This document shows positions 1 to 64,000 of a DNA stretch of 64,000 bases, in pieces. Numbering within the stretch: position 1 is the first letter of the stretch; each line of letters starts with the position of its first letter. The notes under the pieces are model-generated. The model had not been told where the DNA came from, searched no databases, and saw only the letters and a list, made by a program, of their open reading frames with translations. The position numbers were made by a program, and so were the translations under genes. Source of the stretch: Escherichia phage PSa2; the sequence record OL770310; one strand, written 5' to 3'.

Positions 1-209
1 AGAGCTGTCTCTTTAATAGACTCCCACTGTTTGGGGTCTTTCAGAGGAAGTTCCTCTTCTTCAAACAGGTCTGTTCCATTTTCACTAACATCCCAGTTTT
101 CTTCCATGATTTCTTCTAGAAGCTCATGTTTAGAAAGACGAGTGTAGTCTCTAGCAGACTTGTGAGTGCTAGCACGGTTAAAATCATTCTTTGCAACGAA
201 GTTACGCAT
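1..209 (-). CDS. hypothetical protein, partial (N-terminus in window, continues past left edge)
   Basis: Manual reverse translation from ATG (complement of 207..209) gives MRNFVAKNDFNRASTHKSARDYTRLSKHELLEEIMEENWDV... with no stop to position 1; GGAG Shine-Dalgarno (SD) upstream at 213..216. Confidence 0.4.
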   Translation of the reverse strand, partial: MRNFVAKNDFNRASTHKSARDYTRLSKHELLEEIMEENWDVSENGTDLFEEEELPLKDPKQWESIKETA

Positions 210-250
210 AGTTTCTCCAAATAAGAGGGGCTTTCGCCCCCTGATTTAAA

Positions 251-466
251 TTACTTGCCAAGCAGTTTAAGGATATTTTCCTTAATAGTTTGAGCAGATT
301 TTTCACTCTTATTGGTTTCAGCCAGTTTCAGAGCGAGTTCTTCCTGCTGTTTCTGAATATCAGCAGCAGTTTTCTGATCAGCTTCAATACGAGCTTGAAG
401 TTCGTCAGTAATAGTGGTAAAGGAAGCAACGATTTCAGTAACGGAACGTGGTTTCTTAGAGAACAT
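251..466 (-). CDS. hypothetical small protein (ORF track 251..523; likely start at internal Met MFSKKPRS)
   Basis: ORF track; the first 19 codons overlap the hairpin at 505..518, so the internal ATG is preferred. Confidence 0.45.
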   Translation of the reverse strand: MFSKKPRSVTEIVASFTTITDELQARIEADQKTAADIQKQQEELALKLAETNKSEKSAQTIKENILKLLGK

Positions 467-526
467 AAAATATCCTTGATTAGTCAGAGAAAGAGTTAGT
501 ATATGGGGCTTTCGCCCCATCAATCA

Positions 527-1051
527 TTACTTCGCTTTACGCTTACGAGCAGGTTTAGCGGATTTAGCGGATTTACGATCAGAAGCACCAGTAAACTTAA
601 TACCGATACCATAGCACAGAGCGCGAACGTTGTCACGGCTATACTCTACCCCGAAGATATTCGGTTTAATGGAGCCAAACTGTCCACGGGATTCACGCAT
701 TACGTCGGCCATTGGCTTACGCTTCTGATTGACTGCTTTTTCGTAGTCTTTCAGAGCCATACCGTTGCGGGCGAACATCTCAGCACCGCCGTTAAAGCTC
801 AGAGTTACCGGTACAGACTTATGACCTTCACCCTTGATGAACACAACCTGCTTAGCAGTTGCGCGAGTAGAGTTCTTGGCCTTCGGCTTCTGGCGAACCG
901 GAGCCGCAGACTTCAGGGCAGTCTGAGCCTGAGCATCAGTAGGATGCTTACGCAGATGACGTTCCAGACGAGCCTTACGATTGGCTTCGGTCTGAGCGAA
1001 AGTTTTAACTGCCGGAGCTGCCTGAGTTTTTGCGTTTTTCTGCTTAGCCAT
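527..1051 (-). CDS. hypothetical basic Lys/Ala-rich protein
   Basis: 174 aa ORF with lysine-rich tails (KAKNSTRATAK, SAKSAKPARKRKAK); no recognisable catalytic motif. Confidence 0.55.
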   Translation of the reverse strand: MAKQKNAKTQAAPAVKTFAQTEANRKARLERHLRKHPTDAQAQTALKSAAPVRQKPKAKNSTRATAKQVVFIKGEGHKSVPVTLSFNGGAEMFARNGMALKDYEKAVNQKRKPMADVMRESRGQFGSIKPNIFGVEYSRDNVRALCYGIGIKFTGASDRKSAKSAKPARKRKAK

Positions 1052-1134
1052 TATTTGTTTTCCTTTTTGTTGATCAATTTATGAGATATATTATACGAAA
1101 TTTTGAAGCGTTTAGCAAATGAATTTTTTAAAAA

Positions 1135-1413
1135 TTATCTGCCGATCATCTTAGCTTGTTCCTCACTGAAAACGTACTGATAACCACCCTTGTTATATGC
1201 AGGAGCAGTACACAGTTTCTTGCGCTCAATTTCTTCTTGAGCTTTGCGTTCCCTTTCGGCTAATTCTTCATCTAGGTAAACTAGACGTTGCTCCGGAGGT
1301 GGTGGAAGCCTAGTTTCTGGCTCACCAATATTTGCCTTTCTGATCTGACGCGGAGATTGTGCGCGTTTTCTCAAAGGTTTAAATCCTAATGAATTTGAGT
1401 TGTAAATTCGCAT
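1135..1413 (-). CDS. hypothetical protein
   Basis: 92 aa ORF in a co-oriented gene string. Confidence 0.45.
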   Translation of the reverse strand: MRIYNSNSLGFKPLRKRAQSPRQIRKANIGEPETRLPPPPEQRLVYLDEELAERERKAQEEIERKKLCTAPAYNKGGYQYVFSEEQAKMIGR

Positions 1414-1489
1414 AAAGCCCTCCTCACTTTCAATACGAATATTATACTAAATTCGAGGGCTTTAAGCAAGTGAATTTTTAAATTATTTA

Positions 1490-1978
1490 TTACATCTCAG
1501 CAAGTTCTTGCTCAGTAATTACAGTATTGCATAGAGCATCAACTTCTTCATTACCACGAATACCTGAGTGACCTTTAACCTTAACAAAGGTTGGATTGGT
1601 ATCATGGAAGTTAATATACTGTTGAGTTAGTTTAAATGCTTCTTGCCAGAGTTCTAGATTAAGAGGAGTTTCACCATCTCCCTTCTTCCAGCCTTTCTTC
1701 TGCCAAGACCACATCCAGCTTTCCATACCATTTTTGCAGTAAGCAGAATCAGTATAGATAATTACTGGACGATTATCTTTCTTAGTAGACCAACGAAGAA
1801 CTTCTACAATTGCAGTGAGTTCCATTTCGTTATTAGTAGTTTTAGGACTGAAGCCGGATTTAGATCCGATACGATCATCATTATCATTATAGACAACGAA
1901 TCCCCATGCACCTAACCCAGGATTGCCTTTACATGCACCATCTGTATATATGTGGAAAACTGACATTATTTGCTCCAA
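1490..1978 (-). CDS. rnh: ribonuclease H (RNase HI family)
   Basis: HIYTDGACKGNPG...GAWGFVV, ELTAIVEVL, IYTDSAY, KGHSG...EEVDALC: the RNase HI carboxylate/His signature. Confidence 0.85.
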   Translation of the reverse strand: MEQIMSVFHIYTDGACKGNPGLGAWGFVVYNDNDDRIGSKSGFSPKTTNNEMELTAIVEVLRWSTKKDNRPVIIYTDSAYCKNGMESWMWSWQKKGWKKGDGETPLNLELWQEAFKLTQQYINFHDTNPTFVKVKGHSGIRGNEEVDALCNTVITEQELAEM

Positions 1979-2235
1979 TCAATTTCAAGCCAAAAACCTT
2001 CACGCTGCTCATACTTAGCTTCCACAACATAACCTAGTTTACTAAGTTTTTGCATGACGCTATTTCTAGCGTTTTCTGAGTATTCAGTCAGTCCCTGGAT
2101 GTGGCAATTAAATTCTTTATCTTTGATGGCTTTGTCAATCTCTACGGCAATAAGTGACTCTAAGTCAATTACTTCCTTTTTAATACTAGCAATAGTATTT
2201 TGTTTTGCTTCTAAAGCAGATAAAAGAATAGACAT
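1966..2235 (-). CDS. hypothetical protein
   Basis: 89 aa ORF, start/stop coupled to neighbours. Confidence 0.45.
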   Translation of the reverse strand: MSILLSALEAKQNTIASIKKEVIDLESLIAVEIDKAIKDKEFNCHIQGLTEYSENARNSVMQKLSKLGYVVEAKYEQREGFWLEIDWSK

Positions 2236-2237
2236 AT

Positions 2238-2816
2238 TTATTCTCCAATTACTAAAACATCATGTTGGGAAGATACACCACACATATAATCTGCACAATG
2301 CGTAAAAGCCAGATCAATGATTTCAAATATATCATCTACATCTAAATCTGTGGCTCGACAATCCGCAATAGCTAAACCTGTACGAATACTGGAAAGTACA
2401 TCTTCTCCTCCACAGCCTACACCGGCATATTCAACTTCTAGAATAGAAGCATTAGATTGGAAAATAAAGATTCTTCCTTTGTAGAGCATAATAAATTGTC
2501 CCAGATTAGGTTCAGCATATTTTTCATTTTTCTTTTCGCCAAAGTCTTTCTGGTTAAACATATCACGTAATTTAGGTACTATTTCCGTATATAAATATTT
2601 ATCATCGGAAATATCTGCTAAACGTGGTGGTACAGTAAAGCTATGCTCTAGTAATTGTCCCATGTAGAAGGAACTAGTGTATCCGAAGTACAAATCATCA
2701 GAGATTTTGAATACTTTCGGATTTTTAACCAGCAGTTTCGTATAGCCATTAGAACCCATACGATCACCAGCTAAGTATACTTTATCTTTATATTTAAATG
2801 CTACTATGGCTGTCAT
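2238..2816 (-). CDS. HslV/proteasome-like Ntn-hydrolase fold protein
   Basis: N-terminus MTAIVAFKYKDKVYLAGDRMGSNGYT...KVFKISDDLYFGYTSS resembles HslV (TTIVSVRRNG.VVIAGDGQ...KVRRLYNDKVIAGFAGG) with Thr at position 2 as candidate nucleophile. Pattern match only. Confidence 0.45.
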   Translation of the reverse strand: MTAIVAFKYKDKVYLAGDRMGSNGYTKLLVKNPKVFKISDDLYFGYTSSFYMGQLLEHSFTVPPRLADISDDKYLYTEIVPKLRDMFNQKDFGEKKNEKYAEPNLGQFIMLYKGRIFIFQSNASILEVEYAGVGCGGEDVLSSIRTGLAIADCRATDLDVDDIFEIIDLAFTHCADYMCGVSSQHDVLVIGE

Positions 2817-2914
2817 TATTAAATCCTTCTGTCAAATTAGAAGTATATTATATTTGAATTTCACTCAGTAAGCAAATGAAATTTAAATATAATAGCCCCG
2901 AAGGGCTATTTGAA

Positions 2915-3268
2915 TTAGATTATAATCAAGATTATTAGAGCGTATGTCAGATAATGCAGTAACTGATCAAATCCTAAAGCTATCCAAAACTTAGCATCGC
3001 TTATAGCGTATTTACAGCGTTGTGCTTTCCAATAATCTATAATAAAGTGTAGAATTAATTCCATAATAGCTAAAGCTATAGACATTCCTGGTGATGTGAA
3101 TAGGATTAGAATTGCAAATGTTAATCCAGCATGTACTAGCGAATGGGTTAATAATGGAAGTTTCCACCCTATTTTATGCGTCTTTCTTAGCATATATGGT
3201 GTTTGGAGTGGATAATCGGCCATAAAATGTTTTAGAAAGAATATGACAAATAATAGTATAATTAACAT
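2915..3268 (-). CDS. small integral membrane protein
   Basis: 117 aa, strongly hydrophobic with 3-4 predicted transmembrane (TM) helices. Confidence 0.5.
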   Translation of the reverse strand: MLIILLFVIFFLKHFMADYPLQTPYMLRKTHKIGWKLPLLTHSLVHAGLTFAILILFTSPGMSIALAIMELILHFIIDYWKAQRCKYAISDAKFWIALGFDQLLHYLTYALIILIII

Positions 3269-3271
3269 ATG

Positions 3272-4126
3272 CTACACCGTAAATGGATATGCAATAGCAG
3301 GATGGTGTTCATAGCCACGAACAGTAAAATCATCCTTACTTACCCACGTTAATACATCATCCAAAGTTCTAATATTTGGATTGATTTCTAAAGTAGGAGG
3401 TGCAAAAGGTTCACGATCGAATTGCTTGTGCTCCATCAGAACATTATACTGATCTTCATAGATATGAAGATTGATAATCTTTTGACGAGCAATACCTGGC
3501 TTAAGACCTGTAATCTGTGCCATAATAGCTAGAAGTGCATAGCATTGTACCATATTAAATACTTGGCCCAGCAAGAAATCATTAGACCTCTGGAAAGAGT
3601 TTAGGTATAGTGTATCACCTAAAATAGAGAATTGATGGGTATGCATACACGGACGTAGGCATCCTTTACGAAATTCCCCAGGGTTCCAAAAAGTTAAAAT
3701 TTCTCCACGATCGTCAATCCCTCTTTTCAAATTATGATAGACTTTGGCTAACTGATCAAATACCATACCATCAGAATTAGTCCAATGACGTCCTTGAACA
3801 CCATAGACTCGTCCCATATCATCTTCGCCTTTACGGAATGGATTACCTAGCCAGGCAATATTTTCATTTGCATTAGCATTCCATGTATTAACACCAATAG
3901 CGCGGAATTGTGCTGCTGAGTCGTACCCACGGAGATATCCGATCATTTCCATTATTGCTTGTTTAGCAAATGCTTTACGAGTAGTTACTAGCGGCAGTTC
4001 TCCTGCTCCTACGTTAAAGGTAAAGTCTGCATCAATAATGGTTAGGCAACGAACCCCCGTTCTAGGATTCGTTACCCATACACCCTCTTCTAGAATACGT
4101 TTTCCAGTTTCAATATATTGCTTCAT
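3272..4126 (-). CDS. thyA: thymidylate synthase
   Basis: Conserved ThyA motifs including active-site region [10 protein letters not shown] and [20 protein letters not shown]; ATGA overlap with the downstream gene. Confidence 0.9.
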
Positions 4127-4653
4127 TTAAATATCACCAATTCTTGTAAGAAAGAAAGTGTTTTATCTGCATTCTGTCCTGCTACATAGTCCATTCTAGT
4201 TGCCATTGAATTAGTTAAAGTAATGTGATGATGCAGATGTACATCAGCAGATAATGGTGTAGCTGAAGTAATAGTAGAGATATACGCCATATCTAGATGA
4301 TTTTTGACATACATTTCAAGAAGCAGAGTTGCTCCCCCTAATACTACAGTTACTTCTTCCTTGAGGAAATCAGGTAGACTGTATCCAATGTTACTTATGC
4401 GTGTGGCTGATCCTACAGAGTTAGGTAGTGGTCTATTTGCATAAATAAATAGGTCAGAATCTCCTAGTATTCTTTTTTGCAGAGTCTCAGGGAATGCTAA
4501 CCAAGTTCCTGCTCCTACAATAATATTGTCAGGTGCTAGAGAATCCAAAGTAGCATAGAAGATATCTAGTTCTTCTTTGAAAGAACCCCAAGGGAGCTTA
4601 CCATTGAGGCCGAACTCCCCATTCGGCCCAGTTGCATAGATTGCTGCTATCAT
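4123..4653 (-). CDS. frd: dihydrofolate reductase
   Basis: 176 aa between thyA and nrdB; N-terminal [22 protein letters not shown] resembles the DHFR NADPH/folate-binding start. Confidence 0.7.
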
Positions 4654-5798
4654 TAGAACATATCCTCAAATTCGTTGCCAAGATCTTTCAGAGTATCAGC
4701 AGAGGTTTCAGTTACTTGACCTACACGGTACGCTGCACCAATCTGAATCTCTTGCGGAGCAGGTTGTAAAGATGTAGTATCCAACCAGTTCATAATCCAC
4801 GGAATAGGGTTCTTAGTAATTACAGGTAAGTGGCTTGGCCATTCTACACCAATGTGCATAAATGCGTTACGTCCTACAAAGTAAAGGTATTCTTCAAGCA
4901 GTTCTGCATTCAAACCAATCAGACTGCGGCCTTTAAAAATAAAGTGACCCCATTCAATCTCAGTTTTCAGAGTTTTCAGGAGTTGTGCTGGTGCTTTAGC
5001 TAATGCTTCATCTACCAGATCTTTATCAAACTGCTGGAACATAATCTGGATGATAGCTTTAGACATTTGAGTATGCAGAGCTTCATCTTTAGCGATTAAT
5101 TGCAGGTTCTTAGCAATACCTTGCAGAATATCGTTCTCTGCTAGAGCAAAGGTACATGCAAAAGATGCGTAGAACTGCATTGCTTCCAGACCGTAGATTG
5201 CAAAGTAAGCATCTAACAGCTTAGCCTGAGTTTCACGTTTAACTTCAGGGAACTCAGTTTCTGGATAAGTATTATCACCCTGATGATCACGTACTGCAAG
5301 GAAATACTGACCTAACAGATACAATTCATCAAACAGTTCAACAGAATCTGCGATACGTGCAAATGCTTCTTGGTTTTTAGTTACAGAATCAATAAATTCT
5401 GCTGGGTCAGTCAGAACGTTACGAATAATGTTACTATACGCACGGCTATGTAGATCTTCGAAGTAGCTCCACTGCTTGAGCATACCTTCCAATTCAGGAC
5501 GGCTTACAAGTGGCATAATAGCTGCCTCAGGAGCACGACTAATGAAAGAATCTGTTTGAGTTTGCCACGCTAAGTTCAGGAGAGTAATTTCCTGGATATC
5601 ACGCGGAAGGTTTGGCCATTGTTTCTTATCAGCTTCCAGACTGATTTCAGTTTCAGTCCAAAATTGAGAACGTTGCAGAAGTGCTAGACGCTCAAGTTCA
5701 GGATGTGCTACACGAACGTAATCTGCGATACCAAGAGAATCGCCCAGGAAAAGGTCAGCGTTAGTATGATCCCAATTCAGGTTTAGTAAAGTAGTCAT
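4653..5798 (-). CDS. nrdB: ribonucleotide reductase class Ia small subunit
   Basis: 381 aa ferritin-like protein immediately downstream of nrdA; typical NrdB length and helix-rich sequence. Confidence 0.85.
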   Translation of the reverse strand: MTTLLNLNWDHTNADLFLGDSLGIADYVRVAHPELERLALLQRSQFWTETEISLEADKKQWPNLPRDIQEITLLNLAWQTQTDSFISRAPEAAIMPLVSRPELEGMLKQWSYFEDLHSRAYSNIIRNVLTDPAEFIDSVTKNQEAFARIADSVELFDELYLLGQYFLAVRDHQGDNTYPETEFPEVKRETQAKLLDAYFAIYGLEAMQFYASFACTFALAENDILQGIAKNLQLIAKDEALHTQMSKAIIQIMFQQFDKDLVDEALAKAPAQLLKTLKTEIEWGHFIFKGRSLIGLNAELLEEYLYFVGRNAFMHIGVEWPSHLPVITKNPIPWIMNWLDTTSLQPAPQEIQIGAAYRVGQVTETSADTLKDLGNEFEDMF

Positions 5799-5904
5799 TG
5801 ATTTTCCTCTTTCTCACTATTTCAGGAATATTATAGCAAATCTGGTAGCGATTAGCAAGTAAAATTTCAAAGAAAAAGGAGACCCGAAGATCTCCTTGTT
5901 TTTA

Positions 5905-8235
5905 TTACAGGTTACAACCACCTGATGCACAACCTGCTGCTTCTTCACCAGCTCCACCACCATTTTCAGTGTTGAAGTTAGCGTAGTACCAAGTTTTCCA
6001 ACCGTACTTAACAGCAGTCATGAAATCACGAACTACTACTGGACCAGGAATGATTTCATTCTCAAACTTGGTGTAGTCATAGTACATATTTGTACTGATA
6101 GACTGACTGAAAAATTTCTGCATGGTTGCTACCCATTTGATCCACTCGATACGATCTACATCATAAGCCAGTTTATAGCTCATTAATGTATCCCAATTAG
6201 TTGCACCTGGAGCAATTGCAATTACTTTATTCACTGCACTACCCTTGATAGATACGATCTTACGAGGCGGTTCGATAGAGTTAGTAACACCTAGCAGTAC
6301 AGAGGAACTTTCACCTGGCATCTGAGCAGTCAGAACAGAGTTACGCATACCATATTTCAGAATATCTGCACGCAGAGATTCCCAATCCATTTCTAGACCT
6401 ACAGTTACCAGTTCATCAACAGTTTTCTTATACGTGTCGATTACCAGAGTTCCTTGTGAAGGCTTAGTACGATTAAACCAGTCACATGCACCCTGTTCTT
6501 TGGCCAGACGTACAGAGGCTTTGTGCAGGAAGTAGGACAGCTTTTCAGCTTCACGGTGAATCCAGTTACGTGCTTCAACACCTTCGTAAGCCAAACCTTC
6601 TGCTGCCATTGCACCTGCTGCGTTCATCAGACCAATACCAACGTTACGACGTTTCTTAGCCGTGTATTCCATAGTTGGGAATGGATAATCCTGAATCTCA
6701 ATGATTGTATCAACGAATTTCAGAAGGATGTAGCAAGTTTTCTCCCATTCAGCCAGAGATTCCATGCGGCCTAGTACAACACCACCTAAGTTACACAGAG
6801 ATACTTCACCAATATCTTCTGGACGCATATCGTCTAACTGATCTTGGGTTTTATACAGTTCCGTAACGTGATGGAATGGACGGGTTGGCTGAGTAATTTC
6901 AACACAAAGGTTGGTCATACGAATCGGGTCAAGGAAGTTACCATGACGGTTAGATTCACCAATGTGATGAGCATACATACGCCCTGTTTCCATACGGATA
7001 CGTAACCAAGTATCTAGGATTTCTTTTGCAGAGATTCTAGGAGCTGCTGGAATTGTTTTTCCTTCGTGGTCGATCTTTGTAAGAGATGCCACACGTTTCT
7101 CCGCTGCCACGTAGATTTCTTCAAACTTAGCCTCATCTTCACCATAAAACGCTTCATGAACTTCTGGTGCGTAGAAGTAGGACATTAGCGTAATATCTTC
7201 GTTTTTCAGGTAACGTTTTAACAGAAGGTTGTTAAAGCTCAGAGAATAATCCATCTTATCGATTTTATTCTCGTCTGTAGCACGTTGCTGCTTAACCTGC
7301 ATCAACTGAATGATTTCAGGATCGAAGTATGGATAAGACACAGTAGCAGAACCGCCACGGGTTTGCTGAGTGTTAGCTTTTACTGAACGGTCAATGTGTC
7401 GATAATATGGCAGTTTTCCGGAATGCGGGAATGCCCCATTTCGCACCGGATCAGCAATTGATCGGCTTTCAAGATGATACCCGATTCCCGCTCTGGCTGC
7501 GACCATTTTGAAGACGATATGCTCGGCTGTGTCGATTGAATCGAGGGTATCAGTACTATCAACAAGACAACAAGAAGCAAAACCGCGGTCGCTGCTCCTA
7601 AGACCCACGAGAGGTGGAGTCGGCACGTTGATTTTATGGAGTGACATTGCGTTGTAGAGGTCGATTGCATCGAGAATTGTCCAGTTAGGTTGAGATAACA
7701 TCGCCATTGCCATACCCATATAGGCAAACTGCGGGGTTTCATAAATTTCACCAGTTGCAATATTACGACGAGAATACTTGTCGAAGAACTGTTTCAGTCC
7801 ACCACTGGTGAATAAACGATCACGATCATGATCAATAACTTGGTTCAGAGCGTCAAACTGATCATCGCTAATCCATGCACTCATGTCTTCCCAAGCGCCT
7901 GCACGAACCATATGATCGTGGAAGAAACGCAGAGAAGGAGGTTCAAAGGAATCATATAGGCGTTTACGCATCTGCGCAAGACGTAATTCCTTTGCTACAG
8001 TATCATATGCTGGGTTGTCTTTGATAAGACCTTCAGCGGCTTTAATTAACACATCTTGGAGTGTATCGGAGTCTACAACACCTTTGGGTAGATTTTTCAG
8101 GGCAGCCATAACTACGGCAGACCAACTTACGTCAGTATCTTTACATGCCCATGCAGCCCAATCATTGAGTTTTTCAGGAGCAAAGTCCTGAACAGTACCG
8201 TCACGTTTAATTACTTTTTCGATGCGATGGCTCAT
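5905..8235 (-). CDS. nrdA: ribonucleotide reductase class Ia large subunit (ORF track start 8295; SD-supported start 8235)
   Basis: ATP-cone-like N-terminus (VIKRDGTVQDFAPEKLNDW), barrel motifs, C-terminal Cys pair (CASGGCNL). AAGGAAA SD precedes the Met at 8235. Confidence 0.9.
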   Translation of the reverse strand: MSHRIEKVIKRDGTVQDFAPEKLNDWAAWACKDTDVSWSAVVMAALKNLPKGVVDSDTLQDVLIKAAEGLIKDNPAYDTVAKELRLAQMRKRLYDSFEPPSLRFFHDHMVRAGAWEDMSAWISDDQFDALNQVIDHDRDRLFTSGGLKQFFDKYSRRNIATGEIYETPQFAYMGMAMAMLSQPNWTILDAIDLYNAMSLHKINVPTPPLVGLRSSDRGFASCCLVDSTDTLDSIDTAEHIVFKMVAARAGIGYHLESRSIADPVRNGAFPHSGKLPYYRHIDRSVKANTQQTRGGSATVSYPYFDPEIIQLMQVKQQRATDENKIDKMDYSLSFNNLLLKRYLKNEDITLMSYFYAPEVHEAFYGEDEAKFEEIYVAAEKRVASLTKIDHEGKTIPAAPRISAKEILDTWLRIRMETGRMYAHHIGESNRHGNFLDPIRMTNLCVEITQPTRPFHHVTELYKTQDQLDDMRPEDIGEVSLCNLGGVVLGRMESLAEWEKTCYILLKFVDTIIEIQDYPFPTMEYTAKKRRNVGIGLMNAAGAMAAEGLAYEGVEARNWIHREAEKLSYFLHKASVRLAKEQGACDWFNRTKPSQGTLVIDTYKKTVDELVTVGLEMDWESLRADILKYGMRNSVLTAQMPGESSSVLLGVTNSIEPPRKIVSIKGSAVNKVIAIAPGATNWDTLMSYKLAYDVDRIEWIKWVATMQKFFSQSISTNMYYDYTKFENEIIPGPVVVRDFMTAVKYGWKTWYYANFNTENGGGAGEEAAGCASGGCNL

Positions 8236-8358
8236 TTGGCTTTCCTTTTTGTAGTTATCAGGATTTAGGAAATATTCTACTTTGTTTTGGGTCATTTTGC
8301 AAGTACAATTTTACAGATAAAAAGAGCCCGGATATTTTCATACCCAGGCTCGTCTGTC

Positions 8359-8601
8359 TTACCATTTAAGTTTATCGGCTTGATCAAGTAACTGCTGTCG
8401 TATTTCTCGGTTAAAGAGAATATCTACAGAAGTACTTAGTTCATTATAGTTGAAAGGCCGATTTGGATTAGAGGCTACAATTTTCCACGCTAGGGTAGTC
8501 TTAGGACTTTCTTCCCCTTCCTTACGTGTAATCATATTAGCAGCACTCAATGAAGTACGGTGGATCTTAGTTTTGCGGTGCAGATGTACGACGTTTCCCA
8601 T
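8359..8601 (-). CDS. hypothetical protein
   Basis: 80 aa ORF between phoH and nrdA; no CxxC, so not an obvious glutaredoxin. Confidence 0.4.
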   Translation of the reverse strand: MGNVVHLHRKTKIHRTSLSAANMITRKEGEESPKTTLAWKIVASNPNRPFNYNELSTSVDILFNREIRQQLLDQADKLKW

Positions 8602-8602
8602 A

Positions 8603-9355
8603 TTACACCTTCCCCATATCCTTAAAGATATCGTAGAATGCTTTAGACTCTGGTGAGCGAACGTTGTCGATCAGTTCGATCATAGAGAAAGGAGAGTTTT
8701 CGTACTTCTCATAGACTTCCATAAGAAGTGCTAGACCTGAATCACCCTTGATGTCTTTCTGAGCTATATCCCCACAGATAATTAAACGACAATCTTGTCC
8801 TACACGAGTCAGGAGACAGATCATTGCTTCAACGGAGATATTCTGAGCTTCATCGACAATAACATAGGAGTTGTTGAAAGTTCGGCCACGGGCATGTTCG
8901 ATAGCCAGGAATTTGATTTTCTGACGTTCGACATATCCTTTGTAGGCGTGATCACCGATTGCCCATTTCATGCCATCGGCTATTGGTTCCAACCAAGGCT
9001 CTAGCTTTTCTGCTAGATCACCTGGGAGCATACCAAGAGATTTACCTAGAGGTTCGTTCGGACGCACGAGGATCACTTGCTCAATATCTGAGTGAATGTC
9101 TACGAGTTCCTGAGCTGCAATAACGGATGGAATAAAGGTTTTACCAGTACCTGGTTCACCAATACCCACAGTCACTGTGTTGTTCTTGATCATATTGATA
9201 TATGATTTTTGCTCACGGTTTTTACCAACTAGGGATTTAGCAACTGGATTGGCGTAATCACCAGAGAAATCTGCTTGAATTACGTTACTCTCATACTTGT
9301 TGCCACGCTTTCTTGAACCATTGCGGTTCTCTCTTTTTTGACGTGCTTTTCCCAT
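8603..9355 (-). CDS. phoH: PhoH-like ATPase
   Basis: Walker A GEPGTGKT, Walker B IVDEAQN. The ATG at 9355 is preceded by AGGAG; the track start at 9364 is a GTG. Confidence 0.85.
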   Translation of the reverse strand: MGKARQKRENRNGSRKRGNKYESNVIQADFSGDYANPVAKSLVGKNREQKSYINMIKNNTVTVGIGEPGTGKTFIPSVIAAQELVDIHSDIEQVILVRPNEPLGKSLGMLPGDLAEKLEPWLEPIADGMKWAIGDHAYKGYVERQKIKFLAIEHARGRTFNNSYVIVDEAQNISVEAMICLLTRVGQDCRLIICGDIAQKDIKGDSGLALLMEVYEKYENSPFSMIELIDNVRSPESKAFYDIFKDMGKV

Positions 9356-9428
9356 AAATAACACTCCTATAGTGTACTTCGCTAACAGAGGATCAACAAA
9401 AAGATCTTGTTTATCAACTTACAAATAT

Positions 9429-9457
9429 ATTATACCAATATATGCGGGAGAAAGCAA
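9429..9457 (-). promoter_or_regulatory. sigma70-type promoter for phoH operon (TTGCTT-N17-TATAAT)
   Basis: Reverse complement reads TTGCTT, 17 nt spacer, TATAAT, then ATATATTTGTAAGTTGATAAACAAG resembling the plus-strand leader module. Confidence 0.55.
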
Positions 9458-9649
9458 CTACAATTTTAAATAAGCCTATGATATTGCATTTAAATAAAAA
9501 ATTTGCTTGCTTTTATTGGGAGATGTATGGTACTAGATAATCATTTTATATCGCGTACACGGGCGCGTGATTATACTATTTTTAATAGAGGTTGGCAAAT
9601 AAAATTTTTTGACTCAGATCAATTTACAGAATGTTATAGTAAAATATTG

Positions 9650-9678
9650 TTGACATCCGCCTTCGAATGAGTTATAAT
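9650..9678 (+). promoter_or_regulatory. consensus sigma70 promoter upstream of nrdD (TTGACA-N17-TATAAT)
   Basis: Perfect -35 and -10 hexamers with 17 nt spacer; AGGAGGG SD at 9697..9703, ATG at 9708. Confidence 0.65.
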
Positions 9679-9707
9679 AGTAGTCTTAGTTAGAGAAGGA
9701 GGGTATA

Positions 9708-11582
9708 ATGAATCGCAATGAAGAACTAAAGTATAAAGGAATGCAGTCCTTGATTCGAAACTGCAAAGAAATTATCGAAGGTTCAGCAGATGAAGAACTG
9801 CTGTTTAATAATGCCAATAAGCCCTCAGAACGTTTCCCTACACAAAGGGACATGCTTGCAGGGGAATTGAGTAAATATCTGATTCTGGAAGAAATGCCAA
9901 TCCAGATTCGAAATGCTCACATGATTGGTGATATTCACTTCCATGATGCTGATTACGCTGCGTTAGGTATGACTAACTGTTGCCTGGTTGCTTTGGAAGA
10001 TATGTTGAAAAACGGTATGAAGGTTGGTAATGCTGAAATCAGTACGCCAAACTCCATTACTACTGCGGCTGCTATTACAGCTCAGATTATTACTCAGGTT
10101 AGCTCCCATCAATATGGTGGTACTTCTGTAGACCGATTAGATGAAGTACTGGCTCCTTATGTTCGTAAGTCTTATGATAAGAATCATGCGTTTGCAAAGC
10201 GTTGGACTAAGGATGAAGCCAAAGCATCTGTAATGGCTACGGAAATGACTGAGAAAGAAGTTTACGATGCCTGTCAAGGTCTAGAGTATGAAATCAATAC
10301 GATGTTCAACTCTAATGGTCAGAGTCCATTTATTACCTTTGGTTTTGGTCTAGGAACTTCCTGGGAAGCACGTCTTGTACAGAAAGCAATCTTAGAAGTG
10401 CGTATGGATGGTTTGGGTATCAATAAACGTACAGCTATCTTCCCTAAACTGGTATTTGTTTTGCGTGATGGCGTAAACATGAAACCTGGTGATGTTAACT
10501 ATGATATCAAGAAGTTAGCTATGAAATGTACTGCTGAACGTATGTATCCTGACTACATCAGTTATGATAAGGTTGTAGAAGTTACGGGAGACTACAAAGT
10601 CTCTATGGGCTGTCGTTCATTCCTGGCTGCTGCGGAAGATGGTGAAACTTCTGGTCGTAACAACTTAGGCGTTGTTTCCGTAAACCTTCCTCGAATCGCT
10701 ATCGAAGCGGAAGGAAATATTGATCTATTCTTCGATCTGCTTGAGCTGCGTGTGGATACCGCGTTAAAAGCATTGGAGTGGAGGGTTGATCGCTTAAAAT
10801 ACATTCAAGCTAAAGCTGCGCCCATCCTCTATATGTCAGGAGCCTTTGGATTACGTCTGGGACCCGATGAATATGTATTTGATCATTTCTACAAGCGTGC
10901 TTCTGTATCTCTAGGATATATTGGTTGCCACGAAATGTTGCAGCTCATGTTTGGTAAAGATGTAGATACAATGTCTGAGTCTTGTATCAAGTTCGTTCAA
11001 CGTGTGCTACAATATATGCGTGATCGTGCTGATCAGAAGAAGGAAGAGACTCAATTAGGTTATAGTCTGTATGCTACACCATCTGAATCTCTATGTGATC
11101 GCTTTTGTCGCCTAGACCGTGAGTATTTCCCAGAGCATGAAGATATTCTGGCTAAAGGATATTACACTAACTCCCATCACCTTGATGTAGAACGTAAGGT
11201 TGCTCCAAACGTGAAGTTTGATTATGAGTCTAACTTTACCCCTATTGCTTCTGGTGGGTGCATTTCCTATGTGGAACTACCGGATATGAAACGATTCCCA
11301 GATGCGCTGGAATGGGTTATTAACTATGCCGCAAGTAAAGTTCATTACTTCGGTATTAATACTCCAGTAGACTCTTGTGGGGAATGTGGGTTCTTGGGTG
11401 AAACTATAGCTTCTGAGGATGGTTTCAAATGCCCTATTTGTGGCAACCATGATCCTGAGACTCTTGAGGTAACTCGTCGAGTTTGTGGCTATCTTGGAAA
11501 TCCAGGTGCTCGTCCGTTTAACCCAGGTAAACAACATGAGGTTATGGGTCGAGTGAAACATCAGGACATTCGCGCTAAATAA
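9708..11582 (+). CDS. nrdD: anaerobic ribonucleoside-triphosphate reductase (class III)
   Basis: 624 aa; C-terminal glycyl-radical motif (RVCGYLG) and zinc-ribbon cysteines (CGECG...CPICG). Confidence 0.9.
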   Translation: MNRNEELKYKGMQSLIRNCKEIIEGSADEELLFNNANKPSERFPTQRDMLAGELSKYLILEEMPIQIRNAHMIGDIHFHDADYAALGMTNCCLVALEDMLKNGMKVGNAEISTPNSITTAAAITAQIITQVSSHQYGGTSVDRLDEVLAPYVRKSYDKNHAFAKRWTKDEAKASVMATEMTEKEVYDACQGLEYEINTMFNSNGQSPFITFGFGLGTSWEARLVQKAILEVRMDGLGINKRTAIFPKLVFVLRDGVNMKPGDVNYDIKKLAMKCTAERMYPDYISYDKVVEVTGDYKVSMGCRSFLAAAEDGETSGRNNLGVVSVNLPRIAIEAEGNIDLFFDLLELRVDTALKALEWRVDRLKYIQAKAAPILYMSGAFGLRLGPDEYVFDHFYKRASVSLGYIGCHEMLQLMFGKDVDTMSESCIKFVQRVLQYMRDRADQKKEETQLGYSLYATPSESLCDRFCRLDREYFPEHEDILAKGYYTNSHHLDVERKVAPNVKFDYESNFTPIASGGCISYVELPDMKRFPDALEWVINYAASKVHYFGINTPVDSCGECGFLGETIASEDGFKCPICGNHDPETLEVTRRVCGYLGNPGARPFNPGKQHEVMGRVKHQDIRAK

Positions 11583-11589
11583 TGAATCA

Positions 11590-11625
11590 GCCAGGTTGCT
11601 AGTCGACCTGGCTTTTATTTTATTT
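11590..11625 (+). terminator. rho-independent terminator after nrdD
   Basis: Stem GCCAGGT/ACCTGGC with 9 nt loop, followed by TTTTATTTTATTT. Confidence 0.7.
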
Positions 11626-11652
11626 GCTTTCTAGCTAAAACTTATGTATAAT
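11624..11652 (+). promoter_or_regulatory. early promoter module (TTGCTT-N17-TATAAT)
   Basis: -35 TTGCTT 11624..11629, -10 TATAAT 11647..11652, then TGATTTATAAATTTGAGAGGAG leader and ATG at 11681. Confidence 0.65.
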
Positions 11653-11680
11653 TGATTTATAAATTTGAGAGGAGAAAGCT

Positions 11681-11962
11681 ATGAGTGAATTGCTTCCTAA
11701 AGTAGATGTTTCCCATCTTGGAGAGCCTAGTGAAGAACGTAAGGCTCTAGATTGGTTGGGCGGATTTGATTATCGTCGTGTTGTTGCAACATGGAATGAT
11801 AAGAAAGTTAAGAAGTTTCGGGTACATTATGTAGGTAAAGACAAGTGGCTCTGGATTGATTATGAAGAATCGAAGGGGTCTACTAAGGCTGTGAAAATTT
11901 ATCGTATGTATGGGTATTATTATGCTCACTGTGATAAGAATGAATTTACAGTACAGAACTAA
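11681..11962 (+). CDS. hypothetical protein
   Basis: 93 aa ORF directly behind a promoter/leader module. Confidence 0.5.
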   Translation: MSELLPKVDVSHLGEPSEERKALDWLGGFDYRRVVATWNDKKVKKFRVHYVGKDKWLWIDYEESKGSTKAVKIYRMYGYYYAHCDKNEFTVQN

Positions 11963-11971
11963 GGAACAAGA

Positions 11972-12175
11972 ATGAAAAACGTAAAACATCTCAAATATCG
12001 CTTAATTTACAACGGACGTATGGAAACAGAAGATCTAGCTCAGCTAGCGATCAATTCAGATGAAGTTACAGTTCGTGCTTTGTCCATCGAGAAGCTGCGT
12101 GCTTCTTACGAAAATCGTATTATGGAATTGGAGGAAAAACTTTATGGACTTCTTGAATCAGAATCTAAAAAGTAA
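11972..12175 (+). CDS. hypothetical small protein
   Basis: 67 aa ORF with SD-like AAGGAACAAG upstream. Confidence 0.35.
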   Translation: MKNVKHLKYRLIYNGRMETEDLAQLAINSDEVTVRALSIEKLRASYENRIMELEEKLYGLLESESKK

Positions 12176-12338
12176 TTTAGAAAATATGCTCATGGAGCAG
12201 TGGAATGCTGGGTATAATGCTGGAGTAGCTACCTGTATTGCTGGTTTGGATATGCTTATTAAGCAAGAGAAGGTTCGCCCAGAAGAAGCAATTCTGCTCC
12301 AAAATATCATCGAAGGATTCAAGCAAGGAATCGTATAA
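12144..12338 (+). CDS. hypothetical small protein (ORF track 12060..12338; internal Met with GGAGGAAAA SD preferred)
   Basis: ORF track; SD GGAGGAAAA 7 nt upstream of the ATG at 12144. Confidence 0.35.
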   Translation: MDFLNQNLKSNLENMLMEQWNAGYNAGVATCIAGLDMLIKQEKVRPEEAILLQNIIEGFKQGIV

Positions 12339-13152
12339 TGCGTAGACTAATCGTTGTTAGTGGTGCAGGTTTGAGTGTAGATAGTGGTGTTCGTGCTTTC
12401 CGTACTGATACTGCTAGTGGGAAATCCTTGTGGGATGAGTACGATCTAGAGGAAGTATGTAATATTCATGCCTTTCGTGGTAATTTTACCATAAAACTCA
12501 TATGTTTTACAACAAACGTCGTGAAGAGTTACAAACTGTTGAACCTAACCTAGCTCATTTGCGTATTGGTGAATGGTATAAACGGTATCCAAATCAAGTG
12601 GTAAACCTTACTACCAATGTTGATGATCTAATCGAACGTGCTGGAGTGCCGAGAGAAGATATACTCCATATTCATGGATATCTGAAAGAAATTATTGTAG
12701 AGCATGCGTTCGACCAGACACGTGATGTTATTGATATTGGGTATAGTTCTATTGATCCAGATGACTTTGATTGGGTTAAACCTAACGTTATCTTCTTTGG
12801 TGAGGTTGCTCCTGCCTATAAAACAATGTATGAGGTTTTTGATGGTATCACCAGTCATGATATGATCATCATTGTTGGGTGCTCTAACCAAGTAATTAAC
12901 TTCTACTGGGAGCTATTTCCTGTTCTGAATCTTACTGCTGCAAAACTTATGGTAGTTAACTATTACGATAGTGCAGTAGCTATGGAACCAGGCTATCAGG
13001 GCATGACTCGTAGTGAAATGTATCAGTTAGAAGAACGTGGTATTCCTTACTGGAGTAAAGGTGCTGTGGATGCCTTTAGTGATCCCGATTTTATTGCTCG
13101 TGTGGAAGCTCATCTAGAAGGTAAACCCTATGTTCAACAAAAGCATGTGTGA
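12338..13152 (+). CDS. Sir2-family (sirtuin-like) NAD-dependent protein, reading frame interrupted near 12484..12505
   Basis: Frame-2 ORF 12338..12553 carries VVSGAGLSVDSGVRAFR...SLW (sirtuin NAD-binding signature); frame-1 ORF 12502..13152 carries FYNKRRE..PNLAHL, TTNVDDLIERAG, HIHG, VIFFGE, IIVGCS. Halves overlap in different frames. Confidence 0.6.
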
Positions 13153-13312
13153 TCTTTTAGTGTGGCCGGATGGTAGTTGGTGCTACCGTTTCGAATTTGC
13201 TACCGATGATTTCTCATGGAAGAGTGATGATTTCTGTGTTATCTATGAAGATACAGCAGAATGGAAAGAGTTCCTTATTAAGGAGGGAGAATATGGTGAA
13301 GAAGATTTTTAA
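13130..13312 (+). CDS. hypothetical small acidic protein
   Basis: 60 aa ORF ending EYGEEDF; overlaps the Sir2-like stop. Confidence 0.35.
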   Translation: MFNKSMCDLLVWPDGSWCYRFEFATDDFSWKSDDFCVIYEDTAEWKEFLIKEGEYGEEDF

Positions 13313-13478
13313 GGGTATCTGGAAAGGTCTAGTATGGTTTGTCAACCTAATCGGTATGATTACCATTTATTCTCTGTTCCTATCTGTTATGTGGGGTAAA
13401 GGTGAGCTGAAGGTTCCAGTTCCTTTTACTGATGAAGTTAAAGTCTGGACGTGGGATGCTACTGGTGGAAATAAGTAA
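13293..13478 (+). CDS. small membrane protein (track ORF 13170..13478; SD-supported start 13293)
   Basis: AAGGAGGG SD then ATG; MVKKIFKGIWKGLVWFVNLIGMITIYSLFLSVMW has one clear TM helix. Confidence 0.4.
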   Translation: MVKKIFKGIWKGLVWFVNLIGMITIYSLFLSVMWGKGELKVPVPFTDEVKVWTWDATGGNK

Positions 13479-13971
13479 TACTCCTATAATTTTCCTGGAT
13501 ATTGATGGGGTGCTCAATTCGAGCATCTCTCACCATCATGCTCCAGATAGTGAAAAGCTATTCTTTGGTAGTGATTGGGTTTATAAGCCATTACTCCAGG
13601 CTTTTCAGAACTTCCTTAAACCTTCTCCAATAATGATTGTTGGGGTATCTTCATGGTTTTCTGTACGAAACGAGATGGAGAACGTCCAGATTATGACCGG
13701 ACTCGGTTTGATCGATCGTTTCCTTGGTACAACAGATTTTACTGGAGGTGGTTTATCTCGAGGTAATTCTGTCTTACGTTTCGTAGAAAAACATAAGCTC
13801 AAGCATTGGTGCGTCCTAGATGATGCTGGTGCTATGATGTACCAATTTCCTACTGTTATTGTAAATGGCAGGACTGGAATAAACCTTCAAGATTTAAATA
13901 CTATCAGCTATATGCTGGAATTTAGTCCAGATCTTGAAATGTGTAAGGCTCTTCAGAAACTCAAGGTGTAA
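13432..13971 (+). CDS. HAD-superfamily phosphatase (possible nucleotidase)
   Basis: HAD motif I IIFLDIDGVLN near the N-terminus; alternative start at 13456. Confidence 0.6.
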   Translation: MKLKSGRGMLLVEISNTPIIFLDIDGVLNSSISHHHAPDSEKLFFGSDWVYKPLLQAFQNFLKPSPIMIVGVSSWFSVRNEMENVQIMTGLGLIDRFLGTTDFTGGGLSRGNSVLRFVEKHKLKHWCVLDDAGAMMYQFPTVIVNGRTGINLQDLNTISYMLEFSPDLEMCKALQKLKV

Positions 13972-13973
13972 AT

Positions 13974-14402
13974 ATGTTCGATAATCTTTTCATGAAAGAG
14001 GTAAATCCTATGCTCCTCAACTTCTGGCGTTCTCTCCCTAATGGTATGTATAATGAAACCATCAATCTGCTCAAGATTTGGTGTGAGAATAACGATATCT
14101 TCTTATCCTTTAAAGGCCCACTAGAGGAAGCTCCGTGTATTGGAGTTAGCGTGGATTTAGGGGAGGGAGTAGAAGAGATTGTAGACTGGAAAGAACTCGA
14201 TGAAATGGGTCTGGTTTTTGCCTTGAACCATAAGCTGTTTATGCCTGCAAATCACCGTCTTATTGTAAATTATCGCACTGGTGAAGCTCCTGCTTTCCAG
14301 GTAAATGAACGTGAGGGCTGGTCATATTCGCCCGAGGAAGTAAATGAGGGGATTCAGAAACTTCGTCGTTTCGGGTATATGATCCCAGGTTTAACTGCTT
14401 AA
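13974..14402 (+). CDS. hypothetical acidic protein, paralogue A
   Basis: 142 aa; shares W.ELDEMGLVFALN...TGEAP.FQV...GYMIPGL with the next ORF. Confidence 0.6.
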   Translation: MFDNLFMKEVNPMLLNFWRSLPNGMYNETINLLKIWCENNDIFLSFKGPLEEAPCIGVSVDLGEGVEEIVDWKELDEMGLVFALNHKLFMPANHRLIVNYRTGEAPAFQVNEREGWSYSPEEVNEGIQKLRRFGYMIPGLTA

Positions 14403-14411
14403 GGAGGCAGA

Positions 14412-14807
14412 ATGGAACAAGTATTTTGGCGTCAGATAGATCCTAGTTTGGTAGAGCGTGCTGAGGGGCTCCTTGCACGTTGGTTGGGGGTTGACAAGGT
14501 TAGTGTAACATTTCCGTTTACTTCTGTAACAGACCCTAGTGTAGGTGTCTTTGTGGACGAAGATGAAGATGATGGTTGGGAAGCTGACTGGAATGAATTG
14601 TCCAGCATGGGCTTGATTGTTGCCCTCAACTTCTCTATATTCCACCCACGTGGTTTAGCTATTACACGTGATCCCGAAACCGGTGAATCCCCTTATCTTT
14701 TGCAAGTAGAAGATGATATTTGGGAGTACACCGAAGGTATTCTCGAAGAAGCTAAAGGTCAATTAAATCGTATTGGGATCTATGTCCCGGGCCTAAATGA
14801 TGATTGA
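14412..14807 (+). CDS. hypothetical acidic protein, paralogue B
   Basis: 131 aa, net charge about -19 by hand count; WNELSSMGLIVALN...TGESPYLLQV...GIYVPGL. Confidence 0.6.
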   Translation: MEQVFWRQIDPSLVERAEGLLARWLGVDKVSVTFPFTSVTDPSVGVFVDEDEDDGWEADWNELSSMGLIVALNFSIFHPRGLAITRDPETGESPYLLQVEDDIWEYTEGILEEAKGQLNRIGIYVPGLNDD

Positions 14808-14898
14808 TTTTCATTAGCTCAATCCTGATTACCGAGTCATTTTGGCTCGGTTTTCTCTGTGCTCAAAGACACTGATAGCACCTTCGGAAAAATTTTAC

Positions 14899-14927
14899 TT
14901 GCAGGATGCTCAAAATCTTGATATAAT
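14899..14927 (+). promoter_or_regulatory. early promoter module with no ORF behind it (TTGCAG-N17-TATAAT)
   Basis: -35 TTGCAG 14899..14904, -10 TATAAT 14922..14927, leader ATTTATATTGAATTGAGAGACATT; no start codon in the expected position. Confidence 0.5.
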
Positions 14928-15423
14928 ATTTATATTGAATTGAGAGACATTAGTAAAAATTGATTTTGCTAATTTTTCTTGTTTACAATCCGCAATACGG
15001 AACAGTTAGGCTGCCCCATTAAGGGTTGTTTTAACTATTACTAGTGTTTATACTGCATTAGTTAATTATCAATTAAGTGATCTGCGTACCCTGAATTCGG
15101 AAAGGTAAATCCAAACCGTGCATATTTAGCTCGTTATATAGGCAGAGCTTTATATGGGGGTGCGAACGAAAAGAGCAGCGAATGGTGACACGTCCAGTAG
15201 CCACCTACCAATAGGATAGTGAGGGCAATCAGAATCGGCTTAGCGGCCAATGACCTAGGTTCTGATCTGGATAAGAGTTAAGAGAGCGCAGCACTGAGGT
15301 ATGATAACTTATTCATACTGCTTGATGATGATTAATGTTTGTGTAAATGGTAGTAATAGTTGTTCTATTCTTTTGAATAGTCCTAAAGAAAGATATTCGA
15401 ATAACCAACATAGGAGTATTGTT

Positions 15424-18213
15424 GTGTTCTCAATCCTACAAGGCCACGCAGGATTTTCCAGAGATAAAGCTACTGGCATCTGGAAAGAGATCAAAGTGGA
15501 AGATTATACCTTTGCAAAGCGATTCTCTAAAGAGCATCCAGAAGGTAAACCAGCTTCCATGCCCTTCAAATTTGATGTACTTGAAGAACTTGACCCGCAA
15601 AACCTTGCTGAAATGTTACCTATCATGCGTCGTCTTACCAAAGACCCGCATATTGTAGCTATTCGGGGTAAATGTCTAGCTCCAAAAGATAATGTGCGTC
15701 GTACCAGGGGAAACTTTAACGTATCCAATCCTAGTCATATTATTGCTATGGACGTGGATGGTATTGTAGATACTGGTGGCTATGACAAGTTTAATCTTGT
15801 TGGCATGGCACGTCATATTATTAAGATGTTGAATAGTATTAGTGAGGATATGTTTCCTCTTGATGCAGGGTTTATTGCCCATGCATCGTCTTCGGCTGGG
15901 TTAAAACCAGGTATCCGAATGCACTTAATGCTAGAATCTAATGTCAAGGTAACGCAGGGACAGTTAAAGTTCTTATTTACATCTATCAATGATAGTAGTA
16001 AGCAAAAGTACGGCTTTGATATTGCTGACTTAGCTTATTATTCTTCTGTTCAGCTTCACTATTTCGCAGATCCCTTATTTGATGATGGTATAGTCGATCC
16101 GTTTAAAGCGGAGAATAAACCACGTCTTGTGTATGTTAAGGGTTCGAAGGTAAATCTACCTAATAACCTAGTTGACTTTGAAACAACTAGAGGTGAGTTT
16201 AAAGAAGAGTTCTACTCCTTACTTGACCAAATTAAAGGCAAGAAGGCTGCATCTGATAAAGTGGAAGAAACCATCAGCGAACTAGAAGAAGCTGAGGATG
16301 GAGTGTACCTGCGTATTATTCCAAAACTTTATCACAGAGCGTTAGAAGATGGTGTTGACTTTACGTGGTTAGAACGTGAGATTAAACCAGCTTTATCTGA
16401 GTATATTGCGACTAAAGATAATAGTCGTAATATTCAAGATTACTTTAATAACGGTCGTAAGCAGGCTCTCAAAGCCTTTGTAAATAACTCCAAACGTGAG
16501 ATTCCACCAAACTTAAAAGGTGTACCATTAAAACGTCTAGACACAGATTCTCCACCAGAAGTTCCATACCTGAAAATTAACATTGTACCACCAAAAGGAC
16601 ATTTAACATTTGTTAAGGCAAGTCTTGGTACGGGTAAAACTACAGCAGTAACTAAGTGGCTAGATGCAGGTGTTCTTCCAGGGAACTTTATTGCAATCAC
16701 AAATACTAGAGCACTTGTATCTTCTAACGCGAAGAAATTCGGTGCTGGCCAGTATGATAAGTCAGTTGATATGCTGAACTTCAAACGTGGTGCTATTGAT
16801 CGTATGTCTTCAACTATTCACTCTATCCATAAGTTCAAGAGCTTTGTGGGTCAGATTGATACGATCTTTATTGATGAATGTGACGCAGTAATGAATGATC
16901 TGTTATTCGCTCCGGTTGTTAAAAACCGTCGTGAATGTATTCAGGTTCTTCGTGATATCCTTATTACTGCTAAAACTGTTATCTTATCTGATGGTGATAT
17001 CAGTGCAGAAACGATTGAAGCCTATGGTTCTTTGATTGATTTTGATAAACCAGTTGCATTCTATAATCATCACCGTAAAATGCTGGCGAAAGCTCACGCT
17101 TATGAATTCCCTGACGAATCCAGTATTTGGGTTGCACTTCAAACATCTCTAGAGATGGGTGAGAAGTCAATCCTAGTATCTGACTGTGGACCAGATGAAC
17201 TGAATGAAAAGGGAATGGCGTTACGTCGTAATACTGGTGCGTTAGTTAAAGAAATTCACTCAAACTCTACGTCTGATATAGATATCCGACGTATTCTGGA
17301 TTATACAACTAATGAGCTAATTGATCAACAGATTGATTGTTTGTTATGTAGTCCATCTGTAACGAGTGGTGTTGACTTTAACTATTTTGATAACGTATTC
17401 GTAATCACTAGAACCTCAAACCAAGCGCCAAACATGCGTTTTCAAGCAATCAGGCGCGACCGTGGTGCTCAGAACATTTATTATTTTATTGATAAATCTA
17501 CGAGTGGATTCTCTGCGGGTTCCGAGCAATATAATATTGACGAGGGTTGGATTGAGTTAGCTCAGCAACTGTACGCACGCCGTCGTGAGCTGGAATCTAG
17601 AAACTATACTAGTACTTTGCGCTATTATCTGCTTGATCAGGGTGCAACTATCGATATTTTCAGCGAAAGCTGGGGAACTATCGAAGGTGCAGGAAAAGAG
17701 TATACAGAAGAGCGAATCAAAGCTATTTTGCACTCAACTCCTGAATATTGTGCACCACGTCATGCAGATGCCTATGAAGCCAAGTTACTTCTGGTTCGCT
17801 ATTATCATCTGGATTCTATTAAAGATGTAACAGTGGAACACGTTGAACAGTATATCAAGGATAAACCAAACGATAGAGCTGCATTCTTCCATAAGATGCA
17901 CGAGATGTTCTGGGAAGATATTAAGAAGTGTTCAAATGTAACAATCAAACCGTTTATTGAAGCTCTTAAGAATAAGAAGAAGGATTTCTTCCTTAAGACA
18001 GGTCAGAGCGCTAACCCAAAATATGCTCGTATGTATCTTGGCATGATGGGTATCGGTAAAGATCTGGATACGGAAAAGATTGTGGACTGGTACAGAACTT
18101 ACTGTAAGATCGAATGTATGCCGATTCCAGTTAAGTTTATGACAGATGAAGAACGTCAGATGCATGAGGAAGCTCTTGCTGAATTGGGGGCTAGAAATGA
18201 CAGCGAAGAATAA
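15424..18213 (+). CDS. SF2 helicase, replication-origin-binding-protein type (ORF track start 15301; GTG 15424 with TAGGAG SD preferred)
   Basis: Walker A KASLGTGKTTAV, Walker B IFIDECDAV; ~930-970 aa. First ~40 track codons are low complexity. Confidence 0.7.
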   Translation: MFSILQGHAGFSRDKATGIWKEIKVEDYTFAKRFSKEHPEGKPASMPFKFDVLEELDPQNLAEMLPIMRRLTKDPHIVAIRGKCLAPKDNVRRTRGNFNVSNPSHIIAMDVDGIVDTGGYDKFNLVGMARHIIKMLNSISEDMFPLDAGFIAHASSSAGLKPGIRMHLMLESNVKVTQGQLKFLFTSINDSSKQKYGFDIADLAYYSSVQLHYFADPLFDDGIVDPFKAENKPRLVYVKGSKVNLPNNLVDFETTRGEFKEEFYSLLDQIKGKKAASDKVEETISELEEAEDGVYLRIIPKLYHRALEDGVDFTWLEREIKPALSEYIATKDNSRNIQDYFNNGRKQALKAFVNNSKREIPPNLKGVPLKRLDTDSPPEVPYLKINIVPPKGHLTFVKASLGTGKTTAVTKWLDAGVLPGNFIAITNTRALVSSNAKKFGAGQYDKSVDMLNFKRGAIDRMSSTIHSIHKFKSFVGQIDTIFIDECDAVMNDLLFAPVVKNRRECIQVLRDILITAKTVILSDGDISAETIEAYGSLIDFDKPVAFYNHHRKMLAKAHAYEFPDESSIWVALQTSLEMGEKSILVSDCGPDELNEKGMALRRNTGALVKEIHSNSTSDIDIRRILDYTTNELIDQQIDCLLCSPSVTSGVDFNYFDNVFVITRTSNQAPNMRFQAIRRDRGAQNIYYFIDKSTSGFSAGSEQYNIDEGWIELAQQLYARRRELESRNYTSTLRYYLLDQGATIDIFSESWGTIEGAGKEYTEERIKAILHSTPEYCAPRHADAYEAKLLLVRYYHLDSIKDVTVEHVEQYIKDKPNDRAAFFHKMHEMFWEDIKKCSNVTIKPFIEALKNKKKDFFLKTGQSANPKYARMYLGMMGIGKDLDTEKIVDWYRTYCKIECMPIPVKFMTDEERQMHEEALAELGARNDSEE

Positions 18214-18430
18214 AAAGTGGGAAACAAGGAAGTTTCCCGTAAAAGAACGTAAAACTTCTGTTTACGATACTGCGGAGAAACTATGTAGGGTTGTACCACC
18301 TCGTCTCGCTGGCATCCCTAACGTCTCCATATGGTTACTTAAACAACGGAAGACTCGTGTGTCTCTTCGCATTGGCTTTGAGTTAGATAAAGTCTATGCT
18401 GAACTTGCTTCTTTGCTCAAAGAATCATAA
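18197..18430 (+). CDS. hypothetical small basic protein (track ORF 18146..18430)
   Basis: ORF overlapping the helicase stop; MTAKNKKWETRKFPVKERK... Confidence 0.3.
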   Translation: MTAKNKKWETRKFPVKERKTSVYDTAEKLCRVVPPRLAGIPNVSIWLLKQRKTRVSLRIGFELDKVYAELASLLKES

Positions 18431-18439
18431 AAATTTTAT

Positions 18440-18468
18440 TTGCTTTCAGGAAAAATTTTCTGTATAAT
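18440..18468 (+). promoter_or_regulatory. early promoter module (TTGCTT-N17-TATAAT)
   Basis: -35 18440..18445, -10 18463..18468, leader AGATTCATAAATTTGAGAGAGGAG, ATG 18500. Confidence 0.65.
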
Positions 18469-18499
18469 AGATTCATAAATTTGAGAGAGGAGTTTAAAT

Positions 18500-19204
18500 A
18501 TGGCTGGTTCTCGTAGAAAGAAACTTATCCATGAAATCCCTGATGAAACCTTTAAAAAGGTTATTGAACATTTGGAGAATGGTGGTACTAAGAAAGCAGC
18601 ATGTGAAATGCTCGGTGTTTCTTCTAACCCAACTATGGAACGAATGATTGAAGAATGGAGAGATCGTCAGGTTCAGGTTGCGGAAATGAAAAAGAAGAAG
18701 CGTGGAACACTGATTGAAGGTGTTGAGCTTGCAAACGTAATTGAACAGTATCTTTCTGGTGATTCTTTTGAAGAAATCGCAGATCGTAATTATCGTTCTG
18801 TAGCGATGATTAAATCTGTTCTGGAACGTTATGGTGCTCTGCTTCGTTTAAACGATATTGTTGATCCATTGAATCCACCGCTGATTCCTGATGATGCAAT
18901 GGCAGAAGAATTTGAAGTTGGAGAACTTGTTTGGGTTCCTGGCTATCAGTGTATTGGTGAAATCAAGAAAGCAATGACTAATCCAGTTGGCTGCTATCGT
19001 GTTTGGTTGTTATCAGAAGGTAAACAACAGAACGTTCACTATATGCACTACGAATTAGCTTCTGTTAAACATCTGGAAAAGCTGGGTGTTGATGTTAAGG
19101 CTCTGGGCTTTAAGTGGAGTCGTGAAGAAGTTATCACGTTGGTTAATGAAGCTGTTAAAGCTGCCCTGAAACTAGATAAAGAGAAAGGAAAACGTCGTGA
19201 GTAA
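18500..19204 (+). CDS. putative HTH DNA-binding protein
   Basis: 234 aa; N-terminal helix-turn-helix (HTH)-like segment GGTKKAACEMLGVSSNPTMERMIEEW. Confidence 0.55.
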   Translation: MAGSRRKKLIHEIPDETFKKVIEHLENGGTKKAACEMLGVSSNPTMERMIEEWRDRQVQVAEMKKKKRGTLIEGVELANVIEQYLSGDSFEEIADRNYRSVAMIKSVLERYGALLRLNDIVDPLNPPLIPDDAMAEEFEVGELVWVPGYQCIGEIKKAMTNPVGCYRVWLLSEGKQQNVHYMHYELASVKHLEKLGVDVKALGFKWSREEVITLVNEAVKAALKLDKEKGKRRE

Positions 19205-19451
19205 ACTAACTGATCTGTTAAAAGCTGGAGACGTAAAATATCTCCAGCGAGATAGCTGGGAAAATAATGCCTATTCTACCACTATTATCAAAGTAGATGT
19301 TGATAATAATGACATCATAGAATTTACTTGGTGGTGGTCTAAAGATGGGCGTACTAAACTCACGCTAGACGATGCATCGTGGAAAACCACTGAGCTAACT
19401 CTAGACGAAGCTCTGGCCGACGATTGGGAGATCGTTGAACTAGATGTGTAG
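19197..19451 (+). CDS. hypothetical protein
   Basis: 84 aa ORF, start overlapping upstream stop. Confidence 0.45.
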   Translation: MSKLTDLLKAGDVKYLQRDSWENNAYSTTIIKVDVDNNDIIEFTWWWSKDGRTKLTLDDASWKTTELTLDEALADDWEIVELDV

Positions 19452-19471
19452 CAGTTACTGAAAAATTTCAG

Positions 19472-19500
19472 TTGCTTAATCCTGTAATTCTTGATATAAT
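19472..19500 (+). promoter_or_regulatory. early promoter (TTGCTT-N17-TATAAT)
   Basis: -35 19472..19477, -10 19495..19500; ATG at 19559. Confidence 0.6.
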
Positions 19501-19558
19501 ATTCTCATAGTTTGAAAGAACTATTCTGTTTAATTCTTAATTAAGGAAATCGAAAAAT

Positions 19559-19969
19559 ATGACTACTCCAACTCAGTGGACTGATGAACTGTTCGAAAAA
19601 ATGTCTTCCGACTACGTTGCTCGTATGGAGCAATTCCCAGAAGATGAGCGTCCGGGCGTTAGCATGGAAATTGTTAGCGAAATTGCTCAGGAAAATGGTG
19701 TAACTCCGAACGGTTTCCGTATGAAGCTGACCAAAGCAGGTCTGTATATCAAGAAAGCTGCTGGCTCTACTTCTAAATCAAGCGCATCTACTGGAGAAAA
19801 AGCTTCTGGTGGTTCTCGTACTTCCAAAGCTCAGGCTCACTCCGATCTTCGCTCTGCATTCTCTGATGCTGGCTTAGCCCCGGACTTCCTGGACGACGCA
19901 ATCATCGACAAGCTGACCGGTAAAGCAGCTGCTCATCTGGCAGAAGCTATCCGAGCTATCACTAAGTAA
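19559..19969 (+). CDS. hypothetical protein with one HTH-like repeat, host-like codon usage
   Basis: SEIAQENGVTPNGFRMKLTKAG matches the repeat unit of the 22695..23462 protein; CTG/CGT/GGT-rich codons. Confidence 0.55.
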   Translation: MTTPTQWTDELFEKMSSDYVARMEQFPEDERPGVSMEIVSEIAQENGVTPNGFRMKLTKAGLYIKKAAGSTSKSSASTGEKASGGSRTSKAQAHSDLRSAFSDAGLAPDFLDDAIIDKLTGKAAAHLAEAIRAITK

Positions 19970-20005
19970 TTCTTAGATAAATCCACCAACACAAGGAATA
20001 CAGTT

Positions 20006-20302
20006 ATGAATAAAGCTGAAATTATTGCTCAATGCGAAAAATTTGGTGAGTTTTATCTTCATTACGAAAAACTTCGTCAGAAAGGAACCACGTACCTTCA
20101 GGGTACGATGGAATTTGATCCAGCTCAGGATAAATACCTGGCTGAGCGTATTAAACGTGAGCGCATCCGTAAGCCGAAAGAAGATGAAATCCTCGTTTTC
20201 TCTCGTACTAACGATAGCTTCCGTTTCATTCCTGTTGCGAAAGTTCGCCGTGTGACGAGCCTCCAGTCAGAGTTAGATCGTGCTTCTCCAGTAGGCCGAT
20301 AA
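20006..20302 (+). CDS. hypothetical protein
   Basis: 98 aa ORF followed by a terminator hairpin. Confidence 0.5.
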   Translation: MNKAEIIAQCEKFGEFYLHYEKLRQKGTTYLQGTMEFDPAQDKYLAERIKRERIRKPKEDEILVFSRTNDSFRFIPVAKVRRVTSLQSELDRASPVGR

Positions 20303-20312
20303 GAAACCAATT

Positions 20313-20340
20313 AGCCCCTATATGGGGCTTTTTGTGTATT
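20313..20340 (+). terminator. rho-independent terminator
   Basis: AGCCCC-TATAT-GGGGCT hairpin followed by TTTTGTGTATTT. Confidence 0.6.
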
Positions 20341-20352
20341 TGGGATATGTAA

Positions 20353-20661
20353 ATGAGCGATCAGGTAAATCAAAACTATGAAGGACACATTGACGACCAG
20401 TCCATCATGCTTTGGGAGAAGGACGGGGAACAAGTAAGACTAACCGTATCTGAATTTCGTGGGAATCTATACATGGGAATTCGTTACTGGCTCCAAGATA
20501 TTACTGGAGAGTGGTTTCCAACGAAATCCGGCTTCTCTTTTCCTTATACCCTAGAAACTACATCACATCTATTTTACGCTTTTACGCAAATCCTCAGTGA
20601 ATCCGAGGTCTTGCATGAAGTACAGAAACGAGCTAAAGAACTCAAAGCCAAGAATGCCTAG
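20353..20661 (+). CDS. hypothetical protein
   Basis: 102 aa ORF. Confidence 0.5.
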   Translation: MSDQVNQNYEGHIDDQSIMLWEKDGEQVRLTVSEFRGNLYMGIRYWLQDITGEWFPTKSGFSFPYTLETTSHLFYAFTQILSESEVLHEVQKRAKELKAKNA

Positions 20662-20680
20662 TTCTTGGCTTTTTCTTTAT
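20646..20680 (+). terminator. rho-independent terminator overlapping stop codon
   Basis: AGCCAAGAA...TTCTTGGCT stem followed by TTTTTCTTT. Confidence 0.6.
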
Positions 20681-20688
20681 AAATGTAC

Positions 20689-20717
20689 TTGCTTTAGACT
20701 CAGTTTTGTTATATAAT
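20689..20717 (+). promoter_or_regulatory. early promoter module (TTGCTT-N17-TATAAT)
   Basis: -35 20689..20694, -10 20712..20717, leader ATTTATATAAATTGATGAGAGAT, ATG 20749. Confidence 0.65.
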
Positions 20718-20748
20718 ATTTATATAAATTGATGAGAGATATAAATAA

Positions 20749-21720
20749 ATGACTAATGTAAAAGAATTTATTAAACGCTGTCAAGAAGCATATTATCAAG
20801 GTATGTCTTTAATCTCTGACGAAGAATATGATCGTCTGATTAAAAGATTCCCACTAGAGGAAGAAATCGGACCGAAAGGTGATATTCCTCATTTGTATCG
20901 TATGTATTCTTTGCAGAAAGTCTATTACGGTCGCGGTGATAAAGCTCCATTCAATCCATTAGGTCAGGTTGAAACTGATAAGTTAGATGGTTGTGCGATT
21001 TCTCTATTATATATTAATGGTGAATTTGTTCAAGCGTTAACTCGTGGTAACGGTATTCTAGGGAATGATGTAACGCATAATGTTAAAATGCTGAACATCC
21101 CCAAAACTATTTCCCAAAAAGTACCAACTCAAATCACTGGTGAAGTTCTCATTACTAAAGAAGTAGAGAACAAACGTAACTACGCTTCGGGTGCTATTAA
21201 CCTGAAAGACAGCGATGATTTCATCCAACGTATTGGTGAAGGTGGTTTAATCTTCGTTGCATACGGTATCCAGTGTTCAGCGGAAACAGTCGGTATTACA
21301 GAAGCCTATTTAAAAGATATGCTTTGGCTAGAGAATGAGAACTTCTTGACAGTTGTTAATGTTCGTTCCTTTTTTAAATGGATTCCGACGGACGGTAAAG
21401 TTGTTCGTATTAACGACAACAATAAATTCTTCCGTGAAGGTTGGACTAATAAATTTCCTCGTGGTGCATTTGCTATTAAAGAGGATGAAGAAGGCGAAAT
21501 TACCACACTTGTTAAAGTTGAATGGCAAGTAGGGGCTTCTGGTAAAGTAACTCCAGTTGGTTATTTCGAACCGGTGATTATTGATGATGCCACAATCGTT
21601 AAAGCAACTCTTAATAACGTTGATTATATTAACGCTCTCGATTTAGAGATCGGTTGCCAGATTCGAGTGATTCGTGCTGGTGGTGTAATCCCTTGTATAG
21701 TAGAGCGAGTATACGACTAA
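20749..21720 (+). CDS. NAD-dependent DNA ligase, N-terminal adenylation half
   Basis: Adenylation motif ETDKLDGCAISLLY (KxDG) and NAD-ligase Ia-like N-terminus. Confidence 0.8.
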   Translation: MTNVKEFIKRCQEAYYQGMSLISDEEYDRLIKRFPLEEEIGPKGDIPHLYRMYSLQKVYYGRGDKAPFNPLGQVETDKLDGCAISLLYINGEFVQALTRGNGILGNDVTHNVKMLNIPKTISQKVPTQITGEVLITKEVENKRNYASGAINLKDSDDFIQRIGEGGLIFVAYGIQCSAETVGITEAYLKDMLWLENENFLTVVNVRSFFKWIPTDGKVVRINDNNKFFREGWTNKFPRGAFAIKEDEEGEITTLVKVEWQVGASGKVTPVGYFEPVIIDDATIVKATLNNVDYINALDLEIGCQIRVIRAGGVIPCIVERVYD

Positions 21721-21770
21721 TTCGTAACCCTTTGCTACCCGTTTACCATGTCGGAATTATAAAGTGGTTA

Positions 21771-21799
21771 TTGACATTTTCGCCGCTTAGGTATATACT
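21771..21799 (+). promoter_or_regulatory. promoter between ligase halves (TTGACA-N17-TATACT)
   Basis: -35 TTGACA 21771..21776, -10 TATACT 21794..21799; only an 8-codon ORF downstream. Confidence 0.45.
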
Positions 21800-21863
21800 A
21801 TTATCATTCAGTTGAGGGATAGAAAGTTATGGCGAGGGTAAGCAAAGTTAGTTAAAATTGTAG

Positions 21864-21892
21864 TTGCTAAATGCTTAAATACTTGCTATAAT
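21864..21892 (+). promoter_or_regulatory. early promoter module (TTGCTA-N17-TATAAT)
   Basis: -35 21864..21869, -10 21887..21892, leader ATTTATATAAATTGATAAGGAAG, ATG 21920. Confidence 0.6.
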
Positions 21893-21919
21893 ATTTATAT
21901 AAATTGATAAGGAAGAAAT

Positions 21920-22702
21920 TTGATGAAAATCGAAATTCCAACACAATGTCCCTCTTGTGGTTCTAAGCTAGATCTTGTCAACGGGCAATTATTCTGTAGG
22001 AATAAGTCCAACTGTCCAGCGCAATCAAGTAAGTTAATCGAGAACTTCTGCACAAAAATGAAGTTAAAGGGCTTTGGCCCGAAAACTATTGAGAAGCTGG
22101 AGCTGACTAAGATCTCAGAACTGTTTTACCTGACCGAAGAAGATTTGGTAGGAGCTGTGGGTAGCAAGGTTGCCGCTAAATTGATTAGCGAGTTAAATAC
22201 TAAGGTTCGCGGAGACATTGACTTTGGTTCAGTTCTCGGTTCTTTAGGAATTCCTCTTATTGGAGAGGTTGCAGCAAAGAAACTGTCCCAAAATTGCACT
22301 AGCTTCCACGATGTGAAGGCTGACGGCAAGGCTGGAGAAAATTACAAAACCTGGCTAAATTCCCCACAAGGCAAGGATGTTATTGAATTACCGTGGAAAT
22401 TCTCAACTGGTATCCGAGGTGCTAAAGCTGACATCATCATTACAGATGATTTAGTTGCCCAGCCAAATGGAATCACGGTCTGTATTACCGGATCTTTGCA
22501 AGATTTTGCAAATCGAACGGATGCAACAAACTATTTAGAAAGTCTAGGGTATACGGTTAAGAAGTCCGTTACCAAAGACGTCAAATACCTAATCTGTGAG
22601 GATGAATCAAAACGTTCTTCCTCATCTTATAAGAAAGCCGAAACGAATGGGATAGAAATCCTGTCGATTAAAGAACTATTGGAGAAAAATAATAATGTCT
22701 AA
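21920..22702 (+). CDS. NAD-dependent DNA ligase, C-terminal half (Zn finger / HhH / BRCT-like)
   Basis: Cys4 zinc finger CPSCGSKLD...CRNKSNCPAQ typical of LigA, in a separate ORF from the adenylation domain. Confidence 0.8.
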   Translation: MMKIEIPTQCPSCGSKLDLVNGQLFCRNKSNCPAQSSKLIENFCTKMKLKGFGPKTIEKLELTKISELFYLTEEDLVGAVGSKVAAKLISELNTKVRGDIDFGSVLGSLGIPLIGEVAAKKLSQNCTSFHDVKADGKAGENYKTWLNSPQGKDVIELPWKFSTGIRGAKADIIITDDLVAQPNGITVCITGSLQDFANRTDATNYLESLGYTVKKSVTKDVKYLICEDESKRSSSSYKKAETNGIEILSIKELLEKNNNV

Positions 22703-23462
22703 ACTGAACTGGAACGTAGAAGGTGTAACCGAGTCTCTGAAAGCAAAAGCCACTGCTCTGGGTGTTGCTGTAATCTCTCAAGAACAAGTAGCTGCTATCG
22801 CTGCTGAACTGGCTACCGAGACTGGTAAAGACGTTACCGCTCGCTCTGTTGGCTCTAAGCTGCGTAAAGAAGGTTTCGAAGTACAGAAAGCTAACGAAGT
22901 ACAGAAATCCCCGTGGACTCCTGAGCAGGAAGCTGAACTGGTTGATTTCCTGAACGCTCATGCGGGTCAGTATACTTACGCTGAAATCGCTGCTGCTGTA
23001 GCTGGTGGTCAGTTCGGTGCTAAGCAGGTTCAGGGTAAGATCCTGAGTCTGGAAATGACTGCTTCTGTTAAGCCAACCGAAAAAGCTGCTGCTGTTCGTT
23101 CCTTCACTCCTGACGAAGAAACTGATTTCGTTAATCAGGTTGTTGCTGGTGCTACTATTGAAGCTATCGCTGCTCACTTTGGTCGCAATATTAAGCAGAT
23201 CCGTGGTAAAGCTCTGAGTCTGCTTCGTGAAGGTCGTATCGCTGCTATGCCGGTACAGGAAACTTCAAGTGCTAAAACTCGTGAAGATCTGTTAGAAGGT
23301 CTGGATCTGGCTAACATGACTGTTGCTGAGATCGCTGAGAAAACTGGTAAGTCTGAGCGCGGTGTTAAATCTATGCTGTCTCGTCGTGGTCTGGTTGCTA
23401 AGGACTATGATGGTGCCGCTAAGCGTGCTAAACTGGATGCAAAAGCTGCGGCTGCTGAATAA
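22695..23462 (+). CDS. protein with four tandem HTH-like repeats, host-like codon usage
   Basis: Four ~35 aa repeats (AAIAAELATETGKDVTARSVGSKLRKEG / AEIAAAVAGGQFGAKQVQGKILSL / EAIAAHFGRNIKQIRGKALSLLREG / AEIAEKTGKSERGVKSMLSRRG). Confidence 0.6.
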   Translation: MSKLNWNVEGVTESLKAKATALGVAVISQEQVAAIAAELATETGKDVTARSVGSKLRKEGFEVQKANEVQKSPWTPEQEAELVDFLNAHAGQYTYAEIAAAVAGGQFGAKQVQGKILSLEMTASVKPTEKAAAVRSFTPDEETDFVNQVVAGATIEAIAAHFGRNIKQIRGKALSLLREGRIAAMPVQETSSAKTREDLLEGLDLANMTVAEIAEKTGKSERGVKSMLSRRGLVAKDYDGAAKRAKLDAKAAAAE

Positions 23463-23479
23463 TCTGGTAAATTAAACCT

Positions 23480-23511
23480 AAGGGGAGGGGGCTATGCTCC
23501 TTCCCCTTTTT
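23480..23511 (+). terminator. rho-independent terminator (imperfect stem)
   Basis: AAGGGGA...TCCCCTT stem followed by TTTTT; a second GAAA-loop hairpin GCACGAAAGCGTGC at 23521..23534. Confidence 0.5.
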
Positions 23512-23544
23512 GCATTTAGAAGGCACGAAAGCGTGCAAAGGAGA

Positions 23545-25017
23545 ATGACCTTGTTTAACGTGCAAGCTGTAGTGTTGAAGATGCTTCTCGCTTCTGAACA
23601 GAAGCAAATAGCATTGGAAACATTCTCAAAACTGCATAAAGATCATTTTAATGACGCTTTCTCCTCAATTTACCAAGCCGTCCAGAATTATTATAAGAAA
23701 TATAACGCAATGCCGTCCATTGACGCACTGATGCTTGAGGCCAATAGGAACGCCCGCCTTTCTCAAGCTCTTGTCGTCTTAGCTAACACTCAAATTCCAG
23801 AAGTGAGCATGGAACAGGCGCTTGAAGTCCTAGAAGCCGAATATACACAGGATCTATTCCTGAAACTTCTAGAAACAGACGTGCTTCAAGATTTAACAAT
23901 GCTGGATCAGGGAGAAATTCTCAACCGAGTTGCCTCCCTTCACTTAAAATTAGAAGAGAAAGTAACGAATACTGGAAAGGTATTCAACGCAGACACAATG
24001 CGTATTTTCCAGAGAGAAGAAGATACCAAACTGAACTTGATCGCTCTTGGTATTTGTAATGAGTTCGACGCTCAAATTGGTTTAGCTCGCACAGAAACGT
24101 TACTGCTTGGTGGTTGGCGTGGTACTGGTAAATCCATTATCTGTTCAAACATACAGGTTCAGCAATATTTGAATGGAGACATTGCTCCATATTTCTCAAT
24201 TGAGATGAAGGAGCACGAAGTGTTTAGACGTAATCTGGCTATGTTAGCTGGAGTATCTGCATTAGCAATGCGTAATAACACTCTTGAAGGTGCTGCTCTG
24301 TTGAGATTAGCCAGAACTAGGGCTAGAATGTTTAATGGTGGTGAAGAGCTTTTCGATAACTTCGTTAAGCAATACACTATGGCTAAAATGAGTGACTTCT
24401 ATGATATGGAAAGTAAACTCCTTGAAGGCTATGAGCTTCACACTCCTATGATCATCATTTACGATCCTGAACTGTCTATTACGACGGTTGACGTAGAATT
24501 AAATAAACTAGTTGCTAAATATGGTGATAAGGTTACTGTAGCTCTTCTAGACTATATTAACCAAACAAGACTTCCAGATTCAAAGACCATTGACATGTAT
24601 GACTGGAAAGAACAGATGGTTGTTAGTTCATCTTTCAAATCTATCTGCCAGAAACATAACGTGGCTGGTGTTGCCCCTTACCAGATTGACCAAGATGGTA
24701 GAACGCGTATGTCTAAAGGGATTCTTGATTCCGCAGATATGGCTGCTAATCTTAACGCTGCAAAAGCTGATAATGGTCAAGGTGCTATTATGTTTGATTT
24801 CGTTAAGACTCGTTCCTCTGATAGTGTGAAGTTTATGCCTAAGATGAACTGGGAAACTCTACGAATGGATAACACTACCAACCTAGCAATGGAAGATATT
24901 GCGCAAATGGAAGCTGAGTTCGTTATTCCTATTGAAAAGGATAAACCAGCTCAACCTAAACGTGCTAAGAAAGACAAAGCTGAAAATTCAACAGGTGAAC
25001 AGGCCAGCGATATATGA
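23545..25017 (+). CDS. DnaB-like replicative helicase (track start 23494; AAGGAG-supported start 23545)
   Basis: RecA-fold P-loop GGWRGTGKS; track N-terminus overlaps terminator hairpins. Confidence 0.75.
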   Translation: MTLFNVQAVVLKMLLASEQKQIALETFSKLHKDHFNDAFSSIYQAVQNYYKKYNAMPSIDALMLEANRNARLSQALVVLANTQIPEVSMEQALEVLEAEYTQDLFLKLLETDVLQDLTMLDQGEILNRVASLHLKLEEKVTNTGKVFNADTMRIFQREEDTKLNLIALGICNEFDAQIGLARTETLLLGGWRGTGKSIICSNIQVQQYLNGDIAPYFSIEMKEHEVFRRNLAMLAGVSALAMRNNTLEGAALLRLARTRARMFNGGEELFDNFVKQYTMAKMSDFYDMESKLLEGYELHTPMIIIYDPELSITTVDVELNKLVAKYGDKVTVALLDYINQTRLPDSKTIDMYDWKEQMVVSSSFKSICQKHNVAGVAPYQIDQDGRTRMSKGILDSADMAANLNAAKADNGQGAIMFDFVKTRSSDSVKFMPKMNWETLRMDNTTNLAMEDIAQMEAEFVIPIEKDKPAQPKRAKKDKAENSTGEQASDI

Positions 25018-25904
25018 GTAGAATAACAGAACTACTTGATCTGAAAGGCATTGAATACAAAGACACAGGTGGGGATATCCTCATCTGTTGTCTCAATCCA
25101 GATCATGATGATAAACACCCAAGCTTGCGTATTGACCCTGAATCAGGTATTATGCATTGCTTGAGCTGTGGCTTCGGTAGAGGAATACCGAGCATTTACC
25201 ATTATTTTAATGAGACTCAGTACAGACAGTCACCAAGATTGTCTCAAGTACGTAAAAAGATTTCAGAGATTAGGAATGGATCTACGAATCTTGCAATTCC
25301 TGAATCTGCTTACCTTTTCGAAGGTGATTTCCGAGGTATCAGTTCTAAGACCTTGAAGAAATATTTTGCTTTCCAACATCAAGCAGACTGGGAAGGCAGA
25401 ATTGTATTCCCAATAACAGATGCTGTTGGACGCAATATCCTATTCTTGGGACGTTCTATAAACAGTTCTGCCCCTCCTAAATACTTAGTAAAACCAAAAC
25501 AAGTTTCACCACCGATTTTCCCTGTACGATATAATACACCAGTTCTTATTCTAGTTGAAGGTATCTTTGATATGTTAAATCTAGAAGATAACGGTGTAGA
25601 TTATGCTTCTTGCTGCTTTGGTACACATCAGTTTACATCTGATAACATTGCCGATAAGTTCAGTCCTTACATTATTGCTGGAGTAAGAGTAGTAGTTATC
25701 CTATTAGATAATGATGCCTCTGGTAATAAAGCTGCGCAAGCATTGGCGAAGCTAATTCGTACAAAAACACGTTTAACACCTGTAATTGGTAACTTCCTTC
25801 TTCCAGAAGGCAAAGACCCAGGTGATTTAAATAAAGAAGAGATCGATATGTTGGCTCAACGTATTGAAATTTTAGTTGCCGAATCGCTCAAAGATTTGGT
25901 ATAA
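25014..25904 (+). CDS. DNA primase (zinc-finger/TOPRIM type)
   Basis: Zn-binding CCLNPDHDDKHPS...HCLSCG, TOPRIM-like LILVEGIFDM and VVILLDNDASG; ATGA overlap with the helicase. Confidence 0.8.
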   Translation: MSRITELLDLKGIEYKDTGGDILICCLNPDHDDKHPSLRIDPESGIMHCLSCGFGRGIPSIYHYFNETQYRQSPRLSQVRKKISEIRNGSTNLAIPESAYLFEGDFRGISSKTLKKYFAFQHQADWEGRIVFPITDAVGRNILFLGRSINSSAPPKYLVKPKQVSPPIFPVRYNTPVLILVEGIFDMLNLEDNGVDYASCCFGTHQFTSDNIADKFSPYIIAGVRVVVILLDNDASGNKAAQALAKLIRTKTRLTPVIGNFLLPEGKDPGDLNKEEIDMLAQRIEILVAESLKDLV

Positions 25905-25966
25905 TATATTGGTAAGTTAGAGAAGAAACACTGAAGTTATACTTACTTACCAAAAGGAGACTAAAT

Positions 25967-28534
25967 TTGAAAATTGCAGTAGTTGATAAAGCTCTAAATA
26001 ACACTCGTTATGATAAACACTTCCAGCTTTATGGTGAGGAAGTTGATGTATTCCATATGTGTAACGAGAAGTTATCTGGCCGTTTGCTGAAAAAGCATAT
26101 TACAATCGGAACTCCAGATAACCCGTTCGATCCGAACGATTACGATTTTGTTGTACTAGTTGGTGCTGAACCTTTCCTGTATTTCGCAGGTAAGAAAGGT
26201 ATCGGTGATTATACTGGTAAACGTGTAGAGCATGGCGGCTATGCCAATTGGATTGCAAGTATTAGTCCAGCTCAGTTACACTTTAAACCTGAAATGAAAC
26301 CAGTTTTCGATGCAACTGTAGGAAGTATTCACGATATTATTAATGGTCGTGAGAAGATTGCAAAAGCTGGTGATTATCGTCCTATTACTGATCCAGATGA
26401 AGCTGAAGAATACATCAAGATGGTATATAACATGGTTATCGGTCCTATCGCATTCGACTCCGAAACCTCAGCTTTGTACGCTCGTGATGGTTATCTGCTT
26501 GGTGTTTCTATGTCTCACCAAGAGTACCAGGGTGTTTATATTGACTCTGACAGCATCACCGAAGTAGCTGTACATTATCTCCAGAAAATTCTGGATAGCA
26601 AGAATCATCAGATCGTTTTTCATAACTTGAAGTTTGATATGCACTTTTATTCCTATCATCTAGGACTTTCCTTTGAGAAAGCACATAAAGAGCGTAGACT
26701 TCACGATACCATGTTACAACACTATGTTCTTGATGAACGTCGTGGTACTCACGGCCTGAAATCTCTGGCTATGAAGTATACTGACATGGGTGATTATGAC
26801 TTTGAACTGGATAAGTTCAAGGAGGATTATTGCAAAGCACATAAGATCAAGAAAGAAGATTTCAGCTATGATCTGATTCCATTTGATATTATGTGGCCTT
26901 ATGCTGCAAAAGATACCGATGCTACTCTGCGTCTGCATAACTTCTTCTTACCGAAAATTGAGAAGAATGAAAAGCTTTGCAGTCTATACTATGACGTTCT
27001 GATGCCTGGTTGTGTATTCTTGCAACGTGTTGAAGATCGTGGTGTACCAATTTCTGTTGATCGCTTGAAAGAAGCTCAGTATCAGTTAACTCACAACCTG
27101 AACAAGGCTCGTGAAAAGCTGTATACTTATCCAGAAGTCGTTCAGCTAGAGAAAGACCAGAACGAAGCATTTAACCCTAACTCTGTTAAGCAGCTCCGTG
27201 TTCTTTTATTTGATTATGTTGGTCTGACTCCAACTGGTAAGCTGACAGATACAGGTGCAGATTCTACAAACGCAGAAGCTCTGAACGAACTGGCTACTCA
27301 GCATCCAATTGCTAAGACTCTGCTAGAGATTCGTAAGCTGACTAAGCTGATCTCTACTTATGTTGAGAAGATTCTTCTGAGCATTGATGCAGATGGTTGC
27401 ATTCGTACTGGTTTCCATGAACACATGACTACTTCTGGTCGTCTGAGTTCTTCTGGTAAGCTGAACCTGCAACAGTTACCACGTGATGAATCTATTATCA
27501 AGGGTTGTGTAGTAGCTCCCCCTGGATATCGTGTAATCGCATGGGACTTAACAACTGCGGAAGTTTATTACGCTGCTGTACTGTCTGGTGACAGAAACAT
27601 GCAACAAGTATTTATCAACATGAAGAATGAGCCAGATAAATATCCTGACTTCCACTCAAACATCGCACACATGGTATTTAAACTGACCTGTGAACCGCGT
27701 GATGTTAAGAAGTTGTTCCCAGCTCTGCGTCAGGCTGCTAAGGCAATTACCTTCGGTATTCTGTACGGTTCTGGCCCAGCTAAAGTAGCTCATTCTGTTA
27801 ACGAAGCTCTTCTGGAACAGGCCGCTAAGACAGGCGAACCGTTTGTTGAATGTACCGTTGCAGATGCGAAGGACTATATCGAAACTTACTTCGGTCAATT
27901 CCCTCAGCTTAAGCGTTGGATTGATAAGTGCCACGATCAGATCAAGAACTTTGGATTCATCTACAGTCACTTTGGTCGTAAGCGTCGTCTGCACAATATC
28001 CATTCTGAAGATCGTGGTGTTCAGGGTGAGGAAATCCGTTCTGGATTTAACGCAATCATTCAGTCTGCATCTTCGGATAGCCTGTTATTAGGTGCTATTG
28101 ATGCTGATGAAGAAATCCTGTCCCTGGGTCTAGGAAAAGAGATGAAGATCGTCATGTTGGTTCACGACTCCGTGGTTGCCATTGTACGTGAAGATCTGAT
28201 TGATCAGTATAATGAGATTCTGATTCGTAACATCCAGAAGGATCGTGGTATTAGTATCCCTGGCTGCCCAATCGGTATTGATTCTGATTCTGAGAAAGGG
28301 GGTTCTCGTGACTACTCTTGTGGTAAGATGAAGAAACAGCACCCATCAATCGCTTGTATTGATGATGATGAGTATACTCGTTATGTTAAAGGTGTATTAC
28401 TCGATGCAGATTTCGAGTATAAGAAGTTAGCTGCAATGGATAAAGAGCATCCAGACCACAGCAAATACAAGGATGATAAGTTTATTGCTGTATGTAAAGA
28501 TCTGGATAATGTGAAAAGGATTTTAGGTGCTTGA
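25967..28534 (+). CDS. DNA polymerase, family A, with 3'-5' exonuclease domain
   Basis: Exo I IAFDSETSALY, Pol A motif B RQAAKAITFGILYGSG, motif C LVHDSVV; 855 aa. Confidence 0.9.
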   Translation: MKIAVVDKALNNTRYDKHFQLYGEEVDVFHMCNEKLSGRLLKKHITIGTPDNPFDPNDYDFVVLVGAEPFLYFAGKKGIGDYTGKRVEHGGYANWIASISPAQLHFKPEMKPVFDATVGSIHDIINGREKIAKAGDYRPITDPDEAEEYIKMVYNMVIGPIAFDSETSALYARDGYLLGVSMSHQEYQGVYIDSDSITEVAVHYLQKILDSKNHQIVFHNLKFDMHFYSYHLGLSFEKAHKERRLHDTMLQHYVLDERRGTHGLKSLAMKYTDMGDYDFELDKFKEDYCKAHKIKKEDFSYDLIPFDIMWPYAAKDTDATLRLHNFFLPKIEKNEKLCSLYYDVLMPGCVFLQRVEDRGVPISVDRLKEAQYQLTHNLNKAREKLYTYPEVVQLEKDQNEAFNPNSVKQLRVLLFDYVGLTPTGKLTDTGADSTNAEALNELATQHPIAKTLLEIRKLTKLISTYVEKILLSIDADGCIRTGFHEHMTTSGRLSSSGKLNLQQLPRDESIIKGCVVAPPGYRVIAWDLTTAEVYYAAVLSGDRNMQQVFINMKNEPDKYPDFHSNIAHMVFKLTCEPRDVKKLFPALRQAAKAITFGILYGSGPAKVAHSVNEALLEQAAKTGEPFVECTVADAKDYIETYFGQFPQLKRWIDKCHDQIKNFGFIYSHFGRKRRLHNIHSEDRGVQGEEIRSGFNAIIQSASSDSLLLGAIDADEEILSLGLGKEMKIVMLVHDSVVAIVREDLIDQYNEILIRNIQKDRGISIPGCPIGIDSDSEKGGSRDYSCGKMKKQHPSIACIDDDEYTRYVKGVLLDADFEYKKLAAMDKEHPDHSKYKDDKFIAVCKDLDNVKRILGA

Positions 28535-29024
28535 TTTCAAATTGCCCGTATATGCTTTACGGGCATTTGTATCAATTGAGCAGGAAGGTGATTATTCCGT
28601 AATTACAACAAAATATAATAAATATGTGCTAGATAACAGGAAGTTGCCCGGCACATTCTCCCAACGTAGGTTAGCCCTATTTGAGAAGCGGAAAGAATTA
28701 CCGTATAAGCTCTATCCTATTCGTGGTAGAATATCAATGTTGTCCCAATTAGTAGGGTCAAAGCGTAGCCAGTTTATAGATTCTGATGGAAATCTTATTA
28801 ACTGGAAGAAAACTACGTTCTATGATGTTATCACATCTAAAGTTCTGCATTCTGCAAGAATTTATAATGGAAAGTATCAATGTTATGTGGCTAAAGTCCC
28901 ATATCCATTCGTGCTATCCTATGTTCCAGCTTATATAAGCTATATTCTGGTAAATAATAGCCCTGTTATTTATCAAGTCCATCAAGAGGAGCCTGAAATT
29001 CCTAGACTTAGAATAAAATTATGA
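28527..29024 (+). CDS. hypothetical protein
   Basis: 165 aa ORF coupled to flanking replication genes. Confidence 0.5.
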   Translation: MLDFKLPVYALRAFVSIEQEGDYSVITTKYNKYVLDNRKLPGTFSQRRLALFEKRKELPYKLYPIRGRISMLSQLVGSKRSQFIDSDGNLINWKKTTFYDVITSKVLHSARIYNGKYQCYVAKVPYPFVLSYVPAYISYILVNNSPVIYQVHQEEPEIPRLRIKL

Positions 29025-30373
29025 AGGTTGTTATATCTAATAAAGCCTATTTCAAGCCCGATGATGAACTCTGGGATTACTGTAGTAAGCAAACCACTTA
29101 TCACATCGAGACAATGACTAGTAAATACCCTATTATGTATAAGAATAGTGGTGTTGTTGCTAAAGAGATTAAGTGGATTCCTATTACGCGTCTGGATTTA
29201 CTAGATGCTAAGGGAGTAAAGTACGAATTAGTTGATAAACGTACGTTAGCTCCGGTAGAAATACCAGAACCTCAGTTCAAACTGCGTGAAGAAGATCAGC
29301 TTCCTATATATGAAGAGTGTGATGATACTTGTATTATCAATGGTAAGCCTGGGTTTGGTAAAACTATCCTAGCTCTTGCTCTTGCATATAAGTTTGGCCA
29401 GAAAACTCTGGTAATCTGCACCAACACATCCATTCGTGAAATGTGGGCTGCAGAAGTTCGTAAATGGTTTGGGTTTGAACCTGGTATTATTGGCTCTGGG
29501 AAGTATAATATTGATCCACCAATCGTGGTCAGTAATATACAAACAGTGAATAAACATGCGAATAATCTTTCTAAAGTGTTCGGTACTGTTATAGTTGATG
29601 AAGTACACCACTGTGTGGCTACAACTTTCACTAATTTCCTAGAGATCTCATGTGCTCGCTATAAGATTGGTCTATCTGGTACGTTAAAGCGTAAGGATGG
29701 CCTGCAAGTTATGTTCAAAGACTTCTTCGGATATAAGATCTTTAGTCCACCCGTTAATAATACTGTTCCACCTACAATCCATAGGTACTCCGTGCCTGTT
29801 GAGTTATCAGGTAACCAAAACGTACCCTGGGCATTACGTGCTAACGATGTGTATAATCATCCTGAATATCGAGAAACTATTATAAACCTAGCGCATTTAT
29901 ATGTGTCTATGGGACATAAGGTTCTCTTTGTAAGTGATAGGACGGAACTAATCCAAACAATACTAGAAGCTCTCGCACAACGTGGTGTTACAACCTATGA
30001 GATTATAGGTGCAACTCCTTTGGATGATCGATTGAGAATCCAGAAAGATGTAGCGGAGGGCGGACCTTGTGTACTTGCAGCAGCTCAGAGTATCTTCTCA
30101 GAAGGTATTTCTCTTAACGAGCTGTCTTGTTTAATAATGGGAAGTCTCATTAATAATGAATCTCTCATAGAACAGTTAGCAGGCCGCGTTCAACGTATTG
30201 TTGACGGAAAGCTAGATCCGATTGTTGTAGATTTAATTATGAAAGGAGGTACTGGTTTAAGACAGGCTTCTGGACGTATGGCCGTGTATCGCAATAATGC
30301 ATGGAAAACTATTACTATGACTCCGGAGAAAGCAGTACAATTAGCTAAAATTGCATTTGGCAACTGCTCATAA
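29021..30373 (+). CDS. SF2 DEAD/DEAH-box helicase
   Basis: Walker A NGKPGFGKT, DEAH-like box VIVDEVHH, motif III-like SGT. Confidence 0.8.
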   Translation: MKVVISNKAYFKPDDELWDYCSKQTTYHIETMTSKYPIMYKNSGVVAKEIKWIPITRLDLLDAKGVKYELVDKRTLAPVEIPEPQFKLREEDQLPIYEECDDTCIINGKPGFGKTILALALAYKFGQKTLVICTNTSIREMWAAEVRKWFGFEPGIIGSGKYNIDPPIVVSNIQTVNKHANNLSKVFGTVIVDEVHHCVATTFTNFLEISCARYKIGLSGTLKRKDGLQVMFKDFFGYKIFSPPVNNTVPPTIHRYSVPVELSGNQNVPWALRANDVYNHPEYRETIINLAHLYVSMGHKVLFVSDRTELIQTILEALAQRGVTTYEIIGATPLDDRLRIQKDVAEGGPCVLAAAQSIFSEGISLNELSCLIMGSLINNESLIEQLAGRVQRIVDGKLDPIVVDLIMKGGTGLRQASGRMAVYRNNAWKTITMTPEKAVQLAKIAFGNCS

Positions 30374-30456
30374 TTATTGTATAATATACACATAAATTTG
30401 AGAGAGAAAGTTTCGGATTGATAAGAAAGTCCGAAGCAGAAAAATAAAAATTGTAC

Positions 30457-30486
30457 TTGTCAAATCCTCCCGATTTAATGTATAAT
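30457..30486 (+). promoter_or_regulatory. early promoter module (TTGTCA-N18-TATAAT); a -10/leader copy without -35 sits at 30380..30410
   Basis: -10 TATAAT 30481..30486, leader ATATATACATAAATTGATGAGAGAC, ATG 30516. Confidence 0.55.
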
Positions 30487-30515
30487 ATATATACATAAAT
30501 TGATGAGAGACAAAA

Positions 30516-30878
30516 ATGAAATTCTTTGATTACGAGAGAATTTACCTCTTAGCTAGAGGAAACTCCGACCTGATTGTCAAGCTATTTAATAGAATGCTTG
30601 CAGAGCCTGATGCTCACCAGTTACTGGTCGGTTCTTCATTCATCTTGAATGAATCAACTATTGTTGATAACCCTTACAAATTGTCTAATAGACAACTGGC
30701 AGAATATCTAGGAATTCTAAGTCTACGAAATTATGCCGAATATAAGTTTACAAACGATCCGAGTTTGGACATGCAATATGTTCCCATATGGATACCACGT
30801 TCTGTAATCGACACTAACCCACTAATTGCAATCAATAAATCGAAGATAATCTTTAAAGAGGAAATAAAATATGGCTAA
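30516..30878 (+). CDS. hypothetical protein
   Basis: 120 aa ORF behind a promoter/leader module. Confidence 0.5.
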   Translation: MKFFDYERIYLLARGNSDLIVKLFNRMLAEPDAHQLLVGSSFILNESTIVDNPYKLSNRQLAEYLGILSLRNYAEYKFTNDPSLDMQYVPIWIPRSVIDTNPLIAINKSKIIFKEEIKYG

Positions 30879-31644
30879 GTCTTGGGGCGAAACTACTGGC
30901 GGTTCTAACGATAAAATCGACTTCCTGAAATTCAACAACGGTGTAACTCGTGTTCGTATCGTTTCTGGTGTTCTTCCACGTTATGTCTACTGGCTGACTA
31001 ACAAAGATGGTAATGCAGCTCCGTTTGAGTGCCTGCGTTTCAACCGTACTAAAGAGAGCTTCGTTCGCGGTAAAGCTGACCCGATTCACGAAATGGGCTT
31101 CTTCGAGAAAGAGCTGGACAAAGATGGTAATCGTGTTCCGCTGAAACCGAAGAAAAACTACATCGCTTTCGTTATCGACCGTTCTGATAACAAACTGAAA
31201 GTTATGGAAGTTAAAGCTACTATCCTGAAAGGCATCCAGTCTATCATGAAGCAGCTTGAATTGGCAGATCCATTCGATATCGATATTTCTATCGAGAAGA
31301 AAGGTAAAGGCTTCGATACTGAGTACGATGTACAGCAGATCGCAGCAATGCAGTTCCAGATGAAACTGAAAGATCCTACCAGTGCTGAATCAAAACTGCA
31401 CGCCGCAGATACTGATATTCTCGGTGAAGCACTGAGTGATGAAAATGGCGATTTCCTGAAGTTCGAAAAAGTTCCTTCTCTGGAAGAAACCTATCCGGTT
31501 CCGTCCTACGAAGAGCAGAAAGAAGCTATTCTCGCCTTCATGGAAGGTCGTGAGAAGCAAGACGGCGGTGACGCTAAGTCTGGTGGTGATGCTGGTTCTC
31601 AGAAAGGCATCGACGCTGAAGCTGCTAGCGATCTGGACGACTAA
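30871..31644 (+). CDS. hypothetical protein with acidic C-terminal tail (possible ssDNA-binding protein), host-like codon usage
   Basis: 257 aa; acidic terminus ...IDAEAASDLDD as in many SSBs. Weak inference. Confidence 0.45.
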   Translation: MAKSWGETTGGSNDKIDFLKFNNGVTRVRIVSGVLPRYVYWLTNKDGNAAPFECLRFNRTKESFVRGKADPIHEMGFFEKELDKDGNRVPLKPKKNYIAFVIDRSDNKLKVMEVKATILKGIQSIMKQLELADPFDIDISIEKKGKGFDTEYDVQQIAAMQFQMKLKDPTSAESKLHAADTDILGEALSDENGDFLKFEKVPSLEETYPVPSYEEQKEAILAFMEGREKQDGGDAKSGGDAGSQKGIDAEAASDLDD

Positions 31645-31652
31645 TAAACCAA

Positions 31653-31679
31653 GGGGAGCTACGGCTCCCTTTCTTTTTA
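31653..31679 (+). terminator. rho-independent terminator
   Basis: GGGAGC-TACG-GCTCCC hairpin followed by TTTCTTTTT. Confidence 0.65.
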
Positions 31680-31683
31680 ACTT

Positions 31684-32661
31684 ATGAGAATACTATTTAG
31701 TGCTGATCATCATATCAAACTAGGACAAGATAAAGTTCCAAAGGAATGGCAGAAGCGTCGCTTCCTGATGCTAGGAGAACGGTTAAATGACATATTCCAT
31801 AATCATAACTGTGATCTGCATATTGCTGGTGGTGATATTCTTGATGTTGCCGACCCATCGTCGGAAGAAATAGAACTTCTTGAGCAGTTCATGTCAATAC
31901 TTGATCATCCAGGCAAGATCTTCACTGGGAACCATGAAATGTTAACTAAAACTATTTCATGCCTGTATCATTATGCAGGGGTTATTAACAAAGTAACAAA
32001 CGGAAATTGGGAAGTCATTACTAAACCATATCGTTCTCCTGAATTTGATATTATCCCTTACGATGAAATTCACAAACCAAAGTGGAAACCCTCTGAATCA
32101 AAATTATGTTTCACGCATGTTCGTGGTGAAATCCCTCCACATGTAAAACCAGAGATTGATCTAACGAGGTATAACTGTTACGACACTGTAATTGCTGGCG
32201 ATTTACATTCTTATACTAATAGTCAAACTGTTGGTTCTACTAGACTTCTTTATCCAGGATCTCCATTAACTACATCGTTCCATAGAGAACGCACAAAAGG
32301 TACAAATGGTTGTTTTATCATTGATACCGACACATTAAAAGTAGAATGGATTGAACTTGGTGACTTACCACAACTGATTCGTAAAACAATAGGAGTCGGT
32401 GAGGAAATGGAGCCTAGTGACTATGACCGTGTAATTTATGAAGTCACTGGTGACGTCGTTCAGTTAAAGTCTATTAAAGATTCCGATCTCCTAGATAAAA
32501 AGATTAACCATCGAGTTACTAAAGATGCTAAGTTAAATCTTGTCGATCTTGATATGTTAGGCGAGCTTGAGCTTTACTTCCGTGAAGTTGAAAAGCTGTC
32601 TCAAGGCGACATTGATAGAATCTTAGCTAGAGCTGCTAAATATGTCAAAGATTACAATTAA
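31684..32661 (+). CDS. SbcD/Mre11-like nuclease (calcineurin-like phosphoesterase)
   Basis: N-terminal MRILFSADHH and downstream GNHE phosphoesterase motifs; followed by an SbcC-like ATPase. Confidence 0.8.
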   Translation: MRILFSADHHIKLGQDKVPKEWQKRRFLMLGERLNDIFHNHNCDLHIAGGDILDVADPSSEEIELLEQFMSILDHPGKIFTGNHEMLTKTISCLYHYAGVINKVTNGNWEVITKPYRSPEFDIIPYDEIHKPKWKPSESKLCFTHVRGEIPPHVKPEIDLTRYNCYDTVIAGDLHSYTNSQTVGSTRLLYPGSPLTTSFHRERTKGTNGCFIIDTDTLKVEWIELGDLPQLIRKTIGVGEEMEPSDYDRVIYEVTGDVVQLKSIKDSDLLDKKINHRVTKDAKLNLVDLDMLGELELYFREVEKLSQGDIDRILARAAKYVKDYN

Positions 32662-34480
32662 GACACTAAAATTCAGCAACGTTATGTCTTACGGTAAGGA
32701 TATCGTAATTCATTTCGATAAGAATCCAGTTACTCAGTTAATTGGAGGAAATGGTCTAGGGAAGTCCACTATTGCTACTGTTATTGAGGAATTGTTTTAT
32801 AACAAGAACTCACGTGGTATCAAGAAGGACGCCCTATTCTCTTGGGGTTCTCCGAAGAAAGAGTATGATATGCACGCTTACTTCTCGAAAGATGAAGATG
32901 AGTATGAATTGCATAAAGTAGTTAAATCAACTGCTAAGGTTACGCTGATTAAGAACGGGGAAGATATCAGTGGGCACACAGCAACTCAAACGTACAAGAT
33001 GATTGAAGAGATTATGGGTGGTGACTTCCAAACATTCACTAAACTGATCTATCAATCTGTTGGTTCCAATCTAGACTTCCTCAAAGCAACTGATGCAACA
33101 CGTAAAGCTTTTCTTGTTAATCTGTTCAATCAGGAACAGTATAAAGAGATGTCAGAAACTATTAAGGCTGATCGTAAAGAAGTGGCAAGTACGTTAAGTA
33201 ACTTGCAAGGCCAGATGGCCGTAATTACGAAGATCCTCAATGGAAAAGGTAATCTCGGAAGTTTACAAGAACCAGTTGAAGTTCCAGAGTTTGATGAAGA
33301 ACCGTTAGCACAAGAACTTACTGAATCGAAAATTAAGGCGGCATTAGCCAAGTCACAAGAGGCTAATATTACTAAACTCCGTAATTTGGACAAAGCTGTA
33401 CAAGTTGCCGAACAATCTTTCGAGCCTTTCAAAAATTTCCCTGCGCCCACTGACCAATCTGAAGAGATCTCAAGTGTTACGCGTGACCTAACGATCGTTA
33501 CCTCACGTGCGGGAGAAGTCAAGAAACGTTATCAGAAGTTCAAGCAAGAGGCTTCAAATACTGAATGTCCTACTTGTGGCACTCACCTTGATACAACTGC
33601 TGCTCAAAAAGCCATGGATATGGCTAGAACAGAATATGATCCTCTGTTTAAAGAGAAACAATCTCTTGAAGCTACATTGGAGCAGTTGAAGAAAGAACAA
33701 GTCGAGTACACTGCGTATACTAGAGCTAAGGATGCTTTGGATAAGGCAGTAGCAGCTAGAGACGAATTCAAAAATTCAATGAGTGATGCTTCTTTTGAAG
33801 AACTCAATGTGCAAATCCTACAGGTGCAAATCCGACAATTAGAACAGGAAATCGCAGATGGACGTTCTAAAGTTGCAATTGCCAAAGAACATAATGCAAA
33901 TGTCGAATTAGCCAATGCAAAGTATAAAGCGAAACTAGAACAGATTGAGAAAGCTGAGGCAGAAATGTCTGAGATAACGTCCAAACTGGAAGGAGTATCA
34001 GAAGCTGTTGCTGATCTTGATATTCTGATCGCTGCATTGAAAAATCTGGTAGGATATAAACTAGAGCATAGTGTGAAAGTATTTGAGGAATTAATTAATA
34101 AATATCTTTCTATTATGACTGGTGGTAAGTTCGCACTTGGATTTGAACTTGATGAAACTAAATTACAAGTAGTAATCTTCAATGATGGAAATCGTACTAG
34201 TATGGAGAACTGCTCCACTGGTCAGCAAAGTAGAATTAATTTAGCAACTCTGTTAGCTATTCGAATGCTGTTAACATCTATCAGCAAAGTTAATATTAAT
34301 CTTCTGTTCCTTGACGAAGTTATTAGCTTTATTGATACGAAAGGACTTGATACTCTCGTTGAATTATTAAATGAGGAAGATAGTCTAAACTCTATCATTG
34401 TTTCTCATGGGCATACGCATCCATTAGCCCATAAGATTACTGTCAAAAAAGATGCAGAAGGATTTTCCTACTTAGAATAA
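32642..34480 (+). CDS. SbcC/Rad50-like ATPase
   Basis: Walker A GGNGLGKST, central coiled coil with CPTCG zinc hook, signature STGQQSRINL, Walker B LLFLDEV. Confidence 0.8.
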   Translation: MSKITIKTLKFSNVMSYGKDIVIHFDKNPVTQLIGGNGLGKSTIATVIEELFYNKNSRGIKKDALFSWGSPKKEYDMHAYFSKDEDEYELHKVVKSTAKVTLIKNGEDISGHTATQTYKMIEEIMGGDFQTFTKLIYQSVGSNLDFLKATDATRKAFLVNLFNQEQYKEMSETIKADRKEVASTLSNLQGQMAVITKILNGKGNLGSLQEPVEVPEFDEEPLAQELTESKIKAALAKSQEANITKLRNLDKAVQVAEQSFEPFKNFPAPTDQSEEISSVTRDLTIVTSRAGEVKKRYQKFKQEASNTECPTCGTHLDTTAAQKAMDMARTEYDPLFKEKQSLEATLEQLKKEQVEYTAYTRAKDALDKAVAARDEFKNSMSDASFEELNVQILQVQIRQLEQEIADGRSKVAIAKEHNANVELANAKYKAKLEQIEKAEAEMSEITSKLEGVSEAVADLDILIAALKNLVGYKLEHSVKVFEELINKYLSIMTGGKFALGFELDETKLQVVIFNDGNRTSMENCSTGQQSRINLATLLAIRMLLTSISKVNINLLFLDEVISFIDTKGLDTLVELLNEEDSLNSIIVSHGHTHPLAHKITVKKDAEGFSYLE

Positions 34481-34483
34481 AAC

Positions 34484-34966
34484 ATGGCCGTAGATAGTAG
34501 AGAGAAAGGTAAACGTGGTGAATATCAGGTAAGAGATATACTGCGTGAACGTACAGGTCTTGAGTGGGAACGTGTTCCAGGCTCTGGTGCTTTTGGCCAG
34601 AGCCATGGACTGAAGGGTGACATCTACCTCCCACCACAAAGCGGACACATTAGTAAATACTGCTTCGAAGTTAAGTGGTATAAAGATGATAACATATCAA
34701 GTAATTTATTTAACGTTGGTGAATCCACTCTAGAGAAGTGGTGGCAGCAGTGTTCCCGTGAAGGTGAACAGATGAACTCCAAACCAGCCTTAATATTCAA
34801 GAAAGACAGAGGACAGTGGTTAATTGCTTTGGATAGCTCAGACCCGATGGTTGACAACTTAATGAGTCGTACCCATATGGTGTTAAATAAGAAAGACATG
34901 GAAATCGTAATAGGGTTATTCGAACCGTGGTTACATCACGCATCTGTTGAGGACTTAATTAAATAA
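34484..34966 (+). CDS. putative PD-(D/E)xK nuclease (Holliday-junction-resolvase-like)
   Basis: KGKRGEYQVRDIL...GSGAFG...GDIYL...FEVK resembles the Hjc-type G-E...D...E-x-K motif order. Confidence 0.45.
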   Translation: MAVDSREKGKRGEYQVRDILRERTGLEWERVPGSGAFGQSHGLKGDIYLPPQSGHISKYCFEVKWYKDDNISSNLFNVGESTLEKWWQQCSREGEQMNSKPALIFKKDRGQWLIALDSSDPMVDNLMSRTHMVLNKKDMEIVIGLFEPWLHHASVEDLIK

Positions 34967-35841
34967 TGAGTAAATCCTGGGGAAAATTTATTGAAGAGGA
35001 AGAAGCTGAGCTGGCTTCTCGTCGCAACCTAATGATTGTTGACGGAACTAACTTAGGCTTCCGCTTTAAGCATAATAACAGTAAGAAACCTTTTGCTTCT
35101 AGTTATGTATCAACGATTCAATCTTTAGCGAAATCTTACTCTGCTAGAACTACGATCGTCCTTGGTGATAAAGGGAAGTCTGTGTTCCGTCTTGAACATC
35201 TTCCTGATTATAAAGGCAATCGTGATGAAAAGTATGCACAACGTACAGAAGAAGAGAAAGCTCTAGATGAGCAGTTCTTTGAGTATCTTCGTGACGCTTT
35301 CGAGTTGTGTGAAACTACATTTCCAACCTTCACTATTCGCGGTGTAGAAGCAGATGATATGGCAGCTTATATTGTTAAGCTCATTGGTCACTTATATGAT
35401 CACGTTTGGCTGATCTCTACTGATGGTGACTGGGATACTTTATTAACTGATCGAGTTTCTCGCTTCTCCTTTACCACACGTCGTGAATACCATCTTCGTG
35501 ATATGTATGAATACCATAACGTTGATGATGTTGACCAGTTTATCTCTCTGAAAGCAATCATGGGAGATCTTGGTGATAACATTCGTGGTGTTGAGGGCAT
35601 TGGTGCAAAACGTGGTTATAATATTATACGTGAATTTGGTAATGTTCTGGATATTATTGATCAACTCCCGTTGCCTGGGAAACAGAAATATATACAGAAT
35701 CTGAACGCATCGGAGGAGTTGCTTTTCCGAAACTTGATTCTGGTTGATTTACCGACCTATTGTGTAGATGCTATTGCTGCTGTAGGTCAAGACGTATTAG
35801 ATAAGTTTACGAAAGATATTTTGGAGATCGCAGGACAATGA
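34966..35841 (+). CDS. D15: flap endonuclease / 5'-3' exonuclease
   Basis: N-terminus MSKSWGKFIEEEEAE...NLMIVDGTNLGFRF matches the T5 D15 exonuclease as recalled; carboxylate clusters and H3TH region AIMGDLGDNIRGVEGIG. Confidence 0.9.
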   Translation: MSKSWGKFIEEEEAELASRRNLMIVDGTNLGFRFKHNNSKKPFASSYVSTIQSLAKSYSARTTIVLGDKGKSVFRLEHLPDYKGNRDEKYAQRTEEEKALDEQFFEYLRDAFELCETTFPTFTIRGVEADDMAAYIVKLIGHLYDHVWLISTDGDWDTLLTDRVSRFSFTTRREYHLRDMYEYHNVDDVDQFISLKAIMGDLGDNIRGVEGIGAKRGYNIIREFGNVLDIIDQLPLPGKQKYIQNLNASEELLFRNLILVDLPTYCVDAIAAVGQDVLDKFTKDILEIAGQ

Positions 35842-36284
35842 TTAAAATTAAACTAACTCATCCAGATTGCATGCCGAAGATTGGTTCTGATGATGCCGCA
35901 GGTATGGATCTGCGTGCATTCTTCGGTACTAACCTTGCAGCAGATTTACGTGCTATTGCACCAGGCAAATCCCTTATGATTGACACCGGTGTCGCGGTGG
36001 AAATTCCGCGAGGTTGGTTTGGTTTGGTAGTTCCTCGCAGCTCTTTAGGTAAGCGTAAACTGATGATCGCAAATACCGCAGGAGTAATCGACTCAGACTA
36101 CCGTGGTACTATTAAGATGAACCTGTTTAACTACGGTTCTGAAATGCAAACTCTGGAGAATTTCGAGAGACTTTGTCAGCTAGTGGTACTACCACACTAT
36201 TCAACCCATCATTTTGAAATCGTTGACGAACTAGAGGAGACTGATCGTGGAGAAGGCGGCTTTGGAAGCTCAGGAAGTAAGTAA
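35838..36284 (+). CDS. dut: dUTP diphosphatase
   Basis: dUTPase motifs GMDLRA, IDSDYRG, RGEGGFGSSG. Confidence 0.85.
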   Translation: MIKIKLTHPDCMPKIGSDDAAGMDLRAFFGTNLAADLRAIAPGKSLMIDTGVAVEIPRGWFGLVVPRSSLGKRKLMIANTAGVIDSDYRGTIKMNLFNYGSEMQTLENFERLCQLVVLPHYSTHHFEIVDELEETDRGEGGFGSSGSK

Positions 36285-36513
36285 TTTTGCAGATCCTAAT
36301 ATGATAGGAGTAGATGTAGATCAATCTAATTTTTACAAGATTGATGTTAAATACGTTGAACCTGAGAAAATAGTATTGAGAGTTGATGTATCTGGTGTAG
36401 TAGAACAGTGGGATGAAGAAGGGTTTATCGCACTTTGCACTGAATCTCAAGATCCTATGCTTAAAGCCATGCTAGCAGTATATAATTTAGGTATTATTGC
36501 AGGTAGTAGATAA
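36247..36513 (+). CDS. hypothetical protein
   Basis: 88 aa ORF overlapping the dut 3' end, followed by a strong terminator. Confidence 0.4.
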   Translation: MEKAALEAQEVSNFADPNMIGVDVDQSNFYKIDVKYVEPEKIVLRVDVSGVVEQWDEEGFIALCTESQDPMLKAMLAVYNLGIIAGSR

Positions 36514-36520
36514 CAATAAA

Positions 36521-36555
36521 CCCCAGTGGACAATCCACTGGGGTTTTCTTTTATT
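36521..36555. terminator. bidirectional rho-independent terminator at the early/late convergence point
   Basis: CCCCAGTGG-ACAAT-CCACTGGGG hairpin flanked by an A-run and TTTTCTTTTATTT. Confidence 0.75.
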
Positions 36556-36596
36556 TAGTAAGGAGTTGTTTTACTAATTCCTTTATTTTATTAATC

Positions 36597-36611
36597 TTTT
36601 TTTTTTTTTTT
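36597..36611. repeat. T15 homopolymer followed by TGCATTTTGCATTTTGCGTTTT repeat
   Basis: Direct count of 15 consecutive T at 36597..36611. Confidence 0.8.
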
Positions 36612-36792
36612 GAGAGGGTGCAAAACGAACCTCTTGCATTTTGCATTTTGCGTTTTCATATTGTACATAAGAACAGCCTAAGAATCAGTGAACTGTTAAC
36701 ATAGCAGAACACGCGTTGCGTTGCTAGGATAATCAATGTTCAGGCTTGTTTCGCAGCAATATTTTTCAGTGACAGATTGCACTCCACTTATA

Positions 36793-39744
36793 TTACGGTA
36801 GTTCTGTAATTGTTGGAGCATTTCCGTTAAGCATTGATTTTACAAGGTTTTTCAGTTCATATAACTCATTGCGTAATACGTTAATTTCCTCCTGTTGATT
36901 ATCAATCTTTGCTTTTTGCTCTTTGAATGCGTTAACAAGAAGTGCGACAACACCATTATAGTTAATGCCTTTGATTGCCTCGCCTTTTGGGTCTAGCTGA
37001 CCATCGTTATTCAAAGAATGAACCGCTTCCGGCAAAACCCTTTCAACATCTTGTGCGATCAATCCAGCCTCAATACTATAAACGCTGTTTTCATCTTCAA
37101 TTAGATTGTTGCGCTTGTAGTAAGTATAACCAGTTAGATAATCAATTTTGTCGGATGCCGTTTCGATCTCTTTTAGATGTGCTTTTAATCTAATGTCAGA
37201 CCTGCTAACCCAATTTGATGCGCTACCATTTCCAGCACTATCAAAAACAAATTCAGCGCCATTAACATAAAGATGTGTTTCAGCGCCGCCAGAAGTCCAC
37301 GGAACAACATCCATGCCAGCTATCCAATCTTTCCCCCAATAAACAGATTTAAATATGGCAACCGCAGAATCAAATCCAGTGTGCTCAACAAGCAATCCAG
37401 ACGCACGACTACGCCAGTCGGCAAATAAACCACCCTCAACTTGACCAGCAATAAGAGCGTTTGGATAACCGCGCCTAACTCCATTTACATACATACCCCT
37501 TGCGTTATCATCAACATAAGATGATATGACCCTGTAAGTGTTTATTCCTGATGGAGTCCATGCAAATATTCTCGCTGAATCAGCAAACGCGCTTATGTGA
37601 CCATCACGATCCCATTTAAGACCTGAATCATGATCCCCAATTGCTATAGAGTAATCACCAAGAGCCGATTGAGCATCCGGACTTAATAACATCAATTGCC
37701 TATCAGATCTTGCTATCCTGTACCATCCACCCCAAGAGCCAGCACTACAAATGATACCCCATTTATTACCGTTCATTGCGGTTGCAACAATATTTCCATA
37801 CTCAACATGACCGTTTGCATTTTTACCGTGAACATGCAATTCATACATCCACCAACCAGAGGCTTCAGGTGGTTGATATGTAACAAGTTCTCCGCTTGAG
37901 TAATAACCGCTTTCTGCGTATGTTGACATAAACCCAAGAATGTTTGAATTATTAGGAATAATAATTGCTTGACCACCAACAGGAGTATTTAAGTTCTTTC
38001 TTGCTCCAACTTCAGTATTAGATCCAGTGCCGCCAGCATCAATTGAAAGAGGAATCCATCTTTCAGTTTCATCAGTCCAAACACCCCACGCCGCATCAGG
38101 TCTAATTGTGATTCGATAAGGTGAGTTACTCCCTGGTGCATACATCATAGTTTCTGTTTCTGTTTGCTTTAAACGATCAATGCCAAAGTTTATTTTTGCG
38201 CCCTCAACGTTTTCAGCACCAGTACCGCCAGCACCAATAGAAAGCGCAGATGTGCTGTTATTGTCATTACGCGCAACGCGCCATTCCCCATTGTTAGCGA
38301 TCCGTAATTCATAAGTCCATGCAGGATTACGAAAAGAATTATAAGCGCCAGCATATTGATCTTTTACAGAATTAACAGCCTCAACTTTTAGCGCCTCCCT
38401 TGCAAGGTCTTTGTTTGCAAGATCATTAAGATTCTGATCCTTCTTTAACGACGCTTGCATAACCTGTTCTGCTGATGCAGCCGCTGTCTCCGCTCTATCT
38501 GCTGCACTGGTGGCATTAGTAGCTTTCTCTCCTGCTATTGTAGCGCTACCAGCGGCCTCCAGGGCCTTGTCTGTTGCTGTCGTTGCAGCAGTAGTGGCGG
38601 TATTTTTAAATACCTCTGCTTCGTCTCTGTAGCCTTTGGTTGTGGTCATCGCTTGCGTAGCTGTATTCGCACTACCTGATGCACTTTGCTGAGCTAGCTT
38701 AGCAGCGTCTTCACTAGCTTTTGAGTTAATTTCACTAGTCTTTGTATTAGTTTCTGAGTTTTTTGCTGCTAATGCTGATGTGGAGGCTTGTGCAGCGAAT
38801 GCTTCTGCTTCATCCCTGAATCCTTTGGAGTCAGAAGCAGAGGCAGCGGAATCAGCAGCATTAGTCTCACTAGTTTTTGCTGCTGCTGCATATGCTGCTG
38901 CATTAGTCTCACTAGTTTTTGCATTAGTCTCACTAGTTTTTGCATTAATCTCACTAGTTTTTGCTGCAGCTGATGATTCTATAGCAGTAGTTTCACTAAT
39001 TTTTGCTGCAGCTGATGATTCTGCAGCTTTAGTAGCGGATGCAGCAGATTGAGAAGCAGAAATAGCAGACTGAGAAGCAGAAGCTTCAGAAGCTTCAGCA
39101 GAAATAGCAGATTCATTCTCAGAATTCTTAGCATTAAGTTCTGAAGTCTTAGCAGCTATCTCGGAGTCTTTTGCAGTAGTAGCGTATTCTCCCGCCTCTG
39201 TAGCAGAACCAGCAGCAGCAATAGCCTGATTGGTAGATTCAGTAGCAGATGTAGCAGCATTTTGCTCAGAAGTAGCAGCAGCAGTCTTAGCAGCCTCAGC
39301 GTCCTTCTTAGCTTGTTCAGCTAATAGACGACTCTGTTCAGCATTTTGTGCAGCAAGTTCAGCAGAATCACGGAATCCTTTGGATTCCTCAGCTGACGTA
39401 GCAGAGGCATCAGCACTATCTTTAGATAAACCAGCTTGTCTCTCCGCTTCAGTAGCAGAAGCAGCAGATTGAGTTGCAGAAGTTTCTGAAGAGTTAGCGT
39501 AAATTGCAGCTAGGTTCTCCGAGTCCTTAGCATTTGTTTCAGATTCTTTTGCTGCAATTTCAGAATCTTTTGCTGCTGCGGCAGAAGCAGCAGAGGCCTC
39601 AACAGCCCCTGTTAGTTCACTAGCAGTAATAGAACTAATAGAAGTACCTAAAACTACCGTATACTTAGGATATTTACTAGCAGTAGTTGTAGTGTCATCT
39701 ATGTTCAGAATCTGCTGTACAATAATTTTAGTTTTAAGTGCCAT
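36793..39744 (-). CDS. side (L-shaped-type) tail fibre with C-terminal intramolecular chaperone domain
   Basis: 983 aa; Ala/Ser/Thr-rich repeats (SETNAKTSETNAK), then SRSDIRLKAHL...chaperone-like C-terminus (S74-type SDxRxK motif). Confidence 0.75.
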   Translation of the reverse strand: MALKTKIIVQQILNIDDTTTTASKYPKYTVVLGTSISSITASELTGAVEASAASAAAAKDSEIAAKESETNAKDSENLAAIYANSSETSATQSAASATEAERQAGLSKDSADASATSAEESKGFRDSAELAAQNAEQSRLLAEQAKKDAEAAKTAAATSEQNAATSATESTNQAIAAAGSATEAGEYATTAKDSEIAAKTSELNAKNSENESAISAEASEASASQSAISASQSAASATKAAESSAAAKISETTAIESSAAAKTSEINAKTSETNAKTSETNAAAYAAAAKTSETNAADSAASASDSKGFRDEAEAFAAQASTSALAAKNSETNTKTSEINSKASEDAAKLAQQSASGSANTATQAMTTTKGYRDEAEVFKNTATTAATTATDKALEAAGSATIAGEKATNATSAADRAETAAASAEQVMQASLKKDQNLNDLANKDLAREALKVEAVNSVKDQYAGAYNSFRNPAWTYELRIANNGEWRVARNDNNSTSALSIGAGGTGAENVEGAKINFGIDRLKQTETETMMYAPGSNSPYRITIRPDAAWGVWTDETERWIPLSIDAGGTGSNTEVGARKNLNTPVGGQAIIIPNNSNILGFMSTYAESGYYSSGELVTYQPPEASGWWMYELHVHGKNANGHVEYGNIVATAMNGNKWGIICSAGSWGGWYRIARSDRQLMLLSPDAQSALGDYSIAIGDHDSGLKWDRDGHISAFADSARIFAWTPSGINTYRVISSYVDDNARGMYVNGVRRGYPNALIAGQVEGGLFADWRSRASGLLVEHTGFDSAVAIFKSVYWGKDWIAGMDVVPWTSGGAETHLYVNGAEFVFDSAGNGSASNWVSRSDIRLKAHLKEIETASDKIDYLTGYTYYKRNNLIEDENSVYSIEAGLIAQDVERVLPEAVHSLNNDGQLDPKGEAIKGINYNGVVALLVNAFKEQKAKIDNQQEEINVLRNELYELKNLVKSMLNGNAPTITELP
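38858..39027. repeat. tandem 21-bp coding repeats inside tail-fibre gene
   Basis: GCATTAGTCTCACTAGTTTTT at 38858, 38900, 38921, variant 38942; adjacent duplicated TTTTGCTGCAGCTGATGATTCT. Confidence 0.8.
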
Positions 39745-40166
39745 TATTGAGTTACTCCATCGCTGATGTATACTTTACCTTCCATAATACGGAAAGAATT
39801 GACTTCAGAGCCAATTACATCACGAGTCATTAGGATATCATAATAACCAGCAAAACGTTGTCTTGGGTTATACTTATCACGTTCTTTAGATGCTTTTTCA
39901 CCAATATTAGTAGTGTCTGCAATGGAAAGACTAATTGCAGCAGCACCTTGAGCAGCATCAATAACATGAGTTTTAAAATTAGCTAGAACCTCGGCGTTCT
40001 CATCTAAACTAGATTTAATAGTTCCTCTGAGTGAATACCCTGTCAAGTTAACAGGAAATTCTGTTGGCGGATATACGCTATCATCAACATCCATAAATTG
40101 CATGATAAGACTATAAGGCACTTTCTCATCAACAACAATATCAATAACTCGGTTTTCTGTACTCAT
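39744..40166 (-). CDS. small tail structural protein (collar-type by position)
   Basis: 140 aa ORF between the fibre and baseplate genes. Confidence 0.45.
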
Positions 40167-40171
40167 TATAA

Positions 40172-42229
40172 TTACCTTATATGGATATAGCCACTATTTA
40201 GGTCTATCTTCATCTTGTAGTATGCTTCAGGGTTTCCTGATAACGCAGCATTTCTATCGTAGATTATATTAACACCTATTTGTGATAAGAAGGCATTTCC
40301 TGCCACAATCTTATCAGCAGTTACAGTTCCATTAACAATCATGTTGCCATGAAGAACCATTGCAGGGTTAATCCATCCAGCCCCGTTCCATTGACGGGTA
40401 AATGCTGTTTGTGGAGCATTACTGTTAAATTGTGTTAGAACATCGTATTTAACCGGAGGTTTTCCAAAGTTATTTTGAAAGAATGCGTTAGCTTGTCCAT
40501 CATCCCAACCGCCTAATCCAGGAATACCCATGGAGTACATCCCAGGACCACGCTGTCCATCATGTCCTATAGTACCTTCAGTACCACTCCATTGAACTAC
40601 ATCAGACCAGCTAGTACCTTCAAGAAGTTTGTTAGTAACTGGATCAAGTGTACCTGTAGTCGCATAGATATTTTGTGTCATATCTGTACGATTAGGTGGA
40701 GTTTTTGACCAACCAGGAGGTGGATAATCTTGTTCTAACGGTTTGGCCGGTAAAGATGTTGCTAACTTATAAACAAATACTGTTTGCTTACCTTGTAAAC
40801 CAGTTCCAATATCTACGTCACCATTTGGTGTTCCAATTACTACACCACTAGAAATACGCAGAGTAGTACCATCATAACGTATCCATTGTGTAGCATTACC
40901 AATATCTAACTTAGCTTTGGCAGAGGTATTATCCATACCCATCCAAATACCAGAGTTATTATCTCCCCAAGATTTACCTTGAGTATAAATTGCTGGATTA
41001 TCTTTACCAGATAAGTTAGTCATGATAAAGTTCGCAGCATTAATATCTCTAGTAATTACTTTACCATCGACGTTAACAACACGATTTATAGGGTCGAAAG
41101 AAATAGGTGCTTTTCCTTCTTCATCTAGCAGACCAATGTTAATAGCACCAGTAGCTGCATCAATTAAGAATGTCTGTCTCCAGATTTCTCCATCTTTCAT
41201 ACTACCCTTAATAAAGGCATAGTTAACATCAATACCAGTCTCATTGACAAAACTATTATCTAGAGGAGTATCTTCATTCAATATAAATGTTACAGGAGCT
41301 GATTCTGTTATATCTTGCTTATTTGGTCCCCAGGCAATTGATGAAACCTTAAAGGTATGTTCAACTTTCCATGGGAATGATATAATCGTTGCAGCTCTAG
41401 CAGCACCCACGTTTATCTTTTGAGCTTTAGCCCATCCGGTTTTAGCGTATTCCTCGGAGTTTATATAAGTAACCAAGAACTCACGAACGTTAGCACCAGC
41501 ACCACGTTCCCAGTCCCACTCAATTCTAACATCATATCGTTCTTTACCATCAGCAATTCGTGCAGCTTTAAAAACAATATCGATAGGTGCAGTAGGAGGA
41601 ACAAAATTATAAGCTACAGTTAGAATATTAGGGAACTCATAGTACCCAGAAGAATCAACTGTAACACCATCAGGCATAGTTACTTGACCAGATATTCTGA
41701 TCTTATAGTCTCCGATAGGAACTCCACCAAATTTAATAGTAGAACCTAAAGCCCCAATATAATATTTAGTCCAAGGACTGTCTTCAGTGGCTGTACTTTT
41801 TAACTCAATAGTACAGTAACTTGCTTCACCAGTTGTTTCCACAACAACTATCGGTGCGCCCACCCCAACATCCACAGGTTCTGACTCAGATCTTGCTGCA
41901 ACAATTATTGGCTTCTCTTTTGTTTTAAAGTTAGTTTCATTAGAGAGGTTAATACCAATTTTTGCATTTAAAAGTTCTGAGTCAATAATTGAGTCATAAA
42001 AAGCTCCCTGAACCTGATAGGTAGTTGAGGGAGCTAAATTATTGATCATAACAAAGAAAGTGTCGATTCCAGTGAAATCTCTTCTATCCACTTCTTCGCC
42101 AAGTTTAAGCCAGAATGATCTACCGATAACATCGTAGTCGGTATAGATAGAATGCTGGATATACGCCATCGTATACCCAGTCATAATACTATTTAAGACC
42201 ATCTTGGCTGGTGCATTATTCGAAATCAT
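40172..42229 (-). CDS. baseplate/central fibre protein (pb4-like by size and position)
   Basis: 685 aa, Gly/Thr/Asn-rich, downstream of the hub gene. Confidence 0.55.
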
Positions 42230-45079
42230 TTAAATAGATGCCCAATCCACAGATTGCTCGCCATTATCACCTTCTGCTCTTATACGGAAGCGTAACTTCC
42301 TATTAATACCTAGAGCATCCTCATTATGAAGAGCATAGTCTGCCTTATTGTATATCAGTAGATAATCGTAGACATACTGATCTTCAATTCGTACACTTCT
42401 TAATAAACGATCTAGGTTATCGTAGATTTCGAGAGTGTAGAAGATTCCATCAATGATATCTTCTTCTGGAATTCTATCCCAGGCCAACTTAACGTCTGGT
42501 CCTACAAACTCCGAAGCATCTCCTGAAGCTGTATTAGTAACCCTGAAGTTACTAACGACGCTTAAGTTTTTAGCAGAGTTAAGTTCTACTGATAATGTTA
42601 CAGGGGAACTTCGTCTACCATTAATATCTACAGCTCTAATCTCAAAGACTGCTAAACCAGCAGGTTCTCCAATAATTTCTTGGATCATTCGTAGATTTGG
42701 ATTAGTTTCTAGTTGCTGTACGATATAAGGATCAGCATGTCCAGAATGAACGATGGAGTAATAAACAACGTTATTAGTTAAGCTAGGAAGCCAAGATAGC
42801 TCACCATTCTTACCAATAGACCCTACTTGTCCACCTGGTGTTGGTGTATACATAAAGTCTCTGGGAGGCAGTACGTTATTACTAACATCAGGGATATCGT
42901 TACCACTATTATCAACCTGCTCGGAGTTAATGAACACATCCTCACCATACTCTTGCAGTGTAATATTAATCTTACCTTCTCTAGAGTTTTCAACTTCATC
43001 AACTAGGAAGTATTTCTTGTCCCAACCATAACGACCATATGTAAAAGCAATCGGATCGTTAGGCTCAATGCCTATGAAATGATATGGTAATGAGAATGTG
43101 AGAGTTCGTGAGTAACGAGACTTTTTCAGTTCTCTATCTGCAAAGCTACGCGCAGTATAGTAGTTAGTGATGTTTGCAAAAGAAAGCTGAAGTTTTTTAT
43201 CTAACCCTTTATCTTGCTCCTTAAATATAGAGTTAAAGAATGTAATGGAGTTAGTTTTCCAGCTTAATGCGGGATCTAGTATAGAGGCCTGTACTGAGTT
43301 AAACTTATTTCTACCAGTAGTATCTGATAGCTCCAGATCACCATAGGTATCTAAGAAGTCAATCTCCAGTGGAGTATTCGAGAACTTCTCAACAGTTATT
43401 CTATACTGACCAGATAAGTTGTTGATAGCACCTCCATAAGACTCTATTAATCCCTGCACGTTTTTAAATACTGACTCAGAGGTATCGAGAATAGTGTTCA
43501 TTTGAACTATTTGTCTATTCTCCACTACAGCATCAGTCCATCCAACGTATCTCCAATAGGGTTGCCAAGAAACCTGATAGGATTCATCAATAATATCTAG
43601 AATAGCTGCTTCTTGTATAAGTTGCTGGAGAGGGAACTGGTCAATAGTGATATTAGCACCATAGCGATCAGAGGTTAGGTAGTCCAGAGTTTGCCAGATA
43701 CCATTTAAGCTAGTCTTATCAGCAGTTACCCTACCATCTGAATGATAGATCTTAATCTTCTTGCCTTGAACTTCAGCACTAACTTCTGGAATTTCTGTTC
43801 TGTTTTCATTAATAGTAAAGCGAACGATAGCATAAGCAGTATCTAATAGCTTATAACGAGAGTCCCAGTATTCCGGTCCATTCTCGTTTAGGTTCTGTAG
43901 GTAGAAACCTTTCTCTTTTGCAATGTTAACTAGAACATCCGCAGCAGATTGATCTGCTTTACCATGATAAGTCCAGATACGGATATCGCCATTACCATCA
44001 TTATACTTATATTCCTGTCCATGAACAGAAGGTTCAGAGCTTGGTTGACCAGAAGCAATACGTTGCATGGTATCGCCAGCTACTTTCTTAGTACCAAAGC
44101 AAGTTCGAGACTTACTATCATTAGGATCAATACAGATCATTGGTACATCACCAAAGTAGAAATCTAGGAATCCATCAATCTCACCCTCACAGAAAGCGTA
44201 TACTACATATACTATATTAGGGTTATGTAGTTCAGTATCTGCAAATACTGGGATTCCAGGAATTTTCTGAACTCCGTACACTACTGGAAGGAATTTAGCT
44301 GCTAAGTTAAAATCAAGATCGACTTCCTTAGTTACAGTCTCATAGTATTTCTTTAGGCTATAGCTTCTAGAAAGACCAAATAACTTTTTCTTAGATTGTA
44401 ACTTATAACGTTCTTCCTGAACCTGATACTTAGCAAGGATAGAAATACTCTTGTTAGCGTGGAAGAATCCGTAGTCCTCTTGGTATTCAGGTCGCTTAGC
44501 ACCATTAGATGGAACTAATTGTCCGGCAACAATCTCAAGCCCTCTATGGTCAGCATCATCTGTGAAACGTCCATTTACTCTATCAAAGTCATAGAATTGG
44601 TTTGAACAGTTCCATGTAATAACGGATGTACTAACTCCCGAAGTACCAATGTTATCCTTAATACCACCACCAGTGATTTTACCACGGAAGTAAAGTAAAG
44701 GACCATTAGTGTCTGGATCTACAGGAAGAATGTTACCTTCTTCATCAATAACCGCTTGATGGATTGAGATAGATCTATCCAGGAAGGATACACCATTTTG
44801 GACTAGTTTTAATACTTCATCCTCAGCAGTACCTGTGATAGTAAAAGAAAGGCTACCAATGGAAAGTTTTCTATTTTGTTTATGTGTTGTTATAGACTTA
44901 ACTTTACCGGATGTGTAAAGAATACCATTGTAAATTACATCCCTAAAATAGTCTGTAAGATAAATGTATGCAGAACTTGATCCGGTAGAGCTTGGCAATT
45001 CAAGAGTAATAAGGCGTGCAGTTTTTATTTTATTATTAGTTCTTAAATACTCTCTTGCACTGTCAAGAATTTTCTTCAT
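42230..45079 (-). CDS. baseplate hub / tail tip protein (pb3-like)
   Basis: 949 aa protein immediately after the distal tail protein and tape measure. Confidence 0.6.
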   Translation of the reverse strand: MKKILDSAREYLRTNNKIKTARLITLELPSSTGSSSAYIYLTDYFRDVIYNGILYTSGKVKSITTHKQNRKLSIGSLSFTITGTAEDEVLKLVQNGVSFLDRSISIHQAVIDEEGNILPVDPDTNGPLLYFRGKITGGGIKDNIGTSGVSTSVITWNCSNQFYDFDRVNGRFTDDADHRGLEIVAGQLVPSNGAKRPEYQEDYGFFHANKSISILAKYQVQEERYKLQSKKKLFGLSRSYSLKKYYETVTKEVDLDFNLAAKFLPVVYGVQKIPGIPVFADTELHNPNIVYVVYAFCEGEIDGFLDFYFGDVPMICIDPNDSKSRTCFGTKKVAGDTMQRIASGQPSSEPSVHGQEYKYNDGNGDIRIWTYHGKADQSAADVLVNIAKEKGFYLQNLNENGPEYWDSRYKLLDTAYAIVRFTINENRTEIPEVSAEVQGKKIKIYHSDGRVTADKTSLNGIWQTLDYLTSDRYGANITIDQFPLQQLIQEAAILDIIDESYQVSWQPYWRYVGWTDAVVENRQIVQMNTILDTSESVFKNVQGLIESYGGAINNLSGQYRITVEKFSNTPLEIDFLDTYGDLELSDTTGRNKFNSVQASILDPALSWKTNSITFFNSIFKEQDKGLDKKLQLSFANITNYYTARSFADRELKKSRYSRTLTFSLPYHFIGIEPNDPIAFTYGRYGWDKKYFLVDEVENSREGKINITLQEYGEDVFINSEQVDNSGNDIPDVSNNVLPPRDFMYTPTPGGQVGSIGKNGELSWLPSLTNNVVYYSIVHSGHADPYIVQQLETNPNLRMIQEIIGEPAGLAVFEIRAVDINGRRSSPVTLSVELNSAKNLSVVSNFRVTNTASGDASEFVGPDVKLAWDRIPEEDIIDGIFYTLEIYDNLDRLLRSVRIEDQYVYDYLLIYNKADYALHNEDALGINRKLRFRIRAEGDNGEQSVDWASI

Positions 45080-45690
45080 AGACTTTCCCTCAAGGAAAGT
45101 GAAATACCAGTATATGTACCATTACTATTTAACGTAGAGCCGAAGCTGTCTCCGTTCATTAATTTAGTTCTAAATAGAATACCATTAAATACCGGTTTCT
45201 CACTACCCGTAGTAGTAATGAATAGATCAGGGTAAACACTTATATTCCAAGTATTTCCTACTGTGTTGATAGAAGTGATTTTGTACACTTTTGGGTGGTT
45301 GGACAATTTAAATAAATCGCCTGGTTTAGGCAGTCCACGAAGTGTACCTTTAGTGTCCATAATAACTGTTGAACCTTTTTGTCCAGCAGGAATATTTACA
45401 GCACTAGTATCACCACGAACTCGGAAAGCTTCATATTGCGGTAATAACACATCAATATAGCTACCTGTTCTTTTGTAATCTAGAATGAATGAATCTAATT
45501 TAGCAAATTCATCTGGGAATAATTCTGGATAAGAGATATTAATACCCCAATATTGAGCAGACACCTTAACCTCCCTAACTTTACCATTAGGTAATTCATC
45601 ACGAATCATAGGGTCATTGTCTACTAAGTTAACGCTTTCAAAACCTAACCCTGATAGCTCTGGGTTCGTGTATGGGTCTGGTAGTCTCAT
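45076..45690 (-). CDS. distal tail protein (pb9-like)
   Basis: 204 aa ORF directly downstream of the tape measure gene; ATGA overlap with the hub gene. Confidence 0.55.
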   Translation of the reverse strand: MRLPDPYTNPELSGLGFESVNLVDNDPMIRDELPNGKVREVKVSAQYWGINISYPELFPDEFAKLDSFILDYKRTGSYIDVLLPQYEAFRVRGDTSAVNIPAGQKGSTVIMDTKGTLRGLPKPGDLFKLSNHPKVYKITSINTVGNTWNISVYPDLFITTTGSEKPVFNGILFRTKLMNGDSFGSTLNSNGTYTGISLSLRESL

Positions 45691-45716
45691 AGTTAATTTC
45701 TCCTCTTAATAACAAT

Positions 45717-45745
45717 ATTATAATAGGATTGGAAAATTTTATCAA
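45717..45745 (-). promoter_or_regulatory. sigma70-like promoter inside late region (TTGATA-N17-TATAAT)
   Basis: Reverse complement: TTGATA, 17 nt spacer, TATAAT, then AAGAGGAG SD and ATG at 45690. Confidence 0.45.
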
Positions 45746-45759
45746 GAAATTTTTATTTT

Positions 45760-45792
45760 TCCATAAAGAAAAGGAGGACATAAAGTCCTCCT
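45760..45792 (-). terminator. rho-independent terminator after tape measure gene
   Basis: AGGAGGAC/GTCCTCCT hairpin followed on the minus strand by TTTCTTTATGG. Confidence 0.6.
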
Positions 45793-45798
45793 CCAGTA

Positions 45799-48700
45799 TT
45801 AAGAATTACCAAGTGATTTCAGGGTGGTTCCATTCTCATTAAGAGCCTGTTCCACGGCATCCCTGAAAGCAGCACTATTGCTCGAAGCAAAATCTCGGAA
45901 GCTAGCCGCATCCATCGTACTAATGTTCAGCACAATAGGTCTACCCGATGTACCTTTTGAAGATCCTTTGAGTTCATCAGTAGGAGTAGCCTTCATTGGA
46001 ACCATAGGAGTGATTACTTCGGTACCGTGCTCACCCATCTGGTAACTAACTCCAGGATACATATTACCACCTTCTGCACGAGGTACGAAAGAGTTCGCAT
46101 TACCAATCCCTTGATCTCCTCGAATATAAGAAAGTTCACCTGCGTTAGCCGACATAGAAACGTCTACGTTCTTCTGGCGCTCTCCAAGAGTTAAGTAACC
46201 AGCCGTCTCAGCACCCGAGTCCCCAATAGAAGACATACCAGATGCAGAGGATGCTTGAGCAAGAGCCATAGCACCTGCTAAACCAGCTGCAACCATCAGA
46301 GGAATAGAGAATGGATATGGAACAGCTGTTGCTGCTTGCATCACCGCTACTGCCGTCTGGATAATGATTTGCTTCTTAGCTGCATCTTGCTGGATCTTGA
46401 GCTTTTCAGCCTCTAACTTCTTGATCTTAGCTTTGGATTGCTCAGATTTACCATCACGTTTCTGTTCTGCTGCAATAGCTGCATCAATAGCACTTACCTG
46501 TTGACCAACACTATACTGAATCATTGAAGATACAGTTTGCATACCAGCCGCTACTAGAGAGGTAGTATCCAGAGACCCTTGAGAGAACTGGATCATAGAG
46601 TTAGTTAAATTACCCATGCTTTGAGCTACAGCAGTTGCTTCGGAATTTAACTCAGATAGTTTAGAAATTGCTTGGTCATACGAAGACATCCTATTCTGCA
46701 TATCAGCAAAATCTTTATCTGCTCCAGATAGGCCAGTTGTAGGAGTATAAGTAGCTCCAACAGAAGAACCTACCTGTTGCTGCATCTGAGCATTACGTTG
46801 TGCTGTTAAAGCTGACATCTGAGCCCTTGTCTTAGCTATTTCAGCATTCCAGCGCATTTGCTCGTTAGCATTACCTTTGGTAAGTTCTTTCATCTGAGTA
46901 TAAAAATCTAACTGCATTTCCATTTTCTGCATTTCCCCTGCCAGAGGGAACAGGGAAGTTAGAGTATTTTCAAAGGCTTCTTGCCTTTTACTGGTCATTT
47001 CAGCTTGCTGGTCCTGACGGAATTTCCATATTTCACGTTCAATTTGGGCTTGAGAACGTCTAGACTGTTCAGCCTCTTTCTGTTTATCAGCTTGTTTTGT
47101 ATACCATTCGTACTTCTCTTTTTCAATGGTCAATTCAAGATTTAACTGTGCTAAACGATATTGAGTATCTGTCATAGTACGGTTATTCAGGAGAGCAATT
47201 TCACGATCAACACCAAGAATCTTATCGGTATAGTCCTTAACCTTCTTCTGAGCTTCCATACCCTGGTTAGTGATCTTAATACGTTCTAGCTGAATCTTAG
47301 CTATTTCACCTTCGATTGCTTTGTTACCTTTGTTAGTTTCTAGGACACGCTTAAGAGCTGCTTCCTGTTCTTCTAACTGTTGGATTTCCAGACGTCTACC
47401 AGCTTCCTGTGCTTTCTCTTTATCCTTAGTCTGGTTATACACTTCGGCAATCTTCTGCTGAACTTCTAACTGATTCTTAGTCTCATTACCAGTTAATTTT
47501 ACATAACCAGCAAGAGCTTGAGAAGCAGTCTTCATCTCACTAAGAGTATTATATCCTAAGTTCAGGCTCTTAACATACTCATCAGCATTTTTACCAGTAC
47601 CAGCAGAAAGAGACTCAATAGTCTTAATCGTATCTGATAGGGATGCACTAGTTTTAGCCGCAGTATTAGTATTCTGAGCGATGTTCTGGATATCGTTAGC
47701 TAAATCACTAGCAGTTTTCTTAGCCTGATCATATGCTTTCTGCTGTTCTGTCAGTCCTTTCAGAGTTGCAGAGTTGAAGTCATAAACCGCATCAGGGTCA
47801 TTTGCATCTTTCTGTAGGTTAATTTGCTTCTGGAATTCTGGATTAGCCTTAGCAGCTGCAGCACCAGCAGCTTGGTATGCCGATTTCCATGCATTAAGAT
47901 TGCCAGTTGAATCCTCTACTTCCTTATCAAGACGCTCTACCTGGAGAGCTAATGCAGCAGTATCTGCAATAAATTTCTGGTTTTCTTCAGAAGATCCTAT
48001 GCGAACTCCTCCTACTTCAAAACCTCCTGCAGCTAACCCTACCGGTGCACCTTGAGCAACTAAACGAATAGCCCCTGCTGTAGATGCATCTGCTTGCTGC
48101 ATACGCTTATCTAGATCAGCTTTTAACTTATTACGCTTTTCTAGAGATTCTTTGTACATATCAAGAGCTTTATTATATCCTTCCTCAGAAGCGGAAAGAC
48201 TTAAAGCTACAGCACCAACGTTAGTTGGATCAATCTGGCGGTTAGTTTCTTCCTGTGCTCTAGCAGCAGAAGCCGAGATAGACGCTTGAGAAGTATAGAA
48301 TACTGCGTTGATAGAATCAATTACCGGCCCTAAATACTTAGCAGCAGCCTGTTGAACTTTTCTCAGTGCAGCATCAGCGTTAGCAGCAAACTGTTCCCAC
48401 GGAGTTGCACGAAGTACGTCATCCAGATAGCCGAAACGTTTAGTAGATTCAGCGATTACTGCGTTAGCATATGCTTGTTGCTTTTGGAAAGTAGAAAGAC
48501 TATTGACGTTATACGTAATACCTGTGTTAGCAGCATTTAACTGTTTAACGTAGTCAGCATATGCATCGTTAAGACGAATAGTAACACCAAGTTCATCTAG
48601 AAGTTCGATTTCTTGCTTAGATACACCCTTGATTACACGGTTAAGTGCATCAGTCATATCAACACCAAGAACAGCAGCAGCACGACGAGCTACTAGACCA

Positions 48701-49509
48701 AATTTATTAAGTTGTTCAGCATCGAATCCATATGCAGAAGCAGAGGATGCCTGTCTCATTGCTTCTTCGAAGGAGATTGCATAACCAGCGGCCTCTTGTA
48801 GAGATCTAGCTAGGGTTTGTACAGGAGTACCTGTTTGAGTACCAACAATAGTACCAAACTTCTCAAGACGGTTTAACTGGTCACCCATCTTAAGTTGTTC
48901 GAATGCAGATTGTAGAACGAACACGTTAGATGCGATAGCAGCATACATAAGAGGTAAACTACCCCCCACTTTAGCCATTGCTGCGAAGTCACGAGTAGCA
49001 CCACGTGCTGAACCAGAAGTATTACCAATTGCACGACTAGCACGCCCTGCAGCGGTAGTTGTATCATTAAAGCCTCTAGCAGTATTACCTAGTGCTCGGT
49101 TAGTATCATATAATCTATCTTGAACTTTTTCAGTTGCAGCAGCTACATCATTACCAATCGCCTTAACAGATTTACCAACGTGTGTAAATCCAGATTCTAG
49201 CTTATCGGATACCTCGATCATAGCAATAGCAAGGTCATCTAACTTAGCACCAATACTATCCATAGATTTGGTGATGCCCATCATACCTCTGCTAGCCTGC
49301 ATTTTAGTTAGACTTTTAGCTGCTCTATCCGCCGCCCTCTCAATGGAGTAAAGAGTTTTGGGCATTTTTCCTAACTGTTCATTAGTCAGTTCGGAAGCGG
49401 CAGCAGCATTTTCTAACGCATCGGAAACGTTCTCAATAGATTTTGCAGTACGGGTTGCCCCTTTCTGCTTTACATCTATAAGTAGTTCTCGTATTAGCTT
49501 ATCAGTCAT
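45799..49509 (-). CDS. tail tape measure protein
   Basis: 1236 aa, coiled-coil Ala/Gln/Lys-rich; size and position typical of a tape measure protein. Confidence 0.85.
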   Translation of the reverse strand: MTDKLIRELLIDVKQKGATRTAKSIENVSDALENAAAASELTNEQLGKMPKTLYSIERAADRAAKSLTKMQASRGMMGITKSMDSIGAKLDDLAIAMIEVSDKLESGFTHVGKSVKAIGNDVAAATEKVQDRLYDTNRALGNTARGFNDTTTAAGRASRAIGNTSGSARGATRDFAAMAKVGGSLPLMYAAIASNVFVLQSAFEQLKMGDQLNRLEKFGTIVGTQTGTPVQTLARSLQEAAGYAISFEEAMRQASSASAYGFDAEQLNKFGLVARRAAAVLGVDMTDALNRVIKGVSKQEIELLDELGVTIRLNDAYADYVKQLNAANTGITYNVNSLSTFQKQQAYANAVIAESTKRFGYLDDVLRATPWEQFAANADAALRKVQQAAAKYLGPVIDSINAVFYTSQASISASAARAQEETNRQIDPTNVGAVALSLSASEEGYNKALDMYKESLEKRNKLKADLDKRMQQADASTAGAIRLVAQGAPVGLAAGGFEVGGVRIGSSEENQKFIADTAALALQVERLDKEVEDSTGNLNAWKSAYQAAGAAAAKANPEFQKQINLQKDANDPDAVYDFNSATLKGLTEQQKAYDQAKKTASDLANDIQNIAQNTNTAAKTSASLSDTIKTIESLSAGTGKNADEYVKSLNLGYNTLSEMKTASQALAGYVKLTGNETKNQLEVQQKIAEVYNQTKDKEKAQEAGRRLEIQQLEEQEAALKRVLETNKGNKAIEGEIAKIQLERIKITNQGMEAQKKVKDYTDKILGVDREIALLNNRTMTDTQYRLAQLNLELTIEKEKYEWYTKQADKQKEAEQSRRSQAQIEREIWKFRQDQQAEMTSKRQEAFENTLTSLFPLAGEMQKMEMQLDFYTQMKELTKGNANEQMRWNAEIAKTRAQMSALTAQRNAQMQQQVGSSVGATYTPTTGLSGADKDFADMQNRMSSYDQAISKLSELNSEATAVAQSMGNLTNSMIQFSQGSLDTTSLVAAGMQTVSSMIQYSVGQQVSAIDAAIAAEQKRDGKSEQSKAKIKKLEAEKLKIQQDAAKKQIIIQTAVAVMQAATAVPYPFSIPLMVAAGLAGAMALAQASSASGMSSIGDSGAETAGYLTLGERQKNVDVSMSANAGELSYIRGDQGIGNANSFVPRAEGGNMYPGVSYQMGEHGTEVITPMVPMKATPTDELKGSSKGTSGRPIVLNISTMDAASFRDFASSNSAAFRDAVEQALNENGTTLKSLGNS

Positions 49510-49520
49510 TTATTTTTCCC

Positions 49521-49554
49521 AATAAAAAAGGCTCTGGGCAAATCACCCAGAGCC
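49521..49554 (-). terminator. terminator plus conserved leader upstream of tape measure gene
   Basis: GGCTCTGGG/CCCAGAGCC hairpin then TTTTTTATTGGGAAAAATAA-ATG; the 25-mer is identical to the one at 54527..54551. Confidence 0.6.
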
Positions 49555-49589
49555 AAGCCTCATCGTGGAACGCCCATTGGAGGAAACTT

Positions 49590-49958
49590 TTACTGAGCTC
49601 GAGATCTAGCATGCGGTTTAATGTTCGGAGTACGACCATTAGGTTTACTATGCTTCTCGGCTCTCTTACGAGCTGCATCTACAGCTTTCGAATCAAATAT
49701 ATTGATGATGTGTAGAACAAACTCTTTTTCTATAGGATCAGTAATCCCATAGATATCAAATAAAACACCTAGTGCACTTTTATCTTTTCCTATAAAGATA
49801 GGAAAGTCACCTGGTATGAAACAGTCAATAAGGCTGTTATAAATATTCATACTAGTAGATACAATAGGTGGAAAATCTTCGAGTTCAACAGGCATTGCCT
49901 TAGGATCAGGTTCAATACCTAGTGAATCACAAAGCATTAAATATTGTTGTTTTGTCAT
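49590..49958 (-). CDS. hypothetical protein (possible tail assembly chaperone by position)
   Basis: 122 aa ORF between tail tube and tape measure genes. Confidence 0.4.
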   Translation of the reverse strand: MTKQQYLMLCDSLGIEPDPKAMPVELEDFPPIVSTSMNIYNSLIDCFIPGDFPIFIGKDKSALGVLFDIYGITDPIEKEFVLHIINIFDSKAVDAARKRAEKHSKPNGRTPNIKPHARSRAQ

Positions 49959-50019
49959 TTTAGATGCTGAGGATTTAATACATTTATCTGCAAAATCGGC
50001 AACAGCATCTAGTAACTGC

Positions 50020-50424
50020 TTACGCTTTTGAGCTACGAAAAGTATCTAAGTGGAACACTGTCTGGTTGATCCAAGAATCAAACGCAGCAGAGTTCTGCAT
50101 AAGCATGATAGCGTTATCGCGACTAAATGGAACTTCAGTAGTAGGATCAGCTTCAGTTTCGATAAGCATCAGCTTCTCAACATCTCCAATCGTCAAGCCA
50201 GTCCAGCCAGCAATTGCAGTGTCAACGAAAGCTTCAATAAACTTATCATCGTCCTGAACTTGAATCATAGTACCGTTAACCCACTCATCACGCTTAGCGG
50301 AAGAGATAACACGCTTAGATGCAGCACGAGACATGTAGTTTAGTTGCAGCTTGAAGTTAGGCATACCTGGGTAAGCCAGCTCAATAGTACGAGTTTCAAG
50401 GGTAATATCTTTTAAATTGATCAT
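50020..50424 (-). CDS. hypothetical protein (possible tail assembly chaperone by position)
   Basis: 134 aa ORF. Confidence 0.4.
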   Translation of the reverse strand: MINLKDITLETRTIELAYPGMPNFKLQLNYMSRAASKRVISSAKRDEWVNGTMIQVQDDDKFIEAFVDTAIAGWTGLTIGDVEKLMLIETEADPTTEVPFSRDNAIMLMQNSAAFDSWINQTVFHLDTFRSSKA

Positions 50425-51320
50425 TTCTTTATTTCTCCAAAGAAGTCGATTCTTACCGGATCAGAGTCTGCAGTAGGGATTACATCCCATTCAACTCTGT
50501 ATATATCCGAGAATTGTAGGCGTTTTGTTATACGTGCTGAAGGAAAATCAATAGAAATATGTTCATTTCGGATGGTTAATGGGATGTCAGTTTCGGGTTC
50601 AATATTATAAAACGTATCACCAGCAAATCGCTTGGTATAGTAAAATGCAATTGTTGCCGAAGCATTCATTTCATTAACATAAGCTCTCTTATTATTATAT
50701 ATTTTGTTTATGTCAAATACGCTTTTATCTTCTCTCCAAGAACATTGTTGCTGGAAGGACATAGAAGCAGATAAAAGAGCTGGTAAAACATTACTGTTGG
50801 TAGATACTCTAGGAGGACTATATGATATAACTTCACCCTGAACAATAGAACCAGCAGGAGTAAAAGTAGACACCTCAGAGAATTTACCGGATTCAATCCC
50901 TACGTTTAGGATAGGGACACTTTTATCTAGAGAAAAATCTACATTAGATACGTAGCAATTCTCGAAGTATACACAGTTATTATCTTTATTAACTATGTAT
51001 ATATTAAACATTGTTGGCTCAATATTTGTACTATAAAGTGGTAGTAAGAATGTGTTACCCTCTCTATCAAAGCCCATCCATTCAAAGAAGTTAGCTTCAG
51101 TAAGGGTATTACTAAAATTTATAGCCAGCGATATTGAAGATGGAGTTTGTGCATTAATAATAGAGTCAGCATAGTTGGTTCTACGATGGATAGTCCTACG
51201 AAGAGTTTTAAATTCCTCGTAGGAGGTATTAATATCATAATTTGACAGAGCGTCAAAGTGATACGCTCTGCCATCATACTCAACTATAATTTTTGACTCT
51301 CGCATTAGAGAGTAATACAT
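50421..51320 (-). CDS. tail structural protein, unassigned
   Basis: 299 aa ORF directly downstream of the tail tube gene. Confidence 0.4.
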   Translation of the reverse strand: MYYSLMRESKIIVEYDGRAYHFDALSNYDINTSYEEFKTLRRTIHRRTNYADSIINAQTPSSISLAINFSNTLTEANFFEWMGFDREGNTFLLPLYSTNIEPTMFNIYIVNKDNNCVYFENCYVSNVDFSLDKSVPILNVGIESGKFSEVSTFTPAGSIVQGEVISYSPPRVSTNSNVLPALLSASMSFQQQCSWREDKSVFDINKIYNNKRAYVNEMNASATIAFYYTKRFAGDTFYNIEPETDIPLTIRNEHISIDFPSARITKRLQFSDIYRVEWDVIPTADSDPVRIDFFGEIKK

Positions 51321-51324
51321 TTAA

Positions 51325-52734
51325 TTAGCCACCAGAAGCAGTAACTGTAATGCTCTTAGTACCTTCTACACCAGAACCGTCTTTAGCTACAGCTTTAACA
51401 GTAACTGCACCTACTTTGGTAACATCAGCAGTTAGCAGACCGGAATCAGCATCAATAGTAGCTGCTGTACCAGAAGAGATAGACCAAGTTACAGCCTTAT
51501 TAGTAGCTTCTGCAGGCAGAACATCTACTGTCATCTGGAGAGTTGCACTATTTTCAACTGTAGTTGCATCCCCAGCAGACTTAACAGTAATGCCAGTAAC
51601 TGGGACCGGAGCAGCTTGACCACCATCACCTGTAGCAATCAGGTTAGCAATAGTAGTTTTAGTATACTTATTAGAGAAACCAAGATAACCTTCATCACCA
51701 GTATCCAGATCAGTAGGAATTGCTTTGAACTCTACAGAAGTACCAAGTACATCGTCAGTCTCAATAGTTGGGATGTTTACGTGAGCTTGCTTAGCAACCA
51801 GAACAGCAGCAGGGCGCTCATCATCATATTCACCACCAAGTACTAGAGCGATTTCGAAACGGTTAACTACTTTCAGGGTCTTAATTAGATCTTTGTACAG
51901 ATCCATAGAACCTAGAGCTTTATCGTTAAGATAAGCAGTTAGAGAACCAGTTAATTCGAATGCACCAGTAAATGAACCGATTGGAATGTTTACACGAGAC
52001 ATAATATTCGGAGTCAGATAGGTGATGTTGTTGTTGATTGTGAAGCTACCACCAGTGATCGGAATATCGTATGCCTTACCACTATCCATATCCTTAATCT
52101 TCAGAATAGTCAGTTTGTTCTTGATGTAAGAACTTTGGATAGTCATGTAAGTTTCATCATCGATACCTACAATATCAGGATCAAATGGTTGTGAATCCAA
52201 TGGGATCAGCTGGTTACCATTACCTGACCAAGTTACACGACCGATATCTTCGATATCAACGTTTACTTCAGCTTGGTTGATCTGACAGGAATCAATATAG
52301 CTCCATGCTTTATCCGTAAGGATATAGATGTGCAGCATATCCAGTTCGTGGTATGCATTATCTTTAAAGTTAACCATGAAGTTAGTTTCGTTGGTATGAG
52401 CCCCAGTATCACCATCAAGATTGATACGCTTACCACTAGATAGCGCATGCCATAACATATAGTCTGGAACGATCTGCTTACTAGTAGTCTTATCTAAGTA
52501 AGGCAGGATGTAAGTAGAGAAACTCCACTCAGCTGCGTTCAGGGAGTCGTTGAAACGTTTTGAACCACGAGTTGGACGCGGACCAGCTTCGTTAACAGTA
52601 ATATCGGTTGAGTTACTGTCCTGACCCCAAGAAATATCATCTTGAACTAGAATCTCTTGCGTGTTGGTCTTATCGTGACCAGTCTTAACCGTAGACACGA
52701 AGATTCGAGTATTACGTAATAGTTGTAAAGACAT
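51325..52734 (-). CDS. major tail tube protein with C-terminal Ig-like domain
   Basis: 469 aa; C-terminal Ig-like segment (TGITVKSAGDATTVENSATLQMTVDVLPAEATNKAVTWSISSGTAATIDADSGLLTADV). Confidence 0.7.
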   Translation of the reverse strand: MSLQLLRNTRIFVSTVKTGHDKTNTQEILVQDDISWGQDSNSTDITVNEAGPRPTRGSKRFNDSLNAAEWSFSTYILPYLDKTTSKQIVPDYMLWHALSSGKRINLDGDTGAHTNETNFMVNFKDNAYHELDMLHIYILTDKAWSYIDSCQINQAEVNVDIEDIGRVTWSGNGNQLIPLDSQPFDPDIVGIDDETYMTIQSSYIKNKLTILKIKDMDSGKAYDIPITGGSFTINNNITYLTPNIMSRVNIPIGSFTGAFELTGSLTAYLNDKALGSMDLYKDLIKTLKVVNRFEIALVLGGEYDDERPAAVLVAKQAHVNIPTIETDDVLGTSVEFKAIPTDLDTGDEGYLGFSNKYTKTTIANLIATGDGGQAAPVPVTGITVKSAGDATTVENSATLQMTVDVLPAEATNKAVTWSISSGTAATIDADSGLLTADVTKVGAVTVKAVAKDGSGVEGTKSITVTASGG

Positions 52735-52760
52735 TTATTTATATTCTCCTAATCTGTAAC

Positions 52761-53246
52761 TTATCTGCGAAGTGCCCTACGAGGTGGCTGATACCTCACT
52801 GTTACATTTATTTCCGCTAAACCATATGGGGCCAGTAGACCTTCATCTGTAGCTACTGAGGTAATGCTCATATCAGTTGCCTCACATGGGAAGGTCGATC
52901 CATTAGGTTTACTAACAGTATATTCTAAATTTCCACCTGTGTCAATGACGGTTTTTATGTCAGCTACGAGTTTTTCAAGTTGCTCTTGAATATCTGTTTT
53001 CTCTTTGTCATACACGAAGATTGGAAGTTCTAAAAACATCCACTGTTGGCCTGAAGGAAGATACTGCCCAGTTTCAGTTCCGATATGGACTGCCACATAA
53101 GGAAATTCTCGGATTTCCTCAAATTTATAAGTTTGACGAGAAACGTTTCCATAAAGGTTATTGAAATACTCGTCAGGTTGTGAACCATCCATTTGTGTGG
53201 CGATTCGGTCAACCACTGCTTGTGCAATACTTGTTCTGTGATCCAT
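52761..53246 (-). CDS. tail terminator / neck protein (by position)
   Basis: 161 aa ORF between capsid-proximal genes and the tail tube. Confidence 0.4.
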   Translation of the reverse strand: MDHRTSIAQAVVDRIATQMDGSQPDEYFNNLYGNVSRQTYKFEEIREFPYVAVHIGTETGQYLPSGQQWMFLELPIFVYDKEKTDIQEQLEKLVADIKTVIDTGGNLEYTVSKPNGSTFPCEATDMSITSVATDEGLLAPYGLAEINVTVRYQPPRRALRR

Positions 53247-53249
53247 TTA

Positions 53250-54017
53250 TTAGGTTCCTTGATTAACCTTGATTTTATATCTAGAGTGAATCAGGTCTCT
53301 TGCAGCTTTTGCGATTGCTTCCCCAATAAGTTTTTGAGGGTTTCGAGCGCCAGGGTAAGGTCGTAGAGAAAGTCTTCGATATGTAGAAACTGCGGGGTTG
53401 AACACAGAATAAGGACGAACCATATAATTATACGTCACATTCAGCTCTGGAGCACCTTTACTAGTTTCTGCATCACGTAGCATAACGTCTTTAATCTTTA
53501 AGGAGTTAGCAAAGCGACCAGTTCTGAACTTCAATGGTGCTCCTGCTTTTTTCATATCCTTGATTAAGTATTCCTTAGCTACTATCTCAAGAATAGCACG
53601 CATGTTACTATTTGATACGAAACGACCGGAAGCACCTGTTACTGCACCAGAATAGCCATCTTCAGTATCTCTAGGATCTCCAAAGTTTACCTGAACTCTA
53701 CCGGTAGAACGTTTTTTACCAACAGCAGAACGTTTACCCGCGGTTGCTTGAATTAGATTCTCTAGAGCACCTAAATCACCAGAAAGATCTAAGTTAGAAG
53801 AGACGGCCTTCAATATAGATGCTGTCCTAACATTTAATAAGTCTTGAGATACTGGTTTTGAGAATTTGAAAGATACCTGTGCAACTGTACCATCTCTTGT
53901 AGGGTCTTTCAAACCTGTCTCAACTGTATACACAACAGTATTCTTATTATTCTCAGATCGTCCTGCAGTATCTAGCTGCTCTTTAATAATTTGTCTAGCT
54001 AGATCAGAAAGAGCCAT
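53250..54017 (-). CDS. neck / tail completion protein (by position)
   Basis: 255 aa ORF. Confidence 0.4.
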   Translation of the reverse strand: MALSDLARQIIKEQLDTAGRSENNKNTVVYTVETGLKDPTRDGTVAQVSFKFSKPVSQDLLNVRTASILKAVSSNLDLSGDLGALENLIQATAGKRSAVGKKRSTGRVQVNFGDPRDTEDGYSGAVTGASGRFVSNSNMRAILEIVAKEYLIKDMKKAGAPLKFRTGRFANSLKIKDVMLRDAETSKGAPELNVTYNYMVRPYSVFNPAVSTYRRLSLRPYPGARNPQKLIGEAIAKAARDLIHSRYKIKVNQGT

Positions 54018-54529
54018 TACACTCTCCTATAGACTTCGATGATTGTACGAATATGCTCTGGAATACCAGACTTAGTATTGTTAAACGTAACTGTCTCACC
54101 ACCAATAGTCTTGGCTTGACGATAATCTTGCTTATGCCAGTGATCTACTAACAGACATGCTGCCAGTTTAAGATCTTCAGGCATTGGATTGAAACCACCT
54201 TGAGTATACTCTACATCCATGTACCCTTCAGGAGGATTAAACTTAAGGAGAATAACACCATCAGGGTACAATTTAAACTGTTCCGGGTCTATTTCATTCT
54301 CGTTAATAGTCATCTTTGTAATAGATGTGGCTGAGGGAGAACTCAGAAAATATTTCCTACGGCTAGGTTTTGTAGTGATTAATTGATCTACCGCATCTGC
54401 ATCATCCATACCTAGAAGGCTCGTAATCAGCGTATTGGCAGCTTTAATCATCATCTCAACCTGAGTTTCCATATCAGGTCGCTTTGCGTTAGCATATAGT
54501 CTGTAGTCTTCAACAGTGATGATTTGCAT
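54017..54529 (-). CDS. head completion / head-tail adaptor protein (by position)
   Basis: 170 aa ORF immediately downstream of the major capsid gene. Confidence 0.4.
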   Translation of the reverse strand: MQIITVEDYRLYANAKRPDMETQVEMMIKAANTLITSLLGMDDADAVDQLITTKPSRRKYFLSSPSATSITKMTINENEIDPEQFKLYPDGVILLKFNPPEGYMDVEYTQGGFNPMPEDLKLAACLLVDHWHKQDYRQAKTIGGETVTFNNTKSGIPEHIRTIIEVYRRV

Positions 54530-54540
54530 TTATTTTTCCC

Positions 54541-54567
54541 AATAAAAAAGGAGAGCCGAAGCTCTCC
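54541..54567 (-). terminator. terminator after major capsid gene with UUCG-loop hairpin
   Basis: Minus strand GGAGAGC-TTCG-GCTCTCC then TTTTTTATTGGGAAAAATAA-ATG. Confidence 0.65.
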
Positions 54568-54588
54568 TTATCGGCTGAAAAGCCTGTA

Positions 54589-55965
54589 TTAAGATGCAGC
54601 GTAAGCACCAGATACAACGCCGTTTTCGAAGTAACGTTGCAGGTTAACACGCTGAGTAACGTAGTATGCGTCACGCTGTTTGCCAGCTTGGCGCTCACGT
54701 TCAACAGTAACAGCACGCTGACGCGGCATTACGAAGTTATCTTTGTAAACAATAACTGCGAATTCTGCAGAAGCAGCTTTAGCTGGGAAATACTCAGAAA
54801 CTACAACCGGCAGACCGTAAATACGACCAACCTGACCTTGCAGTTTAACAGCATCGTTACCAACCTGGGCAACATCCTGCCATTCTTCATCTTCCAGCAG
54901 ATCGTAGTAAGCATCCATAGATACGATCAGTACCAGTTTGCTCAGTTTCAGACCATGACGGCCCAGTTTACGACGCAGCTTGGAGATAGTCTTAGCAGTT
55001 ACCAGAACAGAACCGTCAGCTTTAGCTTCGGTAACAACCTTAGCACCATCATCAGCAGCCAGTTTCAGCAGACCCTTAGGCTGACCAGTACCATTACCAG
55101 ACATGAAAGCTTCTTCGATAGAAACAGCGTGTGCTTCGATCAGACGCTTACGCAGCAGAGGCAGCAGGGAGAAGATTGCATCTTCTTCAGTTTCATCAGT
55201 GATGAAGGATTTAGCAGCCAGCTTGTAAGTTTTGAAGCTGATTTCAGTCAGTTGACCTTTAACTTCGTCACCAACAGTTTCGTCAGTACCGAATTTGGAA
55301 GCATCTACCCAAGTAGCGCGACCAGCTTCTGGTTCAACGAGCATAGTAAGGATTTTGCTGGACATTGGCAGTTCATCGAACAGTGCACCAACTACCAGTT
55401 CCTTCTGCAGGTCACGAATAATACGGGTAGAGAAGATAGTTTCGTATGCTTCGCTAGACATGGAAACGGAAGAAGAACCGTTAACAGCTTTAATGTGAGC
55501 CTTACCATGTTCAGTTTCGAATACGTCTTTCTCCATCATATAAGACAGAAGAACCAGTTTCTCAACTTCATCTTCGAAAGCATCCTGAGTGCCATAAAGA
55601 GCTTTAGCTACGCTATCACCAACGAAGGAACGACCTTCACGAGCTGCCAACAGAGACTTGATTTCGTCCTGAAGACCAACGATGGTTTCCTGTTGCTTTT
55701 CTACAGTCTGTGCAAACAGTTCTGCGCTCTTCTTAGACTTCTCATCCAGGTTCTTAACCAGATCCAGAGCTTCTTCCAGACGCTTACGGTCTTCACCAAC
55801 AGCTTTAGATACTAGGTCGTTCATACGAGCCAGTTCTTTTTCTTCCTGCTCTTCACGCAGACGCTTAGCTTCCGCAGCTTTCTGAGCAGCGGTCAGACCT
55901 TCCAGAGATTTAGCCAGATCACCCAGACCAAGTTCTTCCTTCAGCTTATTAATATCAATAGTCAT
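54589..55965 (-). CDS. major capsid protein (HK97-fold type)
   Basis: 458 aa; N-terminal scaffold-like coiled coil; strongly host-like codon usage; followed by a strong terminator. Confidence 0.85.
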   Translation of the reverse strand: MTIDINKLKEELGLGDLAKSLEGLTAAQKAAEAKRLREEQEEKELARMNDLVSKAVGEDRKRLEEALDLVKNLDEKSKKSAELFAQTVEKQQETIVGLQDEIKSLLAAREGRSFVGDSVAKALYGTQDAFEDEVEKLVLLSYMMEKDVFETEHGKAHIKAVNGSSSVSMSSEAYETIFSTRIIRDLQKELVVGALFDELPMSSKILTMLVEPEAGRATWVDASKFGTDETVGDEVKGQLTEISFKTYKLAAKSFITDETEEDAIFSLLPLLRKRLIEAHAVSIEEAFMSGNGTGQPKGLLKLAADDGAKVVTEAKADGSVLVTAKTISKLRRKLGRHGLKLSKLVLIVSMDAYYDLLEDEEWQDVAQVGNDAVKLQGQVGRIYGLPVVVSEYFPAKAASAEFAVIVYKDNFVMPRQRAVTVERERQAGKQRDAYYVTQRVNLQRYFENGVVSGAYAAS

Positions 55966-55982
55966 TTTTAAATAATTCTCCG

Positions 55983-56615
55983 TTATTCTTTAACGTAGCC
56001 TAAAGCTATCGCAAGTTTTTCTAGTTCAGAAAGATTACGTTCTTGAGCTGGGACAGCCTTAGAACTTGTTGCAGTAAAAGATTTGCGCCATTCAGTGTAA
56101 TCGTGGCCATTCATACTCTTAGCGAGGTTGAACGTTGAGTCCTGATTACAAGGTACAGAAACTACCGAAACTTCATATAGTTCTAAATCTTTAATAATAA
56201 ATATGTCAGTAGCTTCATCCCATTCTGCGTCTAGGCAGCGGAATCCGATACTGAAGGTTTTCAGTACACCGTTTTTAATTAGTGAGAAGATAGCCGGATC
56301 AGAACTTTCATAAATCTCGCATTCAATTTCGAGACCCATTTCAGTAGGGTTAAGATCAATACACTTGCCGATTGGACGACGATGGTCGTGGCCGAAAAGA
56401 ATAATCGGGTTTTTCATGTAGTTAGCAAGTGCATTAGACGTTTTCCATGCCGAAGCAGGAATTACGTCACCAGCGCGATCTTTACTAATTGTATTAGCGA
56501 ATCCACGGATTTTTACAACACCCTCTTTGGATTCGCTATCAATAGACTTAATGTAAGCGTCTAAATGAACCGGTGCTGATTTTAACTTGTTATAGTCAAT
56601 AGCAGCATTTGTCAT
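55983..56615 (-). CDS. prohead maturation protease
   Basis: 210 aa ORF between portal/decoration and capsid genes. Confidence 0.6.
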   Translation of the reverse strand: MTNAAIDYNKLKSAPVHLDAYIKSIDSESKEGVVKIRGFANTISKDRAGDVIPASAWKTSNALANYMKNPIILFGHDHRRPIGKCIDLNPTEMGLEIECEIYESSDPAIFSLIKNGVLKTFSIGFRCLDAEWDEATDIFIIKDLELYEVSVVSVPCNQDSTFNLAKSMNGHDYTEWRKSFTATSSKAVPAQERNLSELEKLAIALGYVKE

Positions 56616-56618
56616 TTA

Positions 56619-57101
56619 TTAAGCCTCCGGCGCAGGGTTGATAGTTGTTACGCACTCATTAGAAGTAATGGAAGTAGATTTACTATCCGTTACAACAACT
56701 TTGTAAGTACCAGCATCTTCTGCAGCAGCTGTAGCTTTGTTGAAATTAGAGCCAGTAACACCACTAAGTGGAGAACCGTCTTTAGTCCAAGCATAAGTAT
56801 ATGGTGCAGTACCACCAGTAACTGTTACGCCCAGATTAATTGCTGCACCAGTATCAACAGCTAGAGTTTTAGCCAGATTCTTCGTGAAAGCTATAGCCGG
56901 AACAACCGGAGCAGTAACTTCGTATGCTTCTTTGAACTTATTCCAAACCTTGCGGTTGGTATGTGCAGTGGTCATTCCAAACTCTTTACGTAGAGTAGCA
57001 TAGTTTGGAACGAACTTGTGTGCTGCAACCGTAGCAAAGAAGATATGAGATTCTGGCAGCTTTTCACCAAAAATGGCCTTTAGACCATCATAATCAATCA
57101 T
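56619..57101 (-). CDS. capsid decoration protein with Ig-like domain
   Basis: C-terminal Ig-like segment TVTGGTAPYTYAWTKDGSPLSGV...GTYKVVVTD. Confidence 0.55.
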   Translation of the reverse strand: MIDYDGLKAIFGEKLPESHIFFATVAAHKFVPNYATLRKEFGMTTAHTNRKVWNKFKEAYEVTAPVVPAIAFTKNLAKTLAVDTGAAINLGVTVTGGTAPYTYAWTKDGSPLSGVTGSNFNKATAAAEDAGTYKVVVTDSKSTSITSNECVTTINPAPEA

Positions 57102-58315
57102 TCTTTATCCCCATCGGCAGTGCCTTGCGGTCTACCACCTTCTTGACCAGATACACCTGTTGCAGAACCAGCAACGTTAGCAGGAATACGAATCTTATTC
57201 ATCTGCTCATCATCTAAAGGTTCAAGGTTAAGCTCTTCACGAGCCTCGTTACCAGTCATGATACCGTTATTAACCAAAGAGGTTAAATGTTTAGCCTCAG
57301 CTTCTTTATCTGGCGTCAGTGCAGCTACTTCCTTAGTATTAGGAGTAACCTTGTAGCCAAAGAAGAAAGTAAGAGAACTAGTCAGCTTGTTCAGCATAGG
57401 AATGATAGTCATGTAATAGAACAATTCGATGTTTGGTCGAATGTTAGCATTATTACCACCATCAAGTAACACTTGCGGAACACCAAAGGCAAGACAGATG
57501 GATTTATTAAATCCTTCGATATCTTCCTTGAAGTCTAGATCTTTAAAAGAGGATATTTGGGAGTACGGTTTTGCTTTCATACCACCATCTAGAATCAGGA
57601 CAGTAGACTGACCCGTACTAGGATTATAATCGAGTTGTAATTCTTCTTGTTTACGCTCACGCAATTTCTTGTTCAGGATTTCATCCGTCTCAAGAATAAG
57701 ACCAATCACTGTGCCGTTATCGAGGAACTTCTCTTTAAAGTTAAGCATTTTAGAACGCTTCTCAAGAGAGTCAATAACTGTAGCAACACGAGATTGTCCA
57801 GAAATTTGGGAGTTTGTGCCACACACGTAACTGTTATCCTTTATAAAGATAATCTCATCTACGCGATAGTCTATCTGGTTATTAAATATAAATTTTTTGA
57901 TAAACTTATTGGCATCTGCCTCTACTTGCATTAGTGCAGCAGGGACATGGTAAAGTGCTGTGCCATCCCAATAGATGTATGCACAACCCTCAAAAAGTAG
58001 GTCAGTGACTACAAGTCTACGGAATGTGCTTATATCCATGAATGGATTAGGTCGTACATTTAAGAGAGTGTCTAGAGTCTTTGCCTTGACGCCGTTAGCG
58101 TACGTGACAATATTATATTTATCTCCGACAGTATAAGAACACTCCGCCGCACTATCTATAACCATGTTAGCAGTTCGGTTGAGAATCTCAATCTTACTGT
58201 AGGCTTGTCCAGTGGTAAATGGCTTACGGTTAGTGCGATGACTAACTGGTTCCATGTCTCTTATAATACGTTGACCCGGATTTAGCTTTTCAGTAATCCA
58301 GCTTTTTAAACCCAT
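57098..58315 (-). CDS. portal protein
   Basis: 405 aa ORF between terminase/HNH and protease. Confidence 0.7.
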   Translation of the reverse strand: MGLKSWITEKLNPGQRIIRDMEPVSHRTNRKPFTTGQAYSKIEILNRTANMVIDSAAECSYTVGDKYNIVTYANGVKAKTLDTLLNVRPNPFMDISTFRRLVVTDLLFEGCAYIYWDGTALYHVPAALMQVEADANKFIKKFIFNNQIDYRVDEIIFIKDNSYVCGTNSQISGQSRVATVIDSLEKRSKMLNFKEKFLDNGTVIGLILETDEILNKKLRERKQEELQLDYNPSTGQSTVLILDGGMKAKPYSQISSFKDLDFKEDIEGFNKSICLAFGVPQVLLDGGNNANIRPNIELFYYMTIIPMLNKLTSSLTFFFGYKVTPNTKEVAALTPDKEAEAKHLTSLVNNGIMTGNEAREELNLEPLDDEQMNKIRIPANVAGSATGVSGQEGGRPQGTADGDKE

Positions 58316-58839
58316 TATAAGAACCTTGCGAATCCTGATTTAGTTTCAGTCTTGACTTGTGTCTTTTCTTGAGGATTCTGTAGCTTTTCCTTTTGTTTAA
58401 GAACCCATGCCTTCTGCTTATTAGCAGAGAAAAGGGGAGGTTCTTTAGTGTACACCTTATGTAATAGTTGGTGATGGTGGACACAAAGGGTAACAGTGTC
58501 GTCTACTAGCTCATGCCTATATCTTTCATAGAATGCCGTCCTATTTGAGAGGACTGTTTCTTCGTTAGTGAAATCCAACTGGAGTTCTTTAGCAAATTTT
58601 TTAACTAGTAGAGACACTGTATGGTAATGATGAAGCTCTAATTCTTCACCACAACCACAGATTTCGCAGCGATCGGCTTTTTTATATTGACTTTTTATAC
58701 CGTCTCGCATGAGTGATATAGCATCACGTTTATATTTTACATTTCCTGCCACAGTATTCTCCTCAACTGTATGAATATAGTATACATAATCATGTCGAAT
58801 TTGTAAAGGGGATTTTAAAATGCAGGAATGGGATACCAA
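58315..58839 (-). CDS. HNH endonuclease-like protein
   Basis: CEICGCGEELELHHYH...N...LCVHHHQLLH: Cys/His pattern of the HNH motif. Confidence 0.6.
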   Translation of the reverse strand: MVSHSCILKSPLQIRHDYVYYIHTVEENTVAGNVKYKRDAISLMRDGIKSQYKKADRCEICGCGEELELHHYHTVSLLVKKFAKELQLDFTNEETVLSNRTAFYERYRHELVDDTVTLCVHHHQLLHKVYTKEPPLFSANKQKAWVLKQKEKLQNPQEKTQVKTETKSGFARFL

Positions 58840-58866
58840 CTGAGTAGTATCCCATCCTATACTTAT

Positions 58867-60183
58867 TTATTTCCCACGGGAAATTGAGTAAATTCCATAA
58901 CGCAGTGCGTCACAAAGGTGAGAGTTCGCATCATGACGTGGTTTTTCACGTGATAATTTCTCTTCGCCTTCCTGGAAGTCCCACTTGTAGTTCGCTAGGG
59001 CGTGGATCAATGAGGTACATGAAGCATCTACGATGATCTTGCCTTGCTGGAACAGTGCTTGCAGACATGCCAAACCATCTAGGACAGATTTCTTAGCAGG
59101 TGCAGAAGCGATTTCATGTTCATATGCTAAGTCCTGACGGAACTGAGCAGCAGCGGAGTCTACAAATATACGATCAACATTATAACGATCTATGCAGTGT
59201 TGGATATAAGCAGCGTGTTGAGCTGTAGTCTTTTCAGCTTGCTGATATTCTTCCAGTACGTAATAAACATCTTCATCGTAGTGATACTTAATAGTAAGAA
59301 CTGCTGTAGGATCACGATAACCAACGTCGATACCAAGTAATGTTTCGAATGCCTCATCATCTTTAAAGAAGTGACGCATACCTTTAAGGTCTTTAACATG
59401 CTCGATAGCATTGAAGGTATCAAAGATCTGACCTTCGAATACAGAGAAGTCAGCCTCATATTCTTGACGGAAGTAGTTTTTACTAACAGTACGACGAGCT
59501 TCCTCGATATCGTTTAGGTCAGCACGTGGGTTATCACGATACGTACCATGAATAGATACCCAGTTAGGTAACGTTTCATTAAATCCTTTTTCGTAGAACT
59601 CTTTGAACCAGTTACCACCACGAGGTGTAGAAATAAATAGAGCTTTAGAGTTTGGTTTATCTAGGGTAGGACGTAACTGAATATCGAAAGCTGCACCACC
59701 AACATCGGAAATAGCTGCTTCGTCAAAAATGATGAAGTCATAGGAACGACCAACCGCGGAGTCAGCCTGGGCCGCAGAAGCTAGTTTAAAGAGAGAACCA
59801 TTTGCTAGTTCAATCTCTTTATCTTTTGCGTTCTCACGTTCAGTCTGTAATCCATACTTCTTAATAAGACCACGAATCTGTGACCAACCTATGTTAGCCA
59901 GTGAGTAGTTAGGTGCAACTACTAGCACCTTCACATTGGGTTCCAGAAGTTTTAAGAACCCAAGAGTATATGCGATGAACGACTTACCTACACGACGTGA
60001 TACACATGCGGTCACGAAACGGTGTCTTGGGTCTTCCAATGCATTAATAATTGCAATTTGAGGGGCATTAGGTGTAATTCCCTCTTGTGCTAGGATGCTA
60101 GAGACTGGTAGACGAAAGAATCGTTTGTCAATACCAAAGTCAATAACATCTGTGGTGTTAATATAGTCTCTAGAGACTTTCAT
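58867..60183 (-). CDS. terminase large subunit
   Basis: ATPase Walker A-like ACVSRRVGKS and Walker B DFIIFDEAA; C-terminal nuclease-size region; 438 aa. Confidence 0.85.
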   Translation of the reverse strand: MKVSRDYINTTDVIDFGIDKRFFRLPVSSILAQEGITPNAPQIAIINALEDPRHRFVTACVSRRVGKSFIAYTLGFLKLLEPNVKVLVVAPNYSLANIGWSQIRGLIKKYGLQTERENAKDKEIELANGSLFKLASAAQADSAVGRSYDFIIFDEAAISDVGGAAFDIQLRPTLDKPNSKALFISTPRGGNWFKEFYEKGFNETLPNWVSIHGTYRDNPRADLNDIEEARRTVSKNYFRQEYEADFSVFEGQIFDTFNAIEHVKDLKGMRHFFKDDEAFETLLGIDVGYRDPTAVLTIKYHYDEDVYYVLEEYQQAEKTTAQHAAYIQHCIDRYNVDRIFVDSAAAQFRQDLAYEHEIASAPAKKSVLDGLACLQALFQQGKIIVDASCTSLIHALANYKWDFQEGEEKLSREKPRHDANSHLCDALRYGIYSISRGK

Positions 60184-60665
60184 TATCTCTTACCTCCTCC
60201 TGCTAGAGCAGTAATAAGATTCATATAGTTTTCGTCACCACTTCCAGCAATAATATTATTCTGAATGTTAGTCTGGTTAGCCGGAGTACGGGCTGCTGCC
60301 TTCACTTTCTCCAGTTCTACCATCATTTTCATTTCTTCCATTTTCATCTTGTGCGCCTTCCAGAGAATATCCATGATATCCTGGTCAGAGCCCATGCCAG
60401 TTTCTTCGAGTTCTTCCAACTTGCGCTTGATAACTTCATCAAGAACCCCAAACAAACGGTCGCGATTACGGAAGCCACTTTCCATAAAGATATCGTTAAG
60501 ATAGTTTTTAACTTCCCCACGATTCATTATATCACGAAATGCAATCTCGGACATCCCAAGACTACGAGCAGCGGCAGGAACATCACTACCACACTGTAAA
60601 TAGGCTTCAATAACATCCATGCCTTCGGGAGACATGAGATCAGGAACTAATACATCATTTGCCAT
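60183..60665 (-). CDS. putative terminase small subunit / DNA-binding protein
   Basis: 160 aa with HTH-like [17 protein letters not shown]; ATGA-coupled to the large subunit. Confidence 0.5.
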
Positions 60666-60675
60666 ATATCCTCCT

Positions 60676-62457
60676 TTAGGTTAGGCGTTGAACTGTTACA
60701 CGTAGTCTTGGTAAGAAGATAGCAGCTGCTTCGGCAGCATGGATAATAACGCCTAACTCAACGTTACCATTACCAAGGTTTTTTACTGTATAAATATACC
60801 CATTTCTACGAAAAGCCATCTCATCAGGTCTACTAGCCCACGTTTGGGTATAGCTATATGAAGTTGTACTGTGATATGGTACTAGATAGCCAGGTGGCAG
60901 AGTAAGAATCTGATGAAATACACCATCACCAGCTGTATAACTTTGTTGACGTCTACCTTGTACCTGCCAAGCACTACCCCCATAAGTACGCACAGGCATT
61001 CCAGCAGTATTAAGATTACCCATAATAACTTCAGTAGTTAATATAACAGTAGAGTGAGCATTTGGTAATCCCAACCAAACTGTGGCCAAAGGTGTGTAGA
61101 AGTCACCAGCACCAGGGTAGGATGGAGTTATATCATCCCCAACATAAGTACTCGCAACGTTGCCTGGGAATAATCTAAGTGGTACGGTACTAGGACTCCA
61201 TACAGGGCCATGCTCATTACCTATAGAGTTGGTATTAGTATCTACATACCACTGTTTACCAACACCAAATTTATAAAGGCTAATTTGAGAAGCAGCACCC
61301 CCATAGTTAACAGGAGACCACAAACCCCCATTACTAGAGCCGATAAATTCACATCGTGCAGTATTATCACCAAAAACTCCGGTATACGCGGTATTATTAC
61401 CAACATACTCCATATCAGGGCGATAACCTAAGTTTCCAAAAGCATTCTGGTTAATAAATTTATAGCCTGAGTTGGGTAAGCTAACACCTTTAATAGTAAA
61501 GTTAGATGGAGATATCAGGATATCTGAACCAGTAAATGGATTACCAGAAATCCCCATACTACCATTAGAATAGCGTAGATTTAGCACATACCAAATAACT
61601 TTAGTAGGTGTAACATTATACCAGTCTTGCACATATACCTTTCTAGCTGACTGAGCAGCCATATTAGAAGTAGAACCTCTACAAACATATATTTTTTCTG
61701 GATATGCAGGAGATTGGTAAAGAACGTTTACGTTATCTGGTAGTACACCTTTTTTACCGGCAAAGCCACGAATATTGGAACTACAAACGTAAAACCAATC
61801 ATGACCTCTACCAGCAGACCCGATAGGCGCTTGCCAGTTAGGCTCCCAATAGTCTGCATTACCACCATCTATAGGAACTGTAGATACACCCGTTGGAAAG
61901 CCCATTAATCTCCAGGCTCTGGAAATAGCTTCACCAGCAGAAACACCACCAGGTCTAAAGATCTGGAAACCGGAAGATTGTAGCAAAGTACCGCCAGTTC
62001 CTTGTCTAGCAATAGATTCCTCATGACCTAGGCTACCATTATAAATATAGGTACCATGAGCTAAACTATCCCCGATTGCAAAGGCAGATGTTATTGCCAA
62101 TTCAGCACCCGCACGTGGTTGGTCTTCAAAGAATGTTAAAAACTGGCCAACCTGAGATTGTGTACCATTAAGGAAACCCCTATGAGTACCATTTATCTCA
62201 ATAGCAGTTAATATAACTCTACCAGGATCATTGGATTTAATGTTTATAATATCCCAAGGCATCTGAGTAACAAAGTACCCATTACCTGCATCACCTAGGG
62301 CAGCCTCATAAGTCCCATCAACTAGGACGAAGGGCATATCTGAGTGGAAGATACTATTAGTATTTGGAGAGTAGTGCTGATTTATATCACCACCATTAGC
62401 AGCGTTTAGAGATAATACAGTTTTACCATCACTAAATTTTCCTGCGAAAAAACTCAT
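60676..62457 (-). CDS. receptor-binding protein (pb5-like), receptor unknown
   Basis: 593 aa Gly/Asn/Tyr-rich protein heading the late operon, divergent from a lipoprotein gene as for oad/llp in T5-like phages (recalled). Confidence 0.55.
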
Positions 62458-62482
62458 ACAATCTCCTTCTTTAAAAATGTAT

Positions 62483-62511
62483 TTGCTTAGATCCCTCTAT
62501 TTTGCTATAAT
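62483..62511 (+). promoter_or_regulatory. early promoter module for lipoprotein gene (TTGCTT-N17-TATAAT)
   Basis: -35 62483..62488, -10 62506..62511, leader ATATTTATAAATTAAACAGAGGAAC, ATG 62541. Confidence 0.65.
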
Positions 62512-62540
62512 ATATTTATAAATTAAACAGAGGAACAATT

Positions 62541-62807
62541 ATGAAAAAGTTACTAGCCATCGTAGTTGCAGCAGTAGTGTTGACGGGTTGTGTACCGGCT
62601 CCCGAGCCATTCTGTAAGGCATACGTGAAGTCTTATGGTCATGTTGGTGAAGAACACTATGCTTTAGATATTCGAGAAGCACGTACTGTAGGCTACCGAT
62701 TCCCTAAAACTCAGTTACGCACTAAGTTTGGGTGGTGGGATTTGTCACAGTTTGATCTCAAATATGGCGATTGCAAATTTAAACTAGAACAATCTGGTCA
62801 CTTGTAA
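62541..62807 (+). CDS. llp: lipoprotein, Llp-like (candidate receptor-blocking superinfection-exclusion protein)
   Basis: Signal peptide with lipobox MKKLLAIVVAAVVLTGC; divergent from the RBP gene. Confidence 0.6.
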   Translation: MKKLLAIVVAAVVLTGCVPAPEPFCKAYVKSYGHVGEEHYALDIREARTVGYRFPKTQLRTKFGWWDLSQFDLKYGDCKFKLEQSGHL

Positions 62808-62881
62808 TTAGTATAAAGTAAAAAGATCTCGAAGTAAACAAAAATTTTTATTTCTGGGATGAGGTACAGGTAGCAAACACA

Positions 62882-63196
62882 ATGCAAGATGTAGAAAAGT
62901 CCTTTCAGGAACCTGTTAACTTTGAAATAGATCCCAGAACTAAAGCAATACATAATGCGATTAACGAAATCATTCAAGACGTCATAGAAGATACAATAGA
63001 ATACGTGATGGGAACATCCTTCTTACTAGAAGAGTCCGGCTTCGATGAAGTAATGGATCTTATCGGGACAGTCATAATGGTTCGTGCAATTGCTAGGATA
63101 TTCCAAATACCAGGACTACAGGAGAAGCAAAGAGATGTCAGACGACAACAGAAGAAAGAACAGACGCGGGGAAGTGTACGAAAGTTGGATAAATAG
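62882..63196 (+). CDS. hypothetical protein
   Basis: 104 aa ORF; partly overlapped in another frame by ORF 63084..63269. Confidence 0.35.
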   Translation: MQDVEKSFQEPVNFEIDPRTKAIHNAINEIIQDVIEDTIEYVMGTSFLLEESGFDEVMDLIGTVIMVRAIARIFQIPGLQEKQRDVRRQQKKEQTRGSVRKLDK

Positions 63197-63269
63197 TTTC
63201 GGATTCGGAACTGTATTATTCTTTATCTTTGTACTCTTTTGGTTAGCAGCTATGGCGGGGTGGTTATAA
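63084..63269 (+). CDS. small membrane protein (alternative start 63135)
   Basis: C-terminal TM helix FGTVLFFIFVLFWLAAMAGWL. Confidence 0.3.
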   Translation: MQLLGYSKYQDYRRSKEMSDDNRRKNRRGEVYESWINSFGFGTVLFFIFVLFWLAAMAGWL

Positions 63270-63372
63270 TGGAAGTAGTAATTATTGCTTTACTAGTTGT
63301 GGTAATTATCGGGCAGTGCATTTTAGATAACCACCTAGCTCGTATCGAACGTAAGCTGCTGGGAGATAAATA

Positions 63373-63567
63373 ATGGATTGGTTAGGACTTATTACACTTG
63401 TAGTATGGATTGTCTGGATTGTTGGATACATGACGTCACATCGTAATCGTATACAGAAGCTAGAGGATAAAGTCACCCAACTAAACATTAATATGGATAA
63501 GTTACTGGACTCCCAACGTAATGATCGGGCACGTATTCACCAACTTGAGAGGGAATTAGATGTTTAG
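63373..63567 (+). CDS. small single-pass membrane protein
   Basis: N-terminal TM LGLITLVVWIVWIVGYM then coiled-coil-like charged tail. Confidence 0.45.
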   Translation: MDWLGLITLVVWIVWIVGYMTSHRNRIQKLEDKVTQLNINMDKLLDSQRNDRARIHQLERELDV

Positions 63568-63805
63568 CTTTGTAGCTATCTTCATTATCGGAGTGCTTGC
63601 TGGGATCTTCGGAACACTCGGGGCGATTAATAAGCATCGTGAATATATTGCGGGAGTATCGCGGGAGCTTTCGGAAAGGGAGCGGAAGTTTGCGGAGAAA
63701 CGTGCGGAGTTTGAGCGAGAGTGGTCGGAGGGATCTCGGGCGTCGCGGCGGAGATTTCGTATGTCAGAATCGGGAGATAAGCCAGTAGATAGGAGAAGTT
63801 CATGA
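63560..63805 (+). CDS. small single-pass membrane protein with Arg/Glu-rich tail
   Basis: TM FSFVAIFIIGVLAGIFGTLGAI then ERERKFAEKRAEFEREW..RRRF, encoded by a purine/GC-rich GCGGAG-like repeat. Confidence 0.45.
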   Translation: MFSFVAIFIIGVLAGIFGTLGAINKHREYIAGVSRELSERERKFAEKRAEFEREWSEGSRASRRRFRMSESGDKPVDRRSS

Positions 63806-64000
63806 TATTTAAGAAAATCCCTGATGAAATAGCTGGTAGTTTTTCATATGATCCAGATACGGGGCGATTCCTGCCTATTATAGGGTATACTAAGGAAAGT
63901 GAAGGTTATCTCATATATCGTCACCCACAGTTCGGAGAGTTTAGAGTGCATCGCCTAGCTTGGTGGTGCATCTACGGAGAAGATCCCGGAGAATCTCTCC
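63802..64000 (+). CDS. HNH-family homing-endonuclease-like protein, partial (runs off right edge)
   Basis: Manual translation MIFKKIPDEIAGSFSYDPDTGRFLPIIGYTKESEGYLIYRH...FRVHRLAWWCIYGEDPG resembles the HNH_3 N-terminal pattern (GYL..., VHRL...). Confidence 0.45.
   Translation, partial: MIFKKIPDEIAGSFSYDPDTGRFLPIIGYTKESEGYLIYRHPQFGEFRVHRLAWWCIYGEDPGESL

What the first reader, a model, noticed from the sequence alone, without database searches (positions are those of the whole stretch)
36514..36792. Early/late convergence zone: bidirectional terminator, T15 tract and short tandem repeat
Plus-strand early genes and minus-strand late genes converge here. Besides the strong bidirectional terminator (36521..36555) there is a 15-nt T homopolymer (36597..36611) followed by TGCATTTTGCATTTTGCGTTTT, and about 180 bp with no ORF. 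Long homopolymers are slippage- and polymerase-error-prone, and such junctions in related phages are hot spots for insertions.
Basis: seen in the sequence. Interest (0 to 1): 0.4.

Follow-up and report, generated by a model that had tools for sequence, protein, structure and literature searches.

The report
Gene relics behind a phage terminator
The ORF-free stretch between the early and late genes of this T5-like phage is a conserved two-way terminator followed by the decayed remains of two older genes; a run of T's at their joint has grown by replication slippage, so the region looks ordinary and is probably non-functional.

Summary
The terminator hairpin (36518-36546), the T15 run (36597-36611), the heptamer repeat (36634-36656) and about 245 nt without a credible gene (36547-36792) are all present. 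T15 is the only homopolymer longer than 6 in the 64-kb window.

The window is an Epseptimavirus (T5-like) genome. Replication genes on the + strand meet tail and head genes on the - strand at this point.

- **Terminator:** it is the only element shared by all T5-like relatives. It is 99% paired over 26 versions, with 3 compensatory pairs. In many relatives it is all that separates the two stop codons (36-37 nt).
- **Relic 1 (36551-36596):** the last 15 codons and stop of an older tail-fibre gene.
- **Relic 2 (36612-~36785):** the last third of a phrog_9288 gene. This gene is intact next to the tail-fibre gene in T1-like phages. Here it carries two in-frame stops and a frameshift.
- **T tract:** it sits at the joint of the two relics and is 4 to at least 25 nt long in 20 relatives. 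The heptamer has 1-4 copies, and one phage has the whole module duplicated in tandem.

A sub-threshold preQ1-riboswitch hit on the - strand is a look-alike made by the homopolymer. Verdict: ordinary, low interest.

The parts
36247..36513 (+). Last + strand (early-region) gene: an 88-aa DUF7369 / phrog_5592 protein overlapping the end of dUTPase.
   Evidence: ORF. Pfam PF24084, E 2.8e-34. PHROG 5592. Annotated as a hypothetical protein in Seafire, fuchur and bobsandoy.
36518..36546 (.). Predicted bidirectional intrinsic terminator. The stem is 13 bp with loop CAA. It is followed by TTTTCTTTTATTT on the + strand and TTTATTGTTATCT on the - strand.
   Evidence: Terminator scan on both strands. Folding energy -22.2 / -22.7 kcal/mol. 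Present in nearly all T5-like loci examined, and often the only sequence between the two stop codons. 26 distinct versions are 99.1% paired, with 3 pairs showing changes on both sides. Annotated as a terminator on both strands in Seafire.
36551..36596 (-). Relic of the 3' end of an older lateral tail-fibre (ltf) gene. The - strand reads (K)INKIKELVKQLLTK-stop, at the same distance from the terminator as the live ltf stop codon in sister phages.
   Evidence: Side-by-side sequences: L009, L010, L013, L023 and L032 end their fibre gene here with ...EIDELKELVKQLLAK*. blastn of window 36502-36583 against L009 gives 87.8%. tblastn of the L009 ltf C-terminus against the L008 relic gives QKITKLKELVKQLLTK, 75% identity. 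Alignment A1.
36597..36611 (.). T15 homopolymer (A15 on the - strand) at the joint between the two relics. It is length-polymorphic.
   Evidence: Lengths in relatives are 4, 4, 5, 6, 7, 9, 11, 12, 12, 12, 13, 14, 15, 15, >=15, >=15, 16, 17, 18 and >=25. Short forms read CAGTACAAAAG (ende, L008), which matches CAG-CAAGAAATT of the live L009 ltf.
36612..36785 (-). Pseudogene fragment: the last third (about aa 146-200 of 233) of a phrog_9288 gene. This gene lies directly downstream of the lateral tail-fibre gene in T1-like phages. The fragment has in-frame stops TAA (36696-36698) and TAG (36678-36680), and a frameshift near 36648.
   Evidence: blastn gives 73-77% identity to Tlsvirus and Hanrivervirus genes. 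tblastn E 1e-13: QSVTEKYCCETSLNIDYPSNATRVLLC*QFTDS*AVLMYNMKTQ against AERCCCETNLNIERQGNATRDLLRQQFADSQAVLICDMKAQ, then in another frame KCKMQEVRFAPSQ against KAQLQEARFALSQ. Near full-length pseudogene copies carrying the same two stops occur in vaffelhjerte, ende, RA40 and L008.
36613..36634 (.). Small hairpin AGAGG-N12-CCTCT. On the - strand, followed by A15, it gives a sub-threshold PreQ1-I riboswitch hit. It corresponds to the ex-codons QEVRFAPSQ.
   Evidence: Rfam RF00522 scores 26.1 bits against a gathering score of 39. The score tracks tract length and disappears in relatives with short tracts and in intact Tls genes. The stem is broken without compensation in EPS7 and in bobsandoy copy 1. 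The hairpin is not part of the minimum-energy fold.
36634..36656 (.). Heptamer tandem repeat TTGCATT x3.3. It is a slippage expansion inside the ex-codons MKTQ(NAK)n.
   Evidence: TRF. Copy number is 1-4 among relatives. Alignment A1 shows the extra units as insertions relative to vaffelhjerte, ende and the Tls genes.
36793..39744 (-). Current lateral tail-fibre gene (983 aa) with a Peptidase_S74 chaperone domain. Its distal half is of Tlsvirus type.
   Evidence: ORF. PF13884, E 1.6e-10. aa 433-983 are 62-71% identical to Tlsvirus fibres, and nt 36782-37455 are 84.3% identical to Salmonella phage 36.

Best explanation
The region is the 3' trailer of the late tail-fibre (ltf) transcription unit of a T5-like (Epseptimavirus) phage.

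The only element under visible selection is the hairpin at 36518-36546. It most likely stops both the rightward early transcripts and the leftward late transcripts.

Between that hairpin and the current ltf stop codon lies dead DNA left by tail-fibre module exchange:
- the last 15 codons of the previous ltf gene, still at its original distance from the terminator;
- the last third of a phrog_9288 gene, which travels with lateral tail-fibre genes in T1-like phages. It was already a pseudogene, and most of it was then deleted.

Freed from coding constraint, this DNA accumulates slippage products:
- an A-rich codon run at the relic joint (CAAAAG) grew into A15/T15;
- a 7-nt unit grew from 1 to 2-4 copies;
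- one relative duplicated the whole module in tandem.

What is shown and what is inferred:
- Shown: the homologies, the stop codons and frameshift, the length polymorphism, and covariation in the terminator.
- Inferred: that the terminator works in both directions, that the relics have no function, and that the mechanism is polymerase slippage.
For: - Identity and layout: the closest records are Epseptimavirus genomes at about 97%. Replication genes are on the + strand and structural genes on the - strand.
- Terminator: conserved in nearly all T5-like loci and alone in the gap in many of them (36-37 nt). It is 99.1% paired with 3 compensatory pairs. Sliding the partner columns drops pairing to 59% or less.
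- Old ltf relic: it matches the live ltf 3' end of L009, L010 and L013, including stop codon position.
- phrog_9288 relic: nucleotide and protein homology to intact Drexlerviridae genes, with two stops and a frameshift. Longer pseudogene copies with the same two stops occur in other Epseptimavirus genomes.
- Fibre exchange: the window's ltf distal half is 84% identical in nucleotides to a Tlsvirus fibre gene. About 580 nt that separate fibre gene and relic in that phage are missing here.
- Slippage: T tract of 4 to at least 25 nt, heptamer of 1-4 copies, and a tandem duplication in bobsandoy. Among close relatives all indels fall in the relics and none in the flanking coding sequences.
- Literature: LTF loci of T5-like and T1-like phages are described as recombination-variable (PMC10644984, PMC8594841).
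Against: - There are no transcript data, so termination and the absence of a transcript start are predictions.
- Among the closest relatives the phrog_9288 relic shows as few substitutions (2.1% variable columns) as the adjacent ltf coding sequence (1.5%). This fits a recently shared module, and it means neutrality cannot be demonstrated from substitution rates.
- A long A/T tract persists in many isolates (11-18 nt in most window-type phages). This could reflect mutational bias, but weak selection cannot be ruled out.
- The order of events (pseudogenisation, deletion, fibre replacement) is only partly resolved.
Confidence: 0.85

Rival explanations
1. A preQ1-I-like riboswitch or A-rich pseudoknot lies on the - strand (36597-36639): a P1 hairpin AGAGG/CCUCU with a UUC loop start and the ligand-pairing C, followed by an A-rich tail. 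It would sense a 7-deazaguanine metabolite in the ltf 3' UTR.
For: Rfam RF00522 hit of 26.1 bits, E 0.011 in a 1.6-kb search and 0.0017 in 261 nt. From my own recollection, it resembles the B. subtilis queC aptamer (AGAGGUUCUAGCUACACCCUCUAUAAAAAACUAAGG).
Against: - The score is below the gathering score of 39 in every phage tested.
- The 3' CUAAGG that forms P2 and the Shine-Dalgarno sequence is replaced by plain A's.
- The score follows the homopolymer length: 26.1 at T15-25, 23.5 at A9, 20.2 at A7, and no hit at A4-6.
- The short-tract forms match the live ltf sequence and so look older, which makes the 'tail' a recent expansion.
- The stem is broken without compensation in EPS7 and bobsandoy copy 1.
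- The hairpin is the ex-codons QEVRFAPSQ of a pseudogene, and intact homologues give no hit.
- The hairpin is not in the minimum-energy fold.
- No gene lies downstream on the - strand to be regulated.
Confidence: 0.02
2. The short ORFs are real genes: a 31-aa ORF (36551-36646, -) that reads through A15 as a lysine run, and a 41-aa ORF (36696-36821, -). Some annotators do call hypothetical proteins here.
For: Both ORFs are listed. PHANOTATE and RAST annotations in SB10 place hypothetical proteins at these positions.
Against: - The 31-aa frame depends on tract length. Relatives have 11, 12, 13, 14, 15, 16, 17 and 18 T's, so the frame is not kept.
- Its C-terminus is the old ltf tail, and its N-terminus sits in the expanded heptamer.
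- The 41-aa ORF begins in an alternative frame over the ltf 3' end, runs into the pseudogene frame, and ends at the relic's first nonsense codon.
- Neither ORF has its own Shine-Dalgarno sequence, as read directly from the sequence.
Confidence: 0.02
3. A DNA-level signal: the T tract acts as an unwinding or UP element and the TTGCATT repeats act as iterons or a -35 box. This would be a replication origin, or a promoter driving antisense transcription into ltf.
For: The layout of an AT tract plus short direct repeats superficially resembles an origin or promoter. The TTGCAT units resemble a -35 hexamer.
Against: - The promoter scan finds no site in 36547-36792 on either strand, and the count for the whole region equals the shuffled expectation.
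- The repeat number is 1-4 and the tract is 4 to at least 25 nt among viable isolates, so spacing is not kept.
- Both features are absent from most T5-like phages, including T5, whose junctions hold unrelated sequence or only the terminator.
- Both features derive from ex-coding sequence.
Confidence: 0.03
4. The homopolymer is a contingency (phase-variable) element. Changes in its length would tune ltf mRNA stability or read-through, and so the tail-fibre dose.
For: The length is highly polymorphic. The tract lies within the predicted ltf 3' UTR, between the stop codon and the terminator.
Against: - It lies about 180 nt downstream of the stop codon and outside any coding or predicted promoter sequence.
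- Phages with no tract at all, where the terminator follows the ltf stop directly, are common.
- There is no evidence of bimodal lengths.
- The tract sits inside a decaying pseudogene together with other drifting repeats. A second A run, A5-8 near 36753-36757, also varies.
Confidence: 0.05

Closest known systems
Intrinsic (Rho-independent) bidirectional terminators between convergent operons, as annotated at this position in Salmonella phage Seafire (MK050846.2)
   Same: A G+C-rich perfect hairpin flanked by A's on one side and T's on the other, placed between convergent stop codons. It is conserved with compensatory changes.
   Different: Nothing in the anatomy differs. Function is predicted, not measured. 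The U tail on the - strand is interrupted (UUUAUUGUUAUCU).
phrog_9288 genes of Drexlerviridae (for example Escherichia phage KarlJaspers bas06_0034 'putative sugar-binding protein', and Salmonella phage UTK0007 PJM35_0057)
   Same: Window 36612-36785 is homologous to codons about 146-200 of these genes. It has the same position, directly downstream of a lateral tail-fibre gene of the same type.
   Different: Only the last third remains. It has two nonsense codons, a frameshift, an expanded heptamer, and fusion to an old ltf tail, so it is a pseudogene fragment. The function of the intact family is unknown (no Pfam match).
Lateral tail-fibre module exchange in T5-like phages (ltf/ltfA/ltfB loci; Golomidova et al. 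2016 as cited in PMC10644984) and in T1-like phages (PMC8594841)
   Same: The fibre locus is mosaic, with the distal half shared across phage families (84% nucleotide identity to a Tlsvirus). The junction varies in length and content.
   Different: Those papers describe the intact genes. The relics left downstream of the exchange are not described in the text I read.
PreQ1-I riboswitch aptamer (Rfam RF00522)
   Same: A 5-bp P1, a UUC loop start, a C before the 3' arm, and an A-rich tail.
   Different: It scores below the gathering score, lacks the P2/SD segment, and has no regulated gene. It is not conserved among relatives and derives from a pseudogene plus a recent homopolymer.

Membership tests
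Intrinsic bidirectional terminator | A stable G+C-rich stem-loop followed by a U-rich tract on each transcribed strand | tested here: met
   13-bp stem with 7 G-C pairs, -22 kcal/mol on both strands. T-rich tails are TCTTTTATTT (+) and ATTGTTATCT (-); the - strand tail is weaker.
Intrinsic bidirectional terminator | The structure is conserved through compensatory changes in relatives | tested here: met
   26 distinct sequences are 99.1% paired, and 3 of 13 pairs change on both sides. Versions with the partner columns slid reach 59% pairing at most.
Intrinsic bidirectional terminator | Transcript 3' ends map to the U tract in vivo or in vitro | not testable with these tools
   No RNA data are available. 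This needs Term-seq or in-vitro transcription.
Pseudogene of phrog_9288 | Significant sequence homology to intact family members in conserved synteny | tested here: met
   blastn 73-77% identity, tblastn E 1e-13. The relic lies downstream of a Tlsvirus-type fibre gene, as in Tlsvirus.
Pseudogene of phrog_9288 | The reading frame is disrupted (nonsense, frameshift or truncation) | tested here: met
   TAA at 36696-36698, TAG at 36678-36680, a frameshift near 36648, and the first ~145 codons missing. The same two stops occur in the longer Epseptimavirus copies.
Pseudogene of phrog_9288 | Relaxed constraint, shown by substitution pattern or indels | tested here: inconclusive
   All indels among close relatives fall in the relic, and the hairpin-breaking changes are uncompensated. 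There are too few substitutions (4 variable columns) to test rates.
PreQ1-I riboswitch (RF00522) | Score at or above Rfam's gathering score | tested here: not met
   26.1 bits against 39. The best score in 10 related loci is also 26.1.
PreQ1-I riboswitch (RF00522) | A 3' tail segment (CUAAGG-like) able to form the P2 pseudoknot with the loop | tested here: not met
   The model's CUAAGG positions are aligned to A's or gaps.
PreQ1-I riboswitch (RF00522) | Conservation or covariation of P1 and the tail among homologues | tested here: not met
   The stem is broken in EPS7 and bobsandoy copy 1. The tail is only 4-6 nt in ende, L008, SB6 and Shivani. Intact Tls genes have no hairpin.
PreQ1-I riboswitch (RF00522) | An expression platform and a downstream queuosine-related gene | tested here: not met
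   No ORF lies downstream on the - strand. The next feature is the convergent terminator and then the antisense of early genes.

The most novel reading that the evidence does not exclude
The A15 tract and adjacent hairpin in the ltf 3' UTR might have been co-opted from dead coding sequence into a working RNA element. This could be an Hfq- or ligand-binding A-rich pseudoknot, or a length-variable stability switch that sets the tail-fibre dose. It would be a contingency locus in a virulent phage.
Probability: 0.04. Interest if true: 0.55.

Novelty: new member of a known kind. Interest (0 to 1): 0.12.

Why it matters
The main value is for annotation and quality control.

- The stretch should be annotated as a terminator plus two gene relics. 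It should not carry the 'hypothetical proteins' that some pipelines call here.
- The homopolymer is a known trouble spot. Three GenBank records start or end inside it, so its reported length should not be trusted without long or Sanger reads.
- It is a neat, datable footprint of tail-fibre tip exchange between two phage families (Tlsvirus-like Drexlerviridae and Epseptimavirus). This is relevant to people engineering the host range of T5-like Salmonella phages.
- It opens no new biological question.

Tried and rejected
- **Rfam at permissive thresholds**. Only the sub-threshold PreQ1 look-alike appeared, together with terminator-driven leader and sRNA look-alikes (His_leader, rimP, NsiR1, Spot_42), all far below their gathering scores. 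I rejected them.
- **Sigma-70 promoter scan**. No site lies within 36547-36792.
- **Second copies of the hairpin motif.** There are none elsewhere in the 64-kb window. An IMG/VR pattern scan found only two contigs that I already held.
- **The 31-aa and 41-aa ORFs as genes.** Rejected because the frame is not conserved and both are built from relic frames.
- **Iteron or origin reading.** Rejected because copy number and spacing are not conserved.
- **T5 nick site** (from memory, the consensus contains GCGC). There is no GCGC in 36547-36792 as read, so I did not pursue it.
- **Substitution-rate test for neutrality of the relic**. Too few differences among close relatives, so it is inconclusive.
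- **Literature search**. I found general statements on LTF locus variability, but nothing on this junction, the relics or the homopolymer.

Full report
**What the window is.** The 900 nt around the finding match Epseptimavirus (T5-like, Demerecviridae) genomes at about 97%. The best records are Salmonella phages fuchur and SB10. On the + strand the annotated neighbours are D14, the flap endonuclease D15, dUTPase and an 88-aa DUF7369 protein. On the - strand a 983-aa tail-fibre protein with a Peptidase_S74 chaperone domain ends at 36793. Long ORFs are on the + strand from 9.7 to 36.5 kb; those tested are DNA polymerase and the flap exonuclease. Long ORFs are on the - strand from 36.8 to 62.5 kb; those tested are the straight fibre, tape measure, major head protein and receptor-binding protein. 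The early/late convergence is therefore real in gene layout. That these classes are 'early' and 'late' rests on established knowledge of T5.

**Check of the observation.** Every item is present.
- The hairpin has a 13-bp stem at 36518-36546 and is called as a terminator on both strands. Its folding energy is about -22 kcal/mol either way.
- T15 lies at 36597-36611 and the repeat TTGCATT x3.3 at 36634-36656.
- T15 is the only homopolymer above 6 nt in the whole 64-kb window, against 0.0012 expected from composition. It is not a chance feature.

**The terminator is the only element that is conserved.**
- I fetched 35 loci from IMG/VR through the dUTPase protein and more from GenBank phage records.
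- In many T5-like relatives the two convergent stop codons are 36-37 nt apart, and the gap holds nothing but this hairpin.
- Over 26 distinct versions the 13 pairs are 99.1% paired, and three pairs change on both sides (for example CAGTGG/CCACTG to CAGCGG/CCGCTG). Sliding the partner columns drops pairing to 59% or less.
- Seafire's annotators mark it as a terminator on both strands.
- Activity itself was not measured.

**What the ORF-free stretch is: relic 1.**
- In the sister phages L009, L010, L013, L023 and L032 the fibre gene ends a few bases from the terminator with ...EIDELKELVKQLLAK-stop.
- The window keeps that same sequence at the same place (36551-36596, - strand: INKIKELVKQLLTK-stop), although its own fibre gene now ends 240 nt further away.
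- In relatives with short tracts the match extends further: ende CAGTACAAAAGATTACTAAACTAAAGG against L009 CAG-CAAGAAATTGACGAACTCAAGG.

**What the ORF-free stretch is: relic 2.**
- Segment 36611-36780 matches, at 73-77% nucleotide identity, a gene of T1-like phages that lies directly downstream of their lateral tail-fibre gene. Examples are Tlsvirus UTK0007 and phage 36, and Hanrivervirus KarlJaspers.
- The intact protein (233 aa in KarlJaspers) belongs to phrog_9288 and has no Pfam match and no known function.
- Translated, the window reads QSVTEKYCCETSLNIDYPSNATRVLLC*QFTDS*AVLMYNMKTQ against AERCCCETNLNIERQGNATRDLLRQQFADSQAVLICDMKAQ (E 1e-13). That is two in-frame stops. After a frameshift it continues as KCKMQEVRFAPSQ against KAQLQEARFALSQ.
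- Other Epseptimavirus genomes (vaffelhjerte, ende, RA40, IMG/VR L008) keep a nearly full-length copy with its own ribosome-binding site. Those copies carry an extra TAG near codon 110, the same two downstream stops, and frameshifts.
- The gene was therefore already dead before most of it was deleted in the window's lineage.

**Where the fibre came from.**
- The distal half of the window's fibre protein (aa 433-983) is 62-71% identical to Tlsvirus fibres. Nucleotides 36782-37455 are 84.3% identical to Salmonella phage 36.
- In that phage about 580 nt separate the fibre stop from the part homologous to the relic. In the window the gap is 13 nt.
- The simplest history is exchange of a fibre-tip module together with its downstream gene between T1-like and T5-like phages, joined to the last 45 nt of the resident ltf. 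Decay and deletion of the passenger gene followed.
- The exact order of these events is not resolved.
- Published work describes these fibre loci as recombination-variable in both families (PMC10644984, PMC8594841).

**The T tract and the heptamer are slippage products.**
- In 20 relatives the tract at this exact joint measures 4, 4, 5, 6, 7, 9, 11, 12, 12, 12, 13, 14, 15, 15, >=15, >=15, 16, 17, 18 and >=25 nt.
- The short forms still read as the A-rich ltf codons.
- The heptamer has 1-4 copies, and the extra units appear as insertions inside the ex-codons MKTQ.
- Phage bobsandoy carries the whole module (tract, hairpin and heptamers) twice in tandem.
- A second A run inside the relic, near 36753-36757, also varies from A5 to A8.
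- Among close relatives every indel lies in the relics and none in the flanking coding sequences.
- Heterogeneity within a single lysate could not be tested.

**Rivals.**
- *PreQ1-I riboswitch.* On the - strand the small hairpin (36613-36634) followed by A15 gives a PreQ1-I hit of 26.1 bits, with E 0.011 in a 1.6-kb search. I took this seriously because the P1 arms, the UUC loop start and the C before the 3' arm all match. It fails every membership test:
  - It is below the gathering score of 39 in all phages.
  - The CUAAGG segment is missing.
  - The score falls with tract length and vanishes in short-tract relatives and in intact Tls genes.
  - The stem is broken without compensation in EPS7 and bobsandoy.
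  - The hairpin is not in the minimum-energy fold.
  - No gene lies downstream.
  - The hairpin is simply the ex-codons QEVRFAPSQ.
- *Short ORFs.* The 31-aa and 41-aa ORFs are built from relic frames. The 31-aa frame changes with tract length.
- *Promoter.* No promoter-like site lies in the stretch.
- *Iterons or origin.* Variable copy number and spacing, and absence from most T5-like phages including T5 itself, argue against this reading.

**Verdict.** What is really there is a conserved convergent terminator plus a small graveyard of two gene relics whose simple repeats are drifting. This is an ordinary outcome of tail-fibre module exchange. It matters mainly for annotation (spurious small ORFs, an unannotated pseudogene) and for sequencing quality at the homopolymer. 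I rate interest at 0.12.

Noticed in passing
window 36531-36533; loci L003, L009, L020, L007, L011, L012, L027 (alignment A2): The terminator loop exists in two reverse-complement forms among relatives: CAA versus TTG, and ACAAAAT versus ATTTTGT. The stem is unchanged. This looks like repeated inversion of the hairpin tip (template switching across a perfect palindrome).
   Followed up: partly
GenBank LC788710.1 (Wa28, L049 1-25), LC788709.1 (Shin27, L052 1-15), NC_103216.1 (SP76, L058, last bases of the record); also SE20 and MSP1: Several deposited 'complete' genomes start or end inside, or within about 100 nt of, this T tract. This suggests assemblies break at the homopolymer and that the deposited tract lengths (for example at least 25 in Wa28) are unreliable.
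   Followed up: partly
L008 about 3190-3200 and L044 (ende) about 1690-1705: The C/G run of one terminator arm is expanded to C10 in L008 (G12 in ende, whose locus is held in the opposite orientation), while the other arm keeps 4-5. This is either a second slippage-prone homopolymer or a sequencing artefact in those records.
   Followed up: no
window 36782-38450 (ltf aa 433-983) versus L038/L039: The distal half of the T5-like lateral tail fibre is shared with Tlsvirus (Drexlerviridae) fibres. Identity is 84% in nucleotides over 675 nt to Salmonella phage 36, and 62-71% in amino acids. This is an inter-family exchange of the receptor-binding tip.
   Followed up: partly
L002 (bobsandoy) 1995-2150: There is a 96-nt tandem duplication of the tract-hairpin-heptamer module. 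The first copy has TGAATTT units instead of TGCATTT, and the join between copies is A9T12. It is annotated only as 'repeat_region'.
   Followed up: partly
L020 (T5, IMGVR_UViG_638276020) 3173-3401; L015, L022 and L007 junctions: T5 and other Tequintavirus-like loci carry different, unrelated filler of 220-385 nt at the same junction. Some include a second terminator-like hairpin next to the fibre stop (AAAGGGGCCTAATGACCCCTCTTTTTT in T5). I did not check whether these are also gene relics.
   Followed up: no
L040:2360-3061(-) and homologues (phrog_9288): The intact protein has a Gly-rich N-terminus, a CCCE motif and a C-terminal TGCCG(C). It has no Pfam match and no known function. It is widespread next to lateral tail-fibre genes in Drexlerviridae and in other siphoviruses with genomes of about 50-60 kb. 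In every Epseptimavirus copy examined (four near full-length copies plus the truncated window-type relics) it is a pseudogene.
   Followed up: partly

What the first reader, a model, noticed from the sequence alone, without database searches (positions are those of the whole stretch)
38858..39027. In-frame tandem 21-bp repeats in the tail-fibre gene
Four near-identical 21-bp units (GCATTAGTCTCACTAGTTTTT; TSETNAK heptads on the coding strand) plus a duplicated 22-mer sit inside the fibre shaft region. Such repeats allow in-frame expansion or contraction by slippage or recombination, changing fibre length, and explain the long antisense ORFs here.
Basis: seen in the sequence. Interest (0 to 1): 0.45.

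Follow-up and report, generated by a model that had tools for sequence, protein, structure and literature searches.

The report
Heptad repeats in phage tail-fibre shaft
The 21-base repeats are real: they are recently duplicated seven-residue units in the coiled-coil stalk of a T5-like phage's side tail fibre, related phages carry different numbers of them, and this is an ordinary, well-understood way for fibrous proteins to change length.

Summary
The window is an Epseptimavirus (EPS7/T5-like phage). The repeats lie in the L-shaped (lateral) tail-fibre gene, 36793..39744 on the minus strand, 983 aa.

- **Repeat units.** Three exact copies of GCATTAGTCTCACTAGTTTTT, one copy with a single mismatch and one degenerate copy encode AKTSETN-type heptads. 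An exact 23-mer is duplicated 42 bp apart.
- **Context.** These units are 5-8 of 35 heptads in unbroken register (aa 58-302, small Ala/Ser residues at the core positions) in a predicted alpha-helical shaft. The homologous DT57C LtfA N-terminus is a trimeric coiled coil by cryo-EM.
- **Recent origin.** The unit copies are identical at every synonymous site.
- **Variation among relatives.** Array changes of -28, -14, +7 and +36 aa occur, and tandem unit counts run from 1 to 5. Larger in-register deletions of 112 and 133 aa occur between dispersed repeats. Twelve of 14 shaft gaps are multiples of 7 aa.
- **Stability.** 27 of 30 near-identical phages share the window allele, so this is a slow mutational hotspot, not a switch.
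- **Antisense ORFs.** They are by-products of Ala/Ser/Thr/Glu codon composition across the whole shaft.

Public records already annotate repeat_region features at these coordinates. Interest is low. One side observation: phage STyj5-1 has a +1 frameshift in an A5 tract inside this array.

The parts
36793..39744 (-). L-shaped (lateral) tail-fibre gene, 983 aa, homologue of T5 pb1/Ltf and DT57C LtfA
   Evidence: ORF. PHROG tail-fibre families. 99.5-99.7% DNA identity to the tail-fibre genes of Salmonella phages 3-29, BSP22A, Seafire, BD13 and EPS7. Residues 1-205 match DT57C LtfA chain 8hqz_d at E about 1e-63.
38407..39624 (-). Predicted alpha-helical shaft, aa 41-446: three long helices with breaks at aa 179-188 and 304-309
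   Evidence: AlphaFold2 monomer model gives helices 41-178, 189-303 and 310-446, with pLDDT 77-84 over the array. In DT57C LtfA the helix starts at T40 and forms a three-helix coiled coil (PMC10713586).
38839..39573 (-). 35 heptads in one unbroken register (aa 58-302): first core position Ala/Ser in 35 of 35, second core position Ser in 26 of 35
   Evidence: Heptad table and lag-7 autocorrelation, z = 10.3 against shuffles; the signal is also present upstream of the array.
38855..39033 (-). The repeat array of the finding: period 21 bp, nested in a period of 42 bp; encodes AESSAAAKISETTAIESSAAAKTSEINAKTSETNAKTSETNAAAYAAAAKTSETNA
38900..38962 (-). Three directly tandem 21-bp units (two exact, one with one mismatch) encoding AKTSEIN-AKTSETN-AKTSETN. 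GenBank record MT074450 (faergetype) annotates a repeat_region at the equivalent of 38899-38963.
   Evidence: annotation.
38858..38878 (-). Fourth exact 21-bp unit (AKTSETN), separated from the tandem block by the AAAYAAA unit at 38879-38899
38958..38980 (-). First copy of the exact 23-mer (ESSAAAK coding). S.Kent 1-2-1, phagemcphageface and falkor lack the 42 bp between the two copies.
39000..39022 (-). Second copy of the exact 23-mer
39049..39174 (-). Dispersed 126-nt direct repeat, copy 1 (AKDSEIAAKTSELNAKNSEN... region)
   Evidence: the repeat finder family D3, 71% identical to copy 2, spacing 399 bp. Phage bombadil lacks exactly 399 bp (133 aa) between the two copies.
39448..39573 (-). 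Dispersed 126-nt direct repeat, copy 2
37018..37200 (-). C-terminal Peptidase_S74 intramolecular chaperone domain (aa 849-909)
   Evidence: Pfam PF13884, E = 1.6e-10. Residues 848-971 match PDB 6f45_A.
39744..40166 (-). Collar protein (T5 p132 / LtfC) to which the fibre N-terminus attaches
   Evidence: Pfam PF23926 LtfC; PHROG collar protein.
38693..39049 (+). Longest antisense stop-free run in the gene (119 codons; the 90-aa ORF 38780..39052). A by-product, not a gene.
   Evidence: No antisense CDS appears among the features listed under the match for the 40 records shown, nor in the feature tables opened.

Best explanation
The feature is a short array of recently duplicated, heptad-encoding 21-bp units, organised in 42-bp dimers. 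It lies in the long alpha-helical, most likely trimeric coiled-coil, proximal shaft of the lateral tail fibre of an EPS7-like phage.

The shaft is one continuous run of 35 heptads with small Ala/Ser residues at the core positions. Adding or removing whole heptads therefore keeps the coiled-coil register and is structurally tolerated. Misalignment between the near-identical DNA units, by replication slippage or unequal homologous recombination, occasionally makes in-frame length alleles. Selection lets those through if they are multiples of 7 aa.

The same process acts between more distant, less similar heptad-coding repeats and produces 112- and 133-aa shaft deletions. The array is thus a passive mutational hotspot that changes on the timescale of phage diversification. 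It changes the reach of the fibre by about 1 nm per unit. It is not a fast programmed switch.

Shown: the repeats, the heptad register, helix prediction, homology to a solved coiled-coil N-terminus, natural copy-number alleles with in-register breakpoints, and the stability of the allele in most close relatives.

Inferred: trimeric coiled-coil structure at the array itself, the molecular route (slippage or recombination), and any effect on fibre length or adsorption.
For: - Repeats far exceed chance.
- The units are identical at synonymous sites. All other heptad pairs have a median of 9 of 21 identical bases.
- Heptad register: 35 unbroken heptads; core positions Ala/Ser 35/35 and Ser 26/35; lag-7 z = 10.3.
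- AlphaFold2 predicts a helix through the array with pLDDT 77-84.
- Residues 1-205 are homologous to DT57C LtfA. Its helix from T40 is a three-helix coiled coil by cryo-EM (PMC10713586).
- An independent AlphaFold2 reading describes BD13 pb1 as having a long coiled-coil domain (bioRxiv 10.1101/2024.03.13.584857). BD13 pb1 is 99.6% identical in DNA to the window gene.
- Natural alleles at the array: -28, -14, +7, +36 and -5 aa, and 3 against 5 tandem units with an ABABC codon pattern.
- Large in-register deletions: bombadil, 133 aa = 19 heptads, equal to the 399-bp spacing of the 126-nt repeats; S147, 112 aa = 16 heptads.
- 12 of 14 shaft gaps are multiples of 7 aa, where 1 in 7 is expected for in-frame indels.
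- Precedent: a laboratory-selected DT571/2 mutant gained an extra copy of a different (19-aa) tandem motif in LtfA (PMC4728585).
Against: - No reads or passage data are available, so instability within a population is untested.
- Two alleles are not multiples of 7 aa (8sent65, -5 aa; Shin27, +36 aa). A strict heptad-register filter does not predict these, and they may be assembly errors.
- The cryo-EM model of the homologue resolves only the N-terminal part of LtfA. Molecular-dynamics restraints in that paper name residues 43-52 as the super-helical C-terminal fragment. Coiled-coil structure at aa 246-302 is therefore an extrapolation.
- The AlphaFold2 model is a monomer with pTM 0.26.
- An Ala/Ser core is atypical for classical coiled coils.
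Confidence: 0.85

Rival explanations
1. The array mainly serves as a homologous crossover point for exchanging fibre modules between co-infecting T5-like phages. Its main consequence would then be mosaicism of the shaft and tip, not length change. This complements the best explanation more than it excludes it.
For: - Homology blocks between the window gene and S114, S133, chee130_1, chee158 and saus132 end at window 38964-39006, at the N-terminal edge of the array. Upstream of that point those phages carry a different, KTSETNA-rich shaft module.
- KxSExxA heptads occur 2-19 times in T5-like lateral fibres generally.
- Recombination with cloned fibre segments is efficient in these phages: about 1e-4 in DT57C and DT571/2 (PMC4728585).
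Against: - Only a few junctions were examined, and junction positions in low-complexity sequence are imprecise.
- The alleles in near-identical backgrounds (ZBSTP12, MET_P1_137_112, Shin27; 100% identity in the aligned shaft columns) are simple intragenic gains or losses, with no imported sequence.
Confidence: 0.25
2. The array is a programmed contingency locus. It would give high-frequency reversible changes in copy number, or frameshifts in its A5 tracts, that tune or switch the lateral fibres as an adaptive strategy against variable O-antigen.
For: - Copy number varies among relatives.
- Each unit contains an A5 tract. In phage STyj5-1 an extra A in one of these tracts splits the fibre gene.
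- Lateral fibres are dispensable on rough hosts but matter on O-antigen-bearing hosts (PMC10713586).
Against: - 27 of 30 distinct phages of the near-identical lineage, isolated in many countries, share one allele.
- 21-bp units in 3-5 copies and A5 tracts are far below the repeat numbers of classical contingency loci (general knowledge).
- The single frameshift could be a sequencing error. EPS7 has a comparable 1-bp change in a G5 run far from the array.
Confidence: 0.05
3. The repeated AKTSETN units are kept for a sequence-specific role, such as a docking site for another virion protein or a chaperone, or direct binding to the cell surface. Their number would then reflect valency, not length.
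For: - The motif is conserved and recurrent in many T5-like fibres.
- A second-hand report says the N-terminal part of BD13 pb1 determines host interaction (bioRxiv 10.1101/2024.03.13.584857).
- In DT57C, LtfB docks on LtfA (PMC4728585).
Against: - ZBSTP12 has one hybrid unit (ISETNAA) in place of the tandem block, plus the separate downstream AKTSETN unit.
- DT57C LtfA lacks the whole segment corresponding to aa 205-396.
- The units fit the same Ala/Ser-core heptad pattern as the other 30 heptads, which have different surface residues.
- The BD13/STyj5-1 result may be explained by repair of a frameshift.
Confidence: 0.07
4. The copy-number differences among database records are assembly artefacts of short-read sequencing across repeats, and the true locus is invariant.
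For: Two alleles break the heptad rule (8sent65 -5 aa; Shin27 +36 aa, which involves a duplication of about 110 bp that is close to short-read length).
Against: - The arrays are 63-105 bp, shorter than typical reads.
- The same -42 bp allele appears in independent records from different laboratories: phagemcphageface, falkor and S.Kent 1-2-1.
- Breakpoints are clean and in frame.
- The large deletions in bombadil and S147 lie between repeats only 71% identical, which assemblers do not collapse.
Confidence: 0.03

Closest known systems
DT57C LtfA / T5 pb1 (Ltf) lateral tail fibre, N-terminal trimeric coiled coil (PDB 8HQZ; PMC10713586)
   Same: Homologous N-terminus (aa 1-205, E about 1e-63). 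Same collar partner (LtfC/p132) and same gene order next to pb4. The helix starts at residue 40-41 and forms a three-helix bundle projecting from the collar.
   Different: DT57C LtfA lacks the segment equivalent to aa 205-396 of this protein, including the AKTSETN array. DT57C has a branched two-protein fibre (PMC4728585). The cryo-EM model covers only the N-terminal part of LtfA.
Tandem 19-aa motif block in DT57C and DT571/2 LtfA (VDSALADKADIATTYTKME), with a copy gained in a laboratory mutant (PMC4728585)
   Same: In-frame tandem repeats inside a T5-like lateral fibre gene. Copy number changed during selection, which shows that such repeats do expand in this gene family.
   Different: A different motif, period (19 aa, not a heptad) and position (aa 478-542, distal to the coiled coil). 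The authors suggested the gain compensated for loss of LtfB.
Proximal coiled-coil domain of the Ur-lambda side tail fibre Stf (residues 102-393; PMC12617516)
   Same: A long coiled-coil proximal arm linking a collar-binding N-terminal domain to a distal receptor-binding part in a siphophage accessory fibre that speeds adsorption.
   Different: No detectable sequence-family link was tested or found here: no Pfam or NCBIfam model matched the shaft. Whether its heptads are encoded by DNA repeats was not examined.
T4 fibritin (gpwac), a segmented coiled coil whose length differs among T4-type phages (Letarov et al. 2005, listed as reference 35 of PMC10713586; the content is from my own knowledge)
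   Same: A trimeric phage coiled-coil fibre whose length evolves by gain and loss of coiled-coil segments.
   Different: An unrelated protein with a classical hydrophobic core and segments separated by loops. Not compared by any tool here.
Size-variable coiled-coil surface proteins encoded by tandem DNA repeats, such as streptococcal M protein; and the adenovirus fibre shaft with a variable number of repeats (own knowledge, not tested here)
   Same: In-frame tandem repeats encoding a periodic fibrous structure. Intragenic recombination gives length variants that keep the structural register.
   Different: Different organisms, folds (the adenovirus shaft is a beta-spiral) and selective pressures (immune evasion for M protein).

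Membership tests
T5-like L-shaped/lateral tail fibre (pb1 / Ltf / LtfA) | N-terminal collar-attachment region homologous to LtfA/pb1 | tested here: met
   Residues 1-205 match 8hqz_d (DT57C LtfA) at E = 1.7e-63 to 6.8e-64. phrog_24369 (profile length 1396) matches aa 3-211.
T5-like L-shaped/lateral tail fibre (pb1 / Ltf / LtfA) | Gene lies directly downstream of the collar gene (p132/LtfC) and the straight-fibre gene pb4 | tested here: met
   Pfam LtfC on 39744..40166 and the four PB4 domains on 40172..42229. Same order in all annotated relatives.
T5-like L-shaped/lateral tail fibre (pb1 / Ltf / LtfA) | C-terminal intramolecular chaperone (Peptidase_S74) that is cleaved off after trimerisation | tested here: met
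   The domain is present: PF13884 at aa 849-909, E = 1.6e-10. Cleavage itself cannot be tested with these tools.
Alpha-helical coiled coil (trimeric) | Heptad periodicity with consistent core (a/d) positions | tested here: met
   35 unbroken heptads; core positions Ala/Ser 35/35 and Ser 26/35; lag-7, -14, -21 and -28 autocorrelation z = 10.3, 10.3, 6.7 and 5.4.
Alpha-helical coiled coil (trimeric) | Helical secondary structure across the array | tested here: met
   AlphaFold2 helix 189-303, pLDDT 77-84.
Alpha-helical coiled coil (trimeric) | Three parallel chains wound together at the array itself | not testable with these tools
   Only monomer prediction is available. [quoted passage not shown]
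Pfam tail-fibre repeat families (e.g. Phage_fiber_2) | Match to a curated repeat model | tested here: not met
   No Pfam family at E up to 10 on aa 1-448. No NCBIfam family at E up to 0.1.
Repeat-mediated length-polymorphic fibrous protein | In-frame tandem DNA repeats whose period equals the structural period | tested here: met
   21 bp = 7 aa = one heptad.
Repeat-mediated length-polymorphic fibrous protein | Natural alleles differing by whole repeat units, with breakpoints in register | tested here: met
   ZBSTP12 -84 bp; MET_P1_137_112 +21 bp; S.Kent 1-2-1, phagemcphageface and falkor -42 bp; SE7 with 5 units against 3.
Contingency (phase-variable) locus | High-frequency, reversible repeat-number change seen among near-clonal isolates | tested here: not met
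   27 of 30 distinct phages at 97.7% identity or more share one allele. Frequency within a population was not testable.
Contingency (phase-variable) locus | Repeat unit or homopolymer whose slippage switches the reading frame on and off | tested here: inconclusive
   The 21-bp unit is in frame. The A5 tracts inside the units could frameshift, and one record (STyj5-1) has A6 there. That is a single case and could be a sequencing error.

The most novel reading that the evidence does not exclude
The array would be a functional tuning and on/off site for the lateral fibres. Heptad gain and loss would adjust the reach of the fibre to O-antigen layers of different thickness. Slippage in the A5 tract present in every unit would switch the fibre off.

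On this reading, the published finding that the N-terminal part of BD13 pb1 widens the host range and speeds the adsorption of phage STyj5-1 reflects repair of an A5-to-A6 frameshift that lies inside this array in the deposited STyj5-1 genome. It would not reflect a receptor-binding function of the shaft.
Probability: 0.1. Interest if true: 0.5.

Novelty: new member of a known kind. Interest (0 to 1): 0.2.

Why it matters
It matters only modestly.

- It documents, for a widely isolated group of Salmonella and E. coli phages used in biocontrol work, that the lateral-fibre shaft is a register-preserving heptad array. Its length drifts by repeat-mediated indels of 1-5 units locally and up to 19 heptads between dispersed repeats.
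- This is useful for annotation. The antisense ORFs and alternative-frame ORFs here are not genes.
- It is useful for assembly quality control of these genomes.
- It is useful for fibre engineering. Heptad boundaries are natural, tolerated splice points for chimeric fibres.
- The STyj5-1 frameshift suggests a simple re-reading of a published host-range engineering result. That is cheap to test.

Tried and rejected
1. **Protein database census.** The search with the shaft returned only divergent T5-like fibres. I used GenBank phage records instead.
2. **IMG/VR loci.** These gave only one close relative (L009, same allele). The rest were too divergent for copy-number comparison, although they did show that KxSExxA heptads are widespread.
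3. **Exact-pattern scans of IMG/VR for unit junctions.** I searched for A6, A4 and A5 variants of the junction. The patterns are short, hits were mostly in unrelated contigs, and the scans were uninformative.
4. **Family searches on the shaft.** Pfam and NCBIfam found nothing, so there is no curated family to file the repeat under.
5. **Literature searches.** I found no paper describing this heptad array or its polymorphism in Epseptimavirus. The one paper holding all three terms concerned other repeats.
6. **The primary BD13/STyj5-1 paper (PMC9469705).** It is not held, so its claims are cited second-hand only.
7. **A regulatory DNA or RNA role.** I considered this and rejected it. The array is wholly inside a long ORF, the promoter- and terminator-like hits there are at background level, and variation follows protein register.
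8. **EPS7's 1-bp length difference.** I checked whether it lies in the array. It does not; it is in a G5 run at about 37337.
Full report
**What the window is**

The 2952-bp ORF 36793..39744 on the minus strand (983 aa) is 99.5-99.7% identical in DNA to the tail-fibre genes of Salmonella phages 3-29, BSP22A, Seafire and BD13 and of Escherichia phage EPS7. All are Epseptimavirus (Demerecviridae, T5-like; taxonomy lines). Upstream on the same strand lie the collar protein (Pfam LtfC) and the straight-fibre protein pb4 (four PB4 domains). The protein ends in a Peptidase_S74 intramolecular chaperone (aa 849-909). Its first 205 residues match DT57C LtfA (PDB 8HQZ) at E about 1e-63.

**Checking the observation**

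The 21-mer GCATTAGTCTCACTAGTTTTT is present at these positions:
- exactly at 38858, 38900 and 38921;
- with one mismatch at 38942;
- with three mismatches at 38984.

That is 5 matches against 0.01 expected. Tandem Repeats Finder gives a period-21 array (38858-38964) nested in a period-42 array (38855-39033, 4.3 copies). An exact 23-mer, not a 22-mer, is duplicated at 38958 and 39000.

On the coding (minus) strand the region reads AESSAAAK ISETTAI ESSAAAK TSEINAK TSETNAK TSETNAA AYAAAAK TSETNAA. Three units are directly tandem. The fourth is separated from them by the AAAYAAA unit.

The three AKTSETN units are identical at all 21 bases, including the less-used AGT serine codon (20% of this gene's Ser codons; most other heptads use TCN). 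The probability that one such heptad uses exactly these codons is about 0.004 under the gene's codon usage. All other heptad pairs in the shaft share a median of 9 of 21 bases. The units are recent duplicates or have been homogenised by conversion.

**What the repeats are part of**

Written in sevens from residue 58, the protein keeps one unbroken register for 35 heptads (aa 58-302). One core position is Ala or Ser in 35 of 35 heptads. The other, three residues on, is Ser in 26 of 35. Sequence autocorrelation peaks at lags 7, 14, 21 and 28 (z = 10.3, 10.3, 6.7, 5.4). The peak is equally strong in the part upstream of the array (z = 7.5 at lag 7) and absent in the distal half of the protein.

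An AlphaFold2 monomer model predicts three long helices: 41-178, 189-303 and 310-446. pLDDT is 77-84 across the array. The breaks fall at a Gly-containing stretch and at SDSKGF just after the array.

In the cryo-EM structure of DT57C, the homologous LtfA helix starts at T40. Three such helices form a coiled coil that projects radially from the collar, and only the N-terminal part was resolved (PMC10713586). [quoted passage not shown]

The array is therefore best read as 5-8 heptads of a shaft of about 400 helical residues, roughly 60 nm if fully extended. That length is my inference from about 0.15 nm rise per residue.

**Does copy number vary?**

Yes. Among GenBank phages, 171 records match the 901 bp around the array.

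In the near-identical lineage (97.7% identity or more), 27 distinct phages have the window allele and three do not:

| Phage | Change at the array | Detail |
|---|---|---|
| ZBSTP12 | -84 bp | A hybrid unit ATTAGTGA\|GACTAATGCAGCA joins the ISETTAI unit to the last tandem unit |
| MET_P1_137_112 | +21 bp | Units read EIN-ETN-EIN-ETN |
| Shin27 | +108 bp | A duplication of nearly the whole array |

In the sister lineage (about 93% identity):
- SE7, oselot and others have five tandem units with alternating codon variants (ABABC).
- phagemcphageface and falkor have three units (ABC), a 42-bp difference.
- S.Kent 1-2-1 lacks exactly the 42 bp between the duplicated 23-mers.
- 8sent65 is 15 bp shorter, with an extra GCAAAA.

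The shaft also shows large in-register deletions:
- bombadil lacks 399 bp (133 aa = 19 heptads). This equals the spacing of the two 126-nt dispersed repeats at 39049 and 39448.
- S147 lacks 112 aa (16 heptads).

Of 14 gaps found in the heptad region, 12 are multiples of 7 aa, where one in seven would be expected. The exceptions, 8sent65 and Shin27, may be real coiled-coil discontinuities or assembly errors.

**Mechanism**

The data fit misalignment between near-identical heptad-coding DNA units, by slippage or unequal recombination. A structural filter then passes whole-heptad changes, because they keep the coiled-coil register. The two molecular routes cannot be separated from sequence.

Stability of one allele in 27 of 30 close relatives from many countries argues against a fast, programmed switch.

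Homology blocks with S114, chee130_1 and their relatives end at 38964-39006, the edge of the array. Upstream of that point those phages carry a different, KTSETNA-rich shaft module. The array probably also serves as a crossover point for module exchange.

There is an experimental precedent for repeat gain in this gene family. A selected DT571/2 mutant acquired an extra copy of a 19-aa tandem motif in LtfA (PMC4728585).

**Antisense ORFs**

The unit lacks stop codons in two plus-strand frames and in one alternative minus-strand frame. As a result the longest antisense stop-free run of the gene (38693-39049, 119 codons) spans the array. However, 80-codon antisense runs also occur at 39230-39469 and 39503-39742, outside the array. 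In one antisense frame, stop density across the shaft is 2.0 per 100 codons, against about 5 in the distal half. The shaft is 30% Ala, 15% Ser, 11% Thr and 11% Glu. The ORFs are by-products of composition. No antisense CDS appears among the features listed under the match for the 40 records shown, nor in the feature tables I opened.

**Comparison with known systems and novelty**

The protein is a member of the T5-like lateral fibre family; all testable defining features were met. No curated Pfam or NCBIfam model covers the shaft.

The behaviour belongs to a familiar class: fibrous proteins whose structural period is encoded by in-frame DNA repeats and whose length drifts by unit gain and loss. 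Examples are T4 fibritin segments, streptococcal M protein and the adenovirus fibre shaft (from my own knowledge), and the Ur-lambda Stf proximal coiled coil (PMC12617516).

GenBank records for faergetype, fuchur and oselot already carry repeat_region features at exactly these coordinates. I found no paper describing the polymorphism. It is therefore a new, unremarkable member of a known kind.

**A side observation worth a cheap test**

In the deposited genome of phage STyj5-1, the fibre gene differs from SE7's by four substitutions and one extra A. The extra A lies in the A5 tract between units 2 and 3 of this array, and it splits the gene into two annotated CDS.

STyj5-1 is the narrow-host-range parent in a published engineering study. 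In that study, swapping in parts of BD13 pb1 widened host range and improved adsorption (reviews PMC13517834 and PMC10264812). The N-terminal region was reported as the determinant (second-hand). The primary paper was not available.

If the frameshift is real, the swap may simply have repaired a broken shaft. It could equally be a homopolymer sequencing error. EPS7 shows a similar 1-bp difference in a G5 run elsewhere in the gene.

**Verdict**

The feature is ordinary. Interest 0.2.

Noticed in passing
L054 (MW423798.1, Salmonella phage STyj5-1), locus 2954-2988; equivalent to the unit junctions in window 38900-38962: The lateral-fibre gene is split into two annotated CDS by one extra A in the A5 tract (GCAAAAACT to GCAAAAAACT) between heptad units 2 and 3. 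Otherwise it differs from SE7's gene by only 4 mismatches. STyj5-1 is the narrow-host-range parent whose host range was widened by swapping in BD13 pb1 segments, so the swap may have repaired a frameshift. It could also be a sequencing error.
   Followed up: partly
window 39049-39174 and 39448-39573: Two 126-nt dispersed direct repeats, 71% identical and 399 bp apart. Phage bombadil (L053) lacks exactly 399 bp (133 aa = 19 heptads) between them. Phage S147 (L051) has a separate 112-aa in-register shaft deletion.
   Followed up: yes
window 39043-39082, 39537-39576, 38710-38754: Three more short period-21 tandem duplications in the same shaft (about 2 copies each). They encode SQSAISA/SQSAASA-type, AAKDSEI/AAKESET and NTKTSEI/NSKASED-type heptads. 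The first two are annotated as repeat_region in faergetype.
   Followed up: partly
window ~37337 (G5 run); L055 (NC_010583.1, EPS7): The EPS7 reference genome has G4 instead of G5 here. This truncates its annotated tail-fibre CDS to 807 aa. It is either a sequencing error or a fibre-defective laboratory stock.
   Followed up: partly
window 36518-36546: A perfect 13-bp-stem hairpin with T-runs on both strands, that is a bidirectional terminator. It lies between the convergent tail-fibre gene and the plus-strand dUTPase-side genes. A 14-base A-run lies just upstream of it at about 36597-36610.
   Followed up: no
window ~36696-36821 (minus strand): Some records (SuperGirl bas29_0021, SB13 gp022) annotate a 41-aa ORF overlapping the 3' end of the fibre gene, and another tiny ORF downstream, as 'tail fiber protein' or hypothetical. 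These are probably over-annotation.
   Followed up: no
fibre protein aa 121-126, 306-311, 370-375 (window ~39367-39384, ~38812-38829, ~38620-38637): The motif SKGFRD / TKGYRDEAE recurs three times in the shaft. AlphaFold2 breaks the helix only at the second copy, immediately C-terminal to the array. That break may be a hinge of the L-shaped fibre.
   Followed up: no
fibre protein from about aa 520 (window below ~38190); L003, L006: The distal, presumed receptor-binding part is mosaic. MET_P1_137_112 and S114 diverge sharply from the window protein from about residue 520, while their shafts are near-identical. MET_P1_137_112 also has a 9-bp ATN duplication after residue 407.
   Followed up: partly

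What the first reader, a model, noticed from the sequence alone, without database searches (positions are those of the whole stretch)
36793..37250. C-terminal intramolecular chaperone-like domain on the side tail fibre
The last ~150 residues (..SRSDIRLKAHLKEIE...GLIAQDVERVLPEAV...) match the SDxRxK-containing auto-cleaving chaperone domain seen at the C-terminus of several phage fibres and endosialidases. The mature fibre would then end just upstream of the Ser, and the released domain would be absent from virions.
Basis: partly seen in the sequence, partly recalled or inferred. Interest (0 to 1): 0.4.

Follow-up and report, generated by a model that had tools for sequence, protein, structure and literature searches.

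The report
Self-cleaving chaperone domain on tail fibre

Summary
The observation and the interpretation both hold. The fibre gene lies on the minus strand (36793..39744, 983 aa). It is 99.5-99.7% identical in DNA to the lateral (L-shaped) tail fibre genes of many deposited Epseptimavirus phages, including 3-29, Seafire, EPS7 and Bas29.

Evidence for the domain:
- Residues 849-909 match Pfam PF13884 Peptidase_S74 (E 1.6e-10, 41.5 bits, cut-off 22).
- The SDIRLK motif supplies the Ser849/Lys854 dyad. Ser, Asp and Lys are present in every aligned homologue but one (one Lys-to-Arg) among the 164 best.
- The closest solved relative by sequence is the autocleaved chaperone of Salmonella phage S16 gp37.
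- The C-terminal helix (929-972) has a clean heptad pattern, as expected for the trimeric coiled coil.

By analogy with T5 (Thr1263^Ser1264) and S16 (S^SD), cleavage is predicted between Arg848 and Ser849. That gives an 88-kDa mature fibre and a discarded 15-kDa domain. Cleavage itself was not testable here.

pfam13884 has already been reported at the C-termini of T5-like Ltf proteins. Novelty: already known. Interest: low.

Side note: a decayed gene relic sits just downstream of the fibre gene.

The parts
36793..39744 (-). Lateral (L-shaped) tail fibre gene, 983 aa, 103.3 kDa precursor
   Evidence: ORF list. 99.5-99.7% DNA identity over 100% of its length to the fibre genes of Salmonella phages 3-29, BSP22A, Seafire, EPS7 and Escherichia phage SuperGirl/Bas29, annotated tail fiber or lateral tail fiber protein. 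Masses.
36796..37200 (-). Intramolecular chaperone / Peptidase S74 domain, Ser849-Pro983 (135 aa, 15.2 kDa), predicted to be released by autocleavage
37183..37200 (-). SDIRLK motif: Ser849 (37198-37200) is the nucleophile and Lys854 (37183-37185) the general base. The predicted scissile bond Arg848^Ser849 lies at the 37201/37200 boundary.
   Evidence: Coordinates. Conservation S 162/162, D 162/162, R 144/163, K 162/163. Cleavage position by analogy with T5 and S16.
37018..37200 (-). Stretch matched by the Pfam Peptidase_S74 profile (residues 849-909, profile positions 1-58 of 58). It includes the G-x-x-A-Q-x-V-x-x-x-x-P-E-x-V block.
   Evidence: G894, A897, Q898 and P905 are at least 162/164 conserved.
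36829..36960 (-). C-terminal long alpha-helix (residues 929-972) with heptad a/d positions V933 L936 F940 Q943 I947 Q950 I954 L957 L961 L964 V968 M971; predicted trimeric coiled-coil stalk of the chaperone
   Evidence: AF2 secondary structure H148-191 of the fragment, pLDDT 88-93 in this stretch. Heptad scan. In T5 the chaperone ends in a triple coiled coil.
37201..37671 (-). Distal fibre region (residues 692-848) that the chaperone is expected to fold. Residues 692-736 carry the GDxDSGLxWxxDG block shared with S16 gp37.
   Evidence: phmmer domain 1 to 6f45_A, residues 692-736 vs 20-64. PHROG long tail fiber distal subunit families cover 757-956. The AF2 monomer is unreliable here, pLDDT 40-60.
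39124..39744 (-). N-terminal attachment region (residues 1-207), homologous to DT57C LtfA
   Evidence: phmmer to 8hqz_d, E 6.8e-64 for the whole chain, residues 1-207 vs 1-200.
39744..40166 (-). Upstream gene, 140 aa, LtfC-like collar protein that anchors the fibre (context only)
   Evidence: Pfam PF23926 LtfC, E 2.8e-15. RefSeq annotation 'collar tail protein for L-shaped tail fibre attachment'.
36518..36546 (.). Bidirectional terminator-like hairpin that closes the fibre transcription unit and the convergent dUTPase unit
   Evidence: 13-bp stem, found on both strands; 2 sites found vs 0.2 expected.

Best explanation
The last 135 residues (Ser849-Pro983) of the 983-aa lateral tail fibre of this Epseptimavirus (T5-like) phage are a C-terminal intramolecular chaperone domain of MEROPS/Pfam family S74.

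Proposed mechanism, with what is shown and what is inferred:
1. Three precursor chains are brought into register by the domain's C-terminal helices (929-972), which form a trimeric coiled coil. The helix and its heptad pattern are shown; the trimer is inferred.
2. The alpha/beta body and a short beta-hairpin (about 909-929) cradle the distal fibre and template its intertwined trimeric fold. This is inferred from T5 pb1 and K1F endosialidase.
3. Once the trimer is correctly folded, Ser849, activated by Lys854, attacks the Arg848-Ser849 peptide bond in each chain. The motif is shown; the chemistry is inferred.
4. The 15-kDa chaperone trimer dissociates and is not incorporated into virions. This leaves an 88-kDa mature fibre (1-848) whose tip is uncovered for receptor binding. 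This is inferred; in T5 the uncleaved S1264A protein cannot compete for the receptor.
For: - Pfam Peptidase_S74: E 1.6e-10, 41.5 bits vs cut-off 22, full profile coverage 1-58/58.
- Catalytic Ser and Lys and the Asp/Arg of S-D-x-R-x-K are conserved: S and D 162/162, K 162/163, R 144/163. So is the G894/A897/Q898/P905 block.
- Sequence homology to the S16 gp37 chaperone, which is cleaved experimentally (6f45_A, E 8.9e-15; cleavage site). Also to the MyRF ICA domain.
- 1,765 phage records carry the domain, mostly under fibre genes.
- An AF2 model with pLDDT 77-93 across the domain has the expected order: helices, beta-hairpin, helix, hairpin, long C-terminal helix.
- Literature: T5 pb1 IMC structure and S1264A mutant (PMC4690869); pfam13884 reported at the C-termini of T5-like LtfA/LtfB/Ltf proteins (PMC4728585).
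Against: - No experimental data for this protein or its 99% identical relatives were found; cleavage and absence from virions rest on analogy.
- The model is a monomer built from a 17-sequence alignment (mean pLDDT 69). It is poor for the pre-cleavage region, so the active-site geometry and the folding-sensor residues contributed by neighbouring chains in T5 (Arg1250, Asp1239) could not be checked.
- The residue before the Ser is Arg here, whereas Thr is commonest in relatives. However, Arg also occurs at this position in the aligned predicted site of T-even gp37 homologues (DVYIR^SD).
Confidence: 0.9

Rival explanations
1. The S74 domain is present but proteolytically silent. It stays attached to the mature fibre as a cap or extra distal domain and is present in virions.
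For: Cleavage was not observed here. The residue preceding the Ser is Arg rather than the commonest Thr. The beta-hairpin 'tentacle' is short (about 20 residues in the model, against about 40 in T5).
Against: All residues known to be needed within the domain are intact (Ser849, Lys854, Asp850, Arg852). Arg also sits at the -1 position in the aligned predicted cleavage site of T-even gp37 homologues. In T5 an uncleaved chaperone blocks receptor competition, so retention would probably disable the fibre.
Confidence: 0.05
2. After autocleavage the newly exposed tip is not itself the receptor binder. Instead it docks a separately encoded adhesin, as S16 gp37 docks gp38.
For: The closest solved relative by sequence is S16 gp37, where chaperone removal exposes the gp38 docking surface. 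The GDxDSGLxW block upstream is shared.
Against: No gene follows the fibre gene on its strand before the terminator; there is only a decayed relic with in-frame stops. This fibre has about 110 residues between the shared block and the Ser, where S16 has about 27, which is enough for a tip domain of its own. EPS7-type phages are described as having a single fibre protein.
Confidence: 0.04
3. The match is a chance occurrence of a short motif in a low-complexity fibre protein, and there is no real domain.
For: The N-terminal 440 residues are strongly biased (30% Ala, 15% Ser), which can inflate scores.
Against: The match lies outside the biased region and covers the full Pfam profile at E 1e-10. 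It extends over about 125 residues to S16 gp37 and is backed by fold matches.
Confidence: 0.01

Closest known systems
[quoted passage not shown]
Salmonella phage S16 (and T2/RB51-type) long tail fibre distal subunit gp37, C-terminal IMC (PDB 6F45 construct)
   Same: Closest solved relative by sequence: E 8.9e-15 over residues 847-971. It also shares the GDxDxGLxWxxDG block upstream. Identity to RB51/JS10 gp37 is about 44%. The cleavage site S^SDRRIKK aligns with R^SDIRLKA.
   Different: S16 is a myovirus, and its cleaved gp37 tip docks a separate adhesin, gp38. No such gene is present here, and about 110 rather than about 27 residues separate the shared block from the cleavage site.
Coliphage K1F endosialidase C-terminal intramolecular chaperone domain (PDB 3GW6), founding member of Peptidase S74
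Myelin regulatory factor (MyRF) ICA domain (PDB 7DC3)
   Different: It is a eukaryotic membrane-bound transcription factor. Cleavage there releases a transcription factor domain, not a virion fibre.
LtfA/LtfB of T5-like phages DT57C and DT571/2
   Same: The N-terminal 207 residues are homologous to DT57C LtfA (8hqz). pfam13884 chaperone domains with predicted cleavage sites are reported for these proteins, and EPS7 is noted as a single-fibre relative.
   Different: Those phages have a branched two-protein fibre. This phage has one fibre gene, and its distal part differs.

Membership tests
Peptidase S74 / intramolecular chaperone of endosialidase (Pfam PF13884) | Profile match above the curated gathering score | tested here: met
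   41.5 bits vs cut-off 22, E 1.6e-10, residues 849-909, profile positions 1-58/58.
Peptidase S74 / intramolecular chaperone of endosialidase (Pfam PF13884) | Catalytic Ser-Lys dyad in an S-D-x-R-x-K motif at the start of the domain | tested here: met
   S849-D850-I851-R852-L853-K854. S 162/162, D 162/162 and K 162/163 in aligned homologues.
Peptidase S74 / intramolecular chaperone of endosialidase (Pfam PF13884) | Located at the extreme C-terminus of a fibre or spike protein | tested here: met
   The domain ends at the stop codon. In 128 of 165 relatives no more than 20 residues follow the aligned end. PHROG hits are all tail fibre families, matched at their C-terminal ends.
Peptidase S74 / intramolecular chaperone of endosialidase (Pfam PF13884) | Fold: alpha/beta body, beta-hairpin tentacle, C-terminal helix forming a trimeric coiled coil | tested here: met
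Peptidase S74 / intramolecular chaperone of endosialidase (Pfam PF13884) | Autoproteolytic release after trimer folding, and absence of the domain from virions | not testable with these tools
   Needs virion mass spectrometry, SDS-PAGE or recombinant expression. It is shown only for T5, K1F and S16 relatives.
Peptidase S74 / intramolecular chaperone of endosialidase (Pfam PF13884) | Folding-sensor residues from the preceding domain of a neighbouring chain complete the active site (T5 Arg1250/Asp1239) | not testable with these tools
   The pre-cleavage region is modelled at pLDDT 40-60 as a monomer. No conserved Arg or Asp is evident in 830-848 across relatives.
T5 pb1-type L-shaped tail fibre (orthologue of T5 ltf) | N-terminal attachment region shared with T5-like Ltf/LtfA, and the gene placed next to the LtfC/p132-like collar gene | tested here: met
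   Residues 1-207 match DT57C LtfA. The upstream gene is PF23926 LtfC. Synteny with the Bas29 annotation.
T5 pb1-type L-shaped tail fibre (orthologue of T5 ltf) | Distal receptor-binding domain and chaperone homologous in sequence to pb1 970-1396 | tested here: not met
   No 4uw7/4uw8 hit at E <= 10 with residues 782-983. Similarity is at fold level only. The distal module belongs to a different, gp37-like lineage.

The most novel reading that the evidence does not exclude
The chaperone here belongs to the S16/T2 gp37 lineage, in which its removal uncovers a docking surface for a separate adhesin. The most novel reading not excluded is that the cleaved tip of this siphovirus fibre likewise recruits a second, unlinked protein, or that the released 15-kDa trimer has a second role in the infected cell, rather than the tip binding the receptor directly.
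Probability: 0.04. Interest if true: 0.45.

Novelty: already known. Interest (0 to 1): 0.08.

Why it matters
It matters in three practical ways and adds nothing conceptually new.
- Annotation: the mature virion fibre should be taken as residues 1-848 (88 kDa), not 983 (103 kDa).
- Engineering: host-range swaps or recombinant receptor-binding-protein production must keep the chaperone in cis, or the fibre tip will probably not fold.
- Proteomics: the predicted cleavage follows an Arg, so a tryptic digest cannot distinguish the natural C-terminus from a tryptic one.
The domain, its mechanism and its presence on T5-like fibres are all published.

Tried and rejected
- Reading the interval on the + strand, or on the minus strand from 37250, gives only stop-rich translations. 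The frame had to be reset to the ORF.
- NCBIfam gave no hit for the fibre.
- The word-indexed protein search returned only 16 relatives, so the alignment used for structure prediction was shallow.
- I tested whether the about 250 nt downstream of the stop codon hide a gp38-like adhesin or a displaced fibre 3' end. It is instead a decayed relic of an unrelated small gene known from Tlsvirus phages, with no Pfam family.
- A search for virion proteomics on near-identical phages found only a phage with a different fibre allele.

Full report
**What is there.**
The interval 36793-37250 is the 3' end of a 983-codon ORF on the minus strand (36793..39744). The finding did not state a strand. On the + strand the interval is full of stops, and on the minus strand 37250 is one base out of frame. 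In the correct frame, SRSDIRLKAHLKEIE is residues 847-861 and GLIAQDVERVLPEAV is residues 894-908. Ser849 is encoded at 37198-37200 and Lys854 at 37183-37185.

The gene is 99.5-99.7% identical in DNA over its whole length to the fibre genes of many deposited Epseptimavirus (T5-like, Demerecviridae) phages. These include Salmonella phages 3-29, BSP22A and Seafire, and Escherichia phages EPS7 and SuperGirl/Bas29, where the gene is annotated as tail fiber or lateral tail fiber protein. The upstream gene (39744..40166) is an LtfC-like collar protein (Pfam PF23926). The first 207 residues match LtfA of phage DT57C (8hqz). The protein is therefore the lateral, L-shaped tail fibre.

**Is the domain real?**
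- Pfam-A gives Peptidase_S74 ('chaperone of endosialidase', PF13884) at residues 849-909. E is 1.6e-10 and the score 41.5 bits against a gathering score of 22, covering the whole 58-position profile.
- PHROG fibre families match through their C-terminal ends.
- Against PDB sequences, the C-terminal 202 residues hit the long tail fibre distal subunit gp37 of Salmonella phage S16 (6f45_A, E 8.9e-15, residues 847-971). They also hit the ICA domain of myelin regulatory factor (7dc3, E 0.003).
- An exhaustive HMMER search of 1.84 billion cluster representatives with residues 840-983 found 17,118 proteins at E <= 1e-3 and 195 at E <= 1e-10.
- In an alignment of the 164 best domains, Ser849 and Asp850 are invariant (162/162). 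Lys854 is 162/163 and Arg852 144/163.
- In the same alignment the second block, G894-x-x-A897-Q898 ... P905-E-x-V908, is at least 93% conserved apart from E906 (88%). The median number of residues after the aligned end is 6, so the domain is nearly always C-terminal.
- tblastn finds the domain in 1,765 of 50,697 phage records, mostly under fibre genes of T-even-like, T5-like and other phages.

**Fold.**
AlphaFold2 was run on residues 782-983 as a monomer with a 17-sequence alignment. Mean pLDDT was 69, but 77-93 across the chaperone domain. The order of elements was two short helices, a beta-hairpin, a helix, a short second hairpin and a 44-residue C-terminal helix. This is the topology described for the T5 chaperone: a loop, a hairpin with two helices and two strands, a tentacle hairpin and a coiled-coil helix (PMC4690869).
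- Foldseek agreed for 7dc3 (probability 1.00) but not significantly for 3gw6.
- The last helix has a clean heptad register: a positions are V933, F940, I947, I954, L961, V968 and d positions are L936, Q943, Q950, L957, L964, M971. This fits the trimeric coiled coil that ends the solved chaperones.

**How it most likely works.**
Shown: the domain, its catalytic motif, its position and its predicted fold.

Inferred from the characterised relatives:
1. The three C-terminal helices bring three precursor chains into register.
2. The domain templates the intertwined distal fibre.
3. After correct folding, Ser849, activated by Lys854, cleaves the Arg848-Ser849 bond.
4. The chaperone trimer then leaves.

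In T5 the cleaved bond is Thr1263-Ser1264 and the Ser departs with the chaperone. S1264A blocks cleavage, and the uncleaved protein no longer competes with phage for the receptor. In S16 the site is DLNVS^SDRRIKK, and T-even gp37 homologues align a DVYIR^SD sequence to it, that is, Arg at the -1 position as here. Predicted products are 88.2 kDa (1-848) and 15.2 kDa (849-983), from a 103.3-kDa precursor.

**Comparison with what is known.**
The domain is a regular member of S74. One point is worth noting. The fibre belongs to a T5-like phage, yet its chaperone and the block just upstream (residues 692-736) are related in sequence to the gp37 lineage of T-even-like myoviruses. Identity to RB51/JS10 gp37 is about 44%, and the S16 match is. 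T5's own chaperone is not detectable by sequence. This is the usual mosaicism of fibre genes.

Unlike S16, no adhesin gene follows, and about 110 residues rather than about 27 lie between the shared block and the cleavage site. A self-contained tip is therefore more likely than a docked adhesin.

The literature already reports pfam13884 domains with predictable cleavage sites at the C-termini of T5, DT57C and DT571/2 fibre proteins. It lists EPS7 as a single-fibre relative (PMC4728585). The database clusters of this protein carry PF13884 as a precomputed annotation. I therefore rate the finding as already known.

**What could not be tested.**
- Cleavage and absence from virions could not be tested.
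- Trimer geometry and the folding-sensor residues supplied by the neighbouring chain in T5 (Arg1250/Asp1239) could not be checked. The pre-cleavage region is poorly modelled.

**Seen in passing.**
- The 250 nt between the stop codon and a bidirectional terminator hairpin (36518-36546) are not empty.
- Positions 36618-36782 (minus strand) hold a relic, with two in-frame stops, of the gene that follows the lateral tail fibre gene in Tlsvirus phage DanielBernoulli (bas08_0030). The tblastn match is 49% identity over 55 residues, E 2e-12 for a single comparison.
- Fibre residues about 436-515 are nearly identical to the DanielBernoulli fibre. This points to exchange of fibre modules between T5-like and Tls-like siphoviruses.
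- The tiny 'tail fiber protein' ORFs annotated at this place in Bas29 sit where this relic lies. The first (126 nt, overlapping the fibre gene's 3' end) matches the 41-aa ORF 36696..36821.

**Verdict.**
Observation confirmed and interpretation supported. This is a known kind of domain in a known phage lineage, and interest is low.

Noticed in passing
window 36618-36782 (minus strand): A decayed gene relic with two in-frame stops lies directly downstream of the fibre stop codon. It is homologous to the 3' part of bas08_0030, a 236-aa 'putative sugar-binding protein' with a Gly-rich N-terminus and no Pfam family. In Tlsvirus DanielBernoulli that gene follows the lateral tail fibre gene.
   Followed up: partly
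window about 38200-38440 (fibre residues about 436-515): This stretch of the fibre (KDQNLNDLANKDLAREALKVEAVNSVKDQ...AGGTGAENV) is almost identical to the lateral tail fibre of the about 50-kb Tlsvirus DanielBernoulli, while its flanks are only distantly related. The extreme C-terminal GNAxTIxELP is also shared. This indicates recent module exchange between T5-like and Tls-like phages.
   Followed up: partly
window 36696-36821 (minus strand) and L001 6924-7203: Bas29/SuperGirl annotates two tiny ORFs (126 and 105 nt) as 'tail fiber protein' just after the fibre gene. The first overlaps the fibre gene's 3' end, as does the 41-aa ORF 36696..36821 here, which is the reading frame of the relic. They are probably annotation artefacts.
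   Followed up: partly
window 36518-36546: A perfect 13-bp stem hairpin flanked by T-runs on both strands. It is a bidirectional terminator between the convergent fibre gene and the dUTPase / 88-aa ORF unit.
   Followed up: yes
window 36597-36611: A run of 15 A on the minus strand (T15 on the + strand) in the non-coding stretch between the relic and the terminator. Its length appears to vary among relatives, since aligned lengths differ between records. Read.
   Followed up: no
window 38855-39033 and neighbouring arrays (38710-38754, 39043-39082, 39537-39586): 21- and 42-nt tandem repeats in the fibre shaft encode 7- and 14-residue repeats of the SETNAKT / AAAKTSE type. The shaft (residues 41-440) is 30% Ala, 15% Ser, 11% Thr and 11% Glu. 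RefSeq marks repeat regions here in phage faergetype.
   Followed up: partly
window 32642-36513 (+ strand): Genes convergent with the fibre gene: a 612-aa recombination nuclease subunit, a 160-aa endonuclease, a 291-aa flap endonuclease, a 148-aa dUTPase and an 88-aa ORF of unknown function. The layout matches the Bas29 annotation.
   Followed up: no

What the first reader, a model, noticed from the sequence alone, without database searches (positions are those of the whole stretch)
45717..45745. Consensus-like sigma70 promoter inside the late structural operon
TTGATA-N17-TATAAT with a downstream AAGAGGAG SD sits between the tape measure terminator and the distal tail protein gene. An internal near-consensus promoter in a late module hints at separate or earlier expression of the distal tail and baseplate genes.
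Basis: seen in the sequence. Interest (0 to 1): 0.35.

Follow-up and report, generated by a model that had tools for sequence, protein, structure and literature searches.

The report
Known T5 late promoter PG25 orthologue
The motif is real and is the counterpart, in a T5-like phage, of the long-known T5 late promoter PG25, which restarts host-polymerase transcription of the tail-tip genes after the tape-measure terminator, so it is genuine but ordinary.

Summary
TTGATA-N17-TATAAT is present on the minus strand at exactly 45745-45717. An intrinsic terminator lies upstream and an AAGAGGAG Shine-Dalgarno 9 nt before the distal-tail-protein (Dit) ATG.

The window is a T5-like phage (Epseptimavirus, 99.8% identical to phage SuperGirl). 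The T5 GenBank record annotates the same spot as "promoter P-G 25". The 108-nt intergenic region is 106/109 identical to T5, although neighbouring genes are only 58-61% identical at third codon positions.

PG25 was found by Gentz and Bujard (1985). Primer extension in T5-infected cells showed late kinetics: transcripts appear at 30 min and then accumulate (Klimuk et al. 2020).

The terminator-then-promoter arrangement between tape measure and Dit is kept, with unrelated sequence, in Klebsiella, Vibrio and one further unidentified T5-like phage. In the window, the early-promoter signature (TTGCTW at -35 plus a downstream ATAAATT block) occurs 13 times, never in the late module, and is absent here.

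"Separate transcription unit" is supported; "earlier expression" is not. This is already known and of low interest.

The parts
45799..49509 (-). Tape measure protein gene (T5 pb2-like, 1236 aa), upstream neighbour
   Evidence: ORF; Pfam TMP_N and TMP_C; annotated as tape measure protein in related records.
45762..45794 (-). Intrinsic terminator: hairpin 45794-45770 (GGAGGAGGAC-TTTAT-GTCCTCCTTT) plus T-rich tail to about 45762
   Evidence: scan; fold -18.6 kcal/mol, z = -4.2; annotated as a terminator in the Stitch and Bf23 records; hairpin kept with changed stem sequence in L033, L035 and L038-L042.
45746..45760 (-). A-tract block AAAAATAAAAATTTC at about -50 to -36 (UP-element-like '-43 region')
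   Evidence: Sequence; 18/18 identical across the T5, Epseptimavirus and L009 clades; AAAAATT at -43 is described as typical of T5-like promoters (PMC3326045). Function inferred.
45740..45745 (-). -35 hexamer TTGATA (5/6 of TTGACA)
   Evidence: invariant in 29 of 32 aligned sequences (the window plus 28 loci); replaced by TTGAAA or TTGTAA in distant clades.
45723..45739 (-). 17-nt spacer AAATTTTCCAATCCTAT
   Evidence: 16/17 identical to T5 (C for A at -17, window position 45727).
45717..45722 (-). -10 hexamer TATAAT (6/6)
   Evidence: invariant in all 37 loci examined, including the Klebsiella and Vibrio phages and L035.
45691..45710 (-). Predicted transcription start (A at 45710, 7 nt after the -10) and 20-nt unstructured leader with SD AAGAGGAG at 45707-45700
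   Evidence: Start inferred from standard -10 to +1 spacing. Leader folds at 0 kcal/mol. The T5 form of the leader, with one more A, is the RBS of pQE-type vectors.
45076..45690 (-). Distal tail protein gene (T5 pb9-like, 204 aa), first gene of the unit
   Evidence: PDB 4JMQ, 7QG9 and 8HQZ at E 1e-117 to 1e-120.
36793..45079 (-). Rest of the predicted PG25 transcription unit: baseplate hub pb3-like (42230-45079), central fibre pb4-like (40172-42229), collar p132-like (39744-40166), lateral tail fibre (36793-39744)
   Evidence: ORFs; annotations of Stitch, T5, S114 and SuperGirl. Genes abut or overlap, and no convincing terminator lies between them.
36518..36546 (.). Bidirectional terminator hairpin (13 bp) closing the late unit where it converges with the early genes
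   Evidence: Its use as the end of the PG25 transcript is inferred.
49530..49554 (-). Terminator immediately upstream of the tape measure gene; no promoter between it and the ATG at 49509
   Evidence: a terminator is annotated at the same place in Bf23.
52917..52945 (-). Second late promoter, TTGACA-N17-TATACT, orthologue of T5 P-J5, inside the tail-terminator gene
   Evidence: T5 and S114 annotations; 76/79 identical to T5.

Best explanation
This is the orthologue, in an Epseptimavirus (T5-like phage), of T5 late promoter PG25. Host RNA polymerase carrying sigma-70 binds the -35 TTGATA and -10 TATAAT, 17 nt apart, probably helped by the A-tract block at about -43. It starts at or near the A at 45710 on the minus strand. 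The transcript has a 20-nt unstructured leader with a strong Shine-Dalgarno and encodes Dit, the baseplate hub, the central fibre, the collar protein and the lateral tail fibre, ending at the bidirectional terminator near 36520. The promoter directly abuts the terminator that ends the tape-measure transcript. Together they form a compact insulator-and-restart junction that uncouples tail-tip gene expression from the upstream tail-tube and tape-measure unit. Timing is late, as in T5. Shown here: the sequence elements, their position, their strong conservation, near-identity with annotated PG25, and the non-early class signature. Shown in T5 by others: recognition by E. coli RNA polymerase and late kinetics in vivo. 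Inferred: the exact start site, the extent of the transcript, the tuning role, and transfer of late timing to this phage.
For: The motif and its surroundings were read directly. The window is 99.8% identical to Escherichia phage SuperGirl. T5 record AY692264 annotates 'promoter P-G 25' at 83971-84045, abutting pb9; S114 labels the spot 'P-G 25 like'; Bf23 labels it a late promoter plus terminator. The alignment with T5 shows only three differences in the intergenic region. Window versus T5: intergenic 106/109, against 58-61% at third codon positions of Dit and TMP; it is the best-conserved gap of the late operon. The terminator-plus-promoter arrangement is kept with unrelated sequence in Klebsiella phages (L033/L034), the unidentified L035, and Vibrio phages pVp-1, River4 and phi 3. 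PMC7472727 reports PG25 and PJ5 primer-extension products from 30 min, accumulating afterwards and classed as late; the promoters were originally identified in vitro by Gentz and Bujard 1985. All 13 early-type TTGCTW-N17-TATAAT sites in the window lie outside the late module, and this promoter lacks both that -35 and the downstream ATAAATT block. Promoter regions in general are 72-79/79 identical between the window and T5, so this level of conservation is what functional promoters of the family show.
Against: There are no transcript data for this particular phage. The start site, timing and strength are carried over from T5, which differs at -17 and by one A in the leader. A single 11/12 match is not statistically remarkable on its own. 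The efficiency of the upstream terminator is unknown, so some Dit expression could come from read-through. How a near-consensus sigma-70 promoter stays silent early in infection is unknown even for T5 (PMC7472727).
Confidence: 0.9

Rival explanations
1. The promoter gives the distal tail and baseplate genes earlier (early or middle) expression than the rest of the structural module.
For: It is near consensus and would be recognised by unmodified host polymerase. PG25 works outside infection as a constitutive promoter in heterologous hosts. Nothing in the sequence by itself enforces late timing.
Against: The T5 orthologue, identical at 78 of 80 aligned core positions, shows late kinetics by primer extension. 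The early-class signature (TTGCTW at -35, downstream ATAAATT block) is absent, while it marks 13 promoters elsewhere in the window and none in the late module.
Confidence: 0.05
2. The roughly 190-nt conserved island is kept uniform mainly by recombination or gene conversion. On this view it is a module-junction cassette like the promoter-stem-loop cassettes of T4-type phages, and promoter function is secondary.
For: The island of near-identity extends about 55 nt into the TMP 3' end and about 25 nt into Dit. L015 is a mosaic whose TMP end is T5-like and whose Dit is L011-like, with the switch inside the island. Upstream and downstream clusters occur in several combinations.
Against: Distance-matrix correlation across the island (r = 0.78) is no lower than elsewhere in the region (0.63-0.92); the real dips are inside TMP. 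The island is single-copy in the window. Other promoters are equally conserved. The TMP_C protein domain partly explains the conserved TMP 3' end.
Confidence: 0.03
3. The motif is a chance match in an A+T-rich gap, and Dit is transcribed only by read-through from upstream.
For: Promoter-like sites are no more frequent than in shuffled sequence. About 2.4 sites with at least 11/12 matches are expected by chance in the window.
Against: The gap is 97% conserved against about 60% at synonymous sites. Independent lineages have a different promoter sequence at the same place. The T5 orthologue is experimentally active. A strong terminator immediately upstream would otherwise starve the downstream genes.
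Confidence: 0.02

Closest known systems
Bacteriophage T5 late promoter PG25 (Gentz and Bujard 1985; annotated in AY692264 at 83971-84045)
   Same: Same position between the pb2 (tape measure) terminator and pb9 (Dit). Same TTGATA-N17-TATAAT, same A-tract block, same SD. 78/80 identical over -60..+25 and 106/109 over the whole gap.
   Different: C instead of A at -17 (45727), and the leader is one A shorter (AAG versus AAAG). The host phage belongs to a different genus (Epseptimavirus versus Tequintavirus). No transcript data exist for this phage.
T5 late promoter PJ5 (orthologue in the window at 52945-52917)
   Same: Same temporal class in T5, same strand and module, non-early -35 type, 17-nt spacer.
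   Different: It lies inside a coding sequence (the tail terminator gene), has TTGACA/TATACT, and has no adjoining terminator or dedicated leader and SD.
T5 early promoters such as PN25, PN26 and PK28a/b (orthologues in the window at 18440, 19472, 21864 and 21771)
   Same: Host sigma-70 dependent, TATAAT at -10, 17-nt spacer, A-tract at -43, whole-region conservation.
   Different: In T5, PN25, PN26 and PK28a have -35 TTGCTW and PN25 and PK28a also have the downstream ATAAATT block; PK28b (TTGACA/TATACT) has neither. The promoter studied here has TTGATA and lacks the block, and it sits in the late module. Timing in T5 is early versus late.
Promoter-stem-loop regulatory cassettes of T4-type phages (recalled from memory: Arbiol et al. 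2010)
   Same: A compact terminator hairpin plus promoter unit that is much better conserved than its flanks.
   Different: It is single-copy here, late rather than early, and shows no excess of recombination across it.
RBSII, the ribosome-binding site of pDS/pQE expression vectors
   Same: The T5 form of this leader, ATTAAAGAGGAGAAATTAACTATG, appears verbatim in primers for pQE-type vectors. That RBSII was derived from the PG25 leader is my recollection and was not verified here (one search found nothing).
   Different: The window's leader has one A fewer. In the vectors it is joined to a PN25-derived promoter, not to PG25.

Membership tests
Orthologue of T5 promoter PG25 | Lies between the tape measure (pb2) gene and the distal tail protein (pb9) gene, reading into pb9 | tested here: met
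Orthologue of T5 promoter PG25 | Sequence homology to the annotated PG25 segment | tested here: met
   78/80 over -60..+25 and 106/109 over the gap.
Orthologue of T5 promoter PG25 | Primary 5' end produced in infected cells with late kinetics | not testable with these tools
   Shown for T5 only (PMC7472727).
Sigma-70 (-35/-10) promoter | Two hexamers close to TTGACA and TATAAT, 17 +/- 1 nt apart | tested here: met
   5/6 and 6/6 with a 17-nt spacer.
Sigma-70 (-35/-10) promoter | Occurrence beyond chance | tested here: inconclusive
   The motif count alone is not beyond chance. Position in the gap (expectation about 0.0015) and conservation are.
Sigma-70 (-35/-10) promoter | Binding and initiation by E. 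coli sigma-70 holoenzyme | not testable with these tools
   Reported for T5 PG25 by Gentz and Bujard 1985, as cited in PMC7472727.
T5 early promoter class | -35 hexamer TTGCTW | tested here: not met
   TTGATA here; the 13 TTGCTW-N17-TATAAT sites in the window all lie outside the late module.
T5 early promoter class | Downstream ATAAATT-type block after the -10 | tested here: not met
   The downstream sequence is ATTGTTATTAAGAGG.
Intrinsic (rho-independent) terminator, upstream partner | G+C-rich hairpin followed by a T-run, stable beyond shuffles, conserved as a structure | tested here: met
   stems change but hairpins persist in L033, L035 and L038-L042.
Mobile promoter-stem-loop cassette (T4-type) | Multiple dispersed copies in the genome | tested here: not met
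   Single copy in the window.
Mobile promoter-stem-loop cassette (T4-type) | Recombination junctions concentrated at the cassette | tested here: not met
   No dip in the left/right distance correlation; one mosaic example only.

The most novel reading that the evidence does not exclude
Late promoters of T5-like phages, this one included, may be actively gated rather than default sigma-70 sites. On this reading, the almost invariant spacer, the region just downstream of the -10, and the flanks of the 190-nt island would carry the still-unknown determinant that keeps a near-consensus promoter silent until late infection. That determinant could be a site for a phage factor, and the TTGAYA/TTTACA -35 and the missing ATAAATT block would be part of a class code. 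My evidence does not exclude this. However, early promoters are just as conserved, which weakens it.
Probability: 0.1. Interest if true: 0.4.

Novelty: already known. Interest (0 to 1): 0.08.

Why it matters
It matters little beyond correct annotation. It shows that this phage keeps the T5 layout, in which the tail-tip genes form their own late transcription unit behind the tape-measure terminator. It also shows that this junction is conserved across Demerecviridae infecting Escherichia, Salmonella, Klebsiella and Vibrio hosts. The one open question it touches belongs to T5 biology in general and is not made more tractable by this locus: how near-consensus host-type promoters are held silent until late infection.

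Tried and rejected
1. Recombination hotspot or module-junction cassette. L015 is a mosaic that switches within the island, but the left/right distance-matrix correlation shows no dip at the cassette and the island is single-copy. Rejected as the main explanation.

2. An extra element hidden in the unusually conserved spacer and leader. Other promoters shared with T5 are equally conserved over -60..+25, so this one is not exceptional.

3. A known RNA family or small ORF in the island. Rfam gave only sub-threshold hits (E 0.3-0.7), and only ORFs of 30-47 aa overlap the gap.

4. Literature. No T5 transcriptome or time-course RNA-seq turned up in the held library. Gentz and Bujard 1985 and Zivanovic 2014 are not held. 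The derivation of RBSII from PG25 could not be confirmed. Figure S5 of PMC7472727 is held only as a legend.

5. An antisense promoter or a bidirectional terminator in the gap. The scan found none.

Full report
**Observation.** On the minus strand the sequence reads ...GGAGGAGGACTTTATGTCCTCCTTTTCTTTATGGAAAAATAAAAATTTC TTGATA AAATTTTCCAATCCTAT TATAAT ATTGTT ATTAAGAGGAGAAATTAACT ATG.
- TTGATA is at 45745-45740, the spacer is 17 nt, and TATAAT is at 45722-45717. The scanner scores it 11/12.
- AAGAGGAG lies at 45707-45700, 9 nt before the ATG at 45690.
- The hairpin at 45794-45770, with its T-rich tail, follows the stop codon of a 1236-aa ORF. It folds at -18.6 kcal/mol, z = -4.2.

**Is it more than chance?** Not on motif statistics alone.
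- Loosely defined promoter-like sites are as common as in shuffles: 45 against 44.6.
- Sites with at least 11/12 matches number 7 in the window against 2.4 +/- 1.5 simulated.
- The expectation of such a site on the coding strand inside this 108-nt gap is only about 0.0015 (my arithmetic).
- The comparative evidence below settles the question.

**What the window is.** It is a T5-like phage of the Demerecviridae, genus Epseptimavirus, 99.8% identical here to Escherichia phage SuperGirl.
- The 1236-aa ORF is the tape measure protein (Pfam TMP_N and TMP_C).
- The 204-aa ORF is the distal tail protein. It matches the T5 pb9 structures 4JMQ and 7QG9 at E about 1e-117.
- Downstream follow the pb3-like hub, the pb4-like central fibre, the p132-like collar and the lateral tail fibre.

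**It is already annotated and named.**
- T5 st0 record AY692264 marks 83971-84045, abutting pb9, as "promoter P-G 25".
- The Salmonella phage S114 record marks the same spot "P-G 25 like".
- The Bf23 record marks a terminator and a "hypothetical late promoter" there.
- The Stitch record marks the terminator.
- The window differs from T5 across the gap only by C for A at -17, one base just after the TMP stop codon, and one A fewer in the leader.

**Conservation.**
- Window versus T5: the gap is 106/109 identical, while Dit and TMP are 58% and 61% identical at third codon positions. It is the best-conserved intergenic gap of the late operon.
- The near-identical island actually runs from about 165 nt before the Dit ATG to about 24 nt after it. 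The conserved TMP_C domain partly explains the upstream extension.
- This degree of conservation is not special to this promoter. Most promoters shared between the window and T5 are 72-79/79 identical over -60..+25. This fits the AT-rich -43 and +1 regions described for T5-like promoters (PMC3326045).

**Distant relatives.** In T5-like phages whose Dit is only 49-63% identical, the intergenic sequence is unrelated but the arrangement is the same. The TMP stop is followed by a hairpin with a T-run, an A/T-rich stretch, a sigma-70-type promoter, a leader, an SD and Dit.
- Klebsiella phages (L033/L034) have TTGAAA-N17-TATAAT.
- L035, which I did not identify, has TTGTAA-N17-TATAAT preceded by TG.
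- Vibrio phages pVp-1 and the River4 group have TTGACT-N16-TATAAT preceded by TG.
- Vibrio phage phi 3 has TTGCAT-N17-TATAAT preceded by TG.
- The junction is thus a conserved transcription-unit boundary across these Demerecviridae.

**Experimental status of the orthologue.**
- Klimuk et al. 2020 (PMC7472727) tested promoters previously identified in vitro by Gentz and Bujard (1985), using multiplex primer extension on RNA from T5-infected cells.
[quoted passage not shown] Early transcripts appeared at 20 min and disappeared after 30 min.
- The same paper states that all three temporal classes are transcribed by host sigma-70 polymerase and that the switching mechanism is unknown.
- PG25 is also used as a constitutive promoter part in Cupriavidus engineering.

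**Class signature within the window.**
- Aligning the promoters annotated in T5 shows that many early ones are stereotyped: -35 TTGCTW, then TATAAT, then a block containing ATAAATT. PG25, PJ5 and the oad promoter have TTGAYA or TTTACA and lack the block.
- In the window, 13 TTGCTW-N17-TATAAT sites occur. All lie in the early regions and none in the 24-kb late module.
- The promoter under study and the PJ5 orthologue at 52945-52917 carry the non-early pattern.
- This is sequence-level support, from this phage itself, against early expression.

**Mechanism and layout.**
- The predicted start is the A at 45710. It gives a 20-nt leader with no secondary structure.
- Downstream genes abut or overlap, and the next convincing terminator is the bidirectional hairpin at 36518-36546. 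The predicted transcript is therefore about 9.2 kb.
- Upstream, the tape measure gene lies between two terminators (49554-49530 and 45794-45770) with no promoter of its own.
- I infer that transcription from upstream late promoters is attenuated stepwise, and that PG25 restores transcription for the tail-tip genes. That tuning role is inference, not shown.

**Rivals.** The recombination-cassette idea, a hidden RNA or ORF, and pure chance were examined and found weak.

**Verdict.**
- The feature is the already-known T5 promoter PG25 in a close relative, so novelty is nil and interest is low.

Noticed in passing
window 9570-9678, both strands: A perfect-consensus TTGACA-N17-TATAAT at 9650-9678 (+) lies upstream of nrdD (9708-11582). 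It faces the divergent sites TTGCCA-N17-TATAAT at 9598-9570 (-) and TTGCTT-N17-TATAAT starting at 9457 (-), upstream of a phoH-like gene (8603-9364). T5 annotates putative promoters at the orthologous places.
   Followed up: partly
window 18440, 19472, 21771, 21864 (+) and 1118 (-): These are orthologues of the named T5 promoters P-N25 (the 'T5 promoter' of expression vectors; 77/79 identical), P-N26, P-K28b, P-K28a (79/79) and P-H207.
   Followed up: partly
window, whole; early regions 1-36500 and about 62483: Many early promoters share a rigid pattern: AAAAnTTnnn, then TTGCTW-N17-TATAAT, followed by a block containing ATAAATT. All 13 sites lie outside the late module. Promoter regions from -60 to +25 are about 93-100% identical to T5, although genes are about 55-65% identical at synonymous sites.
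   Followed up: partly
window 45799-49554 (-): The tape measure gene is bracketed by two intrinsic terminators and has no promoter of its own, so it should be expressed only by terminator read-through. This would suit its low copy number.
   Followed up: partly
L015 1336-1525 (IMGVR_UViG_2706796320): This is a mosaic genome. Its TMP 3' end is T5-like and its Dit is L011-like, and a patch of about 190 nt identical to the window spans the terminator-promoter island.
   Followed up: yes
L027 about 1500 (IMGVR_UViG_2974606035): This public contig lacks exactly the 24 nt ATTAAAGAGGAGAAATTAACTATG, from +1 through the ATG, so Dit has no start codon. It is probably an artefact. Because that 24-mer is identical to the pQE-vector RBS, vector screening or trimming is a possible cause. 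That is speculation.
   Followed up: partly
L038-L041 about 1410-1500 (Vibrio phages pVp-1, River4 group): The leader between the promoter and Dit is about 90 nt long and contains a conserved hairpin, CCATTGA(n5-6)TCAATGG, just before the SD. The Escherichia and Salmonella phages do not have it.
   Followed up: no
window 45691-45710 (-): The leader is, apart from one A, the ribosome-binding site used in pQE-type expression vectors. From memory, that RBS (RBSII) was derived from the PG25 leader.
   Followed up: partly
window 1-64000: ARAGORN found no tRNA genes. The window therefore excludes the tRNA cluster typical of T5-like genomes.
   Followed up: no
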